In this document: in pieces, positions 1 through 64,000 of the stretch
Position numbering within the stretch: position 1 is the stretch's first letter
Layout: every line of letters starts with the position of its first letter
Assembly (NCBI GenBank): GCA_022825825.1
Contig: JAJDWA010000023.1
Span: 12,707-76,706 of the forward strand
Length of the DNA: 64,000 nucleotides
Reading direction: 5' to 3'
From: Candidatus Poribacteria bacterium
GTDB taxonomy: Bacteria > Poribacteria > WGA-4E > WGA-3G
The notes under the pieces: generated by a model
Database searches by the model: none
Told to the model about the DNA's origin: nothing
Seen by the model: the letters and a program-made list of their open reading frames with translations, nothing else
Program-made: the position numbers and the translations under genes

Positions 1-1
1 C

Positions 2-313
2 TCTGATAACTTCGGCTTTTACTACAGTCCGTATCATTTTCATCGCGCTGGGGACAACCCAGTTGTCGCCTTACAAGCTTTATCAGAACGGCTAAATAGC
101 GTCTATTTCAACTGTGGTGTGGATTCAAGGACGGGGAGCAAGCCGTTCTGGGCACCAGAGATGGATTTTCCTGCCATTTGTAAGGAAATAGAACGTGTCG
201 GCTACGATGAGGAGATCATGATCATCTATTTAGGATTGAAGGCGGATACACCCCAACCAATTATTAGAGGTGTTTCAAACGCACGTGCAAAGTTAGAAAC
301 CTATTTTAGTTAG
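2..313 (+). CDS. sugar phosphate isomerase/epimerase (xylose-isomerase-like TIM barrel), C-terminal part; 5' end lies outside the window
   Basis: Frame 2 is open from base 2 (SDNFGFYYSPYHFHRAGDNPVVALQALSERLNSVYFNC...FWAPEMDFPAICKEIERVGYDEEIMIIYLG). This pattern resembles the C-terminal strands of AP-endonuclease-2/xylose-isomerase-like TIM barrels. Ends in TAG at 311-313. Confidence 0.45.
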   Translation, partial: SDNFGFYYSPYHFHRAGDNPVVALQALSERLNSVYFNCGVDSRTGSKPFWAPEMDFPAICKEIERVGYDEEIMIIYLGLKADTPQPIIRGVSNARAKLETYFS

Positions 314-426
314 GGACAACATTGTTCTATCTCTCACATCGCACCGTAGGTGCTTTCCTCCAAACACTGAAATTTATCCTCACAGTTCCAGAATAGCATC
401 GATGGGTGTATAAAGTTTTTCTCTTA

Positions 427-487
427 TTGTAGGGGCCAAATCAACGCTGAATGCGCGTGTGGCATTCGCAGTGCCAACGCCCTACAA
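427..487. repeat. Composite hairpin with TTGTAGGGG...GCCCTACAA outer arms (family B dispersed hairpin repeat)
   Basis: ttgtagggg (427-435) pairs with gccctacaa (479-487). There is an inner gaatgc/gcattc stem. The same TTGTAGGGCG motif recurs at 33576, 43704 and 47960. Confidence 0.5.
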
Positions 488-511
488 TATCCGATTATTA
501 AATCCAGCTTT

Positions 512-1354
512 TTAAAAAATAAACCGCATAGATAAAAACAGATATCGACTACAGAACTCACCCAAAAATGCAGTAATTATTGCAATAAAAAGGAAACCTG
601 TTGCTGCCCGCGTTGCCCCAACTTCATCCTTCGCAACAGATTTTGGACGCAAACAATCCCAAGAAATAAAGTAAAGAAGTAGTGTGCCACCAAACCCAAT
701 TCCTAACCGCATCCAAAAGATGAGTTGATAATGAAAATTAAATGGCACAACATCTTCTGCTTGCGACCTAAAAAACATATTTATACAGAAAAGAGAGATT
801 ATTATAAAAAGCGTACACAACAGAGCAGTGTTGAACCGTCTTAGATAATGGACAGGTAATTCCGGGGTTACAAGATACCAATGTCCAAACCACATGCCAG
901 TATGAACTGTTCCAAGTAGCAATGACGCTACAAGGAATTGAAAAATTAATAGAAATTTCCCGCCGGGAAATTGGATTACTTCAAAATAGGCGAACGCGCT
1001 GAAAAATATCCAAACGCTACCACAGAGTATTCCTAAAAAGAATAGTATATCGGTGAAAATAGACGATTTGAACCACCAACTCAGTGTATAGGCAAAAATG
1101 AGTAGAACAAAACCGATTACCAGAATGGCCTCAGTATCTTGCCAAAATCCGAAAAAAGTGGAAAAAGTGATAGGCTGCTCTTTCAGGTATAAATTTGCAC
1201 AACGGGCTAAGCCGCTCACAAGCAGATAGATGCCGCCCATCAGGCGATAAAAGTTCGCACCAACCAATCCCTTTGGAATAAGGAGCATAGTCACAAACCC
1301 GCCTACCGCGAGTTGACTGAAAACGAGATAAAAAATTTCTGCGATACTAAACAT
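512..1354 (-). CDS. polytopic integral membrane protein, function unknown
   Basis: 280-aa ORF with an ATG start. About 8 hydrophobic segments rich in F/L/I/W. I recognise no family motif. Confidence 0.6.
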   Translation of the reverse strand: MFSIAEIFYLVFSQLAVGGFVTMLLIPKGLVGANFYRLMGGIYLLVSGLARCANLYLKEQPITFSTFFGFWQDTEAILVIGFVLLIFAYTLSWWFKSSIFTDILFFLGILCGSVWIFFSAFAYFEVIQFPGGKFLLIFQFLVASLLLGTVHTGMWFGHWYLVTPELPVHYLRRFNTALLCTLFIIISLFCINMFFRSQAEDVVPFNFHYQLIFWMRLGIGFGGTLLLYFISWDCLRPKSVAKDEVGATRAATGFLFIAIITAFLGEFCSRYLFLSMRFIF

Positions 1355-1535
1355 CTGTTTGTAAGAGAAACCCCATTATAGTTTAACACCATAATGGGGT
1401 TAGCGTCCGTTTACTTTGTTAAGTATGCCTCAACGATATGAAGGCAATAACTTAACGTGAGTCCGATATAAGAATAAGAAATTGGTTCATCACGGGGATT
1501 CAATTGAACGAAAGACAGTACCAACGCAGCCTTTG

Positions 1536-1599
1536 CTCCAGCGGAGCGGTATATAAGATATCACATATAGCACTCCGCTGGAGTGCTATATGTGATATC
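1536..1599. repeat. Interleaved inverted repeats (A-B-A'-B') downstream of rplL
   Basis: A ctccagcggag (1536-1546) pairs with A' ctccgctggag (1573-1583). B gatatcacatatagcac (1557-1573) pairs with B' gtgctatatgtgatatc (1583-1599). Both pairings are perfect. Confidence 0.7.
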
Positions 1600-1674
1600 C
1601 ATCATCAAATCTGTGATAAACATAATATTATGTCAACTTCTCTAACCTTTATGTCTAACTCACGTTAACTTAGG

Positions 1675-2070
1675 TTAGATAATTTCAACAACTGCGCCAA
1701 CGGCTTCAAGTTGTTCTTTGCTTTTTTCAGCATCTTCTTTGCTGATACCTTCTTGGATAACAACTGGTGCTGATTCAACCTTTTCTTTCGCTTCCTTCAA
1801 ACCGAGCCCTGTAATGGAGCGAACTTCTTTAATAAGAGGAATTTTCTGTCCACCGATCTCTTTAATCTGGACATCAAATTCGGTTTTTTCTGCAGCTTCC
1901 TCAGCTTCAGCTTCTGCTGCACCTGCCGCTGGAACCGCTCCCGCTACTGCCACTGCGGGCATTGCTGAAGCACTCACACCAAATTTATCTTCCAATGCTT
2001 TTACCAACTCGGAGAGTTCCAGAACAGTCATCTCACTAATTTCATCAATCAATTTTTCTATATTTGCCAT
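1675..2070 (-). CDS. rplL: 50S ribosomal protein L7/L12
   Basis: 131 aa. [33 protein letters not shown]-domain, Ala-rich hinge, and C-domain ...[12 protein letters not shown].... Lies directly after rplJ. Confidence 0.97.
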
Positions 2071-2106
2071 TTTTACAATCCTTTCTTATGATAATAAAAG
2101 TTATGC

Positions 2107-2667
2107 CTATTCGGCTGCTTTCTTCTGTTCACTAATCTGTGTTAGAACAGATGTCACTTGACCAATTGTCCTACTCAGTACGTTAACAAACCGCGGCATC
2201 GGCGACCCATTATTCAAAACGCCGACAAGCCCGGACAGCGGCGCACTGATACCCCCAATAGCCTGACCAATCAAAATCTCTTTGGAAGGCATCTTCTGCA
2301 GCGCTTTAACACCGTTCGCGTCAATGACCTGTTTTCCAAGCACACCACCTTTAATCTTTAAGCTCTCATGCTCTTCGCTAAACTCAAAGAGGATTTTACT
2401 GGAGGTAGCAGGGTCATCGCTTGCCGCAAGAGCAGTGTTACCTTTTAAATATGGCGCAATTCCTTCGATCTCTCGTTCTTGCGCAACAACGTTAATTAAT
2501 GTATTCTTGCAGACTTTATATTGAACATTCGCCTCACGTAACTGCTGACGCAATTCGTTTACTTCAGCAACGGTGAGTCCCTGAAAATCTGCTAAAAGAA
2601 TTACATCCGAACTTTCAAAAAGTTCACGAATTTGTCCAACCTGCTGAATATTTGCTTCATTCGGCAT
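2107..2667 (-). CDS. rplJ: 50S ribosomal protein L10
   Basis: 186 aa. AAGGAG RBS upstream of the ATG at 2667. Typical L10 N-terminus (...LLADFQGLTVAEVNELRQQLRE...). TAG stop. Confidence 0.95.
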   Translation of the reverse strand: MPNEANIQQVGQIRELFESSDVILLADFQGLTVAEVNELRQQLREANVQYKVCKNTLINVVAQEREIEGIAPYLKGNTALAASDDPATSSKILFEFSEEHESLKIKGGVLGKQVIDANGVKALQKMPSKEILIGQAIGGISAPLSGLVGVLNNGSPMPRFVNVLSRTIGQVTSVLTQISEQKKAAE

Positions 2668-2944
2668 AGGTTAGCTCCTTTCACATATTAACCACTCCGC
2701 CCAGAAATAGAAAAACCCCCAGAAATCTGGAGGCTTGACCTAACTACGGCAGTCAAAAATTTGCTTCGGTGCATAAGCACGAAGTGTTTTTCAACCTTAT
2801 CCGAGTCTCGGTAGGTAATTAAGCCAAAAGCCCCTACTTTCTACAACTCTATTCTGTTTTGCGGAATTTGTCGTTTAGTATCTGATAATTATGTTCCGTT
2901 CACTTTGTAAAATCGGTATTCCACAATATGTCCGATTTTATGGA
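2668..2944 (-). promoter_or_regulatory. putative L10 (rplJL) leader / autoregulatory 5' UTR
   Basis: 277-nt untranslated spacer between rplA and rplJ, containing several stem-loops (e.g. gcttcggtgcataagcacgaagt). Its position matches the L10-leader known in many bacteria. Not verified by a covariance model. Confidence 0.35.
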
Positions 2945-3643
2945 TTATAGAAATTGTTGGGGATCAATTCGGATGCCTACGCCCATCGTTGAAGAGATCG
3001 CAACACTTCTGAGATAACGCCCTTTTGCAGACGCTGGACGTGCCTTCACGAGCGCATCCATGACAGTGTTAAGGTTGTCCTTAAGTTGTGCCTCTTCAAA
3101 CGAAGTTTTTCCTATCGGCACATGCACAATACCAGAATCTCGCTCAACACGGTATTCAATCTGTCCCGCTTTAATGTTCTGTAGTGTTTCTGCGATATCC
3201 ATTGTCACGGTGCCAGCTTTCGGGTTAGGCATTAAGCCCCGCGGTCCGAGTATCCTTCCTAACTTCGGCATGATGCTGCGCATTAAATCCGGTGTTGCGA
3301 TTGTTGCGTCAAAATCAAGCCAACCGTCAACGATTTTATCAACTAAGTCATCAGTTCCGACAACGTCTGCCCCAGCTGCCTCAGCTTCTTGTGCCTTGTC
3401 ACCTTCAGCAAACACAGCAACACGAACAGATTTTCCAGTGCCGTGCGGAAGTGCAACTGTGCCACGGATATTCTGTTCAGCGATACGAGCATCTATACCG
3501 AGGCGGGAAGCTAAATCTACTGTTTCATCGAACTTCGCTGAACCCGTTTTTTTCAAAATGGAAATAGCTTCGTCAACAGTGTACTGATTTAATCTATCAA
3601 CATGCTGCTGAATATCGCGATAACGTTTTCCTTTTTTCGCCAT
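2945..3643 (-). CDS. rplA: 50S ribosomal protein L1
   Basis: MAKKGKRYRDIQQHVD... start at the ATG at 3643, preceded by GGAGAG. The ORF-track start at 3655 is a TTG. Classic L1 sequence throughout. Confidence 0.95.
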   Translation of the reverse strand: MAKKGKRYRDIQQHVDRLNQYTVDEAISILKKTGSAKFDETVDLASRLGIDARIAEQNIRGTVALPHGTGKSVRVAVFAEGDKAQEAEAAGADVVGTDDLVDKIVDGWLDFDATIATPDLMRSIMPKLGRILGPRGLMPNPKAGTVTMDIAETLQNIKAGQIEYRVERDSGIVHVPIGKTSFEEAQLKDNLNTVMDALVKARPASAKGRYLRSVAISSTMGVGIRIDPQQFL

Positions 3644-3745
3644 TTTACTCTCCAAGTTTTATAACATCAATCTTACTCATCTGAAATTTTGCATCAAAAT
3701 CTATAGCACTATCCAAAAATTTTCTAAAATGAGTTAACTTAGTTT

Positions 3746-4168
3746 TTAGTTGATATTTAATCCCATACTTCGCGCTGTACCTTCAACCATTCGAATTGCT
3801 GCTTCTATATCCTTGGTGTTGAGGTCAGGTAATTTCGTTTCAGCAATCTCACGTATCTGATCCTTGCTGACAGTGGCTACCTTATTCCGATTCGGTTCTC
3901 CAGACCCTTTAGCAATTTTCGCCGCCGATTTAAGCAAGACAGCTGCAGGTGGAGACTTCACTGTGAATGTAAAGGATCGGTCACTATAACATGTAATAAT
4001 AGTGGTGACAACCATGCCGCTTTGTTGCTGAGTCTGCGCGTTGAAGGTTTTTATAAATTCCTGCAGGTTAATCGCATAAGGAGCAAGACTAGGACCTACT
4101 GGCGGTTGTGGAGTAGCCTGCCCTGATACTAACTGAAGTTTGACTTCACCTGCCACTTTTTTTGCCAT
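3746..4168 (-). CDS. rplK: 50S ribosomal protein L11
   Basis: 140 aa. [30 protein letters not shown]... is the canonical L11 N-terminus. Confidence 0.97.
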
Positions 4169-4232
4169 TTTGTTAACATCTCCGTATCTTTACTATAGTA
4201 GATTTTAGAAGAACTTGGACACTCTATCAACA

Positions 4233-4257
4233 GCGAGGTTAGGAAACCTCGCCTACC
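4233..4257. repeat. Family A hairpin (stem - TTTCCTAA loop - stem), copy between nusG and rplK
   Basis: gcgagg-ttaggaaa-cctcgc on the plus strand, which reads GCGAGG-TTTCCTAA-CCTCGC on the minus strand. The loop is identical to the copies at 36253 and 41753, but the stems differ. Confidence 0.55.
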
Positions 4258-4303
4258 GGGGGATAAAAGCGTCTATTTATTTTTATAATTCACACCATAA
4301 ATT

Positions 4304-4876
4304 TTATAGCCTTTCAACCCCAAGGAACCCTAATTCAAGCGGTGTTGAACGTCCGAAGATTGTAATTGAGAGACTTAATCGTTGTCGTTGCATATCTATT
4401 CCAAGAATTTCAGCGGTAAAGGAACTAAAAGGCCCTTCAATAACGCGAACTTTATCACCAACAGAATATGTAACCTCTGGTACCGGTTCTTGTTCCTCAA
4501 CAGTTGAACTTTCCAACATCCGTTCTACATCTTCCGTACTGAGAGGAATGGGATTTGCATTTCCAAGGAATTGCATCACCCCGGGGGTTTCCTGAACAAA
4601 AGCCCAACTTTTCTGGCCAATCGAATTTTCCACATGTGGACCAATTTCATGCTGAGAATTGATAAGAACATAACCTGGATAAGTAGGACTGCTTCTCACC
4701 TTGCGTTTGCCGTCCTCATTCTTTACGGTAGTGGAGATAGGAACGTTAACTTGTAAAATTTCGTCCTGTAGTTCCTTATCAGCATCCGAATCGGACGCAA
4801 GGCGTCTTTCAAGATTAGACTGAATTTTCTTTTCGTGTCCAGTGTAGACCTGAACAATATACCAGTAACCTGTCAT
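4304..4876 (-). CDS. nusG: transcription termination/antitermination factor NusG
   Basis: MTGYWYIVQVYTGHEKK... NGN domain and C-terminal KOW (GDKVRVIEGPFSSFTAEILGID). The ATG at 4876 is preferred over the TTG at 4882. Confidence 0.95.
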   Translation of the reverse strand: MTGYWYIVQVYTGHEKKIQSNLERRLASDSDADKELQDEILQVNVPISTTVKNEDGKRKVRSSPTYPGYVLINSQHEIGPHVENSIGQKSWAFVQETPGVMQFLGNANPIPLSTEDVERMLESSTVEEQEPVPEVTYSVGDKVRVIEGPFSSFTAEILGIDMQRQRLSLSITIFGRSTPLELGFLGVERL

Positions 4877-5034
4877 GATCAATTTCCATTACTTAAAAAT
4901 ATGCGTAAGTAAAACTTTGCCAATTCGCTAGCACTTAATCAAATATTTTTGACAAAGGTAAATTAATAAGCGCGAAACAAATGTAGAAGTTTACCAAGAA
5001 ACTTCACTAATTTTTTATGAAGTCTCGTTATAAA

Positions 5035-5409
5035 TTAACGAAGAAATATATTCCTTAAAAAGGACATCCCGAATCCTTTAAGCGGATCATCAGGCATAAT
5101 AATGTATTGACTAACAAGGACCACAACTAAAGGAATACATGCTATAGCAGTTGCAAGTATCCGTCGGTTTTCTAAGCCTTTACCAAGGAAAAACACAACG
5201 ATAGGAATTGCAACGAGAATCAATTCAGCAGGCCACTGCCACGTAGGTTGCGCTGAACTACCATCAACAAGCCAGATGAAAGCCCCCAAAATTCCAGAGG
5301 CAATCAAAACGACGACTGTACTACCACGTACCTGTTCCATGTCAGGTTTAGATACTTTTTGCCATTCTAAGAGAATATTCTGAATGTAATTTTTAATCCG
5401 TGCTATCAT
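5035..5409 (-). CDS. secE: preprotein translocase subunit SecE with an unusual C-terminal two-TM extension
   Basis: MIARIKNYIQNILLEWQKVSKPDMEQVRGSTVVVLIASGILGAFIWLVDG matches the SecE core (KVxWP-like segment plus a TM). Canonical position between tRNA-Trp and nusG. The ATG at 5409 avoids overlap with the tRNA. Confidence 0.75.
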   Translation of the reverse strand: MIARIKNYIQNILLEWQKVSKPDMEQVRGSTVVVLIASGILGAFIWLVDGSSAQPTWQWPAELILVAIPIVVFFLGKGLENRRILATAIACIPLVVVLVSQYIIMPDDPLKGFGMSFLRNIFLR

Positions 5410-5418
5410 GATAAAAGG

Positions 5419-5492
5419 CAGGCCAGGAGGGATTCGAACCCCCAACATCCGGTTTTGGAGACCGGCGCTCTACCAGTTCGAGCTACTGGCCT
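5419..5492 (-). tRNA. tRNA-Trp (anticodon CCA)
   Basis: Folded by hand: AGGCCAG acceptor, GCTC/GAGC D-stem, anticodon loop CTCCAAA, TTCGAAT T-loop. No encoded CCA. Confidence 0.9.
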
Positions 5493-5505
5493 GTGGACAT
5501 AAAGT

Positions 5506-5658
5506 CTACCGAGTCTCCTTATGCTGCGTATGTTTCCGGCAGAAACGACAATATTTTTTTCGCTCTAACCTGTCCTGCTGTTTTTGTCGATTCCGCGTTG
5601 TTGTATAATTCCGTTGTTTGCAGGCATCACATGCTAATGTTACAATGTCTCTGGGCAT
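5506..5658 (-). CDS. rpmG: 50S ribosomal protein L33
   Basis: 50-aa ORF below the ORF-track cutoff: [50 protein letters not shown]. It has the CxxC...CxxC L33 signature and an AAGGTGG RBS. TAG stop at 5506-5508. Confidence 0.9.
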
Positions 5659-5684
5659 AATTTTCCACCTTTGTGTATAACTGG

Positions 5685-5757
<73 letters not shown>

Positions 5758-5775
5758 AAATCAGAGTGTGTCACA

Positions 5776-5848
5776 AGCGGGAGACGGGATTCGAACCCGC
5801 GACGCATGGCTTGGAAGGCCAATGCTCTACCAGCTGAGCTACTCCCGC
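5776..5848 (-). tRNA. tRNA-Gly (anticodon TCC)
   Basis: GCGGGAG acceptor, anticodon loop CTTCCAA, TTCGAAT T-loop. Confidence 0.9.
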
Positions 5849-5858
5849 ATAAACCGAA

Positions 5859-5940
5859 TGGGGGCGGACGGATTCGAACCGCCGTAGGCATTGCCAACAG
5901 ATTTACAGTCTGCCCTTTTTGACCGCTCAAGCACACCCCC
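5859..5940 (-). tRNA. tRNA-Tyr (anticodon GTA), long variable arm
   Basis: GGGGGTG acceptor, anticodon loop CTGTAAA, variable arm GGCAATGCC, TTCGAAT T-loop. Confidence 0.9.
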
Positions 5941-5948
5941 TAATGGGA

Positions 5949-6020
5949 AGCTGACGAGAGGAATCGAACCTCCAACCTAGTGATTACAAATCACTTGCTC
6001 TACCATTGAGCCACGTCAGC
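5949..6020 (-). tRNA. tRNA-Thr (anticodon TGT)
   Basis: GCTGACG acceptor, anticodon stem AGTGA/TCACT, loop TTTGTAA, TTCGATT T-loop. Confidence 0.9.
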
Positions 6021-6049
6021 ACGCAACAATTACTCTCTTCAACTCTTAA

Positions 6050-6078
6050 AGTATATACATTTTAAGAGCGTCTGTCAA
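6050..6078 (-). promoter_or_regulatory. sigma70-type promoter for the tRNA-Thr-Tyr-Gly-Thr / rpmG cluster
   Basis: On the minus strand: TTGACA (6078-6073), a 17-nt spacer, then TATACT (6055-6050). It sits about 30 nt upstream of the first tRNA. Confidence 0.5.
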
Positions 6079-6258
6079 GAAAATCTCCTTTTTTCATCAA
6101 ACTATTCAATTCTTTTATAGTTTCTATCTTCTGTCTACAGTTTTTACTGTGAGGGGCAACCCATCAAATGCGGGACGCGCATTTGACATTAATTCACCGG
6201 CCACGACACTGTCTAAAATGATGAGAAAATTCAAACTGAATGCTCTAAGCATTATTTC

Positions 6259-6744
6259 TTAATCTTCATTATCAGTGCCACTGTCTTCAGCATCCACTTC
6301 ATCATCAGAATCAGCAGCACTGTCTTCGGCTAAACTTTCACCAAAGAGTTCTGCATCAACTTCCACTTCGTCATCAGAATCAGCAGCACTGTCTTCGGCT
6401 AAACTTTCACTAAAGAGTTCTGCATCAACTTCCACTTCGTCATCAGAATCAGCAGCACTGTCTTCGGCTAAACTTTCACCAAAGAGTTCTGCAATCTGTT
6501 CATCTTTATCTTCTGCATCATCAGATTCAGTCTCGGATTCCGAAGTTGTTGGATCAACTTTTTTATATACCAGTTGACCTGAAGCCAACTCTTCAGTCGC
6601 AACAGATACAGGTTTCTGCTTTTTAGATAAACCGGCTCCGAGAAGTTCATCATTTAATGAACGAGCCCGTTTGGCAATAACGTTAACTGCCAAGTATTTA
6701 TTTGACACATGTTTTCCCAACTCTTCTAAGTAAATAATTGCCAT
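6259..6744 (-). CDS. rpoZ: DNA-directed RNA polymerase subunit omega with an acidic tandem-repeat C-terminal tail
   Basis: MAIIYLEELGKHVSNKYLAVNVIAKRARSLN...KPVSVATEELASGQL matches the omega core (NRY-L-aakRAR; kpv-A-eE). GGAG RBS before the ATG at 6744. The tail is 3 x (AELFGESLAEDSAADSDDEVEVD). Confidence 0.8.
   Translation of the reverse strand: MAIIYLEELGKHVSNKYLAVNVIAKRARSLNDELLGAGLSKKQKPVSVATEELASGQLVYKKVDPTTSESETESDDAEDKDEQIAELFGESLAEDSAADSDDEVEVDAELFSESLAEDSAADSDDEVEVDAELFGESLAEDSAADSDDEVDAEDSGTDNED
6292..6492. repeat. 69-bp tandem repeat, about 2.9 copies, inside rpoZ
   Basis: Units at 6292-6354 (63 nt, partial), 6355-6423 and 6424-6492. The two full units differ at a single base (c/t). 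Confidence 0.9.
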
Positions 6745-6814
6745 CGTTTTCTCCAATTTTTTCAAGACTCAACTTATAAGTATATCTGATTTCCTCAGCG
6801 AAGTCAAATTAATT

Positions 6815-6843
6815 TTGACATATTCCTAATAAAATGTTAGAAT
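6815..6843 (+). promoter_or_regulatory. putative sigma70 promoter upstream of the mqn gene
   Basis: TTGACA (6815-6820), a 17-nt spacer, TAGAAT (6838-6843). Confidence 0.4.
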
Positions 6844-6885
6844 TATTTCATTTACGTAAAGAACCTTAGAAGGATAATAAAACTA

Positions 6886-7953
6886 ATGGATAATACCATT
6901 CAACTCATATTAGAAAAGGCACTTGTAGGAAACCGTTTAAACTTTGATGATGCATTGACACTTTTTAAGAGTCATGATCTACTTGCGTTGGGACACGCCG
7001 CAGATGTTATCCGCCACCAAAAACACCCTGAAGGTAACGTAACCTACATTGTAGATAGGAATATTAACTACACAAACTGGTGTTATGTTGATTGTGAGTT
7101 TTGCGCCTTCTACCGCCACCGAAAAGACCCCGATGCGTATGTGATGGAACGTGAAGAACTCGGACAAAAAATCCAAGAAACCCTTGATTTAGGCGGCGAA
7201 CTTATTCTGATGCAAGGCGGACTACATCCTAAACTCAAATTGGAATGGTACGAAGATTTACTGCGTTGGATAAAAACTAACTACAAAATTCATATCCACG
7301 GATTTTCGCCACCAGAATTAGATTGGTTCGCAAAGATCAACCGTATGTCATTGCGAGAAGTTCTTACGCGCCTCCGCGATGCTGGGCTTGATTCAATTCC
7401 TGGCGGTGGGGCGGAAATCTTAACCGACCACGCTCGCAACAAAATTAGTCCGAAGAAGTGCACAGCTGACGAGTGGCTTGAAGTCATGAGGCAAGGGCAT
7501 GCGGTTGGACTCAAATCAAGTGCTACCATGATGTATGGACATGTCGAAAGTTATGCTGAACGCGTGGAACATTTAATGCGGTTGCGCGATCTACAAGATG
7601 AAACCGGAGGATTTACAGCATTTATCTGTTGGTCTTTTCAACCAAGTAACACAGAACTTGAACATATTCCGCCCGCGGGAAGTTTTGAATATCTAAAAAC
7701 TTTAGCGATCTCCCGATTGTTTTTAGATAATATTGACAACTTTCAATCGTCGTGGGTAACACAAGGGCCTAAAATTGGCCAACTCTCACTCAAGTTCGGC
7801 GCTAACGATATGGGTGGCACAATGATAGAAGAAAACGTTGTCAGCAAAGCGGGTACCGTCTACTGTATGCCGATAGAGGAGATCGAACGAACCATTTCGG
7901 AATTAGGATTTGTCCCGAAACGTAGAAACTTTTTCTACGACATTCTTAATTAA
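6886..7953 (+). CDS. mqnC: radical SAM enzyme of the futalosine menaquinone pathway. Probably cyclic dehypoxanthinyl futalosine synthase MqnC; MqnE is the alternative.
   Basis: CYVDCEFCAFYR CxxxCxxC cluster motif. NINYTN, SPPE, LDSIPGGGAEIL, ATMMYGHVES and WVTQGPKIGQLSLKFGANDMGGTMIEENVV match the MqnC/MqnE/CofH family. Confidence 0.6.
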   Translation: MDNTIQLILEKALVGNRLNFDDALTLFKSHDLLALGHAADVIRHQKHPEGNVTYIVDRNINYTNWCYVDCEFCAFYRHRKDPDAYVMEREELGQKIQETLDLGGELILMQGGLHPKLKLEWYEDLLRWIKTNYKIHIHGFSPPELDWFAKINRMSLREVLTRLRDAGLDSIPGGGAEILTDHARNKISPKKCTADEWLEVMRQGHAVGLKSSATMMYGHVESYAERVEHLMRLRDLQDETGGFTAFICWSFQPSNTELEHIPPAGSFEYLKTLAISRLFLDNIDNFQSSWVTQGPKIGQLSLKFGANDMGGTMIEENVVSKAGTVYCMPIEEIERTISELGFVPKRRNFFYDILN

Positions 7954-9917
7954 CGATAGTCCTCGTGAATCCAAGGATTTGCTAACTTTCTACGCGCCGC
8001 AAACCAATTATCATACGCTTTCCCTTTCTTACCTTGAAGAAGTGTCTGATAACGTTGTGACTTTTGAACAGGATCCGTTCGGAACAACTCTACATCCGGT
8101 TCTACGCGTTCAACTAATTCAATGATGTAAACTGACGAATCACCTGTAAATGGCCCACGGACATCGCCGACAGACATATTAAACGCAGCGAACATCACTT
8201 CCTTTGAATTGCCTACACCAGAAACGTAGTGGCTTCCGGCTGTCCGATTAAAAATCCCACTTTCTTGAACGGATTTTTGATCGGTAGTTGTCCCTTCAGG
8301 TGCTTTATATTTTTTGATTAAGTCATCCAACGACTCATTGTCCTTACGTTGGTTGAACAGGTTTTGTGCATCCGCTAAAGCACTCTCTTTCGCCTTTTTT
8401 TCCCGCAAGCCTCCTACGCCATCAATAACCTCTCCTTTAACGTCCTCGAATTTAGGAATGGCAGCAGGTTTTTTTCCAAGCACCGTAACAACAAAATAAG
8501 CTGTCACACCTCCCTGGAAATTTTTCGTTTCAATTGTTTTTGTTACACCGACTTCTATGTCAAAAACTTCTTCAGTAAATCCTCTAAATTGAAACGATGA
8601 TCCGATATTCGGAATTATGCTAACATCTTTACTGAAAAAATCTGTTTCCGACACTGCAAGTGACAGCTCCTTATACCTATCAAGTCCGACAGCAGTTTCA
8701 TAATCCTCAATTTCAATGTCAAAGAGAAGGTTTTCAGCAACTTCTTTTGCATTGTCCACGCCATTGAGCTGAACCAACTTGGTTCTGATTTCGCTTTCTA
8801 CTTCAAGAAAAGGTTTAAGAGTTGGTAAATGCTTTTCTTCCAATTGGATAATATGATATCCGAAAACGGTTTCAACAAGATCACTTACTTCGCCAGGTTT
8901 TAATATATCAAAACACGCTTCTTCAAAAGGTTTTACCATTTGCCCGCGCCCAAAATACTTGCCAGGAGGAAGGTCTGGGTTGCTATTCCCTAATGCACCG
9001 CCATCTGCACCAGAGGGTCCCTCTGAATGTGTTTTCGCCAAATCTGCAAACGATGTTCCAGCTGCCAATTCAGCTTTGACGGTTTTGAGTAGTTCTTCTG
9101 CAGCAGTTTTTGTTTCCGTTTTTTGTTCATCAGTGGCGTCATCTGGGAACTTTTTCAAGATATGCCGCGCTTTGACAAGCTCCTGAGTCATGAATTCGCT
9201 TTGATTTTCATTATAATAAGTTTCAACATCTGATTGTGAGACGAAGTCAGCAGGATTAATTTTAATGAATTTAATCTTTATCTGCTCATCGGTTTTATAA
9301 TCGTTTGCATTTTCCTGAAAAAACGTTACCGCTTCTGCATCATCTACATTAACAGTTGAAAGATAGTCGTTGTACCGAAATTCAATATATTTTACTTTTG
9401 CCTTGTCTGCCTCAAGCCGATAGTCTTGTTCTGCCTCTGTGTCGGTTATTAACTCAAGATTCTCGACATTATCCCGCAGTGCCGTTGAGCTAAGTTGGAG
9501 TTGTACATTCTGTTTATAGAACTCTGTTGCTCCCAATCTGTCATATTGGTTATACAGTTGAACTCTGCTTGCATCACTTCGGATATAATGTTCAACCTCT
9601 GCCTCACTAATATTTGCACTGCCTTCAATTGCCCGTTTGATCAAGAAATTAATAATAACCTTTTCTGTTTCTTTCTGGTCGGATGGACCGCTAAATCTTT
9701 GGTTCTGTTGGCGCCGCATCTCGTCTGAGACCATTCTTTCAAAAGCACCTCTTGTCACTTCGAAAGCATCGATTTTTAGAACGACTTCTGCCTCAGTTCC
9801 ATCTCTGCGTCCTCCACTTGAGCCGCTGTAAAGCATAATTGAGCCAATAACGAAGACAACCGCGATAACCCACATAAAGATTTGTGCTATAAATTTTTCC
9901 CGTAGAAAGATAATCAT
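7950..9917 (-). CDS. ppiD: periplasmic chaperone / peptidyl-prolyl isomerase, PpiD-like (N-terminal TM anchor, SurA-N-like domain, parvulin domain)
   Basis: N-terminal TM (IFMWVIAVVFVIGSIMLY). Parvulin signature VKARHILKKF...FGYHIIQLEEK. GAGGAG RBS. Confidence 0.8.
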   Translation of the reverse strand: MIIFLREKFIAQIFMWVIAVVFVIGSIMLYSGSSGGRRDGTEAEVVLKIDAFEVTRGAFERMVSDEMRRQQNQRFSGPSDQKETEKVIINFLIKRAIEGSANISEAEVEHYIRSDASRVQLYNQYDRLGATEFYKQNVQLQLSSTALRDNVENLELITDTEAEQDYRLEADKAKVKYIEFRYNDYLSTVNVDDAEAVTFFQENANDYKTDEQIKIKFIKINPADFVSQSDVETYYNENQSEFMTQELVKARHILKKFPDDATDEQKTETKTAAEELLKTVKAELAAGTSFADLAKTHSEGPSGADGGALGNSNPDLPPGKYFGRGQMVKPFEEACFDILKPGEVSDLVETVFGYHIIQLEEKHLPTLKPFLEVESEIRTKLVQLNGVDNAKEVAENLLFDIEIEDYETAVGLDRYKELSLAVSETDFFSKDVSIIPNIGSSFQFRGFTEEVFDIEVGVTKTIETKNFQGGVTAYFVVTVLGKKPAAIPKFEDVKGEVIDGVGGLREKKAKESALADAQNLFNQRKDNESLDDLIKKYKAPEGTTTDQKSVQESGIFNRTAGSHYVSGVGNSKEVMFAAFNMSVGDVRGPFTGDSSVYIIELVERVEPDVELFRTDPVQKSQRYQTLLQGKKGKAYDNWFAARRKLANPWIHEDYR

Positions 9918-10079
9918 CCGTAATCTTTTCTCCTCAATTTGAATTATACTTCTATTAATGATACTCTATAGAAGTAAAATTTTCAATAATTTTTTAGGAA
10001 CATCAAAGGTCGCTCGGACAGGAAGAGAATTTTGATAGAAGATCAGGACTATAGGGAATTGAATGGCTCTGATTAAATT

Positions 10080-10108
10080 TTGACATTAACCATCGGATAT
10101 GGTATCAT
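10080..10108 (+). promoter_or_regulatory. putative sigma70 promoter (extended -10) upstream of the LTD lipoprotein gene
   Basis: TTGACA (10080-10085), a 17-nt spacer ending in TGG, TATCAT (10103-10108). Confidence 0.4.
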
Positions 10109-10235
10109 TTATAATGTAACGACGTGCTAAACAGTGAACTCTTAAAATAATCAGTTTGTTGTTTTAAAGTTAGCTAATAAAGTCTATACTTTGGTTTATA
10201 TTATTGAAGTAAATTTAAAATAAGGAGTATATTGA

Positions 10236-10847
10236 ATGACAAAATTTCGAATCCTCTTAATTGTTTTTTTACTTGGCTGTGTTGTATTTGTATCTTGTGA
10301 ACGCGTGCCACAAATGTTGGAACCTCCTCCAATGGATCCCATAGATCCTCCAAAAATGATGGATCCCCCAGAAATGACGGATCCCGTTATAGACGGATCC
10401 CCTGTGGTAATTAACGAACTGATGGCAGATAACGACAATACCATCGCTGATCCGCAAGGCGACTATGACGACTGGCTTGAGCTGCACAATCTTACCGATA
10501 TGGCGTTACCGTTAACGGGACTGTATCTGAGTGACAAAGAAGACAATCCTACAAAATGGCAATTTCCTGAAGGCACAGAGATTCCAGCAAATGGATATTT
10601 AATCGTGTGGTTAGATGAAGATCATGATGACGAAAATGCTACCGAAGGCCTGCATGCCAACTTCAAATTGTCTAAAGGTGGTGAAACGGCGATGCTTGTA
10701 GATACCGACGCACGCGGCAATCAAGTGCTGGATAGCATTACATTTGAAGAGCAAGAGACAGACGTTGCCTTTGGGCGCTGGCCAAATGGCGCTGGCGATT
10801 TCCAAGTTGTACTGCCAACGCCAGGCGAGGCAAATAAAGCAGAATAA
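10236..10847 (+). CDS. lamin-tail-domain (LTD) lipoprotein
   Basis: Lipobox FLLGC. Pro/Met/Asp-rich linker (PPPMDPIDPPKMMDPPEMTDP). Then VVINELMADN...DWLELHN...IPANGYLIVW, typical of LTD/PF00932. Confidence 0.75.
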   Translation: MTKFRILLIVFLLGCVVFVSCERVPQMLEPPPMDPIDPPKMMDPPEMTDPVIDGSPVVINELMADNDNTIADPQGDYDDWLELHNLTDMALPLTGLYLSDKEDNPTKWQFPEGTEIPANGYLIVWLDEDHDDENATEGLHANFKLSKGGETAMLVDTDARGNQVLDSITFEEQETDVAFGRWPNGAGDFQVVLPTPGEANKAE

Positions 10848-10962
10848 CGACTAAGCTTGAAAATAAGACTGGGAGATTGGAAGAGACAAGATCGTTATTT
10901 TCCTTCCTTTCTTTCCGGTCTTTTTAAATATAGAATTGATTTGCTAATATTGACTAAAGAGG

Positions 10963-12342
10963 ATGAATCAATTGAGATTTTTGGCACATACTGGATCAAT
11001 ACATGTAAGGGACCAAAGGTTAAATTCTCGAATTATCCCAATTATCAGTCTGATTCTTTTTACATCTGTGTTCTTTTTTGGGCATCATCAGATTGCATTT
11101 GCTCAAACCGTCCATATTCCTGACCCCAACCTCCGTGCTGCCCTTGAATTGGCTTTGAACAAAGATGTTGGCGCTGACATAACCCAGGCGGATATGGCAA
11201 GTTTGGAATCGTTTGATGCGTTTAATTCCGACATTCTTGATCTGACAGGACTTGAGTTTGCTACTAATCTGATAGAATTACATCTCGGTCTCAACCAGAT
11301 ATCAGACATCTCACCACTCAAAAATCTAACAAAGCTGACATACCTCGATCTTCATCGTAATCGGAATATATCTGATATATCCCCGCTAAAAAATTTAACA
11401 AACTTGATACACCTTTCCCTTAGAGGCAACCGAATATCTGATGTATCACCCCTAAAAGACTTGGCAAAACTTACATACCTGCATATCGGGTACAACATAA
11501 TTTCAGATATATCACCTTTCAAAAATTTGAAAGCACTTACATTTCTCAACCTTGATCAAAACAAGTTATTAGATATATCCTTACTCAAAAATCTAAATAA
11601 TCTGACAGAACTGCACCTCGATGACAATAAAATCTTTGATATATCCCCGCTCAAAGATTTGACAAATCTCACATTTTTGAATATTAACGATAATCAGATA
11701 TCAGATATATCGTCACTCAAAAATTTGACAAACTTAACAGATATGAATCTTCACGGAAATCAAATTTCGGATGGAAGTCCACTTAAAGGCTTGACGAAAC
11801 TGAAAGTCCTGAGATTTCATGAGAACCGAATATCAGATATATCCCCACTCAAAAATTTAACTAATCTGAAAACCTTGTTGCTATATGCGAACCAAATTTC
11901 TGATGTGTCCCCACTCAAAGATTTGACTCAACTCAAAAAACTTGATCTTCATGACAATCAGATATCAGATATATCACCACTCAAAGATTTAATAAATTTG
12001 ACCTATCTGGATATTAGTAGAAATTATATTTTGGATTTCTCGCCCATTGCAGGCTTAATAGGAAACTTAGTAAAATATTATAACAGTAACCAAAAAGAAC
12101 CAACTACTGAACCTGCAGACGTCAACCGTGATGGAGTTGTAAATATAATAGACCTTGTGTTAGCCGCATCTCACTTTGGCACCTCCGATTTGGCGTCACT
12201 TGCACAGATAAACATCTATCCGGATGTCAATGAGGATGGGGTTGTGGACATCAGAGACTTGGTCGTTATCGCTGCAAAGATAAGCCCCGCAGCTGCACCA
12301 ACACTCAACGAAAACTCCGTGGAAACCACGAATGTAAATTAA
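10963..12342 (+). CDS. secreted leucine-rich-repeat (internalin-like 22-aa LRR) protein with a C-terminal dockerin-type Ca-binding pair
   Basis: About 12 repeats of LxxLxLxxNxISDISPLKNLTNLT. C-terminus has DVNRDGVVNIIDL...DVNEDGVVDIRDL (type I dockerin-like). Confidence 0.85.
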   Translation: MNQLRFLAHTGSIHVRDQRLNSRIIPIISLILFTSVFFFGHHQIAFAQTVHIPDPNLRAALELALNKDVGADITQADMASLESFDAFNSDILDLTGLEFATNLIELHLGLNQISDISPLKNLTKLTYLDLHRNRNISDISPLKNLTNLIHLSLRGNRISDVSPLKDLAKLTYLHIGYNIISDISPFKNLKALTFLNLDQNKLLDISLLKNLNNLTELHLDDNKIFDISPLKDLTNLTFLNINDNQISDISSLKNLTNLTDMNLHGNQISDGSPLKGLTKLKVLRFHENRISDISPLKNLTNLKTLLLYANQISDVSPLKDLTQLKKLDLHDNQISDISPLKDLINLTYLDISRNYILDFSPIAGLIGNLVKYYNSNQKEPTTEPADVNRDGVVNIIDLVLAASHFGTSDLASLAQINIYPDVNEDGVVDIRDLVVIAAKISPAAAPTLNENSVETTNVN

Positions 12343-12357
12343 AAGGAGTATAAATTC

Positions 12358-14562
12358 TTGAAACCTTACATACCTAATAAATTAACATGCACATACCCTT
12401 TAAGCTGGAACTCGGTCCCTTTCTATGTCATTATTCCTATTTTCGCAATGTGCGCGATCTTTTTCGTGCCGATCAGAACAACATCTGCACAGACTATCGA
12501 CATCCCGGACCTCAAACTCCGTAGTGCTCTTGAGTTAGCATTAGACAAGGAGGCTGGTGCCGACATAACTCAGGCGGACATGGCGAGTTTGCAAATATTT
12601 GATGCGTATGAATCCGGTATTCGCGATCTAACCGGTATGGAGTTTGCTATTAATTTGACAGAACTACATCTTGCTCGAAACCGTATAGTCGATGTGTCGC
12701 CCCTCAAAAATTTGACGAATTTGACAGTTCTGGATCTTTACCGCCACGATCTTACCCGCACATATAGAAAAATTTCCGATGTGTCGCCTCTCAGTGCTTT
12801 GACAAACCTGCAAGTGCTAAATCTTAGAGGTAATCGTATTACAGATGTGTCGCCCTTCAAAAACATGCCAAACCTGACATATCTGCGTCTTGGATACAAT
12901 ATCAATTTATCAGACATCTCGCCACTCAAAGATTTGACAAACCTGGAATACCTTGATCTTGAAACAAACATGGTATCTGATGTGTCCCCACTCAAAGATT
13001 TAACGAATCTCACTGAACTGGACCTTGATGAAAACAAGGTTTCGGATGTATCTCCGCTCAAGGATTTAATTAAACTGATAGTACTGGATATTTCCGACAA
13101 CGAAATATCGGATATATCTCCGCTCAAGAATTTGAAAAATATGGGGAATTTTGATCTTGACGACAATCAGATACCTGACGTGTCTCCCTTAAAAGATATG
13201 ACAAAACTTTGGCGTTTGGATGCCCATAACAATTTGATTTCGGATATATCTCCGCTCAAAGATTTGAAAAATCTGAGAGTGCTAAAACTTCATAAAAACG
13301 AGATATCAGACATATCGTCAATCGAGAATATGGTATTTATGACAGTGCTGGACCTTGATGGTAACAAGATAACAGATATATCGCCACTGAAAAACATGAT
13401 AAGAATGCGAAATCTGGACCTTGATGAAAATCGGATATCTGATGTATCCCCACTCAAAGACATGACAAGAATCCTAATCCTTGATCTTCACGAAAACAGC
13501 ATATCGGATATTTCCCCACTGAAAAACATGACGAATCTTACAGAATTGGATCTTGACGACAACAGGATATCAGATATATCCGCACTTAAGGATATGATAA
13601 ATCTGGCAATCCTCGATTTAGATGGTAACCAGATATTAAGTATTTCTCCACTGAGAAATTTGACAAATTTGGTTGAACTGGATCTGCACGACAATCAGAT
13701 ATTAGGTATTACTCACCTCAAAAACATGATAAATCTACAAATCCTGGATGTTTCCGATAACAAGATATCGGATGTGTCTCCACTCATGGCTCTGATAAAC
13801 CTGAAAATGCTTGATCTTAGTAGCAACCATATATCTGATTTTTCTCCGATTGCCGGGTTGATAGAGAATTTACTTCAATATGATAACAGCAATCAAACGC
13901 TTCTGACCTACAAACCGGCGGATGCAAATCGCGATGGTGTTGTCAATATAATAGATTTGGTATCAGTCGCATCCAACTTTGAGGACCCCGACTTAGCGGC
14001 ACTTGCACAGATGAACATCTATCCAGATGTCAATGATGATGGTGTTGTGGATATCAGAGATTTGGTCGCTGTTGCGACAGAGATAAATTCAGCTGCTGCA
14101 CCGACACTCAGCAAAAACTCCGCTGAAATCGCTAATCTGACAACTGAGCATCTCACACAGTGGATACAGCTTGCCAAGCAGCTTGATACGCACGATCCAC
14201 AGACACAAAAAGGGATTACTGTCTTGGAGCAACTCTTAGCGAACCTTACTTTGACAGAGACACTACCGAAAGAGACAGCACTGTTGGTGAACTATCCAAA
14301 TCCATTCAATCCTGAGACTTGGATACCTTATCAGCTGGCAAAGCCAGCATTAGTTGCTATCTCAATTTATTCTGCAGATGGAAAACTCATTAGAACATTG
14401 GAGTTAGGACAAGTACCTACAGGTGTATATCATCGCAAATCTCGTGCGGCATATTGGGATGGGCGGAATGAGTTGGGAGAACCTGTAGCAAGTGGAATAT
14501 ACTTCTATACGCTCACTGCTGATGATTTTACAGCTACCCGAAAAATGATCATACGGAAGTAA
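12358..14562 (+). CDS. secreted LRR protein with a dockerin-type pair and a T9SS/Por-type C-terminal sorting domain
   Basis: TTG start 9 nt after AAGGAG. About 19 LRRs. DANRDGVVNIIDL...DVNDDGVVDIRDL. C-terminus NYPNPFNPETWIPYQL...SGIYFYTLTADDFTATRKMIIRK matches the TIGR04183-like sorting domain. Confidence 0.85.
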   Translation: MKPYIPNKLTCTYPLSWNSVPFYVIIPIFAMCAIFFVPIRTTSAQTIDIPDLKLRSALELALDKEAGADITQADMASLQIFDAYESGIRDLTGMEFAINLTELHLARNRIVDVSPLKNLTNLTVLDLYRHDLTRTYRKISDVSPLSALTNLQVLNLRGNRITDVSPFKNMPNLTYLRLGYNINLSDISPLKDLTNLEYLDLETNMVSDVSPLKDLTNLTELDLDENKVSDVSPLKDLIKLIVLDISDNEISDISPLKNLKNMGNFDLDDNQIPDVSPLKDMTKLWRLDAHNNLISDISPLKDLKNLRVLKLHKNEISDISSIENMVFMTVLDLDGNKITDISPLKNMIRMRNLDLDENRISDVSPLKDMTRILILDLHENSISDISPLKNMTNLTELDLDDNRISDISALKDMINLAILDLDGNQILSISPLRNLTNLVELDLHDNQILGITHLKNMINLQILDVSDNKISDVSPLMALINLKMLDLSSNHISDFSPIAGLIENLLQYDNSNQTLLTYKPADANRDGVVNIIDLVSVASNFEDPDLAALAQMNIYPDVNDDGVVDIRDLVAVATEINSAAAPTLSKNSAEIANLTTEHLTQWIQLAKQLDTHDPQTQKGITVLEQLLANLTLTETLPKETALLVNYPNPFNPETWIPYQLAKPALVAISIYSADGKLIRTLELGQVPTGVYHRKSRAAYWDGRNELGEPVASGIYFYTLTADDFTATRKMIIRK

Positions 14563-14734
14563 CCTAAGGGAATACTGAAACCGTATAAATTCATGATAAT
14601 TGAACAGTGGATTTGGTTTGGAAAAGGATCAAATCAATTCTCTACAGACATTTAGTCTGCGATTTTTTGAAGAAAATCTGCAGACATTACAACAAACAAA
14701 ACGACTTGCAGTCCTGAAATAAAAGGCAGAGAAT

Positions 14735-15730
14735 ATGAAAAAAAACGCATTGGTTACTGGTGGAGCAGGCTTCATGGGTGCGCACGTCGTCAATGAATTG
14801 CTTCGCGACGGTGACCGGACAGTTGTTGTACTTGACGACATAAGCGGTGGATTTCGTGAAAATGTCAACCCAAACGCAACATTTGTCGAAGGAAGCATAC
14901 TTGATGTGCCACTAATAAACCGACTCTGTGAGCAGTATAATTTTAACTATATTTACCATCTTGCGGCGTATGCAGCAGAAGGATTAAGCCATTTCATCAA
15001 ACGATTTAACTATCAAAATAACCTTATCGGTAGCGTCAACCTGATAAACGCCGCAGTTAACTATAATGTGAAACGTTTTGTATTTACCTCTTCCATCGCT
15101 GTTTATGGCGAAAACCAACTTCCAATGCATGAAGGACTCATACCGATGCCCGAAGATTCTTACGGTATCGCCAAATATGCTGTGGAACAGGAATTGAACG
15201 TTTCTAAACGACTCTTTGACTTGGATTACACCATTTTTCGACCACACAATGTCTACGGAGAACTTCAGAATATTAGTGATAAGTATCGCAATGTTATCGG
15301 CATCTTCATGAATAAAATTATGCAGGATGAACCTTTAATCATATTTGGCGATGGAGAACAGACGCGCGCGTTTACACATATTGCAGATGTCGCACCGCAT
15401 ATCGCACGCTGCGTAGATATACCAGAAACCTCATGTGAAGTTTTCAATGTCGGTTCAGATAAACATGTTTCTGTCAATGAATTAGCACATCTCGTCATGA
15501 CAGCCATGGAAAAGGAGGCACCTGTAAAACATCTTCGAGAAAGGGAAGAGGTGAAGCATGCCTATTGCACACATGAAAAATTCCACAAGGTTTTTGGGGA
15601 AACGTCACAGGTTTCACTTCCAGAAGGTTTAGGTAGAATGGCAGCATGGGCAAAATCTGTCGGTTCGCGGGATTCTACCTTATTTAAGGGCATTGAAATT
15701 CGCAAAAACCTACCTGAAGGTTGGAAATAA
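14735..15730 (+). CDS. NAD-dependent nucleotide-sugar epimerase/dehydratase (extended SDR)
   Basis: VTGGAGFMGAHVV Rossmann motif and YGIAKYAVE (YxxxK). Confidence 0.9.
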   Translation: MKKNALVTGGAGFMGAHVVNELLRDGDRTVVVLDDISGGFRENVNPNATFVEGSILDVPLINRLCEQYNFNYIYHLAAYAAEGLSHFIKRFNYQNNLIGSVNLINAAVNYNVKRFVFTSSIAVYGENQLPMHEGLIPMPEDSYGIAKYAVEQELNVSKRLFDLDYTIFRPHNVYGELQNISDKYRNVIGIFMNKIMQDEPLIIFGDGEQTRAFTHIADVAPHIARCVDIPETSCEVFNVGSDKHVSVNELAHLVMTAMEKEAPVKHLREREEVKHAYCTHEKFHKVFGETSQVSLPEGLGRMAAWAKSVGSRDSTLFKGIEIRKNLPEGWK

Positions 15731-15754
15731 CCTTCGTCTCTGACCTGAATTGCC

Positions 15755-17071
15755 ATGGTGAAAAAACTCCTACGGCACAATACCTTTTGGGTAATGGCGA
15801 TTACCTCCGCTGGAATGGGATTGAGTCTACTCGTCCGTGCTATCTTGATTCCGAAACGGTTCGATATTGGCATAACATCAGACGCACTCATTACCGCATT
15901 AAAAGTTGTCCTGTTAGTCGATACAGTGGTACGAGAAGGTGCTAAGTTTAGTCTTGTTCCACTTTTTATCACATGTGAAAAGGAGATGACGGATACAGAA
16001 TACCAGCGTTTTACAAATAGTCTCCTCAATTTTTTGCTCTGTGTTGGCTTAGGCATATTTATCCTAATTGAACTGTGCGCCCCTTGGATTGTGAGGGCAT
16101 TATCGTCAACTATTGATGGGCAGAAGACGACGGTACTGTTGCGATTATGTGCGCCATTGATTATCTTTGGATTCGGCAGCACAGTACTTGGGGCGTTGCT
16201 AAACAGTCGGCAACATTTTAAAACAGTGGCACTCCGAAACGCACTACCCCCTGGTGCCGCCGCGGCAGTATTTCTACTACTATGGAATACAGAGAACTTG
16301 GAAAACTGGATTGCAGCCGCATATACGGGGGGTTTTATCTTATACTTTGGATGGTTGTGTATCGGAATGTCCCGAATAGGATATCGGTTTCAGTTTGAAG
16401 GAATCTCTTTGGACACGCTGCGTTCTTTGAGAAATACGGTTACTTTACCAACGCTCGGTTTCACTGTTAGGCAAGTTACAAACCGCTTATTGGTTGAAGT
16501 GTCCCTTGTCTCACAACTTGGAAGTGGAGCGGTTACGCTCTATGAATGCGCTTTTAGGATTTTCTCTGCATTACAGACACTCATCGGGATTAGTATTGCT
16601 ACAACTGGTTTGCCCGATATGTCAACTCAGGATGTGGAAGATAATCAACTCAAATTGAGACGCACACTCAATCGAAACATAGCAATAGCATTTTGCATCG
16701 CACTTCCAGTGACATTGCTACTCCTTTTGAGTCACACAAAAATAGTCTCGCTTTTGTATACAGGAAATAAATTTGATCAGGCGTCAATTCAACAGATAGC
16801 CAAAGTGCTTTTCTGGCTCAGCACAGGTTTGGTATTTTCTTGTTTAATACCAGTACTAAATGCTGGACTCTATGCCCAAAAAGCGTATCGTCTCATTTTT
16901 AGAAACATGGTAACAATGGCAGTTTTGAATTTTGCCCTGGCCTATGGATTTGTTAAAGCATGGGGACTTCTTGGTATTGCTTTAGCCGTTTCAGTCACAG
17001 CAGTTCTTGCTGTTGTAAATTTGACATATTTACTTCGAAAAACCAAAATTGTCTTGCTACAACGAGGTTAA
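15755..17071 (+). CDS. MOP-superfamily oligosaccharide flippase (MurJ/Wzx-like)
   Basis: 438 aa, about 12 TM. The N-terminus resembles MurJ/MviN (...LLVRAILIPKRFDIGITSDALITALKV...). Confidence 0.7.
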   Translation: MVKKLLRHNTFWVMAITSAGMGLSLLVRAILIPKRFDIGITSDALITALKVVLLVDTVVREGAKFSLVPLFITCEKEMTDTEYQRFTNSLLNFLLCVGLGIFILIELCAPWIVRALSSTIDGQKTTVLLRLCAPLIIFGFGSTVLGALLNSRQHFKTVALRNALPPGAAAAVFLLLWNTENLENWIAAAYTGGFILYFGWLCIGMSRIGYRFQFEGISLDTLRSLRNTVTLPTLGFTVRQVTNRLLVEVSLVSQLGSGAVTLYECAFRIFSALQTLIGISIATTGLPDMSTQDVEDNQLKLRRTLNRNIAIAFCIALPVTLLLLLSHTKIVSLLYTGNKFDQASIQQIAKVLFWLSTGLVFSCLIPVLNAGLYAQKAYRLIFRNMVTMAVLNFALAYGFVKAWGLLGIALAVSVTAVLAVVNLTYLLRKTKIVLLQRG

Positions 17072-17140
17072 AACATGACTTTAGTTGACTTGAAACCTAA
17101 ATGACGGCAAAATGCATCGGTTTTAATTCTGGGCGAATTT

Positions 17141-18112
17141 ATGAACACTCCTACAAAAAAAGTCAGCGATTACCGTTATCTCATTGTAGGTGGGACAACT
17201 AAGGCGGCTACTACGTCCTTGTTTGCATATCTCGCAGACCATCCCACAATTTGCGGAGCTACATATAAAGAAACACGATTTTTCCTCCACAGTGATTATC
17301 CGCTACCCTCAAAATACCGATACAGTGGAGATTTAGAGGAATACAATCTTTTGTTTCCGCTTTGTGATGAAGATCAAGTCCGCCTCGATTCAACACCGGA
17401 TTATCTGTATTGCCGACATGCGCTTGAACGAATTGCGAAATTTTTACCGCATACCAAATTAGTCTTTAGCCTTCGCGAACCAATTTCACGGTTAATCTCA
17501 TGGTATCGGTTCGCGAAACAGATCGGAAAATTGCGACAAGACCTCAGTTTTGATGCTTATGTAAAAAAACTTTTTGATGTAGAAAAACAATTTCAAATGG
17601 ACAGAGTGACCACAGATGAAAAGCCTATTCATGAACAGTATATGCAAGTACTTAGGCAAGGGTGTTATGCAATCTATCTGAAGGATTATTTTAAAGAATT
17701 TGGGGCAAACCGTCTCTATATCCTCTTTTATGAAGACCTTGCTGCGGACCCTTCAAAAGTTCTTACAGACTTATGCCACTTTGCTGGTATAGATGCTAAA
17801 TTTTACGAGGACTACGTGTTTAAAGTCGCGAATCGTACCGAAACGATGAAAAATGCTGAGTTTCATAAAAAGTATAGAGACATAAGATTTCGTTTACGTC
17901 AGTGGACACATAATAAACCGGTAATTCACAATCCATTAAAATTATTGAGACGAACAATTGAACCGCTCTATCTCAGATTAAACACACGTCCTACCGAGAA
18001 CGTCCACATGTCAGAAGGGACACGAAACCAATTGACAAATTACTACAAGAGCGATGTTAATAACCTTGCAAAATTAATCGGCAAAGCACCGCCTTGGGAA
18101 CCGTTTTCTTAG
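17141..18112 (+). CDS. sulfotransferase (PAPS-dependent family)
   Basis: 5'-PSB loop IVGGTTKAATTSL. 3'-PB region SLREPISRLISWY. Confidence 0.85.
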   Translation: MNTPTKKVSDYRYLIVGGTTKAATTSLFAYLADHPTICGATYKETRFFLHSDYPLPSKYRYSGDLEEYNLLFPLCDEDQVRLDSTPDYLYCRHALERIAKFLPHTKLVFSLREPISRLISWYRFAKQIGKLRQDLSFDAYVKKLFDVEKQFQMDRVTTDEKPIHEQYMQVLRQGCYAIYLKDYFKEFGANRLYILFYEDLAADPSKVLTDLCHFAGIDAKFYEDYVFKVANRTETMKNAEFHKKYRDIRFRLRQWTHNKPVIHNPLKLLRRTIEPLYLRLNTRPTENVHMSEGTRNQLTNYYKSDVNNLAKLIGKAPPWEPFS

Positions 18113-18158
18113 GTGTTGTAAGACAATTCATCCTGTTTTCTGTTCGAGGAGATTCGTT

Positions 18159-19064
18159 TTGGCTAATAAGTTAATTCAACTCATGATTGTAGGGACACAG
18201 AAGTCAGGCACGTCTTCGTTGCTGCGTTATTTAGCACAACATCCCGATATCTATACACATCCACAACCTGAGATGACTTTTTTCCTCCAAGATCATGAGT
18301 ATATATGCGGGTACGAATCAGCATTCGCAAAATACTTCCCTCAGTGCCCGGAGGACAAAAAGCTTATTGCCAAAAATGTGATGGTGATGCACTCACCAGA
18401 AATTATGCAACGAATTTATCAGCACAATCCAGAGATACATCTCGTTGTCCTTCTGCGAGAACCGGTAGCGCGAGCGTATTCTGCTTATTGGTGGGCAAGA
18501 CGTAGAGGTTGGGAAAACATCAAAACATTTGAAGAAGCACTCACTGCTGAGGAAGCGCGTCTAAAGGAAGATTGGTTTAAATGGCGACAGTGTGGCTATC
18601 GGCATAACAGCACTTACTACCCACACGTCAAGAATTTAATTAGCCAATTTGGAGAAAATCACGTTCATTGCATTTTGACTGATGAATTAAAAGAAAATCC
18701 GCAGTCTGTTTGTCAACGGCTTTTTAATCTTCTTAATATCCAACTCGATTTTGAACCTGTAGTAGAAGAACGGCACAACCAAGCAGCAATGCCTCGGTCT
18801 GAAAAGTTTAGTTTTCTGTTTACACAATTTCTATCATCTCACAATCCGCTGAAACGTGCGATTCGTAAACTTGTGCCAGATGCTGCTGCTTACAAATTGA
18901 GAAAAACAATCCTGAACTTAAACGATAAGTCTTTCACACCGCCGCCAATGAACCCGAAGACACGCGAACAATTGGAAAACTATTTTAAACCTTTTAATCA
19001 ACAATTATCAGAATTATTAGGACAAGATTTAACACATTGGGATACTCACAATGTTTCTATTTAA
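18159..19064 (+). CDS. sulfotransferase (PAPS-dependent family)
   Basis: TTG start after GAGGAG. IVGTQKSGTSSL 5'-PSB loop. LLREPVARAYSAYWW. Confidence 0.85.
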   Translation: MANKLIQLMIVGTQKSGTSSLLRYLAQHPDIYTHPQPEMTFFLQDHEYICGYESAFAKYFPQCPEDKKLIAKNVMVMHSPEIMQRIYQHNPEIHLVVLLREPVARAYSAYWWARRRGWENIKTFEEALTAEEARLKEDWFKWRQCGYRHNSTYYPHVKNLISQFGENHVHCILTDELKENPQSVCQRLFNLLNIQLDFEPVVEERHNQAAMPRSEKFSFLFTQFLSSHNPLKRAIRKLVPDAAAYKLRKTILNLNDKSFTPPPMNPKTREQLENYFKPFNQQLSELLGQDLTHWDTHNVSI

Positions 19065-19101
19065 AGTCCAAAAACGATCTCACCCAGTTTGTGCCTGAAA
19101 A

Positions 19102-20451
19102 ATGTTAATTATCTATTTTCTCACAGGATACGTCGCTTTTGAAGAGTTTGTACTCAAATTTCTACCTGTCAGTGATGCTGTATACTCCTATCTCAGATTC
19201 TTAGGGGAACTACTTATCTATGCAGCATTTGCCAAACTTGTTATTCACAAACTCTATAAAGGAATTCCTTTTGTCAAAACAGCAATAGATATCCCGGTTA
19301 TCGGCTTTTATGTCGTAGTTTTTATTTCTATGGTGATAAACCGTTCACCATTAATTGGGAGTCTTTATAATATCCGTCCATTCGCGCGGTACATAGTTCT
19401 CTTTTATCTGATTGCTAATTCACCTTTATCTGAAAAACGTATTGCGACTCTTCTACGGATAATTCTGTGCGTTGGCATAGTCCAACTCTTTACAGGTATG
19501 ATTCAATGGGCTGGTGGTCGAAGTGCTTTTGACTTCTTCCTCCCGCGTGCATCAACGCTTGAAGTGGGTGGGTTCACAAAAGAGTACAGATTACTTGAAC
19601 TTGGTCGCGAAATTGGAAGTATCTACGGCACTTTAGGTGACACGGTTATTTACGGCGTGTTTATGATTCTTGTCCTTGTCATCTTTCTTTCACGTGTAAA
19701 ACGATTAGCGTATCTGAATCTACTCAGTATAATTGTCCTATTAATGTTTATTGCGCGTTCTTATTCACGCGCGGCTACTTTTTCTGCGATTCTTGCCTGT
19801 GCTGCATGGTACTTCTTTCAATACGGTTGGAAAAAAACACTCCGTTTATCGTTAGCCATATTACTTGTCTTCGGGGTTGTCTTGGCAATAGTGAACCCAT
19901 TTGGCTTAGAATATGTTAATCCCAGAAAAGCGAAAGTTGGTTTGGTTGGGAACGTCACAGGTGTGTTCTCTGGTTCTTATGTGCGTGTTGCACAAAAACA
20001 GAGACTCGGTGCTTTAATTGGGAATGTGCCCACAGTTCTCGCCAACAAACCGATTTTAGGATATGGCGCAGATCAGAACAGCACGATTGAAAAACTGAAT
20101 ATGAGTAAACGTTCATTTCTCCTAAAAGTACTCAGTAAAAAAGGATTTAAAGATGTGTATTGGGTCGCTATCCTCTGTTTCTACGGGGTCCTAGGATTAG
20201 GCTTATTCGGCCTAATTTTCCTCCGTCTTTTTATAGCGGCGTTAAGTCTTTACAAGCGCGCTGTTAGTAAATACGCAAAAGAGATCGCAATGATAATGCT
20301 TTGTCTTGTTACAGTTACCGTGTTCCTACTCTTTTTTAATCGAACACTCGAATTTCGGGGTTACGGGTTCTATTTCTGGTTGTGCGCGGGGCTAATGTTT
20401 GCAAGTGATGCTTCTCTTAAAACCTATAAACCGCTCAGGATTACTTTATGA
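19102..20451 (+). CDS. O-antigen polymerase/ligase-family membrane protein (Wzy-like)
   Basis: 449 aa, about 11 TM. Central ...ARSYSRAATFSAILACAAWYF... resembles the Wzy_C/O-antigen ligase loop. Its stop overlaps the next start (ATGA). Confidence 0.65.
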   Translation: MLIIYFLTGYVAFEEFVLKFLPVSDAVYSYLRFLGELLIYAAFAKLVIHKLYKGIPFVKTAIDIPVIGFYVVVFISMVINRSPLIGSLYNIRPFARYIVLFYLIANSPLSEKRIATLLRIILCVGIVQLFTGMIQWAGGRSAFDFFLPRASTLEVGGFTKEYRLLELGREIGSIYGTLGDTVIYGVFMILVLVIFLSRVKRLAYLNLLSIIVLLMFIARSYSRAATFSAILACAAWYFFQYGWKKTLRLSLAILLVFGVVLAIVNPFGLEYVNPRKAKVGLVGNVTGVFSGSYVRVAQKQRLGALIGNVPTVLANKPILGYGADQNSTIEKLNMSKRSFLLKVLSKKGFKDVYWVAILCFYGVLGLGLFGLIFLRLFIAALSLYKRAVSKYAKEIAMIMLCLVTVTVFLLFFNRTLEFRGYGFYFWLCAGLMFASDASLKTYKPLRITL

Positions 20452-22073
20452 GACATATTAACCAGGCTCGAACTGAGAAACGAAAATTATTTTCATCATT
20501 GACATTCTTATTTTCCATCGTTTTAGTGGTATGTCTGCTACTCTTAGTGATAATTCGTGGCTGTGAAAACACATCGCTAATTTCCGAGGGAGTACGCTTT
20601 GAGGTTAACACGCAAGCAAAAACGCGTTTGAGAAAAGAACTTTTTGGCTTCAATACAAACATGATGAGTGGAGATTACGGCTATCTTGACGCAGATTTTA
20701 TTGCTTTAACAAAAGCACTTCAACCAAAAACATTAAGATTTCCCGGTGGTACAGTCGGCAATTTCTATCATTGGAAAATCAAGGGGTTTATTGAAAACGA
20801 GATGGGGTCAACTCTATATCCTCAACTTAATAAACGAAACAGAGGGAATTACGTGAAGCTCCAAAAGCGGCGGAACGGCATAATTTCATTTGACGATTTT
20901 ATGCAGTTATGCCAAGAATTGGATATAACGCCTATTGTCGTTGTTAATTTGTGGACGGGAAGTCCCGAAGAGAGTGCCGATTGGGTGCGTTACGCCAAAA
21001 CTAAAGGATACAAAATTACACATTGGGAACTTGGCAATGAGTATTACCTTCCGCATTATGCAAACAAATTTCGTACTGCTGAAATCTATATGAAGGAAGC
21101 CAAAAAACATGCCTTAGCGATGAAAGCGGTTAATCCTGATATAAAAGTGTCTGTATGTGCAACTCCTGTAGCTTTCCACAAAGAGGGTTGGTTAATAAAA
21201 ACAGCACAACGTAAATGGGATGAAAAACTCGATGAGAACACTTATCCCTCAACAAACAGCTGGTATGATGCCTACACTGTTCATGTCTACGCCTATAAAG
21301 CAGTACGAAAAATAGATATTGAGATGATGCGAGGTTACCTCTTTGGTTGGATTCACTTCGGCATAGATGAAGCAATGGAGTACTATGAGCAATTATTTCC
21401 AAATAAGGAGATGTGGGTAACGGAGTGGAATATTGCTAATCCCGCGAACCGCGTTGCCAACACACAGCTTCATGCTATGTATGTCGGTGATTTCTTTCTG
21501 AAATTGCTCAGTATACCAAACATAACACAAGCAAACTTTCACGTAATTACTGGGCCGGGCAAGGGATTTCCAGTTTTTTCGCGGATTACGCCTGCATCAA
21601 AACGCACTTTTTGGAAATATGGTGGGGAACCAGAATCTGATTATGGAGACACAATTCGCCGCACTGCCTACTACTCTTTTCAATTAATTGGTGAAGCATT
21701 TGCAGAATCAGATACGCAGTTTGCTGCATTACTACAAAATGAACCAACACTTGAAGGGCAATTGGAATATAAAGGTAAACAGATGACGGGGATTCAAGTT
21801 CAAGCGATCGGAAACACTGAAACTATCTACATTTTAATCAGCAATCGCACATCAGATGAACTGACACCACAACTTGCTATTGATGGCAAACGGTTGAAAA
21901 GCGAAGTCAGATATCGTCATGTTGCAAATGAGAGCCTCATCGCGACCAACGGTGGTAATGCTGAGATGGAAGGTTCTGGCAAAATTGAGGTGCAAATTCA
22001 GGAATGGACAGGAAATTCTGCAGAACTTACAATTCCTAAAAACAGTTTCGGTGTGATAGAGGTCAAAAAGTGA
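20448..22073 (+). CDS. membrane-anchored clan GH-A glycoside hydrolase (GH39/GH51/GH79-like; PslG-like role)
   Basis: N-terminal TM. LRFPGGTVGNFYHW. Candidate acid/base WELGNEYY and nucleophile WVTEWN. Confidence 0.6.
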   Translation: MRHINQARTEKRKLFSSLTFLFSIVLVVCLLLLVIIRGCENTSLISEGVRFEVNTQAKTRLRKELFGFNTNMMSGDYGYLDADFIALTKALQPKTLRFPGGTVGNFYHWKIKGFIENEMGSTLYPQLNKRNRGNYVKLQKRRNGIISFDDFMQLCQELDITPIVVVNLWTGSPEESADWVRYAKTKGYKITHWELGNEYYLPHYANKFRTAEIYMKEAKKHALAMKAVNPDIKVSVCATPVAFHKEGWLIKTAQRKWDEKLDENTYPSTNSWYDAYTVHVYAYKAVRKIDIEMMRGYLFGWIHFGIDEAMEYYEQLFPNKEMWVTEWNIANPANRVANTQLHAMYVGDFFLKLLSIPNITQANFHVITGPGKGFPVFSRITPASKRTFWKYGGEPESDYGDTIRRTAYYSFQLIGEAFAESDTQFAALLQNEPTLEGQLEYKGKQMTGIQVQAIGNTETIYILISNRTSDELTPQLAIDGKRLKSEVRYRHVANESLIATNGGNAEMEGSGKIEVQIQEWTGNSAELTIPKNSFGVIEVKK

Positions 22074-23128
22074 AATTGGAAAAAATGCTATTTGTCGTAG
22101 GGAATAGTAGAAGTGGAACTACAATGATGGGACGTATTTTAGGTAGACATTCTGACGTTTATACTTTTGGTGAACTCCACTTTTTTGGGCAGTTATGGTC
22201 TCCTGCCTCCTCATCTGAATTACATAAACAGGAAGCAGAAAAATTGGCTTCACAGTTATTTTGTATCCAACGTGAAGGTTACCGCACACACGGTAAACCA
22301 AATAATTTTCTGGAAGAATCTCAGCGTTTTCTCAGTGAATTACCCGAATTTCCAGCAACACCTGACAGTCTCTTTTCAGCGTTTCTCCAATACGAGACAG
22401 GACGAAACAGTAAAACCATCCCGTGCGATCAGACGCCTCGTAATATATTTTATATTGATGACATCCTACAATTTTATCCACAGGCAAAAATTATTAACAT
22501 GATTAGGGATCCGCGGGATGTGCTCCTATCCCAAAAGCAAAAGTGGAAACGCCGCTTCCTCGGCGGGACTGATATGCCAATGAAGGAAACGCTTCGTGAC
22601 TGGATTAATTATCATCCTATCACTATCAGCCGAATCTGGCGGACCGCTGTTACCGCCGCAGATAGATTTGTTAATAATGAACGAGTTACTTCAATTTATT
22701 TTGAAAAACTACTTGCACATCCTGAAGTCACTGTTTCTCACATTTGTGATTTTGTAGGTATTGAGTATGCTACTGCAATGCTTCAGGTGCCGCAAGTTGG
22801 TTCTTCTGTAGACACAGATAAACCTGATCAACTCGGTATAAACCCAGTTCGTGCAAACAACTGGCAGGTTAGGCAAAATATGGAGAAAAGTCCCGATCTT
22901 CCTTCGACCAAAAACCAAAGAGCACTCAGTAGTACTGAAATTTACATATCTCAAAAAATAAATAAAACACTAATGTTAAAGCATAACTATATTCCTATTT
23001 CAATTCGTCCAAACATATTTAGTTTAGCTGCCAATGTCCTCTCATTTCCAATGAAATTGGCAGCGGCATTTTTTTGTAACTTGGATAGGATTAAAAACAT
23101 CCGCGAAACTTTAAAAAGACGTTTGTAA
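22070..23128 (+). CDS. sulfotransferase
   Basis: GTG start overlapping the previous stop (GTGA). VVGNSRSGTTMMGRILGRH. IRDPRDVLLSQKQKW. Confidence 0.8.
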   Translation: MKLEKMLFVVGNSRSGTTMMGRILGRHSDVYTFGELHFFGQLWSPASSSELHKQEAEKLASQLFCIQREGYRTHGKPNNFLEESQRFLSELPEFPATPDSLFSAFLQYETGRNSKTIPCDQTPRNIFYIDDILQFYPQAKIINMIRDPRDVLLSQKQKWKRRFLGGTDMPMKETLRDWINYHPITISRIWRTAVTAADRFVNNERVTSIYFEKLLAHPEVTVSHICDFVGIEYATAMLQVPQVGSSVDTDKPDQLGINPVRANNWQVRQNMEKSPDLPSTKNQRALSSTEIYISQKINKTLMLKHNYIPISIRPNIFSLAANVLSFPMKLAAAFFCNLDRIKNIRETLKRRL

Positions 23129-23153
23129 CCCTAAGCTTGATCTGTATGAAAAC

Positions 23154-24155
23154 ATGATTGCCCAAATTAATTCTGATTATATCAAAACACGCCCAACAAA
23201 AGCACTAACTCGTCTTATGAGTTATGCCTTCTTTGAAGGTCGACCTGTAACAACAAAAGGTAGATGGATAAATCCGATCGTATTTTCTATCTTGAAAACG
23301 GCTGCGAGAAGTAATAGACGATTTACACCTATTGAAAAACCTATCTTCATTCTTGGTACGGGGCGAAGTGGAACAACAGTCTTAGGGATTGTACTTTCTA
23401 TGCATAAAGATGTGGGGTATTTAAATGAACCAAAGGCGATTTGGCATCTCATTTATCCGCATGAAGACATCATTGGGAATTATAGTCTTAGCCCTGCAAA
23501 GTACCGCCTCACCTCCGAAGATGCAACAGACGCAATGTGTCAACGTGCTGCCCAGATGTTTGGGGCATACTTGTCGGTAACTGGGTCGAAACGCTTGGTT
23601 GATAAATATCCTGAACTGATTTTCAGAGTAGATTTCGTCCGCTCCGTATTTCCCGATGCGCGGTTCATTTTTCTTGTACGAAATGGGTGGGATACGTGTC
23701 ATTCAATTGCTAATTGGTCAAAACGACTCGGTGTTCAAACCGATGGCGAGAGACACGATTGGTGGGGAGTGGACGACCGTAAATGGCAATTGTTAATGGA
23801 TCAGTTGGTTACTGCAGATGTTGACTTAAAAAATGTTATTGAAGATGTCCAAAATTTTGATAGGCATTTAGATAGAGCAGCCGTTGAATGGGTGTTGACC
23901 ATGCGTGAGGGGTTACATCTAATGAAAAACTTATCCGATTGGACCTATAAGATTCATTTTGAAGAATTAACATCAAAACCTGAAGAAACACTTTCACCGC
24001 TATGTGAATTCTGCGAATTGCCAACTGATAGAACATTTCTAAATTATGCGCGACATACTCTAAATCCTGTGCCGCCAAGAGAACCTTTTGATTTACATCC
24101 GAAAATAGCACCTATTTTCTATGACACGATGGCAAGATTAGGGTATAATACGTAA
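23154..24155 (+). CDS. sulfotransferase
   Basis: ILGTGRSGTTVLGIVLSMH 5'-PSB loop. FLVRNGWDTCHS 3'-PB-like segment. Confidence 0.75.
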   Translation: MIAQINSDYIKTRPTKALTRLMSYAFFEGRPVTTKGRWINPIVFSILKTAARSNRRFTPIEKPIFILGTGRSGTTVLGIVLSMHKDVGYLNEPKAIWHLIYPHEDIIGNYSLSPAKYRLTSEDATDAMCQRAAQMFGAYLSVTGSKRLVDKYPELIFRVDFVRSVFPDARFIFLVRNGWDTCHSIANWSKRLGVQTDGERHDWWGVDDRKWQLLMDQLVTADVDLKNVIEDVQNFDRHLDRAAVEWVLTMREGLHLMKNLSDWTYKIHFEELTSKPEETLSPLCEFCELPTDRTFLNYARHTLNPVPPREPFDLHPKIAPIFYDTMARLGYNT

Positions 24156-24271
24156 GAAAACTTTCAAAGTATATTAGTAAAAAATGTTCTACCTGATAAA
24201 AATAAATTATTCTATAGCAAATAAAAATTAACTTCAGCTGATTTGTGTGATTTTCCGGAGGCAGAAAACGT

Positions 24272-25912
24272 ATGATTTTACGCATTTTTCTACTATTTTG
24301 CATAGTTACATATTTCTGGTGTTTACCGTGCGCCGATGCCGCATCACTTATAAACGTTCCACTTAACCCAGATATAACCGATTTTAATAGTGAAACCTAC
24401 CGCTTTATTCATCGTTTACTTAATAAACGTGTAGTGTCCGGTGTAGCGCGAGGTTCTTTACCGTTTACGCGAAAACAGGTTGCATCTTTTCTGGTGGAGG
24501 TGTCTCAAAAACTTGAGAGTGGTGAACTAACATTGAGCATCAACGACCAAAAACGCTTGAATGAATTGTTAGCCTTTTATGCAGAGGCTGGAACACAAAC
24601 GCCTCCGAATCGGCGATCACATTTATTTACTCTCAGTGACGACGCCACCTATCGCTTTTCATTTGATTTAAGAGCAAGACAACGAACAATCACCAGATTA
24701 GTGGACAACATGTCCGAAAAAGAACCTGTTGAAGGTACTATGTTTGTGACAACATGGTTCCCACATCTTTATGGACAAGTCAAAGAGGGATTTGCGTTTA
24801 CAACAAATATGGCATATAGGTGGTTATACGGTGATGTTTTTGACGATTTTTATCCTGATGAATCAAAATATCGGCAACTGGAGGGTGAACTGAAAATTGG
24901 GCAGAAATATCGAACGGCGATCAATGCTTACCTAAAGTTCAACTTTCCTTGGTTTGAGTTACAACTTGGACAAGACAATCTTCAGTGGGGACCTGGTTAT
25001 CACGGCAATCTATTGATTTCTTCGAACCCTATTGCTATAGACATGCTGAAGTTGCAAACTACATACAAAACGACTACTTTCACCGCGTTCACCGGTATTT
25101 TAGAAGACAACGCAGAAGACATCAATGAGAAGTATATTTCTGGACATAGGCTTGAGGGATATTACTGGGATAGGATTGGATTTGGACTTTCCGAAGTAGT
25201 CGTGTATGGGAACCGTTTTGAACCAGGATATCTAAACCCGATCAATATCTATCTGATTAACGAGCAGACAATTTCGCGGGCGGATGGCCGTGTCCCTGGC
25301 AGTGGCGACAATCTCTTTTTAAGTGCTGATATACGGGTACGTCTAATAGACAATTTTGAAATATATGGTGAGTTGATGGTTGATGACGGAAATCCAATAT
25401 CCGTTTTTAAGCATTGGGATACGAAGTTTGGGATCCTTGGAGGAATTTATATTACCGATCCATTTGGACTGTCGGATACTGATTTCCACGCCGAATACGC
25501 TTTTATCAACCAATATGCATATACACACGTCACCCCAGTAAATGTTTACAAACACTTTACGACACCGATTGGACATCATATCGGTTCTGATGCAGATAAT
25601 TTGTGGATTGAACTACGGCGGCGATTTACCGATAAACTTGAAACTGTTTTTGGCTACGAACTTGAACGCCACGGCCAAGGAAATATAGACAAAAATCATT
25701 CGCCTGACGCCCCGAAAGATGATGTGTGGACTCCACTCTCCGGGATTACACAAAGTGAGCATCGCTTAAAGATCGGTTTTAATTGGGTTACCATTGGTCA
25801 TTATTCATTCTACGGTGAATGGGCGAGGATTTGGAGACGAAACATTGAAAATCGTCAAGATGTACATGAAACTGGGAATGAAATTCAAGCGAAAGCATTA
25901 TATAGATTTTAA
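24272..25912 (+). CDS. outer-membrane capsule-assembly protein, Wzi-like
   Basis: Signal peptide. LQLGQDNLQWGPGYHGNLLISSNP resembles the Caps_assemb_Wzi signature. Aromatic-rich, beta-barrel-like C-terminus ending in F. Confidence 0.5.
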   Translation: MILRIFLLFCIVTYFWCLPCADAASLINVPLNPDITDFNSETYRFIHRLLNKRVVSGVARGSLPFTRKQVASFLVEVSQKLESGELTLSINDQKRLNELLAFYAEAGTQTPPNRRSHLFTLSDDATYRFSFDLRARQRTITRLVDNMSEKEPVEGTMFVTTWFPHLYGQVKEGFAFTTNMAYRWLYGDVFDDFYPDESKYRQLEGELKIGQKYRTAINAYLKFNFPWFELQLGQDNLQWGPGYHGNLLISSNPIAIDMLKLQTTYKTTTFTAFTGILEDNAEDINEKYISGHRLEGYYWDRIGFGLSEVVVYGNRFEPGYLNPINIYLINEQTISRADGRVPGSGDNLFLSADIRVRLIDNFEIYGELMVDDGNPISVFKHWDTKFGILGGIYITDPFGLSDTDFHAEYAFINQYAYTHVTPVNVYKHFTTPIGHHIGSDADNLWIELRRRFTDKLETVFGYELERHGQGNIDKNHSPDAPKDDVWTPLSGITQSEHRLKIGFNWVTIGHYSFYGEWARIWRRNIENRQDVHETGNEIQAKALYRF

Positions 25913-26066
25913 GCCGTAACATAAGGATTCACTTTTATTTTCTCTTGCCATTAGGGAATTGCGAACTTCAATTGGAACAACATTTTAAATGAAGATTCAT
26001 AGTCGTTAAAGCATCAAAGAAATTGTTTTTTTAGATACATCTTGGTATCATTTTAAAGGATTTAAG

Positions 26067-27188
26067 ATGAAAATTCGCGTGTTAGGTATTCGTGGGCTTC
26101 CGGGAACTTATAGTGGGTTAGAAACCATCATGGGGGAGCTTGCACCGCGCTGGGTAGAAGCAGGGCATGAGGTCACCGTCTATTGTCGAAAAGCAGTTTT
26201 CAAAGAGAGGCCCTCCGAATGGAAAGGCATCAAGTTAGTCTATCTACCCAGCATTGAACATAAAGTATTTAGTACCCTCAGCCACAGTTTTTTAGCAACT
26301 TTACACGCTTCGTTTTCTCCTTCTGACGCTATTCTTGTATGGAATGCTGGCAATGGTCCGTTTGGTTGGTTTTTCCGTATTGCTGGTAAAAGTGCTGTTA
26401 TCAACGTTGATGGAATGGAATGGCTTCGTCCAAAGTGGAAAGGTATAGGTGCTGTTTATTTTAAATGGGCAGCTAAAATGGCTACTTCCGCTTTTCCAAT
26501 TGTGATTACCGATGCCGAAGAAATGAAGAGACTTTACCTTGAAGAATTAGGGGCCGAAACTACATATATCGCTTACGGAGCAAACATTGAACCGTCTGAG
26601 CATCCTGAAATCCTTGAAAATTATGGGCTTGAATCACGGAATTACTATCTGATCGCGAGTCGTCTTGTACCCGATAATAATGCGGACCTGATTTTGGAAG
26701 CATTTGTTAACTCAAATAGCCAGAAAAAACTTGCTATAGCAGGGGGGGCAGACTACAAAGGCAACAAACTTGAAAATCAATTTTTAGATAAATTGAAAAG
26801 CATTGCTAATGAAAACGTCATGTTTCTCGGACACATTGATAATTCAGAACATATAAAGGAACTGCACCATCACTGTTTCGCTTACATTCATGGACATCAA
26901 TTCGGGGGTATCAATCCTTCCATTTTGAAGGCGTTAGGGTTTTCTAACTGCATCCTTGCTCTAAATACACCATTCAACCATGAAGTCCTGGAAGGCGGTA
27001 CTTACGGTGCACTCTTTGATAAGAATTCAGAATCTCTCAAAACTGTGATAGAAGCATTAGAACAGAATCCAGAAAAGGTCGACGATTTTCGCCGCCGCGC
27101 TCCTGAACAGATACGAAAACGATTCAACTGGGACCATATTGCCAAACAATATATTGATGTTTTTGAAAAACTACAAAAGAAAAAGTGA
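26067..27188 (+). CDS. glycosyltransferase family 4 (DUF1972 N-domain plus GT1-type C-domain)
   Basis: MKIRVLGIRGLPGTYSGLETIMGELAPRWVEAGHEVTVYCR is a typical DUF1972 start, followed by a GT-B C-terminal half. Confidence 0.85.
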   Translation: MKIRVLGIRGLPGTYSGLETIMGELAPRWVEAGHEVTVYCRKAVFKERPSEWKGIKLVYLPSIEHKVFSTLSHSFLATLHASFSPSDAILVWNAGNGPFGWFFRIAGKSAVINVDGMEWLRPKWKGIGAVYFKWAAKMATSAFPIVITDAEEMKRLYLEELGAETTYIAYGANIEPSEHPEILENYGLESRNYYLIASRLVPDNNADLILEAFVNSNSQKKLAIAGGADYKGNKLENQFLDKLKSIANENVMFLGHIDNSEHIKELHHHCFAYIHGHQFGGINPSILKALGFSNCILALNTPFNHEVLEGGTYGALFDKNSESLKTVIEALEQNPEKVDDFRRRAPEQIRKRFNWDHIAKQYIDVFEKLQKKK

Positions 27189-27218
27189 AATCTACTAATT
27201 TGAGTAGGGTAAAGGATA

Positions 27219-27878
27219 ATGGCACATTTGCCAATAAAATTTAGTGTCTCCAAACCTGACTTTGCATATATGAATGACACAGCACAGCCTTCAGTTGAAA
27301 GACTTTCCTCCTTCTACGCAAAGCGAGGAAAATATTTACTTGATTTTGTGGCAGCATTTTTATTGATACTTATTTTTGCGCCACTAATGATTCTAATTTC
27401 AATATTGATTAAATTATCTTCGCGTGGGCCAATTTTTTTCTCACACAAGCGGGTTGGAATAAATAATAAACTTTTTATTATTCACAAGTTCAGAAGCCTT
27501 CATATTGATACGCCCTCCTATTCAGAAAAACCGGATTCAACAGAAGATGTTCGCATTACATCAATCGGTAAATGGATTCGCAAAACAAGTTTAGATGAAT
27601 TACCCCAGTTATTTAACGTTATTAAGGGGGAAATGAGTCTCGTCGGACCTCGTCCAGAAATGCCTTTCCTTGCTGAAAATTACGAGGAATGGGAAAATAA
27701 ACGCCATCTCGTGCGCCCCGGCATGACGGGACTTTGGCAATTAAGTCCACGCCGCCGTGGTTCAATACGTGAAGGTATTCCTGTTGATCTGGAATACATT
27801 GAGAATTTGTCTCTGTGGAACGATTTTAAAATATTGCTACGGACGTTCAAGGTTTTTTGGGATGACAACACCTACTAA
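27219..27878 (+). CDS. undecaprenyl-phosphate sugar phosphotransferase (small monotopic PGT, WbaP/EpsL-like initiating enzyme)
   Basis: KRGKYLLDFVAAFLLIL...SLDELPQLFNVIKGEMSLVGPRPE...RPGMTGLWQ. The start may be the ATG at 27270. Confidence 0.9.
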   Translation: MAHLPIKFSVSKPDFAYMNDTAQPSVERLSSFYAKRGKYLLDFVAAFLLILIFAPLMILISILIKLSSRGPIFFSHKRVGINNKLFIIHKFRSLHIDTPSYSEKPDSTEDVRITSIGKWIRKTSLDELPQLFNVIKGEMSLVGPRPEMPFLAENYEEWENKRHLVRPGMTGLWQLSPRRRGSIREGIPVDLEYIENLSLWNDFKILLRTFKVFWDDNTY

Positions 27879-27917
27879 CTTATAGCAGATTGATTCTCAC
27901 CTACAATTGAAACAGAT

Positions 27918-28280
27918 ATGAAACTAACTCTTACGAATCTCAGAAAGATTTTACAGTGCAGTTTTAGACTCAAGTGTCCACGGTGTAGCAAAGGGACACT
28001 CTTTCAAAAACATTTCACGATGTTTTCCCATTGCACCGAATGTGAGTTAAAGTTTGAACGTGAGCAAGGATATTTTATAGGTGCGATGTATATCAACTAT
28101 GGTGCAACAGTTCTCCTCACCTTTCCAGGCTATTTTATTCTTGATATTTTCACATCTATCCCTTTCTTATTCAACTTTGGCGTGTGGGGTTTAGTTTCCG
28201 CCGTTTTTCCGATCTTTTTCTATCGCTATTCAAAAAGTTTGTGGTTGAACTTTGACTATGCGTTTAACCCAAGCAGTTAA
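27918..28280 (+). CDS. DUF983-like Zn-ribbon membrane protein
   Basis: CPRCSKGTLF...CTECELKF followed by 2 TM segments. Confidence 0.55.
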   Translation: MKLTLTNLRKILQCSFRLKCPRCSKGTLFQKHFTMFSHCTECELKFEREQGYFIGAMYINYGATVLLTFPGYFILDIFTSIPFLFNFGVWGLVSAVFPIFFYRYSKSLWLNFDYAFNPSS

Positions 28281-28308
28281 TAGTTTCCAAATACAATTTT
28301 TCATTGAA

Positions 28309-29061
28309 CTACCTTGTGAAAATCTGTCCTCGCATATAAGACCCCTCATCTGAAGCCAAAAAAGTAAGGATTCTTGCAACACCTGCTGGATCACCGAGCG
28401 ATTTCTGTGCGTTTGCAACAGCAGCTGCCGGATCATTTCCATCTCGCTTTGCTGACTCCGCAATTTGTCCGAGTTTAAGGGGTGTAGCAAGTCCACCGGG
28501 ACATATTGTATGCATGCGGATGTTAAGCGAAGCGACTTGATTTTCTACTGTCATCACAAGACCATTAACCCCGCCTTTACTCGAAGCATAAGCAACTGAG
28601 GAACTTCCGCCACGAACCCCTGCCCCCGAAGCAATGCAGAGGATAACACCGCCGCCACTCCTCCCCATTACAGGAACAGCATGCTTAAGGGTAAAAAAAG
28701 TGCCTTTAAGATTGACATCAATCACTGAATCAAAGGTAGCCTCCTCAAAATCTTCAATTCGGACGCTTGGACCGCGTAAGACTCCTGCAGAAGTTACCAC
28801 AGTGTCAATTCTTCCATACGTTTCGTCAGCAGTTTTTATAAGCTTCGCCACTTCAGATTCAGAGGTGACATCGGTTCGACAGAACTTCGCTATCCCACCA
28901 TTTTTAAGAATTGTCTCTAACGTTTCTTGTCCATCAACCTCGTTAATATCGCCAAGAACGACTTTCGCACCGGCTTCCGCATAAGCGATGGCAGTTGCAG
29001 CGCCAATACCTGTGGAGGCACCCGTAATAACCGCTACCTTGCCTGAGAGTCCAATATTCAC
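28309..29061 (-). CDS. SDR-family oxidoreductase (classical; FabG-like)
   Basis: GKVAVITGASTGIGAATA. NAG-like SAGV. YASSKGG (YxxxK). GTG start 8 nt after AAGGAG. Confidence 0.9.
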   Translation of the reverse strand: MNIGLSGKVAVITGASTGIGAATAIAYAEAGAKVVLGDINEVDGQETLETILKNGGIAKFCRTDVTSESEVAKLIKTADETYGRIDTVVTSAGVLRGPSVRIEDFEEATFDSVIDVNLKGTFFTLKHAVPVMGRSGGGVILCIASGAGVRGGSSSVAYASSKGGVNGLVMTVENQVASLNIRMHTICPGGLATPLKLGQIAESAKRDGNDPAAAVANAQKSLGDPAGVARILTFLASDEGSYMRGQIFTR

Positions 29062-29194
29062 AGATTATTCTCCTTAATGAGTGAAAATATAAAAAAGTAT
29101 AAAACGAATCAGTTTACAAGGCAAGCGATATTTGAATGGAAGAGATTAAGACGAGGTTGTCTGATTATATAGATGACAAAGTTAAGCGGATAAA

Positions 29195-30094
29195 TTAACT
29201 CTTCAAACTAAAACGATACGGAATACGCAGACGTTGGCTAACGGCTATTTTTCCCTGCATCGCTGGTGTGAATAACGAGGATTTGAGTGCTTGAATTGCT
29301 GCTTCTTCACATCCAAGACCGTTAATTTTTCTCACCTCAACGACACGGATATTTTGCGCTTTTCCATCTATGCCTATAGTAGCTTCAAGGACGACTAATC
29401 CCTCTTGGTGCGTGGATCGGGCAGATTCGGGATATATCGGCTCAACTTTTTTAAGGAAGGTAGCGTTTTGGGTCGGTTCACTGGTAGTCAGAATGTTTAA
29501 AGGAATAGTATCTATCTGTAAACCGTCTGTTTCTGGTGCTGGTAAATCCGGTACCCGATTAGTCCGATGCGGGGCAAAGTTTACAGATGACGTAAAAACT
29601 GGTTTCGTTCCAACTGATACTGCAATTAGATGTTCAAAATCCGATAAAGAATTTTGCGGCGCATTCAAAGTGAGGTTTCCAGTTAATGTCGTAGTTTGAG
29701 TCAGTGTAGTGAGTGCAGGTGTTTCTGTCGTCATTACAGGCGTAATCGGACGTATCGTTTCAGGTTGTTGACGAGGCATACGTACGGGTTGTGGTGCAAA
29801 TAATTTCGGAATACGGTGTTTTGTAGATCGAATCGTTGCAACAGGTTTCGGGGTAGGCATTGAAAAAACATCAATTTGCATAGCATTGCTATTACCATCT
29901 GTCATGTTGACGGAGGATAGACCGATAATTGATATACCTATTAGATGCAAACAGACTGACAGCATAAGTGATGCATTCGGCAAAAAACTACCGGAAAAAA
30001 GTTTTCCAATGCCAAAACCGTTATGTGAATTCTGCTGTTGATTTTTTCCTGCAAAATATAAGAGTCTGTTCACAAAATGGACAACGGTGTTCAT
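29195..30094 (-). CDS. TonB-family energy transducer
   Basis: N-terminal TM, Pro-rich spacer, and a C-terminal TonB_C fold (PIYPESARSTHQEGLVVLEATIGIDGKAQNIRVVE...). Confidence 0.8.
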   Translation of the reverse strand: MNTVVHFVNRLLYFAGKNQQQNSHNGFGIGKLFSGSFLPNASLMLSVCLHLIGISIIGLSSVNMTDGNSNAMQIDVFSMPTPKPVATIRSTKHRIPKLFAPQPVRMPRQQPETIRPITPVMTTETPALTTLTQTTTLTGNLTLNAPQNSLSDFEHLIAVSVGTKPVFTSSVNFAPHRTNRVPDLPAPETDGLQIDTIPLNILTTSEPTQNATFLKKVEPIYPESARSTHQEGLVVLEATIGIDGKAQNIRVVEVRKINGLGCEEAAIQALKSSLFTPAMQGKIAVSQRLRIPYRFSLKS

Positions 30095-30302
30095 TTTCTA
30101 TACACCTTACTATCTTTTTCAACAAATCTTTTTTCAAAAATCCCTATAATACCCGTTGTATAAACGCAATTTCACTTTTTGCTTTCATACCTTAACCTTA
30201 TTATGCAAATTCCGTGCCATATAATGCAAATTAACGGAATTTATTTTTTCGACGGTGAATCAACGCCAAATACGCGTTTGGAATTTGACACCTCGGACAT
30301 TC

Positions 30303-30426
30303 TGTCCGAGCGAGCTTTGCTCACTCCATAGCCGTCAATTTAAGGAAAAACCCGTCACACCTTTCCTGTGCGCCGCCACTGTTGATATATTTAAACAACG
30401 GGCGGGCACAGGGACCCGCTCGGACA
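30303..30426. repeat. Composite hairpin element bounded by a 10-bp inverted repeat, containing a family B unit
   Basis: tgtccgagcg (30303-30312) pairs with cgctcggaca (30417-30426). Inner hairpin gcggg-CACAGGGA-cccgc at 30402-30419. Confidence 0.5.
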
Positions 30427-30451
30427 ATATGCGATAAGAATTGTTAATGTT

Positions 30452-30799
30452 GAGATTGTAGATTACATGCATGCGAAATCGCATCTGTCCGAAGTGGCAA
30501 AAGTTGCCTTTGGAGAAACTGAGATTGAAGTTATCGGGGCTTGGATAAAGAAACGGAACCCGGACTTTATGATGGCAACATCACAGAAGTGGTCGCACGC
30601 ATCCGTGCCTTAGCCACACAGCAGTCGGAAGTTTCGGATAGTTTACAAAAAAGAAGTAAGGTCCTTTGAAAAACACGTTGATCGTCCGCGATATAAAGTG
30701 TTCAGAGAGAAAGGTATCAATGCAGTGCTTACTTTACGGTGTTTAGTGAAAAATGGGGACTGGGACAGATATTGGAATGAACTTCCACATGCAGCATGA
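30452..30799 (+). pseudogene. Remnant of the C-terminal third of a DDE transposase (ISKra4-like), 5'-truncated and frameshifted
   Basis: Three frames stitch to VDYMHAKSHLSEVAKVAFGETEIEVIGAWIKKRNPD / LYDGNITEVVARIRALATQQ / FEKHVDRPRYKVFREKGI-NAVLTLRCLVKNGDWDRYWNELP. From memory this resembles the DxxHaxEHL...W...LxxG...RMxY...GxxIGSG...LRC...W..YW tail of ISKra4-type transposases. The IGSG segment is deleted. Confidence 0.45.
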
Positions 30800-30825
30800 C
30801 ATTTATAACCAAAACTTTACACACC

Positions 30826-31431
30826 CTATGCCTTTTGTTCCACCATGCTGGAAAGGATACCGAGGATTTTGTCTCCCTGCCCAATTGAATAGAGTGATCT
30901 ATCAATATGGAGACGTTGCCCTTCCAATTTGAGAAACCGCCAATCTGTTCCAGAGGTTGTAGCTCCATAAACGCAAGGGATTTCATTACCTTTTTCAGCG
31001 TTAAAGTGCTGGGCAGCGAGCATTTCTGCAACGCATTGTCCAAATCCTGCTGTTAAATCTTCCTTCTTTGCCTCAACAAGAATGATAATGGGTGCCTCTA
31101 AAAAAGAGAGAATTGGGGACAGACTCACCAGAAAATCGCAGACCCCGGTTAACCCTTTATCATCATCAACGTTAAAGTCAATCCCCGAAAAAAAACTGAT
31201 GCGGCGATCTAAATGCTCTCGGAGCTCAAACAGAATACCAGTTACAATTAGTTCTGACCGAGCTTTCTCTGTACCTATAGAGATGGCTAACTGCACCTTT
31301 TCCTCTAATTCCGCTATGAAATGTTCTCTTGGTACAACCGTTTCTATTTCAGAAAATACACCCGCAGATTCTACGATTTCAAGTTGAAATTCCGTGAGTA
31401 CTGTGTCTAAGGTGAAATTGCTATAAGCCAT
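30826..31431 (-). CDS. stand-alone PD-(D/E)xK nuclease-fold protein (HsdR-N / Mrr-cat-like)
   Basis: GVCDFLV...IIILVEAKKED...GQCVAEM...YGATTSGTDWRFLKL gives a D...ExK core with the conserved Q and a T-G-W-F strand. Confidence 0.55.
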   Translation of the reverse strand: MAYSNFTLDTVLTEFQLEIVESAGVFSEIETVVPREHFIAELEEKVQLAISIGTEKARSELIVTGILFELREHLDRRISFFSGIDFNVDDDKGLTGVCDFLVSLSPILSFLEAPIIILVEAKKEDLTAGFGQCVAEMLAAQHFNAEKGNEIPCVYGATTSGTDWRFLKLEGQRLHIDRSLYSIGQGDKILGILSSMVEQKA

Positions 31432-31490
31432 TGCGTCAATCCTCCTTCCACAGAATTATTATAACAAATTATGCCGCCGTATGTCCAATT

Positions 31491-31613
31491 TTACGGACGC
31501 ATCCGTGAATGTTTCACCTTTGAGTCAGATAACAACTGAAGTATGTGCCGCATTGGAATAGCCGCTGCGTTCATGAGTTGATCGCTTCGTGCCACAATGC
31601 CGATTAGGATGCC
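31491..31613 (-). other. In-frame continuation of the protease domain beyond the TAG at 31614-31616
   Basis: Codon-by-codec translation after the TAG gives GILIGIVARSDQLMNAAAIPMRHILQLLSDSKVKHSRMRP and then TAA (31491-31493). This is what an S1C protease has after GNSGGP (xGxxIGI....AIP). Confidence 0.7.
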
Positions 31614-33128
31614 CTATTTGTTAAGCACAGGTCCGCCGCTGTTGCCACCGAACACATCTGACTGAATATGTAAGAATTCACCGTGGTCGTTCAGAAATTC
31701 ACCAAGTGTCCAACGCCAGAGGTCCTGTTTGGCAGGATTGCCGAGGACGTAAACAAGGTCTCCTGCTTTTGTTGTAGGTGATGTGAATTTCCAGTCAATT
31801 TGGCGGGCGGTTTCTGGAAGTCCGTCAAGTTTGATGATTGCCAAGTCCGTTTTCTCATTTTTTGCGATGACGTGTCCTTTGGTGTAATAACCGAGTCGTT
31901 TTAGCACGCCGCTACTTGTTAGGTAGAAGTTTCGATCTTTAATGAGTTCGCCTTTTTCGTCTGGTGCGGGGAAGTATACGTCTATTATGTTTTGTTTATC
32001 TGTGACGTGTGCGTTGGTGATGGCGAGTTTGGATTTTTTGTCTATTAGCACGCCGCTGCCTTCACCTATTCCTGGGTTGACTATCCACATGACTGCGCGG
32101 ATGGCTTTTTCGTAGACTTGGTTTGCGGTGGGTTTTGGTGGGTGAGGGGAAGTTAATTTCCATAAATGTATATTACGACTACGAATCGTCGGAGAAAACG
32201 CGCTCCCAATTGCAAATGTACTCCAATCGGGACTAATAGCAAAACTAGTAAATATCCCTAATTTACTAGTACTCTTAATAAACATTTCATGGAATTTGCC
32301 TGTGGTAACATTCCAAAGACGGATCCCATCCATGCTTCCAGTTGCGAGCATACTTCCATTGGGACTAAAAACCAGGCTATAAACATGAGACTCAAAACCC
32401 ACAAGCGTTTCCTGATATTTGCCTGTAGCAACATTCCACAGGCGAATAGTGTCGTCGTCGCTTGCACTAGCAAGGGTATTACCATTTGAACTAAACACTA
32501 CCTTTGTAACACGGTCTGTATGCCCCGTAAGCGTTTTACGAGATTTTCCTGTATTAGCATCCCACAGTCGTATAGTTTTGTCACGACTTCCACTAGCGAT
32601 CAGAGTTCCATTAGGGTTGAATGCAACACTCAAAACATCATGCGTATGTTCTAAAAGCCTTTTTCGTATCTGACCAGTTGCAACATTCCATAGAAAGATT
32701 CCTCCCCAACTTGCACTTGCAAGCGTACGCCCATCAGGGCTGAAGGTTAGATCAGTCAGACCAGTTGTGTGCCCGATGAGGCTATTTTTGTGTTGTCCTG
32801 TGGTAGTATCCCACAGGTCAATGTTTAAAGCTGCCGATGTTGCGAGCGTACGCCCATCAGGGCTGAAAGCAAAACCTACCTCCGAACCTGGCAAAAGTCC
32901 TTTAAGGATTTTTCGTTGATGTCCAGTGGAAACTTCCCATAAACAGACGGTCCCGTCCCTACTTCCACTTGCAAGCATCTGTCCATCAGGACTGAATACT
33001 AAACCCCATATATTGTCTGTATGGCCTGCAAAGGTTGAATAGTGAACTTTATCTTGTGCAAAAATGTTTGAGGAGAATAGGACTGTGGCAAGCAGTAGTG
33101 TTGAAATAAGAGAACTAAAATGTTTCAT
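31614..33128 (-). CDS. secreted WD40 beta-propeller / trypsin-like (S1) serine protease fusion, interrupted by an in-frame TAG (possible pseudogene or readthrough)
   Basis: Signal peptide MKHFSSLISTLLLATVLFSSNIFAQD, from the ATG at 33128. At least 7 WD40 repeats (LASGSRDGTVCLWEV etc.). Protease triad TNAHV / DLAIIKL / GNSGGPV. The ORF stops 5 codons after the catalytic Ser. Confidence 0.8.
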   Translation of the reverse strand: MKHFSSLISTLLLATVLFSSNIFAQDKVHYSTFAGHTDNIWGLVFSPDGQMLASGSRDGTVCLWEVSTGHQRKILKGLLPGSEVGFAFSPDGRTLATSAALNIDLWDTTTGQHKNSLIGHTTGLTDLTFSPDGRTLASASWGGIFLWNVATGQIRKRLLEHTHDVLSVAFNPNGTLIASGSRDKTIRLWDANTGKSRKTLTGHTDRVTKVVFSSNGNTLASASDDDTIRLWNVATGKYQETLVGFESHVYSLVFSPNGSMLATGSMDGIRLWNVTTGKFHEMFIKSTSKLGIFTSFAISPDWSTFAIGSAFSPTIRSRNIHLWKLTSPHPPKPTANQVYEKAIRAVMWIVNPGIGEGSGVLIDKKSKLAITNAHVTDKQNIIDVYFPAPDEKGELIKDRNFYLTSSGVLKRLGYYTKGHVIAKNEKTDLAIIKLDGLPETARQIDWKFTSPTTKAGDLVYVLGNPAKQDLWRWTLGEFLNDHGEFLHIQSDVFGGNSGGPVLNK

Positions 33129-33151
33129 AAGATTTATTCCTGCACAACGCA

Positions 33152-33346
33152 CTACTTTACCTCAATATGCTCAAGTACCCACTCCCGAATTAGATTCGCT
33201 GGAGAGATTCCACGCGACTTGGCAAGTGTTTTAATAATCTCAAGTTCATTTTCAAAGTCGGTTAAGTCGTGTGTATCCCAGAAATCAGCGAGTTCATGAA
33301 TTGAATCGGTCTGTGGAATGTTTGCACGATTCATCGGTTCCTCCAT
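33152..33346 (-). CDS. small RHH/BrnA-like antitoxin-family protein (orphan, apparently shortened)
   Basis: ELADFWDTHDLTDFENE motif plus C-terminal LAKSRGISPANLIREWVLEHI. No toxin partner is adjacent. Confidence 0.45.
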   Translation of the reverse strand: MEEPMNRANIPQTDSIHELADFWDTHDLTDFENELEIIKTLAKSRGISPANLIREWVLEHIEVK

Positions 33347-33377
33347 TGTCTATATTGAGAGTGTTTCCTCACGGACC

Positions 33378-33457
33378 TTACACCTCTTGCCCAACCATAC
33401 TCACGAGGATACCGAGGATTTTGTCACACTGATCGATTTGGTAGGCTGCAATATCAA
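33378..33457 (-). pseudogene. 3' fragment of a paralog of the 30826-31431 PD-(D/E)xK gene
   Basis: Translates to LDIAAYQIDQCDKILGILVSMVGQEV*, compared with ...LYSIGQGDKILGILSSMVEQKA* at the end of the intact gene. The DNA string ggataccgaggattttgtc is shared. Confidence 0.6.
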
Positions 33458-33575
33458 TTATATGTGAATTTTAATATCATATTAAAACAACTGATACAAG
33501 TCGTTATTTTTAGAGCGTATCTCATAAATCTGATTTTGTTAGATTTCGCTCTATCTTATCCAACTCCCACTCCTA

Positions 33576-33651
33576 TTGTAGGGCGGGTCCCTGTACCCGC
33601 CTGCTATTCCACCATTGAGGCATGGCGAGGCACAGGGACCTCGCCCTACAA
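33576..33651. repeat. Two inverted family B units (TTGTAGGGCGRGG-TCCCTGTR-CCYCGCC) forming a large palindrome
   Basis: The left unit starts at 33576 (ttgtaggg 33576-33583; stem-loop ggcggg-tccctgta-cccgcc at 33582-33601). The right unit's stem-loop ggcgagg-cacaggga-cctcgcc is at 33624-33645, followed by ccctacaa (33644-33651). The outer arms ttgtaggg and ccctacaa are complementary. Confidence 0.65.
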
Positions 33652-33674
33652 GTGATTTATGAGACGGGCTGTAG

Positions 33675-33776
33675 TTAATGTTTTGGTTTGGCAAGTGCTA
33701 TTATTGCAAGTATCGCACCTACAAAAAATAATCCGCCAACTAATACGATACCAAGTTCTAAAGGACCTATCGCCAT
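33675..33776 (-). CDS. 33-aa hydrophobic peptide (single TM), hypothetical
   Basis: MAIGPLELGIVLVGGLFFVGAILAIIALAKPKH. AAGGAG lies 9 nt upstream of the ATG. It sits immediately downstream of the PhyH-like gene. Confidence 0.35.
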   Translation of the reverse strand: MAIGPLELGIVLVGGLFFVGAILAIIALAKPKH

Positions 33777-33828
33777 GATTTTTATTCTCCTTTGTAGTTA
33801 ATTCTGTGTAAACTTAAATGCGCCTCCG

Positions 33829-34641
33829 TTAGTTCTCTTTCCAACGTTTAACAGCATCTATTTTTGTTTGTTGCCAATCTGTCCAATCTTTTTTGCCTTC
33901 ATACCGAACAACATCATGGATAGTAGCACGCGGTTGGTAAGTAATATAGTTGCCGGTATGCCACGCAAGATTTCGATAAATCATGAAATCTCCCGGGCCT
34001 AAATGTACTTGAACCGCACCGGGAAATTGCTGACAATGTTCTAAGTAAAGCCGTTCTGCCTCAACATTAGACTGGCCCTCAACAGGTTTGCGCAATGTAG
34101 GATCACCTGTTGACTGTTCTTCGCCGGGCATGTCCCACTGCCGAAGATGGCTACCCGGAACAAACCATGTGCAGGAATCCGCATAAATTGCACAGTTGAC
34201 CTGATTGAAGTGACGCAGGTCGTGCCACACTTCTGCGAGTTTTGCGTTTACAGTTTCATCACGCGCTTCAGGTGGTACTTCAACCACACCATCACGGTGC
34301 CAACCGATATGCCAAGGGTGCTCGACAGGTTCAACCAATAATCCCATAATGTCAACATGTCCATGTGTATAATCATCGCCAAGCAACTTCTGGACAGCAT
34401 CTCGCAGTTCCTGCAATTCTGTGTAATCATAAAACGGTTTCAAATCCAAATCATCGCCATAGTTTGACAACGGTTGAATCCGCTGTGTCTGTGGTCCATT
34501 AAGCTTGTGCGCTAAGTGACGTGCTTTTTCTGCTTCCCTACGTAAATCGGTAAGCAGGGCTGACGGCACAACCCCTCGAAAAACCAGAAATCCTTGTGAG
34601 AGATATTCGTTGACCATATAATCTTGAAATTGGAACGCCAT
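33829..34641 (-). CDS. phytanoyl-CoA dioxygenase (PhyH)-family Fe(II)/2-oxoglutarate oxygenase
   Basis: WHIGWHRDG (HxD), WFVPGSHL, LAWHTGNY. Confidence 0.7.
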   Translation of the reverse strand: MAFQFQDYMVNEYLSQGFLVFRGVVPSALLTDLRREAEKARHLAHKLNGPQTQRIQPLSNYGDDLDLKPFYDYTELQELRDAVQKLLGDDYTHGHVDIMGLLVEPVEHPWHIGWHRDGVVEVPPEARDETVNAKLAEVWHDLRHFNQVNCAIYADSCTWFVPGSHLRQWDMPGEEQSTGDPTLRKPVEGQSNVEAERLYLEHCQQFPGAVQVHLGPGDFMIYRNLAWHTGNYITYQPRATIHDVVRYEGKKDWTDWQQTKIDAVKRWKEN

Positions 34642-34854
34642 TGTCTTTCCTAATTAATAACGTGAGTTTGATAAATAATTCAATAATTTTGTCTAAAGAG
34701 AACTCTTTTGGTCCAATAAAGTCATTAAAAACAATCCAAAGAAGTTCTCTAATGAATATTTTAGCACTTTTCTGCGAAATAGACGACTTTTTTTGTCTAT
34801 GAAGCAGCCTGGTATCACGATCACTTCAGGACGATAAACCGATATGCCTTAAAA

Positions 34855-36048
34855 CTAAGGACGAATAACCGTGCCATCCATACGCCGCACTGGGGCCCAA
34901 CCACCGTTGAGTGGATGTTCTGGAAACGGGAATTGTGCAGCGAGTTCTTCGTTGACATCAATACCGAGTCCTGGTGCTTCATTTGCCCAAAAACAACCAT
35001 CCCGAATTTCTGGACAACCCGGAAAAACCTCTTTTGTGTTTTCACCAAATACATGCTGTTCCTGAATCCCGAAGTTATAACACGCTAAATCTAAGGCAAC
35101 GTTTGCGGCATGTCCAACTGGCGAAACATCCCCTGGCCCGTGCCATGCGGTGCGTACACCGAAGAATTCACAAAACGCTGCGAGTTTACGAGCGGGACTA
35201 ATACCACCAATCTGTGAAATATGCACCCGAATAAAATCAATAAGACGATCTTTAATAAGATGCACATACTCATTTGGATTGTTAAACAGTTCTCCCATTG
35301 CGATCGGGATGCTTGTCTGTTGGCGCATCAGTTGGAAATAATCAACATCCTCTGGCGCAAACGGGTCTTCAAGGAAAAAGAGGTTATAAGGCTCCAACCC
35401 TTTGGCAAGATTAATCGCTTGAATCGGTGGTATCCGCTCATGCACATCGTGCAGCAGCTCAACTTCGTCCCCTAATTTTGTCCGCAGATGATCGAAAAGT
35501 TTAATGACTGTCCTCACATAAGGCGTCGGTTCGAAAGCAGGAGAACTCCGCTTTCCACCGCCTGCACCATAAGTTGTATAACCGGGAATAGCAACTTGTG
35601 CACGTACATACCGATATCCTTGCTCCATATACCGCCTGACGCTGTTCTCTACCTCTTCAAAAGTTCCACCGCCTGCGTGTCCGTAAAGTGTGGCTGCTTC
35701 ACGACACTTGCCCCCAAGCAATTGGTAGACAGGCATATTCGCACGTTTACCCATAATGTCCCACAGCGCAATATCCACACCGCTCAATGCGTTGTTCAGC
35801 ACAGGCCCATTCCGCCAATACGAACTGACAAAACTTGTCTGGAAAATATCCTCTATGTTGGTCGGGTCTTTCCCTATCAAGAAAGGTTTTAGGTACTCAT
35901 CTACAGCAGTTGCAACGGCAAGTGGACGTTGTGTGAACGTAGCACAACCCACACCGTATAAGTCGGGTTCACTTGTTTCAACTTTTACAACGACAAGCCG
36001 AATCCCATCGGGCGCAGTCAGAATTGTTTTGACATCTGTTATTTTCAA
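34855..36048 (-). CDS. enolase-superfamily D-mannonate/D-gluconate dehydratase (ManD/RspA subgroup)
   Basis: MKITDVKTILTAPDGIRLVVVKVETSEPDLYGVGCATF... and about 400 aa length, typical of ManD. TTG start. Confidence 0.85.
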   Translation of the reverse strand: MKITDVKTILTAPDGIRLVVVKVETSEPDLYGVGCATFTQRPLAVATAVDEYLKPFLIGKDPTNIEDIFQTSFVSSYWRNGPVLNNALSGVDIALWDIMGKRANMPVYQLLGGKCREAATLYGHAGGGTFEEVENSVRRYMEQGYRYVRAQVAIPGYTTYGAGGGKRSSPAFEPTPYVRTVIKLFDHLRTKLGDEVELLHDVHERIPPIQAINLAKGLEPYNLFFLEDPFAPEDVDYFQLMRQQTSIPIAMGELFNNPNEYVHLIKDRLIDFIRVHISQIGGISPARKLAAFCEFFGVRTAWHGPGDVSPVGHAANVALDLACYNFGIQEQHVFGENTKEVFPGCPEIRDGCFWANEAPGLGIDVNEELAAQFPFPEHPLNGGWAPVRRMDGTVIRP

Positions 36049-36252
36049 AGTAGCAGTTCTCCCATCATCTTAAATTATTAATAGGCTATGTTGTGTAGCA
36101 CTATCATCTTTTGATGATAAAGTTTACCAAACCCAACATGAGCTGTCAACAATACTTTCTATTGGATTTGATACAGCCCTGGTAGGCGCGTTTTAATGAA
36201 GTTTATAGTAAAGCTTAGAAATAAATACACATTTTCACCCTCCCGCGGTAGA

Positions 36253-36270
36253 CACGGTTTCCTAACCGTG
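36253..36270. repeat. Family A hairpin copy (cacgg-TTTCCTAA-ccgtg)
   Basis: Same 8-nt loop as the copies at 4233 and 41753, with a different stem. Preceded by ggtaga, as in the GGTAGG arm of the 41753 copy. Confidence 0.5.
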
Positions 36271-36601
36271 CTGGTGCAAAGTGTCTCATTAATTCTAAGA
36301 CCCACCATAAATAAATATTTCGGTAATTCCATAATTATATCCAGCAGAGGACGCCAAATCAACAATACGTCGTGACAGAGGTGTTTACAAGGCACTAAAT
36401 CAATACTGATTCACTACAGAAATCCATCTGAATCTTTTATCGGAATCCGGTAAATTAAAGAAACTTTTAATCTATAGTAATCGTTAATGAATTGTGTAAA
36501 ATGTTGAGTTCTTGTAAGAAGCAATTCTCTTAACACATAACATTAAACACATTCAAAACGAAACCGCTTTACAAAACTCTTTCCTATGGAGATGCTTCTG
36601 A

Positions 36602-37840
36602 ATGAACCCTAATGAAAAAATTGAAAAACTGACCTCGCTTCTCAATAAACATCATGAATATCGCGAAACCTGTCTAAACCTCATCGCTTCGGAAAATACG
36701 CCATCACCGTTAGTAGAAGAACTTTTTGACGAGCGGTTGGCGCGGCGATACGGAAATTATGCTGGAATTGAGCTTTATCAGCGGAACTATAAAGGCAACC
36801 GCTATATTGCTGAAATAGAAGCGTTCACGCAGGAATTGGCAAAAGAACTTTTTAACGTATCACACGTTGATTTCCGTCCACTTTCTGGAAACATAGCGGG
36901 AATTGCCGCTACATTCGCGCTTGCAGAGCCGGGTGATATTGCATTAGAAGTTCATAACGGCCATCGTTATGCCCATAAACTCGCTTCGTCTCCGCTTAAA
37001 GTAGACTTACAGTCAATTCCGATTCCTTGGGATGGTCTCCGATCAAACATTGACCTTCCTGCAACGATTGAACAGATTGAACAACACAAACCGAAAATCG
37101 TGAACATCGGTTCAGGTGTATTTCTCTTTCCACAACCCGTTTCGGAACTGAAAAACGCTATGCGTCAAGCAAATCCAGACTCATATCTCATTTATGACGC
37201 TGCGCACGTTATTGGACTCATAGCAGGTGGGCGGTTTCAATCGCCATTTGAAGAGGGGGCGGATGTCATCATCTCCAGCACACACAAAACGCTCGCAGGT
37301 CCGCAAGGTGGCATGATTTTAACCAACGACAAATCTATTGCAGAACGAATTGGGAAAACGTTGTATCCACTGCTGATGAGCAACCATCACTTGAGTCGAT
37401 TGCCAGCATTAGCGGGAACGTTTGTGGAGTGGATGGCGTGCGGTGCAGCACATGCAGATGCAATTGTCGCTAACGCGAAGGCTTTGGGACAGGCGTTAGC
37501 GGATCGCGATGTGCAAATGCTCGGTGCAGAACTCGGTTTCACGGAGTCGCATACGTTGATACCGATTGTAGACGTTTTTGGTGATGGAGGCGAATTAGCA
37601 AATCAATTAGAAGCATGCCATATTATTGCGGGTGCTGCGGGCTTATCTCCTGAAGTCGGCACCTCTGGACTCCGTTTCGGTGTGCAAGAGGTTACCCGAT
37701 GGGGCATGACACCAGAAGATGCACCGGATATCGCAGATTGTGTTGTTGCCGTGCTCTCAGGAGAATCGCCGGATACAGTCAAACCCAAAGTTGCGCGAGT
37801 CGCACAACGTTTTAGGACGATTCAGTTTACAGTAAAATAA
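36602..37840 (+). CDS. glyA: serine hydroxymethyltransferase
   Basis: LIASENTPSPLVEE..., PLSGN, SSTHKTLAGPQGG (PLP lysine). Confidence 0.9.
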   Translation: MNPNEKIEKLTSLLNKHHEYRETCLNLIASENTPSPLVEELFDERLARRYGNYAGIELYQRNYKGNRYIAEIEAFTQELAKELFNVSHVDFRPLSGNIAGIAATFALAEPGDIALEVHNGHRYAHKLASSPLKVDLQSIPIPWDGLRSNIDLPATIEQIEQHKPKIVNIGSGVFLFPQPVSELKNAMRQANPDSYLIYDAAHVIGLIAGGRFQSPFEEGADVIISSTHKTLAGPQGGMILTNDKSIAERIGKTLYPLLMSNHHLSRLPALAGTFVEWMACGAAHADAIVANAKALGQALADRDVQMLGAELGFTESHTLIPIVDVFGDGGELANQLEACHIIAGAAGLSPEVGTSGLRFGVQEVTRWGMTPEDAPDIADCVVAVLSGESPDTVKPKVARVAQRFRTIQFTVK

Positions 37841-37944
37841 ATGGCAATGCATATTCAACATAGCAAAAAAATTTTTGTAACGCTTTATATTATTGTAACG
37901 TTAAATATATTATAGCACTAATGTTTTATAGTTGTATAGGTTGT

Positions 37945-37970
37945 CATTAACATTTTAGGTGATGTTAATG
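37945..37970. promoter_or_regulatory. Operator-like perfect 9-bp inverted repeat upstream of the first Rieske-fusion gene
   Basis: cattaacat-N8-atgttaatg, 44 nt upstream of the ATG at 38014. A direct repeat ttgtaacg occurs at 37874 and 37892. Confidence 0.3.
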
Positions 37971-38013
37971 TACGTATTTTAAACAGTAAATAACAAGAAA
38001 AGGAATATTTACT

Positions 38014-39750
38014 ATGGAAAATAAAGCACCCGATTGGGTGAAAGTAGCTGATTTAAGCGAAGTGCCTGAGGGACAACCGAAGGCAATTAAAATGGGAGAG
38101 GGGCGTAGTATTGCCCTCTTTAATGTTGACGGCAAAATTTATGCGACTGATAATCAGTGTCCGCATATGGGCTACCCGTTAACACGAGGCACAATCCGAA
38201 ATGGCATTCTGACATGTGATTGGCACCGCCGCAGTTTTGATTTAGAGGGTGGCGGCTGTTTTCACGTTGAATGTGATGACTTGAAGGTTTTTCCGGTGGA
38301 TATCCGAGGCAATGAAATTTGGATTGAACCGGGAGATATGATCTACCGCCGCGCAGAAGAACATAAGCAACTGCTCCGAGAAGGTCTTTTAAGCGAAGAC
38401 CGATGGACAATGTCCAAAGCAATTGCCCTGTTACTTAAAGGCGGTGTACCAGAAGAAGAGGTCATGGGAGCGATTCTGGAACACGTCGCCCGACACATTC
38501 CCAGTGCTCACGGGTCAGAAGGTGGAGAAGATGTCTCGAGACTCATCAATGGACTCAGAGTTGGAAGTCGGTATGAGGGAGAGGATAGACTCATCGCTGT
38601 CACTACCGCTGCATGTTCTGCTGCAGGAGAAGCACGTCAACGGCTTGAAGTTGTACCGCTGCCTGAACCTGTCAGTTGGGAAAAGATTGAGCGATGGGTA
38701 CGTATCTTCTCCTATGAAGGACAAGCTGGTCGTATTGAGCGCTGCTTGTTTACAGCATACCACAAAGGTGATGCAGATAAATTGCGTCCATTATTGTTTG
38801 AATGTGCTGTCGAACCCAATTTTATTGATAATCCACAGATCCCGCTTTATGTAAGTTATCTTTCTGAAGTGGTTGATGAATTCGGGTGGGACCGCACTGC
38901 GGATCTGTTTTTCTATCTCGGTGCAGACCTTGTCGGACATCATCCCTCGGATCCAGAACGGTATCGCAGGGACGCGATCAATCTGATGAGAGAGATGCTA
39001 CCAACAGTTGAAAGTGCCGCGTTAGAACGAACGAATAAGTTTGACGAGGATGCTTTTGTTGAAGCACTTACCAGCGTCAATCTCGAACGTTCCTTTGAGG
39101 AGGTACAGGCAGTCATAGTTGATGGTGTCCAGTTAGATAGGGTTATCACATCACTTGTTCTACTTGCAGCGGATCGTATGGCAAACACACCTGTGAATGT
39201 AGATGCGGGTTGGTGGAACTTAACAATGGAACTCAACCTTGCGGCATCTTTGCGAAGTGCGCAACAAGTTGGTGGAAGCCTTGTCGCAGCGAAAGGGCTT
39301 TTCCACGTTGCATGGCAAATGTTCGCTGACCGTTGGATAAATATCCCTACACGACTCCTTAGCGAACCGTTGGGTGAAGAAAAACTTGATGTAGCAAATG
39401 AAGCAGAAGGTATTGAATTGATTATCGGCACAATTGAGTCACTCAATGTTCAAGATGTCGGACCGCAGGTGCTTGGATATCTAAATGCTGGCTATTCTGC
39501 TGAGAATTTACTCCAAGCCATCGGCCATTCAGTGCTATGGGATGATACCGGAAGTGAAGTTCTGCCGACATTGCGCACCGTGTTTGAAGAATGGCAGCAC
39601 GCCGAAGGGCATCCCGCGCAACCACAACTGCTGGTCGGTTTGGCACGATATGTTACAGATATCCGATCCAATACGGATAACAAATCTGCAGCTACCACAG
39701 CGATGAATTTTGCTGAAGGCAGAACTACAATTGAGGTCTTTGAGGAGTAA
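38014..39750 (+). CDS. Rieske [2Fe-2S] domain protein fused to an uncharacterised C-terminal domain of about 470 aa (paralog 1)
   Basis: CPHMGYPL-x-CDWH Rieske ligands (CxH-x16-CxxH) within aa 49-71. I do not recognise any family in the remainder. Confidence 0.8.
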   Translation: MENKAPDWVKVADLSEVPEGQPKAIKMGEGRSIALFNVDGKIYATDNQCPHMGYPLTRGTIRNGILTCDWHRRSFDLEGGGCFHVECDDLKVFPVDIRGNEIWIEPGDMIYRRAEEHKQLLREGLLSEDRWTMSKAIALLLKGGVPEEEVMGAILEHVARHIPSAHGSEGGEDVSRLINGLRVGSRYEGEDRLIAVTTAACSAAGEARQRLEVVPLPEPVSWEKIERWVRIFSYEGQAGRIERCLFTAYHKGDADKLRPLLFECAVEPNFIDNPQIPLYVSYLSEVVDEFGWDRTADLFFYLGADLVGHHPSDPERYRRDAINLMREMLPTVESAALERTNKFDEDAFVEALTSVNLERSFEEVQAVIVDGVQLDRVITSLVLLAADRMANTPVNVDAGWWNLTMELNLAASLRSAQQVGGSLVAAKGLFHVAWQMFADRWINIPTRLLSEPLGEEKLDVANEAEGIELIIGTIESLNVQDVGPQVLGYLNAGYSAENLLQAIGHSVLWDDTGSEVLPTLRTVFEEWQHAEGHPAQPQLLVGLARYVTDIRSNTDNKSAATTAMNFAEGRTTIEVFEE

Positions 39751-39756
39751 TCTCTA

Positions 39757-41037
39757 ATGAGCCAAAATGCTTGGCACCTGCAGCGAACGGCATTTATTGA
39801 TGCAGTGAGAAACGGGGACGCGAATCGAGTCAAATCCTTGTTGGCTGATAACAGTGAACTTAATGCTTACATTGATGAACCTTGGTTCTCCTTTGATGCG
39901 CCGGCAATTGTGTTTGCCGCTGGCGAGGGTAATCGCCCGCTTGTGGAGGTGTTGCTTGATGCGGGGGCAAACATTGATGCCAAAAGTTCTTGGTGGGCAG
40001 GTGGCACTTCGGCACTGCAGCACGCGTCCGGTTCAATGCTCGGATACAACAGGGAATTAGCTGCGTATCTAATTGAACGCGGTGCAACGATTGACGCACA
40101 TTCAGCAGCGGGTTTGGATATGGTGGATACACTTGAGGCGTTGATTCGTGAAAACCCGGATGTTGTTAATGCACCTGGATGCGATAGCATGTCTCCGCTT
40201 CATTTCTCAGCGACACCCCGAATTGCAGAACTGCTCCTCAAGCACGGCGCGGACATAAATCTACGCGATCGGGACCATAACGGAACTGCAGCGCAATGGA
40301 CGATGCGGAGACGGCCTGAAGTCTGTAAATACCTCCTTGACCAAGGTGCCGAAGCGGACGTTGTCCTCTATTGCGCGATGGGTGACGTTGAACGAGCAAG
40401 GGCAGAATTTCTGAAAAACCGTGAACTCCTCACGCTCAGGATAAATATGAAAGCGCCTGAAGGTTTCGTTATCCCATCGTCAAAGGTTAACGATGAGCAA
40501 ACAGAGGTTGTTCCTGGTGGACATGTGTATGTTTATCAGGTCGGACCGACCATGCCGCTGCTTGAGATAGCACTTCAGTCTAAGCAGCCAGCAATCGTTG
40601 ATCTGCTCATTGACTTAGGTTATGAGATCAACTTGCGAGACTGGTATGTACTGGTTGGACAGGGACCGAAACGGTTTGATGCTTTGGTGAAAGGATTCCT
40701 TGCTAAAGGTCGGGATATTAACGCACTTCAAAAGCATCGGCGTGGCATGTGGTCGCCTCTACATTGGGTCGCACAACGCGGTTTGACAAACGGTATCGTC
40801 TGTTTATTGGCAAACGGGGCTGACCCGAATGTGACCGATGACAAAGGGCAAACACCGCTACACTTCATTGCACAGAAGGGTGTCGGCAAAAACCAAGCAG
40901 AGTCACTAATTGAACATGGCGCTGATCTCAATGCACGTGATGATGCTGGACACACACCGCTTGATTACGCTAAGAAAGCAAAACGTAAATCGCTTGCGGA
41001 TTTCTTGATAAATTTAGGAGCGAAAAGCGGCAAGTAA
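39757..41037 (+). CDS. ankyrin-repeat protein
   Basis: GAGGAG RBS inside the end of the previous gene. Repeats such as SPLHFSATPRIAELLLKHGADINLRD and TPLHFIAQKG...LIEHGADLNARD. Confidence 0.85.
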   Translation: MSQNAWHLQRTAFIDAVRNGDANRVKSLLADNSELNAYIDEPWFSFDAPAIVFAAGEGNRPLVEVLLDAGANIDAKSSWWAGGTSALQHASGSMLGYNRELAAYLIERGATIDAHSAAGLDMVDTLEALIRENPDVVNAPGCDSMSPLHFSATPRIAELLLKHGADINLRDRDHNGTAAQWTMRRRPEVCKYLLDQGAEADVVLYCAMGDVERARAEFLKNRELLTLRINMKAPEGFVIPSSKVNDEQTEVVPGGHVYVYQVGPTMPLLEIALQSKQPAIVDLLIDLGYEINLRDWYVLVGQGPKRFDALVKGFLAKGRDINALQKHRRGMWSPLHWVAQRGLTNGIVCLLANGADPNVTDDKGQTPLHFIAQKGVGKNQAESLIEHGADLNARDDAGHTPLDYAKKAKRKSLADFLINLGAKSGK

Positions 41038-41102
41038 CCGACAACTGCTAAATTGCCATTTCCAACACTTTTTGGCTAATTAAGTGTTAAGAGGATTCAA
41101 GC

Positions 41103-41663
41103 ATGCAATACGATGACAATTCACCATTCTATAAATTGCTTGCTACGAAATATAAGCAAGAAGAGGAAGCTCTTGGTATTACTATCGTTGAAACGTATCC
41201 AGAAGTAGCGAAATTGGCGTGGCCTGGTCCTGATGAAAAAGGACAACCATTTGTCAAAGGCAGTACAGCGCTGCATTACGCTGCCAATGATGGGAAAGAT
41301 CAACTTGTTCTTAAGCTTCTTGAATATGGTTCGGATGTTAATGCAAGTGATGCAAACTGGTACCGATCTGTGCTATCTTGGGCTGCTAATAATGCATGGA
41401 CTTCAACGATACGCTTACTTCTTGCAAATGGAGCGGATCCTACGTCTTTAGATGCAGTTCATGCCGCTGCGTTTGGTGGTTCTTCATGCGGTGAAGGGCA
41501 AGAACAAGAATACGCAGAAACACTGCAAATCCTGATTGATGCGGGTGCTGATATGAACGATCGACGCCATTATCAGAACCAAACGCCACTTGGGATTGCT
41601 TTAAAAAGCGGAAACAGAGGTGCGATTGCGTATTTGCGCAGCATCGGTGCCGCAGAAGTATAA
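41103..41663 (+). CDS. ankyrin-repeat protein
   Basis: TALHYAANDGKDQLVLKLLEYGSDVNASD and LLANGADPTSLD. Confidence 0.85.
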   Translation: MQYDDNSPFYKLLATKYKQEEEALGITIVETYPEVAKLAWPGPDEKGQPFVKGSTALHYAANDGKDQLVLKLLEYGSDVNASDANWYRSVLSWAANNAWTSTIRLLLANGADPTSLDAVHAAAFGGSSCGEGQEQEYAETLQILIDAGADMNDRRHYQNQTPLGIALKSGNRGAIAYLRSIGAAEV

Positions 41664-41697
41664 AATTTGCCGAATATGTAGGTTGGGTAGAACGGCG

Positions 41698-41870
41698 TGA
41701 AACTCCTAACTGTCAATTTAGCGTGAGAATAATCTCAAACCCGGTAGGTGCGGTTTCCTAACCGCACCTACCATTCTGAATGTCCGAGGCGCAATGAATT
41801 GCGATTAAACGCGTTTTTTCCTAAGTTGACAGTTACGGTTAGAACGGCGTGAAACCTAACAAATTGAATT
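41698..41870. mobile_element. MITE-like insertion: direct repeats, then 10-bp terminal inverted repeats, around a family A hairpin
   Basis: TAGAACGGCGTGAAAC occurs at 41698-41713 and 41850-41865. taactgtcaa (41717-41726) pairs with ttgacagtta (41836-41845). Core hairpin ggtaggtgcgg-TTTCCTAA-ccgcacctacc at 41753-41782. Confidence 0.4.
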
Positions 41871-41940
41871 TATGAGATACAAATTAGTCTTCGGTAAAGG
41901 CAATCGCCTCCTACCGTTGATGTAATAGGAGAAGTATAGA

Positions 41941-43689
41941 ATGTTATCAGAAAATGGAAATTTCGTAAAAGTCGCTGCCCGAAGTGATATAGCAGAGGGA
42001 AAACCGAGGGCAGTCAGAGTTGAAGGACATAGTATTGCCCTCTTTGAGCATGAAGGCAATGTTTACGCCACAGATAACCAGTGTCCACACATGGGCTATC
42101 CGCTCATAAGAGGGCATGTCAAAAGAGGTGTTTTGTCGTGCGACTGGCACGGTTGGAGTTACGACATGGAAGGTGGCGGATGTTTCACCGGTGGTTGTGA
42201 TGACCTCGCTACGTTTCCCGTTGACGTTCGCAATGGTGATATCTATGTAGATGTCGGCAGTGGTGGAAAGAAACGGGATGACGCACATTTTCTTTTGTTG
42301 AAAGAGGGGTTATTTTCGCATGACAGTTGGACGCTTTCCAAAGCTATTGCCATTATGTTAGCAAAAGGCGTTTCAGAAGATGAAACGTTGGAGATAATGG
42401 TTAAACACATGGTGCGGCATATTTCGACAGCCGAAGGTGCGCGAAGCGGCGGCGGGCGTATCGCAACACTGATGCACGGAATTAAGGTCGCACACATGTA
42501 TGAATCCGATGATCGACTTATTCCGCTGATGATGGCGGCGACACATGCTGCTGGTGGACACAATGATCGTCCTGACCGTCAACCGCTTCCACCGCCAGTT
42601 GACTGGGAAAAACTTGAAAACTGGATTAGAGTGTTCACCGCCGATAAAGAATGGGAAGGTATAGAAAAATGCCTTATCACAGCAAGGCAGTTAGGTGGGC
42701 ATGAAGACAAATTTATCCCGCTCTTCCTCGATTGCGCGTCCCAGTGGTTCTTTCTCAGCCACTCCAGAAACTTAATTGACCTTTGCCATTTGGCTGAAGT
42801 ACTTGAGAAATGGGGATGGGAGATGACTGGGGAATTAGTCTGTAACCTCGGCGCAAAGATACTTGGGCAAGGCCGTGGCAGACCCGGTGAACGTCTCCGT
42901 GAAGCACTCCAAAAACTGGAAGAAATTGATCATATCTTTGATAACCTTCCGCAGGAAAAATCACCTGACGCAGACGTTGATTTTGACGAAGATGAATTAT
43001 CTGCCGATCTGGTCAGTGGGGATATAGACACAATTTTTGATGCTATAACGAAAGTGCTCACAGCAGGTGCTTCCATTGACAAGATCGCTACAACCATGGT
43101 GATGACATCTGCTGATAGGATGGCAAGAACACCAGTTAACATGAGTCCCGGTTGGTGGGATTTACAAGAAGAGATGGAATTAGCGGCGAACATTAGAAAG
43201 GTCCTCCGTTTTGGTGGCACTAAAATAGCTTCGAAGGCACTCTACCACTGTGGATGGAGATTTTATTCTAACCGCTGGTTAAACATTCGTCCTCAACCGA
43301 TTTCAGAAGCGAGAACGACTTCAACCACTAAAGTCCTTGATGAAGATATGGCAATTGACGCAATCGTTGATGGAATCGAATCTGTCCGAATCCAAGAAAT
43401 TGGTCGACGCACTCGCGAATATCTTAACTCAGGGTGCTCCGCTGAACGATTATTGGCTGAGATGGGGCAATGTATCCTCAAGGATGATAACGGTGATTCT
43501 CTCCTCAGCACGATTCACATTGTGGATAGAGAGTGGCATTACTGTGAGAAGCATCCTGCAAGGAATCAACTGATTGTTGGGTTAGCCCGATGGGCAACGG
43601 ATGTTCGCAGAAACGCGGGGAACGATTCCGCCGTGCAGACTGCACACCGTTTCGCAAAAGGCGAAACCGCTACGGAACTCTACGAATAA
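41941..43689 (+). CDS. Rieske [2Fe-2S] domain protein fused to an uncharacterised C-terminal domain of about 470 aa (paralog 2)
   Basis: CPHMGYPL...CDWHGWSY. Collinear with 38014-39750 over the full length, with shared blocks ADRMA(N/R)TPVN, GWW(N/D)L and LVGLAR(Y/W)xTD(I/V)R. Confidence 0.8.
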   Translation: MLSENGNFVKVAARSDIAEGKPRAVRVEGHSIALFEHEGNVYATDNQCPHMGYPLIRGHVKRGVLSCDWHGWSYDMEGGGCFTGGCDDLATFPVDVRNGDIYVDVGSGGKKRDDAHFLLLKEGLFSHDSWTLSKAIAIMLAKGVSEDETLEIMVKHMVRHISTAEGARSGGGRIATLMHGIKVAHMYESDDRLIPLMMAATHAAGGHNDRPDRQPLPPPVDWEKLENWIRVFTADKEWEGIEKCLITARQLGGHEDKFIPLFLDCASQWFFLSHSRNLIDLCHLAEVLEKWGWEMTGELVCNLGAKILGQGRGRPGERLREALQKLEEIDHIFDNLPQEKSPDADVDFDEDELSADLVSGDIDTIFDAITKVLTAGASIDKIATTMVMTSADRMARTPVNMSPGWWDLQEEMELAANIRKVLRFGGTKIASKALYHCGWRFYSNRWLNIRPQPISEARTTSTTKVLDEDMAIDAIVDGIESVRIQEIGRRTREYLNSGCSAERLLAEMGQCILKDDNGDSLLSTIHIVDREWHYCEKHPARNQLIVGLARWATDVRRNAGNDSAVQTAHRFAKGETATELYE

Positions 43690-43707
43690 CACAAGTAATT
43701 CACTATT

Positions 43708-43743
43708 GTAGGGCGAGGTTTTGTGCCTCTGCCCTACTTTTTT
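43708..43743 (+). terminator. rho-independent terminator (family B unit co-opted)
   Basis: gtagggcgagg-ttttgtg-cctctgccctac followed by a run of 6 T. Confidence 0.7.
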
Positions 43744-43748
43744 ATTAA

Positions 43749-44774
43749 ATGAAAAAAATCGTTCTATCCCTTCTTTTTAGTCTATTATGTTTGTCAGCTC
43801 ATGGGGCATCCTTGGAGTTCGTCTTTCAACTCGGCGAAAAACAGAACCCACGACTTGATAGATTACTCCCTGATGTTCCACGATATTTGGCTTTTAACAA
43901 GGATAGCACAAAATTCATTGCTAAAGGAATGGGTGGCATCTTAGTAGAGTGGGATATTCACTCACGCCAAAAGCGAGAAGTCGGAAATATCCAAGCAAAG
44001 CGGTTGTTTGTTTATGCTGCTGGCACTAATCAACTTTTAATTCAGAAAGAGGATAATGTCACAATTCTCAATCTTGGAGGTAGCAATGAAACACAAGTAA
44101 CAAAGGGGCAGTATGAAAGTGGGAGTCTATCAGCAAATGGCGACTTGGTAGTGTTGTCAAAAGGCGAAAAAGAGTTTGAATTTTGGCAACTCGTTAAGAA
44201 GCGTCCGAGGCAGGTGAAGACTTTTCAGACAACTTTGCCGATTAGGAATGGTCTTACGCTTTCTAACGATGGTAAATATATTGCATCTGCCGAAGGCAGT
44301 TACCGTGATGGTGAAGGACATCGCACAATTGTTGAGATTTGGGATGCAAACGATGAAAAGCAACCTATGCGTGTTTTCAACACCGGTGAAATTCTTGGTG
44401 TATGGAACTTAGTATTTTCAGATGGCAGCGAGATGCTTGCTGTTGACACGCAACTCAACGCTAAATCTGGAGTTCGCGTATGGGATGTCCGAACAGGCGC
44501 ACAACTCCTTAATAAATCAGGGTTTGAGGCATACTGGACACGCGCCCTCGCTTTCGCACCCAGTGAAAAATTAAATTCGACAGAATACCTTGCCTCTGGA
44601 GACGAGAAAGGAAATCTCCGAATATGGAAAATTCCCGGTGGTGAATCAACAATTTGGGAAACCTATCCAACCGGTATTCAAGCATTAGCCTTCTCACCCA
44701 ATGGAGAGTATTTGGCAGTCGCATTATGGGATACCACAATTCAAATTTTAAGGTGGAAAAGAGATGAACAATAA
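43749..44774 (+). CDS. secreted WD40-like beta-propeller protein
   Basis: Signal peptide MKKIVLSLLFSLLCLSAHG. WD-like blades (VEIWDAN, VRVWDVRTG, NLRIWKI, LAFSPNGEYLAVALWD). Confidence 0.75.
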   Translation: MKKIVLSLLFSLLCLSAHGASLEFVFQLGEKQNPRLDRLLPDVPRYLAFNKDSTKFIAKGMGGILVEWDIHSRQKREVGNIQAKRLFVYAAGTNQLLIQKEDNVTILNLGGSNETQVTKGQYESGSLSANGDLVVLSKGEKEFEFWQLVKKRPRQVKTFQTTLPIRNGLTLSNDGKYIASAEGSYRDGEGHRTIVEIWDANDEKQPMRVFNTGEILGVWNLVFSDGSEMLAVDTQLNAKSGVRVWDVRTGAQLLNKSGFEAYWTRALAFAPSEKLNSTEYLASGDEKGNLRIWKIPGGESTIWETYPTGIQALAFSPNGEYLAVALWDTTIQILRWKRDEQ

Positions 44775-45270
44775 TAATGAATCTTACACAGATGAAAAGG
44801 GACGCACCCGATGGCACGTAAATGATGAAATAGCGTTGAGATTAATGGAACTGCATACTTTCCTGATCATTGCAGATTACCCAGAGGATCATGCTTCACG
44901 ATATCCTCGTTTGGCACATTCCATCTCTCGTTTTCCAGAATCCATCGCGGATCTTGTCGATCAAGGAAGGTTAATAGAAGAAATTGGCGGGGTTGGCGAA
45001 ATAGTTGAGACTATCATCACTGAATATCTACAAACTGGAACATGCTCAAAAATCCAAGACTACGCAGGTGACATTCCGCAGACAATTGCTGAACTTGTGC
45101 CTGTTCCTGGTCTTGGCGCAAAAACGATTAAACGCTTATATGAGGATATTGAAGTTGTTAGTCTCGCTTCCCTTCGAACAGCAATTGACGAAAGTAAACT
45201 CAAAGGATTCAAAGGCATCGGCAAGAAAACGTTAGATAAAATTGAGGAATATCTTGATTCAAATTTGTAG
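44764..45270 (+). CDS. palm-less PolX-like protein: 8-kDa (lyase-like) plus HhH fingers domains only
   Basis: Collinear with residues ~1-145 of bacterial PolX (NDEIA..LMEL...SRY..LA....L..IGGVG..I..II.EY...GT.S...........ELV.VPGLGAKTIKRLYE......SL..A.....LKGFKGIGKKT..KI). It stops before any palm/NT motif. Overlaps the WD40 gene by 11 nt. Confidence 0.65.
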   Translation: MNNNNESYTDEKGRTRWHVNDEIALRLMELHTFLIIADYPEDHASRYPRLAHSISRFPESIADLVDQGRLIEEIGGVGEIVETIITEYLQTGTCSKIQDYAGDIPQTIAELVPVPGLGAKTIKRLYEDIEVVSLASLRTAIDESKLKGFKGIGKKTLDKIEEYLDSNL

Positions 45271-45285
45271 TAGATATATCTCAAA

Positions 45286-45768
45286 ATGGGTGTAAATTAT
45301 GGCAATTCACGAACAACTGGTGAAATGGTTGATGGTAAAAAGCACGGATATTGGATTACCTACTATGCAAATGGACTAAAACGTAGTGAAGGAAACTATG
45401 TTCATGGGAAAAAAGATGGACGTTGGATTCAATACCACAAAAATGGCAACACATATACTGAAGCCTTCTTCCGTGATGATAAGCATGAAGGCACTTACAC
45501 ATCTTATCATGAAAATGGCACCCTCGGAATGGTCGGGACTTATCCTAAACATGAAGGCAAATCTTATGATGGGAAAAAGGAAGGGGCATGGCAATGGTAC
45601 GAAGACGATGGAGAAACGGTCTGGCGTATCATCACCTATAAGAAAGGTGGTGCCCGCGCAAAACCGGATGAATATCCGCTGGGAACGTGCCACGGTTGTG
45701 GCGAAGGCAGACGTTTAAAGTGGGGTGATAGCTGTCCAAAGTGTGATGCAGAGATTGATCAGTTATAA
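45286..45768 (+). CDS. MORN-variant (YwqK-type) repeat protein with a C-terminal Zn ribbon, paralog 1
   Basis: GKKHGYWITYYANGLKRSEGNYVHGKKDGRWIQYHKNGN... repeats. CHGCGEGRRLKWGDSCPKC. Confidence 0.8.
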   Translation: MGVNYGNSRTTGEMVDGKKHGYWITYYANGLKRSEGNYVHGKKDGRWIQYHKNGNTYTEAFFRDDKHEGTYTSYHENGTLGMVGTYPKHEGKSYDGKKEGAWQWYEDDGETVWRIITYKKGGARAKPDEYPLGTCHGCGEGRRLKWGDSCPKCDAEIDQL

Positions 45769-45788
45769 GATTCTAAAATGGAGAAAAA

Positions 45789-46913
45789 ATGAAAAATAAG
45801 AAAGCATTAGGTGAAAGTTTAATTGCAGCAGCAAAAGCTGGTGATATGGATCAAGTCCGTGAACTTGTGGAGAACGGTGCTGATCCGAACTACAGCTGGA
45901 TTCCACCTTTCATGTGGGCATATTTTGAAAGGAACGTGGATATTGCTAAATACTTAATAGAACAGGGCGGCAACGTCAATCACGATGTCTTTTCAGAAGG
46001 TGTCCTGTTAAGTTTCGCTGCAAGAGATGGTGAGTTAAGGTTCTGTGAGTACTTAATTGATGTCGATGCAGAAGTCAATCACGGCATGCCGAAAGGCGGT
46101 GAGACGCCTTTACACAACGCTGCAGAAGCAAATCAACTCAGTGCAATAGATATGTTAATTGAGCATGGTGCAGAAATCAATCAGCGCTCAAAAAAAGGCG
46201 AGTCCGAATTGGAGTTCGGACCGATGGATGGCGAAACCCCGCTGCATATTGCGGCTGCATTGGCGTCAGTTGGCGTTATTCGATTCCTAATTAGCCATGG
46301 TGCCGACAAAACAATCCGAAACTTTTCTGGGATGAGTGCCTACGACTTTGCTGTTAAACATGAACGACCTGAAGAAATCCTTAATATCCTCTATTTTGAA
46401 GAGGAGGCATCACAAGAAAACGAATCTGCTGCTGATGATAAAGAGCGTTCTGGTGAACTGACTAACGATGAAATCGCACAAAAACTGATGGAGCTTCATA
46501 CCATTCTGATTGTTGCTGATTACCCGGAAGACCACGCGTCGCGCTACCCTCGTTTAGCGTACACTATTTCTCGTATGGAGGAATCTGTAGCGGAACTGGC
46601 AACGCAAGGAAAGTTACAAGAGGCAATTCCGGGTGTTGGAGACATCGTCTCAACCATCATCACTGAATATGTAGAAACCGGAACGTGCTCAAAATTACAA
46701 GAGTACGCAAGTGACGTTCCTCAGACAATTGTTGAACTCATCCCTATCCCCGGGCTCGGTCCTAAAACAATTAAACTTCTGTATCAGGAGGCAGGCATTG
46801 ACAGTCTTCTATCGCTCCGAACGGCAATTGACGAAGGTAAGCTAAAAGGGATCAAAGGCATTGGAAAGAAAACTATAGAAAAATTTGAGGAATACCTTAA
46901 TGAAAATTTGTAA
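45789..46913 (+). CDS. ankyrin repeats fused to a palm-less PolX-like 8-kDa/HhH module
   Basis: N-terminal half is ANK (TPLHNAAEANQLSAIDMLIEHGAEINQR...). The C-terminal 150 aa are about 70% identical by eye to the 44764-45270 product. Confidence 0.8.
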   Translation: MKNKKALGESLIAAAKAGDMDQVRELVENGADPNYSWIPPFMWAYFERNVDIAKYLIEQGGNVNHDVFSEGVLLSFAARDGELRFCEYLIDVDAEVNHGMPKGGETPLHNAAEANQLSAIDMLIEHGAEINQRSKKGESELEFGPMDGETPLHIAAALASVGVIRFLISHGADKTIRNFSGMSAYDFAVKHERPEEILNILYFEEEASQENESAADDKERSGELTNDEIAQKLMELHTILIVADYPEDHASRYPRLAYTISRMEESVAELATQGKLQEAIPGVGDIVSTIITEYVETGTCSKLQEYASDVPQTIVELIPIPGLGPKTIKLLYQEAGIDSLLSLRTAIDEGKLKGIKGIGKKTIEKFEEYLNENL

Positions 46914-46967
46914 CGGGTATTCATAAAATGCAGACAAACATTTTCTATTCTGAACAAGAGGTGAATC

Positions 46968-47438
46968 ATGCCAAGTAAACTTGATACGGGTGAGATGGTT
47001 GATGGTCAAAAGCACGGGTATTGGATTACCTATTATGCAAGCGGGATAAAGCGGAGTGAAGGCAACTATATTCATGGCAAAAAGGATGGACCTTGGATCA
47101 ATTATCACAAAAATGGGAACATATCGGGTGAAGCCTCCTTTCGCGATGGAAAATATGAGGGTCTCTGTGTCACTTATTATGAAAACGGGAATCTTAGATC
47201 CAGTGGTGCCTATCCTAAGCATGAGGGTAAATCTTACGATGGCAAAAAGGAAGGACCATTTTATGGTTATGAAGAAGACGGTAAAACGGTATGGCTAATC
47301 GTAACCTATAAAAAGGGTGGTAGTCGTGCAAAACCGGATGAGTATCCCCTCGGAACGTGCGATGTTTGTGGTGAAGGTAGACGTTTAAGTTGGGGTGATA
47401 GTTGTCCAAAGTGTGGCACAGAAATTGATGAGTCATAA
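46968..47438 (+). CDS. MORN-variant repeat protein with a C-terminal Zn ribbon, paralog 2
   Basis: Collinear with paralog 1. CDVCGEGRRLSWGDSCPKC. Confidence 0.8.
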   Translation: MPSKLDTGEMVDGQKHGYWITYYASGIKRSEGNYIHGKKDGPWINYHKNGNISGEASFRDGKYEGLCVTYYENGNLRSSGAYPKHEGKSYDGKKEGPFYGYEEDGKTVWLIVTYKKGGSRAKPDEYPLGTCDVCGEGRRLSWGDSCPKCGTEIDES

Positions 47439-47453
47439 GCAAGAGGTGAAATT

Positions 47454-47918
47454 ATGGCAAGTTCACGAGATACAGGCGAAATGATTGATGGTAAAAAGCA
47501 TGGGTATTGGATTACCTATTACGCGAGCGGATTAAAACGTAGCGAAGGCAACTTTGTCCATGGCAAAAAGGATGGGAAATGGATTCTCTATCACAAGAAT
47601 GGAAATATATCCAGCGTGGCTTACTTTCGAGATAATAAGTACGAAGGCGAGTATATATGCTATCATGAAAATGGGAATCGCAAATGGGGCGGTCCCTACA
47701 AAATGCATGATGGCACTTCTTCCGACGGTAGAAAAGAAGGTGTCTGGCACTGTTGGGAAGAGGATGGCGAAACGGTATGGCGTATCATCACCTATAAGAA
47801 AGGCGGTGCCCGCGCAAAACCCGATGAACATCCGTTTGGTGAATGTCCCGGTTGCGGTGAAGGCAGACGTTCCAATTGGAAAAATAACTGTCCACGATGC
47901 GGAACTGAACTTGACTAA
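47454..47918 (+). CDS. MORN-variant repeat protein with a C-terminal Zn ribbon, paralog 3
   Basis: Collinear with paralogs 1 and 2. CPGCGEGRRSNWKNNCPRC. Confidence 0.8.
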   Translation: MASSRDTGEMIDGKKHGYWITYYASGLKRSEGNFVHGKKDGKWILYHKNGNISSVAYFRDNKYEGEYICYHENGNRKWGGPYKMHDGTSSDGRKEGVWHCWEEDGETVWRIITYKKGGARAKPDEHPFGECPGCGEGRRSNWKNNCPRCGTELD

Positions 47919-47964
47919 CACAAACAGTCTGTAAGTACGAATGTATTATCCTCTTAGATCGTAA

Positions 47965-47996
47965 GGTGAGGCCTTTGTGCCTCACCATTTTCATTT
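47965..47996 (+). terminator. probable rho-independent terminator (family B-like unit)
   Basis: ggtgaggc-ctttgt-gcctcacc followed by attttcattt. Confidence 0.55.
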
Positions 47997-48087
47997 AAAC
48001 GAGAAAACTTTATGTTAATGCGTAATGCGTTGCGGTATGTATACGCTTTTATGCCCTCCTTTGTGTTTATAAGAATCACATCTATAT

Positions 48088-48116
48088 TTGACAAATATAA
48101 TTCAAAAGCGTATAAT
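48088..48116 (+). promoter_or_regulatory. consensus sigma70 promoter upstream of the rhodanese gene
   Basis: TTGACA (48088-48093), exactly 17 nt, TATAAT (48111-48116). Confidence 0.6.
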
Positions 48117-48208
48117 ATAAACACAAGCAAGCATGAAGTCGAAAACGAAACTTATGCACGTTCAGCATAAAATTACTTAAAATTTCTGGACAGGGAGGCA
48201 AAATAGAT

Positions 48209-49057
48209 ATGGCTGATTACGCTAATCCTGACGTTTTGGTAAGTACGGAGTGGGTTGCCGAGCATGGTAGTGATGCTGGCATCCGCCTACTTGAAGTTGA
48301 TGTGGACACATCTGCCTATGGAGAAGGACATATTGCAGGGGCAGTCGGCTTGAATTGGCAAACGCAGCTGTGCGACCAAATCCGACGCGATATTCTCACG
48401 AAAGATCAATTTGAGGCACTCTGCAACGACAGTGGCATTGCTAACGACACCACCGTTATCTTTTATGGTGATAACAACAACTGGTTCGCCACGTACGCAT
48501 TGTGGCAATTCCGTTACTATGAGCATGATGAGAGTCTGCTGAAGGTTATGAATGGTGGTCGTCAAAAATGGATTGATGAAGGCAGAGAACTCGTTACAGA
48601 TGTTCCTTCTTATGCTGCCACTGGGTATCAGGCGAAATTCCCGGATGACAACGTCCGCTCAACAAAGGACAATATCCTACCCACGCTGGAGCAAGGTGTT
48701 ATCAATCTCGTTGACGTGCGTTCACCCGCAGAATTTTCGGGTGAAGTGATTGCACCGCCGGGCATGAGTGAAACCGCACAACGTGGTGGGCATATCCCGG
48801 GCGCAGCGAATATTCCGTGGGCCACTGCGGTGGCGGAAGACGGCACCTTTAAGTCTTATGACGAATTGGCATCCATATACGGTGGTGCAGGTGTTGACGC
48901 CAGTAAAGAGACCATCGCTTACTGCCGAATCGGCGAACGTTCATCGCATACATGGTTTGTGCTAAAATACCTACTCGGTTATGAGAAGGTTCGCAACTAT
49001 GATGGCAGTTGGACAGAGTGGGGCAATTTGGTCGGCGCGCCCATAGCACGCGATTAA
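48209..49057 (+). CDS. thiosulfate sulfurtransferase (two-domain rhodanese)
   Basis: Active-site loop CRIGERSS (CRxGxR[ST], thiosulfate-type). Tandem rhodanese domains, 282 aa. Confidence 0.9.
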   Translation: MADYANPDVLVSTEWVAEHGSDAGIRLLEVDVDTSAYGEGHIAGAVGLNWQTQLCDQIRRDILTKDQFEALCNDSGIANDTTVIFYGDNNNWFATYALWQFRYYEHDESLLKVMNGGRQKWIDEGRELVTDVPSYAATGYQAKFPDDNVRSTKDNILPTLEQGVINLVDVRSPAEFSGEVIAPPGMSETAQRGGHIPGAANIPWATAVAEDGTFKSYDELASIYGGAGVDASKETIAYCRIGERSSHTWFVLKYLLGYEKVRNYDGSWTEWGNLVGAPIARD

Positions 49058-49119
49058 ACTTGAAATGGGGTGATACGGAAGTCGCCCCAAATTCCTTGCA
49101 ATATGCGAAAGATTGAAGC

Positions 49120-49407
49120 ATGAAATTTATTTCTGCCCATGCGATTGCCTGTATGACACGCCAAGATGTGGCACGATTGCTAAAGCGGTTCCAAGAAGAA
49201 GCAAACGATGATGTCCGCAACATCCGTGTCTTATGTGATACGTTATCAGGTAGAATGGTTTGTGAATGGGAAGCACGCGACAAACTAACGCTCATTGAGT
49301 GGTTGAAGAAGTGTAACGTGCAATTACGAGGCACAGGTGAATGGGTCATGGCGGTTCAATACGAATCCGTTGGTGATGAACTCATAGCAGCAGGACAAAC
49401 TCGTTAG
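49120..49407 (+). CDS. small DUF4242-like protein
   Basis: 95 aa. The ...RVLCDTLSGRMVCEWEARDKLTLIEWLKK... pattern resembles DUF4242/SCO4226-type proteins. Weak call. Confidence 0.4.
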   Translation: MKFISAHAIACMTRQDVARLLKRFQEEANDDVRNIRVLCDTLSGRMVCEWEARDKLTLIEWLKKCNVQLRGTGEWVMAVQYESVGDELIAAGQTR

Positions 49408-49449
49408 ATATCTTCTGATTCTGATAAAGTACCGCATCTCAAAATACCG

Positions 49450-50283
49450 ATGTACTACCTGACACGGCAGGCCGCCTTTGAGGCGTCTCATTACAATCGG
49501 ATTCCCGAATTGAGCGATGCCGAAAACTTTGAACTGTTCGGTGCCGCAGCGAATCCAAATAGCCACGGGCACAACTATGTGCTTGAGGTGATGGTCAAAG
49601 GGGATTTAGATGTCGATGACGGGATGGTCATTAACTTGACGACTTTAGATGCGTTGTTGAAAACAGAAGTGATTGCGAATTATGATCACAAGCACCTGAA
49701 CAAACAACACCCCATTTTTGCTAAGAATCCACTGCTACAACCTACATGTGAAAACATTACCATTGAAATATGGCAACGACTCGTTCCATCCCTTCCCGAT
49801 GGACTACTCCATCGGGTTCGACTCTATGAAAGTTCATCACGATTTGCTGATTACTATGGAGAAGATTTGATGGTTTATCTCACCAAAGTTTATGAGTTCA
49901 GTGCAGCACACCGTTTACATAGCCAGGTGCTTAGCGATGAGGAAAACCGAGAAATTTTCGGGAAATGTAACAATCCTGCTGGGCATGGGCATAATTACGT
50001 ACTTGAAGTCACCGTCCGAGGTGATGTAGATGCAAAAACTGGGCTGGTCGCGGGTTTAAATCTGCTTGACGAGGTAGTCGAAAAACAGGTTTATGCACGT
50101 TTCGATTACAAACACCTAAATCTTGATACACCAGAATTTGAGAAACTCAATCCGACATCCGAAAACTTCGTAAAAGTACTTTGGGATGTATTAGAACCGA
50201 ATCTGCGTCCGGTGGTCTTACACCGCCTGCGCTTGCGAGAAACACCCAAAAATCATTTTGATTACTATGGAGAATCCTCTTAA
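49450..50283 (+). CDS. tandem-domain 6-pyruvoyl-tetrahydropterin / 6-carboxy-tetrahydropterin synthase (PTPS/QueD family, duplicated)
   Basis: Two PTPS units. Unit 1: FEASHYN...FGAAANPNSHGHNYVLEVMV. Unit 2: FSAAHRLHS...FGKCNNPAGHGHNYVLEVTV. Only the second keeps the catalytic Cys. Confidence 0.85.
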   Translation: MYYLTRQAAFEASHYNRIPELSDAENFELFGAAANPNSHGHNYVLEVMVKGDLDVDDGMVINLTTLDALLKTEVIANYDHKHLNKQHPIFAKNPLLQPTCENITIEIWQRLVPSLPDGLLHRVRLYESSSRFADYYGEDLMVYLTKVYEFSAAHRLHSQVLSDEENREIFGKCNNPAGHGHNYVLEVTVRGDVDAKTGLVAGLNLLDEVVEKQVYARFDYKHLNLDTPEFEKLNPTSENFVKVLWDVLEPNLRPVVLHRLRLRETPKNHFDYYGESS

Positions 50284-50286
50284 TTT

Positions 50287-50895
50287 ATGAATACTGAACA
50301 GGACAGTGAAGCTGATCACAAGCATGAATTGCAAGATAAGACAGCAAGTTTAGAATCTCTTTATGGACAGATTATTGAGCATCTGGGAGAAGACCTAAGT
50401 CGTGAAGGTTTGGTAAAAACACCACTCCGCGCCGCTAAAGCATTAGAGTTTTTGACAAGCGGATACAACCAGGAACTCAATACAGTATTGAATGAAGCTA
50501 TCTTTGACGAAGATTTTGACGAAATGGTCATTGTCAAGGATATTGAATTTTATAGTCTTTGTGAGCACCACATCCTACCGTTTTGGGGGAAGTGTCATGT
50601 GGGTTATCTTCCACGGAAACAGGTTATCGGTATAAGTAAAATTCCGCGAATTGTGGATATGTTTGCCCGGCGTTTGCAGGTACAAGAGAGGTTGACCCGT
50701 GAGATTGCCGAGGCACTTGAAACAGTTTTGAACCCGACAGGCGTTGGCGTTGTTATGGAGGCACAACACATGTGTATGATGGCGCGCGGTGTGGAAAAGC
50801 AAACCTCAAAGATGACAACAAACGCTATGCTTGGCACATTTCGGGAAGATAGTTCAACGCGTTCTGAATTTCTTAGGTGCATTCAAGGTGTCTAA
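50287..50895 (+). CDS. folE: GTP cyclohydrolase I (FolE type I)
   Basis: [22 protein letters not shown] and RLQVQERLT signatures. Confidence 0.95.
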
Positions 50896-50934
50896 GAGGT
50901 CGACAGCACGCTGCGTGTACCTACTACTTTTAAT

Positions 50935-51690
50935 ATGAACATGTTAAAACAAAACAGTATCAACGATGGACAAATAAATAATCTTGAAGGAAAAATTGCG
51001 ATTGTCACTGGCGCATCAAAAGGCATCGGCAAAGCAATAGCAGTTGCCTTAGCAGATGCAGGTGCAAAGGTAGTCCTCGCTGCACGCACACGTCAGACTG
51101 TAGAACAGGCCGCAGCAGAACTTAGAGAGACAGGCGCGGATGCAATCGCTGTTCCCACTGATATCACAGATGTTAATGCTGTGAAAAACCTTGTCCAACG
51201 CACATTGGATACCTATCAGAATTTGGATATTTTGATAAACAATGCAGGAAGCGGTAAATTTGGAACCGTTGCCGATTTTGCCCCATCAGATTGGGACAGT
51301 GTCATTAATTCCAATTTGAAAGGGGTTTATCTTTGTGCAAAATACGCACTTCCACATTTATTACAAGGTGGTGGACAGATTATTAACGTGCTTTCTATCG
51401 CTGCAAAGGTGGCTTTCCCCGCTTCAAGCGCATATTGCGCCGCAAAAGCAGGTGCGCTTGCTTTAACAAAGGTCCTGGCTGCTGAAGTGCGTGATCAAAA
51501 TATACGGGTAACAGCAGTCCTACCCGGTTCTGTTGAAACACCATTTTGGGACGATATTCCACAACATCCCGATTTTGAAAAGATGCTCAAACCGGAGCAT
51601 GTGGCAAACGTCGTTCTATCTGTGTGTCAGCAACCGATTGGCATGGTTACCGAAGAAATTGTTGTGATGCCACCACTTGGAATTTTGTAG
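50935..51690 (+). CDS. SDR-family oxidoreductase (possible sepiapterin/pteridine reductase role by context)
   Basis: GKIAIVTGASKGIGKAIA, NNAG, YCAAKAG. Confidence 0.85.
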   Translation: MNMLKQNSINDGQINNLEGKIAIVTGASKGIGKAIAVALADAGAKVVLAARTRQTVEQAAAELRETGADAIAVPTDITDVNAVKNLVQRTLDTYQNLDILINNAGSGKFGTVADFAPSDWDSVINSNLKGVYLCAKYALPHLLQGGGQIINVLSIAAKVAFPASSAYCAAKAGALALTKVLAAEVRDQNIRVTAVLPGSVETPFWDDIPQHPDFEKMLKPEHVANVVLSVCQQPIGMVTEEIVVMPPLGIL

Positions 51691-51771
51691 ATATTCTTAT
51701 ATTCAGTTATCGGTGAAAAGGAGTTTCCTTCTGAAAACCGATAACTATTTTGTTGGAATTGCCGCAAACGA

Positions 51772-54450
51772 TTAGGTATTAAATCTACCGAGTCTCCGTC
51801 GAATACGAATTTTCTTGATAGCCCGTGTATCAGCATCTAAAATTGTGATTACTGCATCGCCAAGGTCTAATTCCGTGCCTGTTTCCGGAATTGTGCCAGT
51901 ACGATCCAGAATATAGCCAGCGATAGTTTCATAATCCCCCTGGGGAATTGGTAGTCCATAGTGTTCTTTCAAAATATCAACCTCGGTTCTACCTTCACAT
52001 TCAAGAATATCGGGGGCAATTAAATGGATGGAATCGGGGTCATCGCGTTCATCATCAAATTCGCCAACAATTTCTTCAATGAGGTCTTCAACAGTCACAA
52101 GGCCGACAATACCGCTATATTCATCAACAGCAAATACCATCGTATGCTGAGTATCCTGAATTTCTTTGAGGAGTGCGTTAATATTTTTCGATTCAGGAAC
52201 AACATGTATATCTGTACGGATAAACGGTTCGATCGTTTCAGGTTGGTTTTCAGCATAGGTAACATCTAAAAGGTTAACAATTCCAACAATGTCGTAAATA
52301 CGTTCGTCGTATACTGGAATCCGAGAGTAACCAGAATCAGCGGCAATTTGTAAAAAATCTTCACATGTTGTATTTTTTTCTACTGCGACAATATCAACGA
52401 GGGGCACCATAACTTGCCTAACAGTACGGTCTTGAAAGTTGAGTAGACGGTGAATCATGCGTCTTTGTTCTGTTAGCAGATTGCCCGATCTTTCACCCAT
52501 AGTTGCAAGTAATCGTAATTCTTCACGTTGCGCATCAAGGGTAGGTGGGGTCGCCCCTCTATCTATAAGTTTGGCGAGAACTTTTGTTACAGTTTGGACA
52601 AAATAGATTAAGGGCGCTAAAATATATTCAGATAATCGTAAAGGATACGCGAAACGCAAAGCAAGGGCATCCGCCTTGACACGAAAAATCGTTTTTGGCA
52701 AAATTTCTCCGAAGATAAGTAGTAGCACAGTTATGTAAATGACAGTGACAATCCCTCGCAATTCATCTGTAAAACTTGGTACTATTTCTTTAGTTAATCG
52801 ATCTCCAAATAGTGAAATTAGGACATTTGCGAGATTTGTTCCCACCAAAGTGAGCGCAAGCATTTTATCAGGGAATTCAACTAAACGATAGATAATTTTC
52901 GCCTTTGCGTCGTTCGTTTCAACAAGTTGGTTCATTCGGATTTTATTGACGGAGACGAGGGCAGTCTCTGAACCCGAATAAAAAGCTGACAGAACAAGGC
53001 AGATAAGCACCGCTAAAACAAATGAACTAATGAGTATCGCAGTATGTGTTACGCTGCCAGCACCGATTAAAAAGACAGACAATAGAAGTATTTTCAATGG
53101 AACGGCAGTGCCCCCTATATTCCCATTGTTAGGTTCTTCAGGTGTTGGGACTCGGATAAACAGTCCTGTAATTAGATTGCCTTCTGTGGCAGTGATTTCA
53201 AATTCTATACCGTTTTCGTCAACATGAGATTCACCGACAGAGGGAATTCGTCCAAAAAGTCCGAGTGTGTATCCACCAATTGTATCAGCATCATCTTCTT
53301 GAATTTTGAGTCCAAATTGTTGGTTGAGCTCGCGAATACTGATGCGTCCGGTAGTTTCTATCAATAGCGGATCATCTGAATGTTTGATATACTTTGGAGC
53401 AGAATCATCTTTATCATGTTCATCAACGATATCTCCTACTACCTGTTCAACGATATCTTCAGTTGTAACGATGCCGGAAATTCCACCGTATTCATCACGA
53501 AGAATCGCCATTTTGGTTTTTTCGTTTTGCAGTTGGAGTAGCAGTATTCCGATTTTTCGGGTTTCAAGGACTAAAAAAGGTTCGCGAATTAATGGAGCGT
53601 TTGTATTTTTCTCCCGTTTTTCAAGAAATTCATCTATTGTAAGCGAATTAATCTCTGCAAGGTGCCACTGCGCTAAATCTTTGACATAGAAAATACCACA
53701 GATGTTATCAATCTGTTTCCGATAAACAGGAATGCGAGAAAACCCCGATTCTTTTGCCTGTGCCAAGGTGTCTTGGATAGTGTTTGAGGTGGGGACTGCA
53801 GCAACTTCAGTTCTGGGAACCATAATTTCTTTTGCTTCAATATCTCGTAATTGAAGGATATTGCTCACGATTTCGCGTTCATCGGGTGGAAGCGTTTCTT
53901 CGTGATAAGCTTTAAAGAACTCTTGTAAATCTGTTGTCGTGAACTCCTCTTCAGGTGGCGGGTGTCCACCAAATATTGGGATAAGCTTATCAATGATTTT
54001 GCGTAGAAGTGCGCGTAAAGGGGAAATGAAAATGGAAAATGCCCACAACGGTGGGGCAGTTATTTTAGAGAAGGACTCCGCATGCTTAATTGCATAAGTT
54101 TTCGGTGTCATTTCACCGAAAATGAGCATGGGGATCACGCTGAGTGTTGTAGCAATAACAAACTGAGTAAGCTCAGCAGCTTGGGGAAGTATTTTCTTCT
54201 CAACAAGCTGAAACATAATAATAGCGAATGTAACGTTAACCAGATTGTTTCCAAGGAGGACAGTAATAAATAATCTGCGTGGGTTGTCAACGAAATTGAC
54301 AATTGCAGACGATTTTCCGCGCTTGAGACGTATCTTTTCGATCTGCACTCGCGTTAAAGCGCATAGAGCCGTCTCGGACCCGGAAAAAAAGCCGGAGAGG
54401 ATAAGTAAACCTACCAATCCAATTAGATAAGGCAGTAGTGGAACTTCCAT
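51772..54450 (-). CDS. tandem-fused CNNM/CorC (HlyC/CorC, TlyC-like) transporter: 2 x (DUF21 - CBS pair - CorC_HlyC)
   Basis: The first unit spans roughly aa 1-440 (FFSGSETAL..., IMVPRTEV..., GRISIRELNQQFGL...). The second spans roughly aa 465-892 (FYSGSETAL..., VMVPLVDI..., GRTEVDILKEHYGL...). Confidence 0.9.
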   Translation of the reverse strand: MEVPLLPYLIGLVGLLILSGFFSGSETALCALTRVQIEKIRLKRGKSSAIVNFVDNPRRLFITVLLGNNLVNVTFAIIMFQLVEKKILPQAAELTQFVIATTLSVIPMLIFGEMTPKTYAIKHAESFSKITAPPLWAFSIFISPLRALLRKIIDKLIPIFGGHPPPEEEFTTTDLQEFFKAYHEETLPPDEREIVSNILQLRDIEAKEIMVPRTEVAAVPTSNTIQDTLAQAKESGFSRIPVYRKQIDNICGIFYVKDLAQWHLAEINSLTIDEFLEKREKNTNAPLIREPFLVLETRKIGILLLQLQNEKTKMAILRDEYGGISGIVTTEDIVEQVVGDIVDEHDKDDSAPKYIKHSDDPLLIETTGRISIRELNQQFGLKIQEDDADTIGGYTLGLFGRIPSVGESHVDENGIEFEITATEGNLITGLFIRVPTPEEPNNGNIGGTAVPLKILLLSVFLIGAGSVTHTAILISSFVLAVLICLVLSAFYSGSETALVSVNKIRMNQLVETNDAKAKIIYRLVEFPDKMLALTLVGTNLANVLISLFGDRLTKEIVPSFTDELRGIVTVIYITVLLLIFGEILPKTIFRVKADALALRFAYPLRLSEYILAPLIYFVQTVTKVLAKLIDRGATPPTLDAQREELRLLATMGERSGNLLTEQRRMIHRLLNFQDRTVRQVMVPLVDIVAVEKNTTCEDFLQIAADSGYSRIPVYDERIYDIVGIVNLLDVTYAENQPETIEPFIRTDIHVVPESKNINALLKEIQDTQHTMVFAVDEYSGIVGLVTVEDLIEEIVGEFDDERDDPDSIHLIAPDILECEGRTEVDILKEHYGLPIPQGDYETIAGYILDRTGTIPETGTELDLGDAVITILDADTRAIKKIRIRRRLGRFNT

Positions 54451-54656
54451 TTTTTGAGGGGACGAGTTTAATAAGATGTTCGTCCAGGGACACCTAACCT
54501 CAGTTTTTGGGTGCTAAAATACAGTATATTCACTATTGATATAACGTAGTTTAGGGTTTATTATAACATGTTAACACATTAAATGCAACAAAAATTTGGT
54601 AATTAGCAGATTCTGACGAAAGACGCAGGTGCAAACTACCAAGAAAACCAAATAAG

Positions 54657-55310
54657 ATGAGGCAGTTTATGACAAAATTAGAACAGATGCAACGTATTGA
54701 GGCATGCGGTATTGTCGCTATAATTCGCGCTAACAGTTCAAATGAACTGATTGAGGCGGCAGCGGCTATTCAAACTGGAGGTGTTGACGTTATTGAAATA
54801 ACGATGACAACACCCGATGCGTTACGGGTAATTAGCGAAGTGTCCGCACAGTTAGGCGATGCCGTTTTAGTAGGAGTTGGGTCAGTATTAGATGCTGAGA
54901 CAGCACGCGCAGCAATGCTCGCTGGTGCTGAATTTGTTGTCAGTCCTGTTACAAAGCCAGACGTGATTGAAATCTGCAATCGGTATGGCAAAGTCGTTAT
55001 ACCGGGCGCATTCACACCTACAGAAATTTTAGCAGCATGGGAAACAGGTGCAGATTATGTGAAGGTCTTCCCTTCAAGTGGAGTCGGCCCCTCTTATATT
55101 AAGGATGTAAAAGCACCCCTTCCACAGATTCCACTTATTCCGACTGGCGGCATCAATGCGGAAAATGCAGATGAATTCATTAAGGCTGGTGCATCTGCAT
55201 TGGGTGTCGGCAGTGCCTTGGTCAGTAGTTCTCTCATTGAATCTGGAGATTTCGCGATGCTTACAGAAAGAGCGAAAAATTTAATCAATGCTGTCAAATT
55301 TGCCAGATGA
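54657..55310 (+). CDS. eda: 2-dehydro-3-deoxy-phosphogluconate / 4-hydroxy-2-oxoglutarate aldolase
   Basis: GIVAIIRA, IEITMTTP, VVSP, and VKVFPSS (Schiff-base Lys). The ATG at 54669, 6 nt after GAGG, is an alternative start. Confidence 0.85.
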   Translation: MRQFMTKLEQMQRIEACGIVAIIRANSSNELIEAAAAIQTGGVDVIEITMTTPDALRVISEVSAQLGDAVLVGVGSVLDAETARAAMLAGAEFVVSPVTKPDVIEICNRYGKVVIPGAFTPTEILAAWETGADYVKVFPSSGVGPSYIKDVKAPLPQIPLIPTGGINAENADEFIKAGASALGVGSALVSSSLIESGDFAMLTERAKNLINAVKFAR

Positions 55311-55339
55311 TTAGTAAACAAAATGATGCTATAAACGTC

Positions 55340-55372
55340 TCACAAATAATCTAATCTCATTTGTGATTAGAT
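55340..55372. repeat. Second interleaved inverted repeat (A-B-A'-B'), downstream of eda
   Basis: tcacaaat (55340-47) pairs with atttgtga (55359-66). atctaatc (55349-56) pairs with gattagat (55365-72). Confidence 0.5.
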
Positions 55373-55500
55373 GTCCCGTTTGCAATTATGAAATTTTACG
55401 GTCAACAAAGCACTGTTGATCTGTGTGGCGCTAAAAAACACACTTACCAATTCCTTAAACTTAAATACATTCAACATGCCGCATTAATACCGTTTTAACG

Positions 55501-55529
55501 TTGACAGTTGATTTTATTTTTGCTAATTT
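55501..55529 (+). promoter_or_regulatory. possible sigma70 promoter for the kinase island
   Basis: TTGACA (55501-06), 17 nt, TAATTT (55524-29). Confidence 0.3.
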
Positions 55530-55598
55530 TTTAAACAGAGACAATTAACCCCCACAGAAATTTATTAACAGCGAGATACAACTTAGCGAATAATCGTT

Positions 55599-57590
55599 AT
55601 GAAGATTAACGAATTGATATTAGGTAAATATAGGTTGCTTGAGTATCTCAGTTCAGGCAGCTTTTCGTCTGTTTTTCGTGCGCGCGAAGAAATGACGAAG
55701 CGTATCGTTGCGATCAAAGCCCTCTCCAAAGATGCTTATCCAGCGGACAGAATGCAATACCTCCAAAACGAGCTTCGAGCAATGTCAAATATATGGAGGC
55801 ATCCTAATATCGTCTCTATCCATACCGTTGAACCGGGGCAGGACAACTATATAGCATGGATAGTAATGGAGTATATTGAAGGAACTAACCTACATCAACA
55901 CGTTCAACAAGGCGACTTAACATTAAACGATGTCCTTAATATCGGTTTGGATATCTGCAACGGTTTAAAAGCTGTACATGCCAACAATATCCTACACCGT
56001 GATATTAAGCCACAAAATATATTACTCACACCTAAGAAAGAAGCAAAAATAGCGGATTTTAGTATCGCACGCATTTTGGGCAAAACAACCCAATTCGCCG
56101 GAACCATGACCGGTACCCGCCGTTACATGGCACCAGAACAACATTATGGCGCTTATGATTTTCGGGCGGATCTATACGCTACAGGTTTAGTCCTTTATGA
56201 AGCACTTACAAAACAATTCCCTTTTTCTGGAGAAGCCGATGAAATTGATAGAAAAAAAGCGTCGGGCGAAATAGAAAACCTTGACGAATGCCCCGAGGAA
56301 TTTCGTAATTTTATGCAAAAGGCACTCCATCGAGAGGTGGATAAACGTTACCAAACGGCATCTGAAATGTATGAGGAGCTTGATCGAATCCGCCGTTGGC
56401 AATACGAACAGCAAGCTTCTATCTTTATTGCCGAAAGTGCTAATTCACCCGCAACTGAACTCGCAAGTGCACTTGAACGCTGCCGAAAAACTTTTCGCTT
56501 ACAAATTGATGTTGCCGAGCAAATCAACCAGAACCTCTTCTTTGAGGTGCGTAGCAAAGTCGAAAAAGAAAATAGAGAAAAAAATAAGATCCAACTCATG
56601 CAACATTACACAGAAGCGATTAAATATGCACGCAACGGAGACATAGACGACACGCTTCGAGAAGTCCATAAGGCACATCACCTCTGTCTACAAGAGGCAG
56701 AACTCGTTACAAAAGCAGATACCCTCTTCAAGGAAACAAGCACAGCAGCATCAAGGCAGAATGCCTCAACAGTTCAGGATATTGCTACACTGATTGAGGA
56801 ACTCCCTGAAACAGAAAAATCAAACTTATTTGATGTGTTGAACGTATCAGAGGTTCAGACTGAGCCTACGGTTCATCAGGCAGAACCGGAAGTTAATCAT
56901 GCCCCCCCTGAAGTTTACCATGGAGAATGGGACACACTATCTCTCCCGAAAACTCCTGCACAACAAGTAGGCAATTACCGGGTTTTAATACAGGAAGCCT
57001 CTCCTGAATTTTTATTGGATAAAGTTCACGAAGATATACAATATCCGCATGAGGAAGAAGCAGCCTATATTTATCAACAAGCACAAATTTTTATGCAACA
57101 AGAGGATATACATAGATGTCTTGGACAGTATAAAAGACTTGGGGCTTTTTATCACAGGCACGCTAAACGGTTTATTAGAACGAACAACATAGAACTCGTC
57201 GCGAATTGTTATACACGCGCGCGATTTGCTTACGCAGCTGCACAAAAGCAACGGAGTGCAAGGAAAAACGCAAGGAATGGTGCCGTGTACTACGTTCACC
57301 TTGCACGACAATTAGAAATACAACGCACATGGATGGAAGCAGGTATGTCATACATCTTCGCTGCCGACAATTACCGTTTTGCCCAGCTTAGTTTGGAAGT
57401 TGAAAAGTGCGAATCTGCTGCAACTGTTAACTATTTCAATGCTGCCGAAAGCGCACATCTCACCGGTGATCTTCAAACCGCTTACGAGTACTATATGTTA
57501 ATTTTATCTATTGGTGAGAAATTGCAAAATCCGCCGAGATCAGTTATTGAAGCACAAAAATTGATTGAGGAAATTCGGAGAGGTAATTAG
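55599..57590 (+). CDS. Hanks-type Ser/Thr protein kinase with a soluble helical-repeat (TPR-like) C-terminal region of about 380 aa
   Basis: VAIK (K40), HRDIKPQN (D134), DFS (for DFG), YMAPE. No TM segment. The C-terminus is rich in A/Y/Q helices. Confidence 0.9.
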   Translation: MKINELILGKYRLLEYLSSGSFSSVFRAREEMTKRIVAIKALSKDAYPADRMQYLQNELRAMSNIWRHPNIVSIHTVEPGQDNYIAWIVMEYIEGTNLHQHVQQGDLTLNDVLNIGLDICNGLKAVHANNILHRDIKPQNILLTPKKEAKIADFSIARILGKTTQFAGTMTGTRRYMAPEQHYGAYDFRADLYATGLVLYEALTKQFPFSGEADEIDRKKASGEIENLDECPEEFRNFMQKALHREVDKRYQTASEMYEELDRIRRWQYEQQASIFIAESANSPATELASALERCRKTFRLQIDVAEQINQNLFFEVRSKVEKENREKNKIQLMQHYTEAIKYARNGDIDDTLREVHKAHHLCLQEAELVTKADTLFKETSTAASRQNASTVQDIATLIEELPETEKSNLFDVLNVSEVQTEPTVHQAEPEVNHAPPEVYHGEWDTLSLPKTPAQQVGNYRVLIQEASPEFLLDKVHEDIQYPHEEEAAYIYQQAQIFMQQEDIHRCLGQYKRLGAFYHRHAKRFIRTNNIELVANCYTRARFAYAAAQKQRSARKNARNGAVYYVHLARQLEIQRTWMEAGMSYIFAADNYRFAQLSLEVEKCESAATVNYFNAAESAHLTGDLQTAYEYYMLILSIGEKLQNPPRSVIEAQKLIEEIRRGN

Positions 57591-57770
57591 AAATAAACCG
57601 TTGTAGACACAATTGTTTGTGGAAATTTGCAACCGTTGTCGAGCAAATACAAGGATTTACTGAAATAACTCGTGAAGACGTTATAAAAAATACTTGCCAA
57701 CATCTCAATCTATTTTGGTTTAATCTTTTGAATTTTTTCGAAGTTGTTTGGCAAATCCTGTAAGGAATTA

Positions 57771-60437
57771 ATGATGATTAAATCTTTTAATTCAGAAGTT
57801 GAATGCTTCTCTGAGATAGAACGGCTGAGATTATTACAGCAGCAACAGATTCTCCGACCAGAAGTGATACCCCAAGAACTTGCCAAATCCAAACAATGGA
57901 TAGTTTGGTCGTATGAAGTTACTGAACAAATTGGCGGAATATACAGAGTAGAAAAACACCCATACCAACCTAAAAACCCAGATAATACAATTATAAGGAA
58001 TCGCCATTCAGATTGGTCTGATTTAGCAACAGCAATAAGATGTTTTCAAGAAAACTCACATATCGATGGAATTGGTTACTTGTTTGTTGAAGGTGATGGT
58101 CTGATCGGTATTGATTTAGACAACTGTCGTAACCCTGATACGAGTAAAATTCGAGAAGAATATTTATTCTGGATAAAGAAATTCGGCAGTTATGCTGAGA
58201 TATCGCCTTCTGGCACAGGTGTAAAGATTTGGGTAAAAGGAACAGTGTCTGATAATTATTTTTTGTCTAATGAATCATCTGGATTTAGAATTCTAAACTT
58301 TGCAGGTGGGGAGATAGAAATATATAGGCACGGACAATACTTCGCTGTTACAACTCAAATGATAAACGGTTTTGACACTATAAGGGATGCGCAAGTAGAA
58401 CTTGATGTCATCTGTGAATTTTCAGCGTCTAGAACTCAGCGGGACTTTAGATATTCTTCTTGTCCTGATTACCAACTTACTGAACTTGATGCAAACCGTG
58501 AATTGTCCTTGTTGCAGGGTTTTTGGAATGATACGGGTCTTGCATATATTGATGAATCAGAACCAAAAGAATTAGTACCAGAATCCGGTGATGAATCTCA
58601 AGAGTCTAAACAAATATCACGTGACGAACAAAAATGGATAAAAGATGAACTTGATTTTACAAATAAACATATGCTTAGGGATCCAGCTAGTGAACCTAAC
58701 GTGGTAAAGGAAACTGTAACAGACACCTCTCCCTTTGAAGCAAATTTGCTGTTGAAAAGTAAGAAGGAGTACTTTGGTGAAACACGTTGTAAGAATTGCC
58801 CTGGGAATAGTTATGGGTATGAACTATGTCCAAGATGTTATGCAGCTGCACACCCTGAAGAAAAAGTGGAGGATGCTGTTTATGAATATTTTTCGAAATT
58901 ATCGAAATTTTCAGTAGTTCGTCAACCCGACTATGAAATCACATTGGGATCTAAAAAAATGATACCTGACGTTGTGCTGCTTGATACAAAAGAAAATATT
59001 ATAGCCATAGCCGAGTGTAAGCGAGAGTACACAATTTTTGACGGGATTGAACAGTTAAAATCCTATCTCAGTGCTAGTGACACACAATTTGGGATATTTG
59101 CTAATAGTATAGAACCAGAAAACTGGATTTTCTATGAAAATTTACGGGGGCACCGTTTTGAAGAAAATATTCCACGTTCTCGTTTTGAGAATGAAATTGT
59201 AGCAAACCGACACATTAAATCTATTAGAGAAGAAAAAAATGAATTAGAAAGTAAAATATCACATTTATGCAAACGGCATACAAGGAATGTAAGTGATATA
59301 GAAGTTTCAAATAAGGAATTAAATGAATTAGAAAATCATATTAAGAATGAACGTGAGACACATACAAAACTGAAAGAGGATAACGATAAATTAGTAAAGA
59401 AAAATGCCGATTTAACTATAGAAATTAATAAGAACGCTAAACAATTAGAAGTACAAGAATCCTTTAAATTAATTTCTACACGCGATAAACTGACATCACA
59501 AGTTTCCAAACTTAGTACACGTAAGGATTGGCTGGAAAAGGCAATTGAAACTATGCTGGAAAGGAAAAAGTGCTTATCAAAAAAAATCAGTGTTGCATTT
59601 GAGATAGTTTCTCTGAATGAGCAAAAGTATCAATTACAAAATGAAATCAGAGTTATGCAGCAACAAAGCGCGAACTTATCTGAGAAAACCAAGTCGTTAC
59701 GTAGTCAAAAGAGTACATTTGAAAAAGAACAAAATAAAATCATATCTGATCGCACCAAACTTGAAAAAGAAAAGGATTCTTGGCTACAAAAACTAAAAAA
59801 TAAAAAAATAGAACTCTCTGATATAGAAGAACGTATTAAACACAGAGCAAAACCTCTTAGGGATCTTGGTAGATTGGCTAGATTGGACGAACTGGAGGAA
59901 GCATTCTCCGAGGGATCTATCTACGGACAACTTGAAAAAGAACTTGAACGGTTACAGGAAATAGAATCAGAAATTGTGTTTAAACAAGAACTCGCGCGGG
60001 ATAGCCAGGAAAAGTACGCAGCTTTTGAACGAAATCAAGTAAAAATCAATCAGAAAAAGCAACAACGCGTTCAAGCATCCCAAGACAAGGAAAGAATCCT
60101 AAACCAGATTAGAAGGGTTGTCACTCGATTGCGAACCGCAAATCCTGAACAAAAACAGCAAATTGAAAAACATCGCAAACAATTAATAGGGGACTTGAAA
60201 CAGCAAAAACATAATTGTTCACAAATTTTAGCGGAAATCAGCCAGTTAGAAGATGTAAAATCCAAATTGGAATCTGAAAATAGGGTAAAGGAACATCATT
60301 TCTCATTTACAGAAAAAGATGTACTTCCCACATACTTGCAGATAGAGGAAGAAATTGATATGCTGAAAACAGAAAAATATAAACTTGAAGCGGAAATCGG
60401 ACATCGGGTTTTTGAACTTATACCGAAGAAAGATTGA
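57771..60437 (+). CDS. multidomain protein: AEP (primase-polymerase-like) N-domain, CxxC..CxxC Zn ribbon, PD-(D/E)xK (HsdR-N-like) nuclease fold, and a coiled coil of about 400 aa
   Basis: Numbering from the TTG at 57744. IGIDLD (aa 121-126), SPSGTGVKIW (154-163), IEIYRHGQYFAVT (191-203), CKNC...CPRC (349-364), PD409...E424-C-K426, then K/E/Q/L-rich heptads to the end. The ATG at 57771, after AAGGA, is the preferred start. Confidence 0.8.
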   Translation: MMIKSFNSEVECFSEIERLRLLQQQQILRPEVIPQELAKSKQWIVWSYEVTEQIGGIYRVEKHPYQPKNPDNTIIRNRHSDWSDLATAIRCFQENSHIDGIGYLFVEGDGLIGIDLDNCRNPDTSKIREEYLFWIKKFGSYAEISPSGTGVKIWVKGTVSDNYFLSNESSGFRILNFAGGEIEIYRHGQYFAVTTQMINGFDTIRDAQVELDVICEFSASRTQRDFRYSSCPDYQLTELDANRELSLLQGFWNDTGLAYIDESEPKELVPESGDESQESKQISRDEQKWIKDELDFTNKHMLRDPASEPNVVKETVTDTSPFEANLLLKSKKEYFGETRCKNCPGNSYGYELCPRCYAAAHPEEKVEDAVYEYFSKLSKFSVVRQPDYEITLGSKKMIPDVVLLDTKENIIAIAECKREYTIFDGIEQLKSYLSASDTQFGIFANSIEPENWIFYENLRGHRFEENIPRSRFENEIVANRHIKSIREEKNELESKISHLCKRHTRNVSDIEVSNKELNELENHIKNERETHTKLKEDNDKLVKKNADLTIEINKNAKQLEVQESFKLISTRDKLTSQVSKLSTRKDWLEKAIETMLERKKCLSKKISVAFEIVSLNEQKYQLQNEIRVMQQQSANLSEKTKSLRSQKSTFEKEQNKIISDRTKLEKEKDSWLQKLKNKKIELSDIEERIKHRAKPLRDLGRLARLDELEEAFSEGSIYGQLEKELERLQEIESEIVFKQELARDSQEKYAAFERNQVKINQKKQQRVQASQDKERILNQIRRVVTRLRTANPEQKQQIEKHRKQLIGDLKQQKHNCSQILAEISQLEDVKSKLESENRVKEHHFSFTEKDVLPTYLQIEEEIDMLKTEKYKLEAEIGHRVFELIPKKD

Positions 60438-60468
60438 AGTTTAATGCACTACAAAGTAAGGAGAACTA

Positions 60469-61656
60469 ATGATTTCACTATCACAACGAAGTCAAAACGT
60501 AACACCATCATCAACCTTAGCCATCACAGCGAAAATCAACGCGATGATCGCGGATGGCGTAGATGTCGTCAAATTCGGCGCAGGCGAACCCGATTTTGAT
60601 ACACCCGACTATATCAAAGCCGCCGCAATTACTGCACTTGATGCAGGTTTTACAAAATATACACCGGTCCCCGGTATTCCCGAACTTCGGGAAGCAATCG
60701 TGGACAAATTCAAAAAAGACAACGGACTGGATTATACAACATCTCAAGTTATCGTTTCGTGCGGGGCAAAACATACCCTTTACAATATCATGCAAGCGAT
60801 ATGTGACCCAGATGATGAAGTCATCTTTGCTGCACCCTACTGGGTGAGTTATCCACAGCAGATTAAGTTAGCAGGGGCTGTGCCACGCGTCATTGAAACC
60901 ACCGCCGAACAGAACTTCTGCATGCAACCCGAACAGGTGGAGGCAGCGATAACATCAAAAACAAAAGCAATTCTGATTAACAGTCCGAGCAATCCGACTG
61001 GCACCACTTATGACATAGACACCCTCAAGCAGATTGCGGCACTTGCAGTCGAAAATCAGGTCTATCTCATCTCTGATGAAATCTATGAAGCACTGCTATA
61101 CGATGGTGCAACACATCAGAGTCCCGCGTCATTCAACGAAGAGACGAAAGCGATCACCTTTGTCGTCAACGGCGTATCAAAAGCGTATTCTATGACAGGA
61201 TGGCGTATTGGGTACACCGCCGGCCCCGAAGATGCGGTTTCAGCGATGTCCCGTATCCAATCACATAGCACTTCAAATCCGACCTCCATTGCGCAGAAAG
61301 CTGCCGTGGCGGCACTCAATGAGCCGCAAGATGCCGTTGAAGAGATGCGTAAAGCATTTGAAGAACGCCGCGATGTTATCTGTCAACGTTTTGATGAGAT
61401 TGACGGTGTGAGTTATGTCAAACCGCAAGGGGCATTCTACATCTTCCCCGATTTTTCCGCACACTACGGCAGAACACTTGATGGTAAAAAAATTGAAGGG
61501 TCAATGGATATAACCGATTATCTGCTCGGTTCCGCAGGTGTCGGTGTTGTGCCGGGTGATGGCTTCGGTGCAGATAACAATTTGCGCCTCTCCTTTGCTA
61601 CCTCTTTGACAGAGATAAATCGCGGATTAGATCGGATTAAGAAGGCGTTGGAATAA
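60469..61656 (+). CDS. aspC: aspartate/aromatic aminotransferase (class I PLP-dependent)
   Basis: AAGGAG RBS. NSPSNPTG. SKAYSMTGWRIGY (PLP Lys). Confidence 0.9.
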   Translation: MISLSQRSQNVTPSSTLAITAKINAMIADGVDVVKFGAGEPDFDTPDYIKAAAITALDAGFTKYTPVPGIPELREAIVDKFKKDNGLDYTTSQVIVSCGAKHTLYNIMQAICDPDDEVIFAAPYWVSYPQQIKLAGAVPRVIETTAEQNFCMQPEQVEAAITSKTKAILINSPSNPTGTTYDIDTLKQIAALAVENQVYLISDEIYEALLYDGATHQSPASFNEETKAITFVVNGVSKAYSMTGWRIGYTAGPEDAVSAMSRIQSHSTSNPTSIAQKAAVAALNEPQDAVEEMRKAFEERRDVICQRFDEIDGVSYVKPQGAFYIFPDFSAHYGRTLDGKKIEGSMDITDYLLGSAGVGVVPGDGFGADNNLRLSFATSLTEINRGLDRIKKALE

Positions 61657-61910
61657 GGTTATTTTTCTTGTAAGAGGCTTTGTCCATCCAATGCATAGTA
61701 GCAGGCACGCTCCGCGTGCTGTCCGTTAAGTGTCTGAATCGCGGATTACACCGATTATACGGATTTTAAGAATACCAGCGTTCGTAGTCACGCAATTTAT
61801 TGCGCCTCTTACATTACTGCCAAATCAACATAAAAACAAGAATAATCCTGCAAATCTGAAAATCCTGGTTCAGACAACCCACAATTCAGACAAACAAAGG
61901 AGATACTATC

Positions 61911-63620
61911 GTGACACAACCTAATCTTGTCTTCGTAATCACCGATGACCAAGGCTACGGTGATTTAGGATGTACCGGAAACCCAGTCATCAATACCCCG
62001 AATTTAGACGCACTCGCAGGAGAGAGCGTCCAACTGCGAAACTTACATGTCGGTCCCACCTGTTCACCGACACGCGCAGGCATCATGACCGGACGCTACT
62101 GCAACTCAACAGGTGTATGGCATACCATCGGAGGCAGATCCCTACTCCGCAGCGATGAGGTCACGATGGCAGATATCTTCAGACGCAACGGCTATAAAAC
62201 CGGCATGTTCGGCAAATGGCATCTCGGTGATAACTATCCATTCCGTCCGCACGATCGCGGCTTTGAAGAGGCACTCTATCACGGCGGAGGTGGTATCAGT
62301 CAAACGCCCGACTATTGGGGTAACGACTATTTTGACGATACCTACTTTAGCAACGGGTCTGAACAGCCGTTTGAAGGGTATTGTACCGATGTCTGGTTTC
62401 AAGAAGGAATGAAGTTTATTGAGAGGAATCAGAATCGTCCATTTTTCTGCTATATCCCAACCAATGCGCCGCACGGTCCGTTTCGTGTCCCTGATGCTTA
62501 TAGTGAGGTATACCGAAGGAAAGGAGAACCGGAATCGCGCTCTTGTTTCTACGGCATGATTACCAACATAGACGACAACATGGCACGACTCCGACACCAT
62601 CTCAAAGTGCTTGGACTTGAGGAAAACACCATCCTAATTTTTATGACAGATAACGGATCTGCTAATGGATGCGATTTGGATGGACAACAGTTTGTCAAGT
62701 CAGGATACAATGCTGGGATGCGCGGCAAAAAAGGGTCGCCTTATGAAGGCGGACATCGGGTGCCGCTCTTTATGCATTGGCCCGGTGGAGGCTTCTCAGA
62801 AAAGAGAGAGGTTGACGAACTCACGGCAAACATTGACCTACTGCCTACGTTAATTGACCTCTGCGATTTAGAAGTGTCCGAGACCTCCCGTTTCCACGGT
62901 ACCAGCATCACACCGTTATTGCAAGATGAACAGGTGGAATGGGAAGATCGCGTGGTTGTTACCGATTCACAACGGGTTGAAAACCCTGTTAAGTGGAGAC
63001 AGAGTGCTACAATGTCACAAAGATGGCGACTTATCAATGGCACGGAACTTTACGACATCCAAACAGACCCCGAACAACGAGAGGATATCGCTGGTGATCA
63101 TCCCGAAGTGGTTGCAGAACTTCGGGAACACTATGAAGCATGGTGGACGTTAGTATCAGAACGGTTTGATGAAGAGTGCCCAATTGTGGTCGGTACACAA
63201 AACGAGCAACTTGCATGTATAACAACACATGATTGGCACGGTAGTGGCAATGCTTGGAATCAAGGGTCTATACGCAACGGGATGGAATGCAACGGGTATT
63301 GGGCAATTGAGATTCCGGAAGATGGAGCGTATAGTTTCGAATTACGCCGTTGGCCCCGTGAGGAAAACAGAGCCATTACAGAAGGAATTCCCGGTGAGAA
63401 AATTGACCTTTACAACGGGGGACGCGCATTAGATTTAAAATCCGCACAAATCCGTATTGGCGATCAATCAGAAACACAATCCATTGATCCTGATGCAGTC
63501 GGCGTAACCTTTACGTTCAACCTCAAAGCAGGACAGACACGTCTCCATACACAGTTCTCTGATGAAACAGGCGAATTGACGCTCGGCGCGTATTATGTCT
63601 ATGCAAAACGGGTGATTTAA
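61911..63620 (+). CDS. arylsulfatase (Cys-type, formylglycine-dependent); no signal peptide
   Basis: AAGGAG 8 nt before the GTG. VFVITDDQGYGDLG...CSPTRAGIMTGRY (C-x-P-x-R). GKWHLG. Confidence 0.9.
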   Translation: MTQPNLVFVITDDQGYGDLGCTGNPVINTPNLDALAGESVQLRNLHVGPTCSPTRAGIMTGRYCNSTGVWHTIGGRSLLRSDEVTMADIFRRNGYKTGMFGKWHLGDNYPFRPHDRGFEEALYHGGGGISQTPDYWGNDYFDDTYFSNGSEQPFEGYCTDVWFQEGMKFIERNQNRPFFCYIPTNAPHGPFRVPDAYSEVYRRKGEPESRSCFYGMITNIDDNMARLRHHLKVLGLEENTILIFMTDNGSANGCDLDGQQFVKSGYNAGMRGKKGSPYEGGHRVPLFMHWPGGGFSEKREVDELTANIDLLPTLIDLCDLEVSETSRFHGTSITPLLQDEQVEWEDRVVVTDSQRVENPVKWRQSATMSQRWRLINGTELYDIQTDPEQREDIAGDHPEVVAELREHYEAWWTLVSERFDEECPIVVGTQNEQLACITTHDWHGSGNAWNQGSIRNGMECNGYWAIEIPEDGAYSFELRRWPREENRAITEGIPGEKIDLYNGGRALDLKSAQIRIGDQSETQSIDPDAVGVTFTFNLKAGQTRLHTQFSDETGELTLGAYYVYAKRVI

Positions 63621-63711
63621 AAACTTCCTGGGACAGCAGACTGCTGTCCCATAACCTTTCTCTTTCAACTCCGCTTGCACAAAATCGAAATCGTGCAGTT
63701 GCCTTCCCTAC

Positions 63712-64000
63712 TTATACACCACTTTTCGTAACAGCAGTCTGCAACGGGGGGAGTTCGGGGTAATTACCACGCGCATTTCGCCAAGCGATGACACCTTCAA
63801 CAATCATCCAAACTTGTAATGCTTCCACAACAATACCGAATCCGAAGAGCAGATAATTGCCTTTAGCCAACCACCCTGTTTCTGGAACAAACATTTGGTG
63901 TAGCATCGCCCAAGCAGGCATGAGAAGCATAACAATCATCGGTAGGAAAGCGAACCAGATCGGCTTGTTACGGCGCACCAGATAGAAGACGATGACCATA
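63712..64000 (-). CDS. cstA: carbon starvation protein CstA, C-terminal end (5' part lies outside the window)
   Basis: ...VFYLVRRNKPIWFAFLPMIVMLLMPAWAM...GNYLLFGFGIVVEALQVWMIVEG is typical of CstA C-terminal TMs. The ORF is open to the window edge. Confidence 0.7.
   Translation of the reverse strand, partial: MVIVFYLVRRNKPIWFAFLPMIVMLLMPAWAMLHQMFVPETGWLAKGNYLLFGFGIVVEALQVWMIVEGVIAWRNARGNYPELPPLQTAVTKSGV

Follow-up and report, generated by a model that had tools for sequence, protein, structure and literature searches.

The kinase gene and the giant gene that stand side by side between eda and aspC mark, judging from gene order, a place where two unrelated syntenic blocks meet and not a two-gene island. 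The giant gene alone plausibly encodes a new defence enzyme; from its sequence and conservation, we infer a stand-alone, lineage-restricted, DNA-targeting conflict (defence-type) protein. For this explanation as a whole, a block junction together with a stand-alone DNA-targeting conflict enzyme in which the kinase is uninvolved, a probability of about 0.5 is given. The locus was analyzed within the window, that is, the whole stretch of 64,000 nucleotides, and its features are as follows:

55599..57590, + strand: Hanks-type Ser/Thr kinase, 663 aa (Pfam Pkinase, orthologue clusters, conserved context)
55632-56357, + strand: kinase domain, aa 12-253 (Pfam Pkinase, 4.5e-51)
56358-57581, + strand: all-helical kinase tail, aa 254-661 (AF2 model; disordered at 415-464, helical-hairpin repeats at 465-661)
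57617..57690, + strand: dnaJ-like relic, the final ~75 nt (alignment to dnaJ 3' ends of loci L001, L008 and L010)
57774..60437, + strand: giant, 887 aa from the ATG at 57774 (ORF, database entry P0001, orthologue starts)
57774..58433, + strand: predicted AEP primase-polymerase module, aa 1-220, NrS-1-like (PHROG, PDB profile, Foldseek, pLDDT)
58434..58778, + strand: linker, aa 221-335, probably disordered (pLDDT <50 for most; 2 of 115 positions invariant)
58779..58853, + strand: putative zinc ribbon, aa 336-360, C339-x2-C342 ... C352-x2-C355 (Cys conservation)
58854..59207, + strand: predicted PD-(D/E)xK nuclease-fold domain, aa 361-478, HSDR_N_2 (Pfam PF13588, motif conservation, pLDDT, Foldseek)
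59223..60419, + strand: predicted coiled-coil region, aa 484-882 (AF2 secondary structure)
60469..61656, + strand: class I/II aminotransferase, aspC (Pfam, 7.7e-81; conserved downstream anchor of the slot)

The kinase and giant ORFs are both present and co-oriented, with a spacing of 153 nt if the giant begins at a TTG and 183 nt if it begins at an ATG, in line with the 150-180 nt of the original prediction. Their outer neighbors are the KDPG aldolase gene eda (Pfam Aldolase, 1.1e-40) and aspC. The TTG at 57744, earlier taken as the start of the giant, is in frame and would extend the protein by 10 aa. The ATG at 57774, which gives 887 aa, is most likely the start, because the orthologues (starting with MIKS or MKK) and the database entry P0001 (887 aa) agree with it. 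Residues earlier numbered D409, E424 and K426 are D399, E414 and K416 in the ATG numbering used here. The aspC gene lies 31 nt downstream of the giant in the window, overlaps the stop codon of the giant in several relatives, and is 88-97.5% identical at the amino acid level in all related loci. Between 55.2 and 60.7 kb, promoter and terminator counts were at the level expected from shuffled sequence and were uninformative. No integrase, helicase or tRNA was found around the giant, as had been noted before, and no flanking direct or inverted repeats either; the repeat search gave chance-level short matches only.

Gene order separates the two genes. The block of the giant reads asd-APH-dnaJ-…-giant-aspC-sulfatase. 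Outside the window, seven giant loci have enough upstream sequence; asd-APH-dnaJ is located upstream in all seven and the kinase in none. Loci L001-L005, L008-L010, L013 and L014 have asd-APH-dnaJ upstream of the giant, aspC downstream and no kinase. Downstream of the kinase, pfkB or HpcH-family genes and no HSDR_N_2 gene are found in two of three kinase loci (L093, L094); in L092, the closest relative, the kinase is followed by an HSDR_N_2 protein. No small gene upstream of the giant is conserved as a partner: in L001 the giant comes directly after dnaJ, and the intervening genes vary among loci.

The break itself can be located. Positions 57617-58100 of the window align at 80% to L001 7846-8327, beginning within the 3' end of dnaJ (L001 dnaJ, 7035-7916), and the relic at 57617-57690 also matches L008 and L010 at their dnaJ 3' ends. 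This remnant lies immediately 3' of the kinase stop, between kinase and giant, and places the breakpoint at about 57605-57615. L092 carries the same relic, up to 57690. The dnaJ relic shows that the adjacency of kinase and giant is a rearrangement scar: a rearrangement cutting through dnaJ joined the eda-kinase block to the giant-aspC block, and the adjacency in L092 is the same inherited rearrangement with a different cassette. The original prediction had treated the two genes as one island and asked whether the kinase is a conserved neighbor of the giant; these comparisons show that it is not. A false lead is thereby removed: the side-by-side placement of two genes in one genome, together with low G+C, had misled a reading made from the letters alone.

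The kinase taken by itself fits its earlier description well. The motifs VAIK, HRDIKPQN, DFS and APE are readable in the translation, no transmembrane segment is present (max KD19 0.74), and the tail is all-helical in the AF2 model, with confident helical-hairpin repeats. In a Foldseek search the model drew kinase-domain matches only, the best being Stk1/PknB, and the tail drew none. More than 120 full-length orthologue clusters were found at 57-87% identity, with a dN/dS of 0.13. The conserved context is PTPS-folE-SDR-CNNMx2-eda-kinase, a housekeeping context in which the kinase is the end of the syntenic block. These data indicate an intact Hanks-type kinase that is a core gene of Candidatus Poribacteria under purifying selection. 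Its PADLOC matches, PD-T4-6, mad6 and PglW, do not reach beyond the generic kinase domain; against NCBIfam the scores fall far short, with 170 bits for MAD6 (cut-off 460) and 92 bits for PglW (cut-off 990). Partner genes of the PD-T4-6, MADS (MAD6) or BREX (PglW) systems were not found with the kinase. The giant matched 0 families of PADLOC-DB v2 at E <= 0.1, as the original prediction had expected.

By fold and motifs, the N-terminal module of the giant belongs to the AEP superfamily, within the PrimPol/NrS-1-like clade. It matched PHROG primase families at 7e-33, the PDB chains 7rr3/6a9w/6k9a, labelled 'Primase', at about 1e-18 in profile comparison, and the NrS-1 primase-polymerase N300 at 2.9e-13 in Foldseek (rmsd 2.2 A, 191 columns). 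The module is modelled with pLDDT >90, and 75 of its 220 positions are invariant. Its key residues do not vary among the 14 orthologues; they are D114xD116, the S144-P145-S146 loop, K151 and E180/E182. In the PDB profile alignment, S144-P145-S146 falls on the SPS tripeptide of NrS-1, which is S108-P109-S110 and belongs to a loop of described role (PMC8718748). K151 stands at the motif II position where other AEPs have H. Inactivation of the module by this His-to-Lys change was considered and rejected, since K and H alternate across the mobile-element primases of the clade and Lys is common in its bona fide primase-helicases.

According to work cited in PMC8718748, a helix-bundle domain is needed for priming. 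In the giant, the region aa 221-335 is poorly conserved, has pLDDT <50 and contains no confidently modelled helix bundle; Foldseek aligned the catalytic core only. An insertion at aa 262-303 of this linker occurs in the window protein only. De novo priming by the giant is therefore uncertain; a divergent or induced-fit helix bundle may be present in this region. As its nearest outgroups the module has primases or primase-helicases from phages and plasmids, with 27-38% identity, and none of the phage or plasmid records matches beyond it (aa ~30-250 of the giant only).

In the putative zinc ribbon, C339, C342 and C352 are invariant and C355 is nearly invariant among the 14 orthologues. The ribbon accompanies the nuclease core also in AEP-less and OB-fold variants. 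The nuclease domain scored 31.6 bits against Pfam HSDR_N_2 (PF13588; gathering cut-off 25). Its P398-D399 and E414-x-K416 are invariant in the 14 orthologues, and in a wider set of 94 relatives their conservation is at least 90%; with Q427xxxY431 they complete an invariant D...ExK...QxxxY motif. The model has pLDDT of about 90 at aa 360-476. Its Foldseek matches include 6okh (E 0.017, probability 1.00) and 1wdj TT1808 (E 0.14), both of which are restriction-endonuclease-like folds. With probabilities of 0.9-1.0 and weak E-values, these matches are supportive rather than strong for a restriction-endonuclease-like fold in the giant.

The remainder of the protein is predicted by AF2 to form long helices at aa 484-593, 612-691, 716-788, 791-840 and 853-882, rich in E (14%), K (14%) and L (11%). 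A C-terminal helix motif, LPxYLxIxxEIxxLKxEKxxLEAEIGHxIF, is conserved, and an insertion at aa 586-619 occurs in the window protein only. Matches of the coil stay at generic coiled-coil level. SMC models, with cut-offs of 567-729 bits, scored 17-18 bits, over the coil only. Pfam found no ABC ATPase head, Walker domain or helicase domain in the giant, and no membrane segment is present (max KD19 1.01). The domains of the original prediction, an AEP fold, a zinc ribbon, a PD-(D/E)xK core and a coiled coil of about 400 residues, have all stood up to profile and model comparison, and the AEP and nuclease cores are both present in the structural model.

The giant is A+T-rich, as was originally observed for its coiled-coil part. 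GC is 0.30-0.31 at 59.0-59.75 kb, and the GC3 of 0.275 is the lowest among the 33 long ORFs in the window. The Lys/Glu/Asn-rich composition of the coiled coil was rejected as the sole cause, since GC3 is also lowest and the AEP half is equally low. The original prediction saw horizontal acquisition in this composition; recent horizontal transfer was rejected because the dS of the giant (0.64-0.93) equals that of its flanks aspC and sulfatase (0.52-1.17). Synteny is also kept, and low GC3 is common to all giant orthologues, including one in a GC-richer genome. In contrast to dS, the dN/dS of the giant is 0.33-0.40 and that of the flanks 0.024-0.036, about 12-fold lower, and the difference is seen in every domain. 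Orthologue ORFs of 795-846 aa stay intact at dS >1.7. These rates show vertical descent of the giant together with its flanks, while the protein has evolved about 12 times faster with every catalytic motif kept. A dN/dS of 0.3-0.4 points to relaxed or diversifying selection and is not proof of positive selection.

In a survey of about 11 distinct loci, the Zn-nuclease core was found in the slot between dnaJ and aspC in more than one architecture. The L092 protein, with sharp homology boundaries, joins OB folds and a zinc ribbon to the nuclease, and also has a hydrophobic segment and a ComEA-like HHH; L176 carries an AEP-less variant. Across relatives, the N-terminal module on the nuclease core is an AEP, an OB-fold, an uncharacterised 200-aa domain or nothing, and the architecture has been swapped or shortened between genomes only dS ~0.5 apart. 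Beside the slot, toxin-antitoxin genes (DUF433/DUF5615) and an MTase-HNH gene are found. When metagenome contigs were surveyed with aspC as anchor, all that came up were aspC relatives of other phyla, ~50% identical.

The nuclease-core family is very small and lineage-restricted: 208 representatives were found in 1.84 billion proteins, and relatives of the giant number about 45 (clusters at 90% identity), against more than 120 for the kinase. Partner domains of the core include the OB-fold tRNA_anti_2 (21 representatives), ComEA-like HHH_3 (5) and DprA (2), as well as Macro and TPR; these are DNA-binding modules or sensor repeats. Elsewhere, the AEP module forms a fusion with WD40-DarT, and the genes that come next are one of the NADAR-DarT1 family and one for a ThsB-like TIR protein. 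DarT and NADAR are known to pair as toxin and antitoxin (PMC11543638, PMC11125620). A TPR-bearing paralogue adjoins a transposase and an RM system.

The giant may be a conflict or defence protein because it evolves fast, its slot swaps cassettes, and its modules are common with DarT-NADAR and RM-adjacent paralogues. In the mechanism proposed here, the constant core of zinc ribbon, PD-(D/E)xK nuclease and coiled coil would cut DNA, and the coiled coil would probably bring about dimers or larger assemblies. Substrate choice would fall to the exchangeable N-terminal module, by means of a primase-polymerase recruited from mobile-element primases here and an OB-fold or nothing elsewhere; the substrate would most likely be single-stranded or replicating foreign DNA. 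Since its polymerase residues are invariant, the AEP module probably does more than bind the target and makes or lengthens a strand there, and one possibility is that this synthesis makes a duplex that the nuclease cuts. The kinase would play no part. Against a role in defence, the giant is fixed in one chromosomal position over dS >1.7 and tightly linked to a housekeeping aminotransferase, which would also suit constitutive maintenance. Nor does the giant match any known defence profile in PADLOC.

Other explanations were weighed against that of a conflict enzyme. In the two-gene defence module first proposed, a cytoplasmic sensor-kinase would detect infection and control a primase-nuclease effector. 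The close, co-oriented arrangement, the PADLOC matches of the kinase domain to PD-T4-6 and mad6, and the kinase followed by an HSDR_N_2 protein in L092 might be cited for it. However, the pairing is missing from all seven giant loci outside the window and from two of three kinase loci, the dnaJ relic lies between the genes, kinase orthologues far outnumber giant relatives, the PADLOC matches are generic-domain only and far under NCBIfam cut-offs, and the L092 adjacency goes back to the same rearrangement; such a module can hardly be upheld. A domesticated or decaying replication protein of a mobile element, a primase that has lost its helicase and now serves the cell in no way or is purely selfish, is very improbable as well. 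Phage and plasmid primases as nearest AEP outgroups, low GC3 and raised dN/dS would suit such a remnant, but ORFs of ~800-890 aa remain intact with catalytic residues invariant over dS >1.7, integrase, helicase, repeats and tRNA are missing nearby, and the giant has co-diverged with host genes. In line with the original prediction, the giant does not look like a fragment of a replicon: phage and plasmid records cover the AEP module only, and the flanks are syntenic host genes.

A DNA repair or maintenance enzyme would be a possible though rather doubtful identity for the giant. The nuclease would trim, the AEP would fill or join in a LigD-like or MMEJ-like manner, and the coiled coil would tether ends as in Rad50/SbcC. 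The stable chromosomal position with vertical descent, tight linkage with aspC and dnaJ, and intact polymerase and nuclease motifs agree with this, and bacterial PrimPols with repair activities are documented, such as AgaPP, which has TLS, terminal transferase and MMEJ activities (PMC11724360). Less compatible with repair are the ~12-fold raised dN/dS in every domain, the swapping or shortening of architecture at dS ~0.5, the very small and lineage-restricted family, sister architectures with DarT, WD40 and TPR next to NADAR, TIR and RM genes, and the lack of an ATPase head, ligase or Ku partner in the neighborhood of the window and related loci. Policing or processing of DNA from natural transformation, in which the nuclease core with interchangeable ssDNA- or dsDNA-binding modules acts near the uptake machinery, is unlikely for the giant. 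The HHH_3, DprA and tRNA_anti_2 partners and the combined domains of the L092 protein speak for it, but the window giant has no membrane segment, HHH or DprA, and no competence genes are adjacent. This explanation also overlaps a defence role and does not exclude it.

Within the preferred reading of the giant as a conflict enzyme, a bolder and rather unlikely version may be sketched: a new class of 'prime and cut' immune enzyme in a single polypeptide. An NrS-1-type AEP from mobile elements would copy invading ssDNA or replicating DNA, and the coiled-coil-assembled Zn/PD-(D/E)xK nuclease would destroy the product; the same AEP would be re-used by Poribacteria in other effectors (DarT-NADAR, WD40, TPR) as a lineage-specific modular immune toolkit. 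No description was found in the literature searched on Poribacteria and primase or on AEP-nuclease-coiled-coil systems. This agrees with the original statement that no described system has the domain combination of the giant, and the defence catalogues contained none. If the giant restricts foreign DNA, it would represent a second kind of AEP-based immunity besides RT-PrimPol fusions and open, for the first time, a functional approach to immunity in Poribacteria, an uncultivated phylum of sponge symbionts. As a repair factor, by contrast, it would be a polymerase-nuclease tether of an unusual kind that evolves rapidly.

Comparison with known systems places each part of the giant separately. 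The AEP fold, the DxD and the dNTP-contacting SPS loop are common to the giant, the NrS-1 primase-polymerase (N300; PDB 6a9w, 6jon, 7rr3) and the P4-type and phi105-type phage and plasmid primases (PMC8718748), and NrS-1 and the giant have a similar E-x-Y...R/Q-Y-F-T-V-T strand. Unlike NrS-1, the giant has no modelled helix bundle and no helicase, and it has Lys for His at motif II, as in many mobile-element primases; its AEP is fused to a zinc ribbon, nuclease and coiled coil, and the gene descends vertically with the chromosome and does not belong to a replicon. The nuclease resembles HSDR_N_2 and the N-terminal nucleases of type I HsdR, with a score above Pfam gathering, the invariant D...ExK...QxxxY motif and a restriction-endonuclease-like fold in the model. 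However, the SF2 helicase/translocase motor, HsdM and HsdS of type I systems are missing from the giant, which belongs to a small subfamily with a zinc ribbon before and a coiled coil after the nuclease.

Nuclease together with extensive coiled coil is also seen in CoCoNuT type IV restriction (PMC11090510) and the SMC-like arms of Lamassu/Wadjet. JetC and SMC arms gave weak Foldseek coiled-coil matches to the giant. The giant differs in lacking the McrB/McrC GTPase, the ABC/SMC ATPase head and partner genes, and gene content sets it apart from CoCoNuT: no McrB-type GTPase or McrC gene was found within 8 kb in the window or 11 related loci. In the DRT7 / PPRT RT-PrimPol fusions, an AEP domain is likewise contained in one large protein, a likeness at the level of the AEP superfamily, and an anti-phage role has been proposed or demonstrated for these PrimPol-containing proteins (bioRxiv 10.64898/2026.04.18.719102; PMC12439943). 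The giant has no reverse transcriptase, and its partners are a nuclease and a coiled coil.

In Shedu SduA, a variable N-terminal sensor domain is placed on a constant PD-(D/E)xK core. The nuclease of the giant is HSDR_N_2 and not DUF4263, it is accompanied by a zinc ribbon and coiled coil, and its N-terminal module is, judging by motifs, a conserved enzyme; as in Shedu, the family of the giant combines a constant nuclease core with exchangeable N-terminal modules.

Two co-oriented ORFs are present between an aldolase and an aminotransferase gene, as described in the original prediction:

54657-55310: KDPG/KHG aldolase (eda; Pfam Aldolase, 1.1e-40)
55599-57590, plus strand: protein kinase, 663 aa (Pfam Pkinase, 4.5e-51, aa 12-253)
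57617-57690: relic of a dnaJ 3' end
57774-60437, plus strand: giant AEP/Zn-ribbon/nuclease/coiled-coil protein, 887 aa
60469-61656: class I/II aminotransferase (aspC; Pfam, 7.7e-81)

Their interpretation as a two-gene unit, with the kinase as a conserved neighbour of the giant, is not supported as stated. Eleven loci with giant orthologues (L001-L010, L013) were examined, together with L014, which carries a shorter paralogue. Wherever downstream sequence exists, the giant gene lies directly 5' of the same aminotransferase, followed by sulfatase and LamG genes. In all seven distinct non-window loci with sufficient upstream sequence, it is preceded by asd, an APH-family kinase gene and a dnaJ-like gene, and the Hanks kinase was found in none of them; some loci also have small variable genes or a DUF433/DUF5615 toxin-antitoxin pair between the dnaJ-like gene and the giant. 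In the window, the relic begins 27 nt past the kinase stop codon and aligns to the final ~75 nt of the dnaJ-like gene in L001, L008 and L010; from there the match to L001 extends across the intergenic spacer and into the giant gene (485 nt at 80%). Thus, a rearrangement with its breakpoint in dnaJ brought two blocks together. L091/L092, the nearest relative as judged by kinase identity (87%), has the same junction and relic, so the event was inherited and is not private to the window; the relic places the block fusion in a common ancestor of the window and L092 genomes.

The kinase itself corresponds to its prediction as an active-looking Hanks kinase without a membrane anchor. The translation contains VAIK, HRDIKPQN, DFS and APE, no hydrophobic segment was found across its 663 aa, and Stk1/PknB kinase domains are the top Foldseek matches. 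The predicted helical-repeat tail is also borne out: in an AlphaFold model built with 42 orthologues it is all-helical, with helices at 254-414, a disordered stretch at 415-464 and confident helical-hairpin repeats at 465-661. More than 120 clusters of full-length orthologues share 57-87% identity, and dN/dS is 0.13. The kinase is the last gene of the block PTPS-folE-SDR-CNNM-CNNM-eda-kinase, which runs on into pfkB or HpcH-family genes in the relative loci L093 and L094. In the window, the CNNM pair is one 892-aa ORF with two CNNM-CBS-CorC units (51772-54450, minus strand), where L092 and L094 have two separate genes of ~445 aa; this reflects either a gene fusion in the window genome or a lost stop codon.

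The giant had been listed from TTG 57744 (897 aa). Its orthologues and its own database entry (P0001) begin at ATG 57774, so the 887-aa numbering is used here; residue numbers in the original prediction are higher by 10. The parts are as follows:

aa 1-220: AEP primase-polymerase (PHROG primase families, 7e-33; PDB 'Primase' chains, 1e-18; pLDDT >90)
aa 221-335: linker, poorly conserved, probably disordered
C339/C342/C352/C355: four-Cys zinc ribbon (orthologue conservation)
aa 361-478: HSDR_N_2 PD-(D/E)xK domain (31.6 bits, gathering score 25; pLDDT ~90)
aa 484-882: long helices in the structural model, with breaks at ~594-611, 692-715 and 841-852

All domains predicted from the sequence alone, including the coiled coil of ~400 residues, are thus supported by profiles, Foldseek, the model and conservation. 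The AEP is matched by Foldseek to the NrS-1 primase-polymerase (2.9e-13, rmsd 2.2 A), and its S144-P145-S146 aligns with the NrS-1 SPS loop. Together with D114xD116, K151 and E180/E182, this motif is invariant in 14 full-length orthologues, and from the sequence the AEP active site looks intact. Lys151 replaces a His of other AEPs; inactivation was ruled out as its meaning because Lys and His alternate there among outgroup mobile-element primase-helicases. No helix-bundle domain appears in the structural model; evidence cited in PMC8718748 indicates that this domain of PrimPols is required for priming and dispensable for extension, so the giant may prime de novo or may only extend. In the nuclease domain, which has Foldseek matches to 6okh and 1wdj, P398-D399...E414-x-K416...Q427xxxY431 are invariant. 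Two insertions missing from the other 13 aligned orthologues, aa 262-303 (58557-58682) in the disordered linker and aa 586-619 (59529-59630) at the first coiled-coil break, account for the extra length of the window protein (887 aa vs ~829).

Substitution rates were compared between the window and four genomes (L001, L006, L008, L010).

Substitution rates of the giant and its flanking genes
aspC: dS 0.53-0.83; dN 0.012-0.029; dN/dS 0.024-0.035
sulfatase: dS 0.58-1.17; dN 0.016-0.039; dN/dS 0.026-0.036
giant: dS 0.64-0.93; dN 0.25-0.30; dN/dS 0.33-0.40

The giant's dN/dS is ~12-fold above its flanks, and the increase is seen in each of the main modules (AEP 0.23-0.42, Zn ribbon plus nuclease 0.19-0.38, coiled coil 0.34-0.43). 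Its dS equals that of the flanks and synteny is conserved; therefore, the gene co-diverged with its neighbours. The A+T-richness that had been taken to fit horizontal acquisition is real and not an amino-acid effect alone (at 0.275, GC3 is lower than in any other of the window's 33 long ORFs), but recent acquisition is contradicted by dS and synteny. GC3 is 0.24-0.33 in every orthologue (L001, L002, L006, L008, L010), including where synonymous sites are saturated, and stays low in L002 although flanking genes there reach 0.5-0.6. Low GC3 is thus a standing property of the gene; the simplest guess at its cause would be low expression or weak selection on codons.

The named relatives of kinase and giant are both from Candidatus Poribacteria, and the window aminotransferase shares 97.5% identity with its counterpart on a complete Poribacteria chromosome (L011). 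The giant has ~20 clusters of full-length relatives (42-56% identity), apparently all in this phylum. Beyond it, matches are confined to the AEP module (27-38% identity) and come from primases or primase-helicases of phages, plasmids and haloarchaea; none of the phage or plasmid records extends over the nuclease or coiled coil. Searched exhaustively with the Zn-nuclease segment, 1.84 billion proteins gave just 208 representatives. Among 94 of these, the partner domains are OB-fold (21), TPR (13), Macro (7), ComEA-like HHH (5) and DprA (2); among relatives P0216-P0358, the Zn-ribbon/HSDR_N_2 core is also fused to Tubulin_2 (2 representatives).

The position directly upstream of aspC is variable. 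Nucleotide similarity between L092 and the window ends at 57690 and restarts 45 nt before aspC, and L092 has in between an 85-aa ORF and a 574-aa protein. The latter, consisting of two OB folds, a Zn ribbon, HSDR_N_2, a hydrophobic segment, a short coiled coil and a ComEA-like HHH domain, has only the Zn-nuclease core in common with the giant (44% identity). In L176 the slot is filled by a protein that lacks the AEP and consists of nuclease and coiled coil only, and in L014 by two genes. A BLAST map of all relatives shows that the AEP module (aa 1-240) and the nuclease-coiled-coil module (aa 349-887) move independently, in these combinations:

AEP plus DarT, with or without WD40
AEP, Zn ribbon, nuclease, coiled coil and TPR
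OB-fold or unknown domain, nuclease and coiled coil
two nuclease domains plus TPR

The spacer between aspC and the sulfatase gene (61657-61910) is a second variable spot, empty in the window by comparison with L001, L008, L009, L176 and L005: several relatives carry a pair of ORFs there (~150 and ~265 aa), and an N6_N4-methylase/HNH gene occupies it in L005 and L176.

Among the sister architectures, an 847-aa protein (L175:7001-11594) joins an AEP module 52% identical to aa 1-238 of the giant with WD40 repeats and DarT. A NADAR-DarT1 family gene follows directly, and a ThsB-like TIR gene lies two genes later. This architecture forms ~10 clusters (P0036-P0045), and AEP-DarT without WD40 is found in P0026, P0027 and P0038. 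DarT and NADAR are known to pair as toxin and antitoxin, and protection against phages is established for DarTG (PMC11543638, PMC11125620); no account of a DarT-NADAR variant headed by a primase-polymerase was found. The TPR-bearing paralogue adjoins a transposase and a restriction-modification pair. Taken together, the AEP-DarT fusions and the Macro, DprA, Tubulin_2 and ComEA-like HHH partners of the core connect the family with modules of DNA ADP-ribosylation and DNA uptake.

The anatomy, conserved active sites, junction, vertical descent with rapid evolution, variable slot and shuffling can be stated with high confidence. Rapid evolution in every domain, the swapping of architectures within a single locus and the small size and lineage restriction of the family would be expected if a chromosomal hot spot maintained the gene for conflict or defence. 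The mobile-element-derived AEP, the sister fusions to a DNA-ADP-ribosylating toxin and sensor-type repeats, and the toxin-antitoxin and methylase-HNH genes beside the slot favour the same reading. We infer, with a probability of about 0.5, that the giant works alone, as a conflict or defence enzyme. The constant core of Zn ribbon, nuclease and coiled coil would be the effector, with an exchangeable N-terminal module to select the substrate. All alternative modules bind or process DNA, mostly single-stranded, so the putative target would be foreign DNA that is entering the cell or replicating. Because the polymerase residues are invariant despite fast evolution, DNA synthesis, and not mere binding, is probably required.

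The main rival, a repair or maintenance enzyme, would fit the fixed position and the tight linkage to aspC, as well as the repair activities that have been documented for bacterial PrimPols (PMC11724360); this reading is rather unlikely given the evolutionary rate, slot swapping and the kinds of sister architecture. Handling of transforming DNA, a role that overlaps with the defence reading, appears less likely still. That the gene is a functionless mobile-element remnant is improbable because intact ORFs of ~800-890 aa with invariant active sites persist at dS >1.7, and the original kinase-giant module, with the dnaJ relic between its genes, is the least credible of all.

By fold and motifs, the AEP module of the giant belongs to the NrS-1/P4-type PrimPol clade, and its nuclease domain to HSDR_N_2. 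As a whole, the protein fits no described system, in agreement with the predicted novelty of the combination and the predicted lack of a PADLOC match (no model matches). Compared with such systems, it has no helicase as in primase-helicases, no motor or partners as in type I restriction enzymes, no ATPase heads as in SMC/Rad50, no McrBC partners as in CoCoNuTs and no reverse transcriptase as in DRT7/PPRT. The giant is thus an undescribed variant assembled from known parts; by analogy, and not by membership, its closest working likeness may be to nuclease defence proteins in which a variable sensor domain is set on a constant core.
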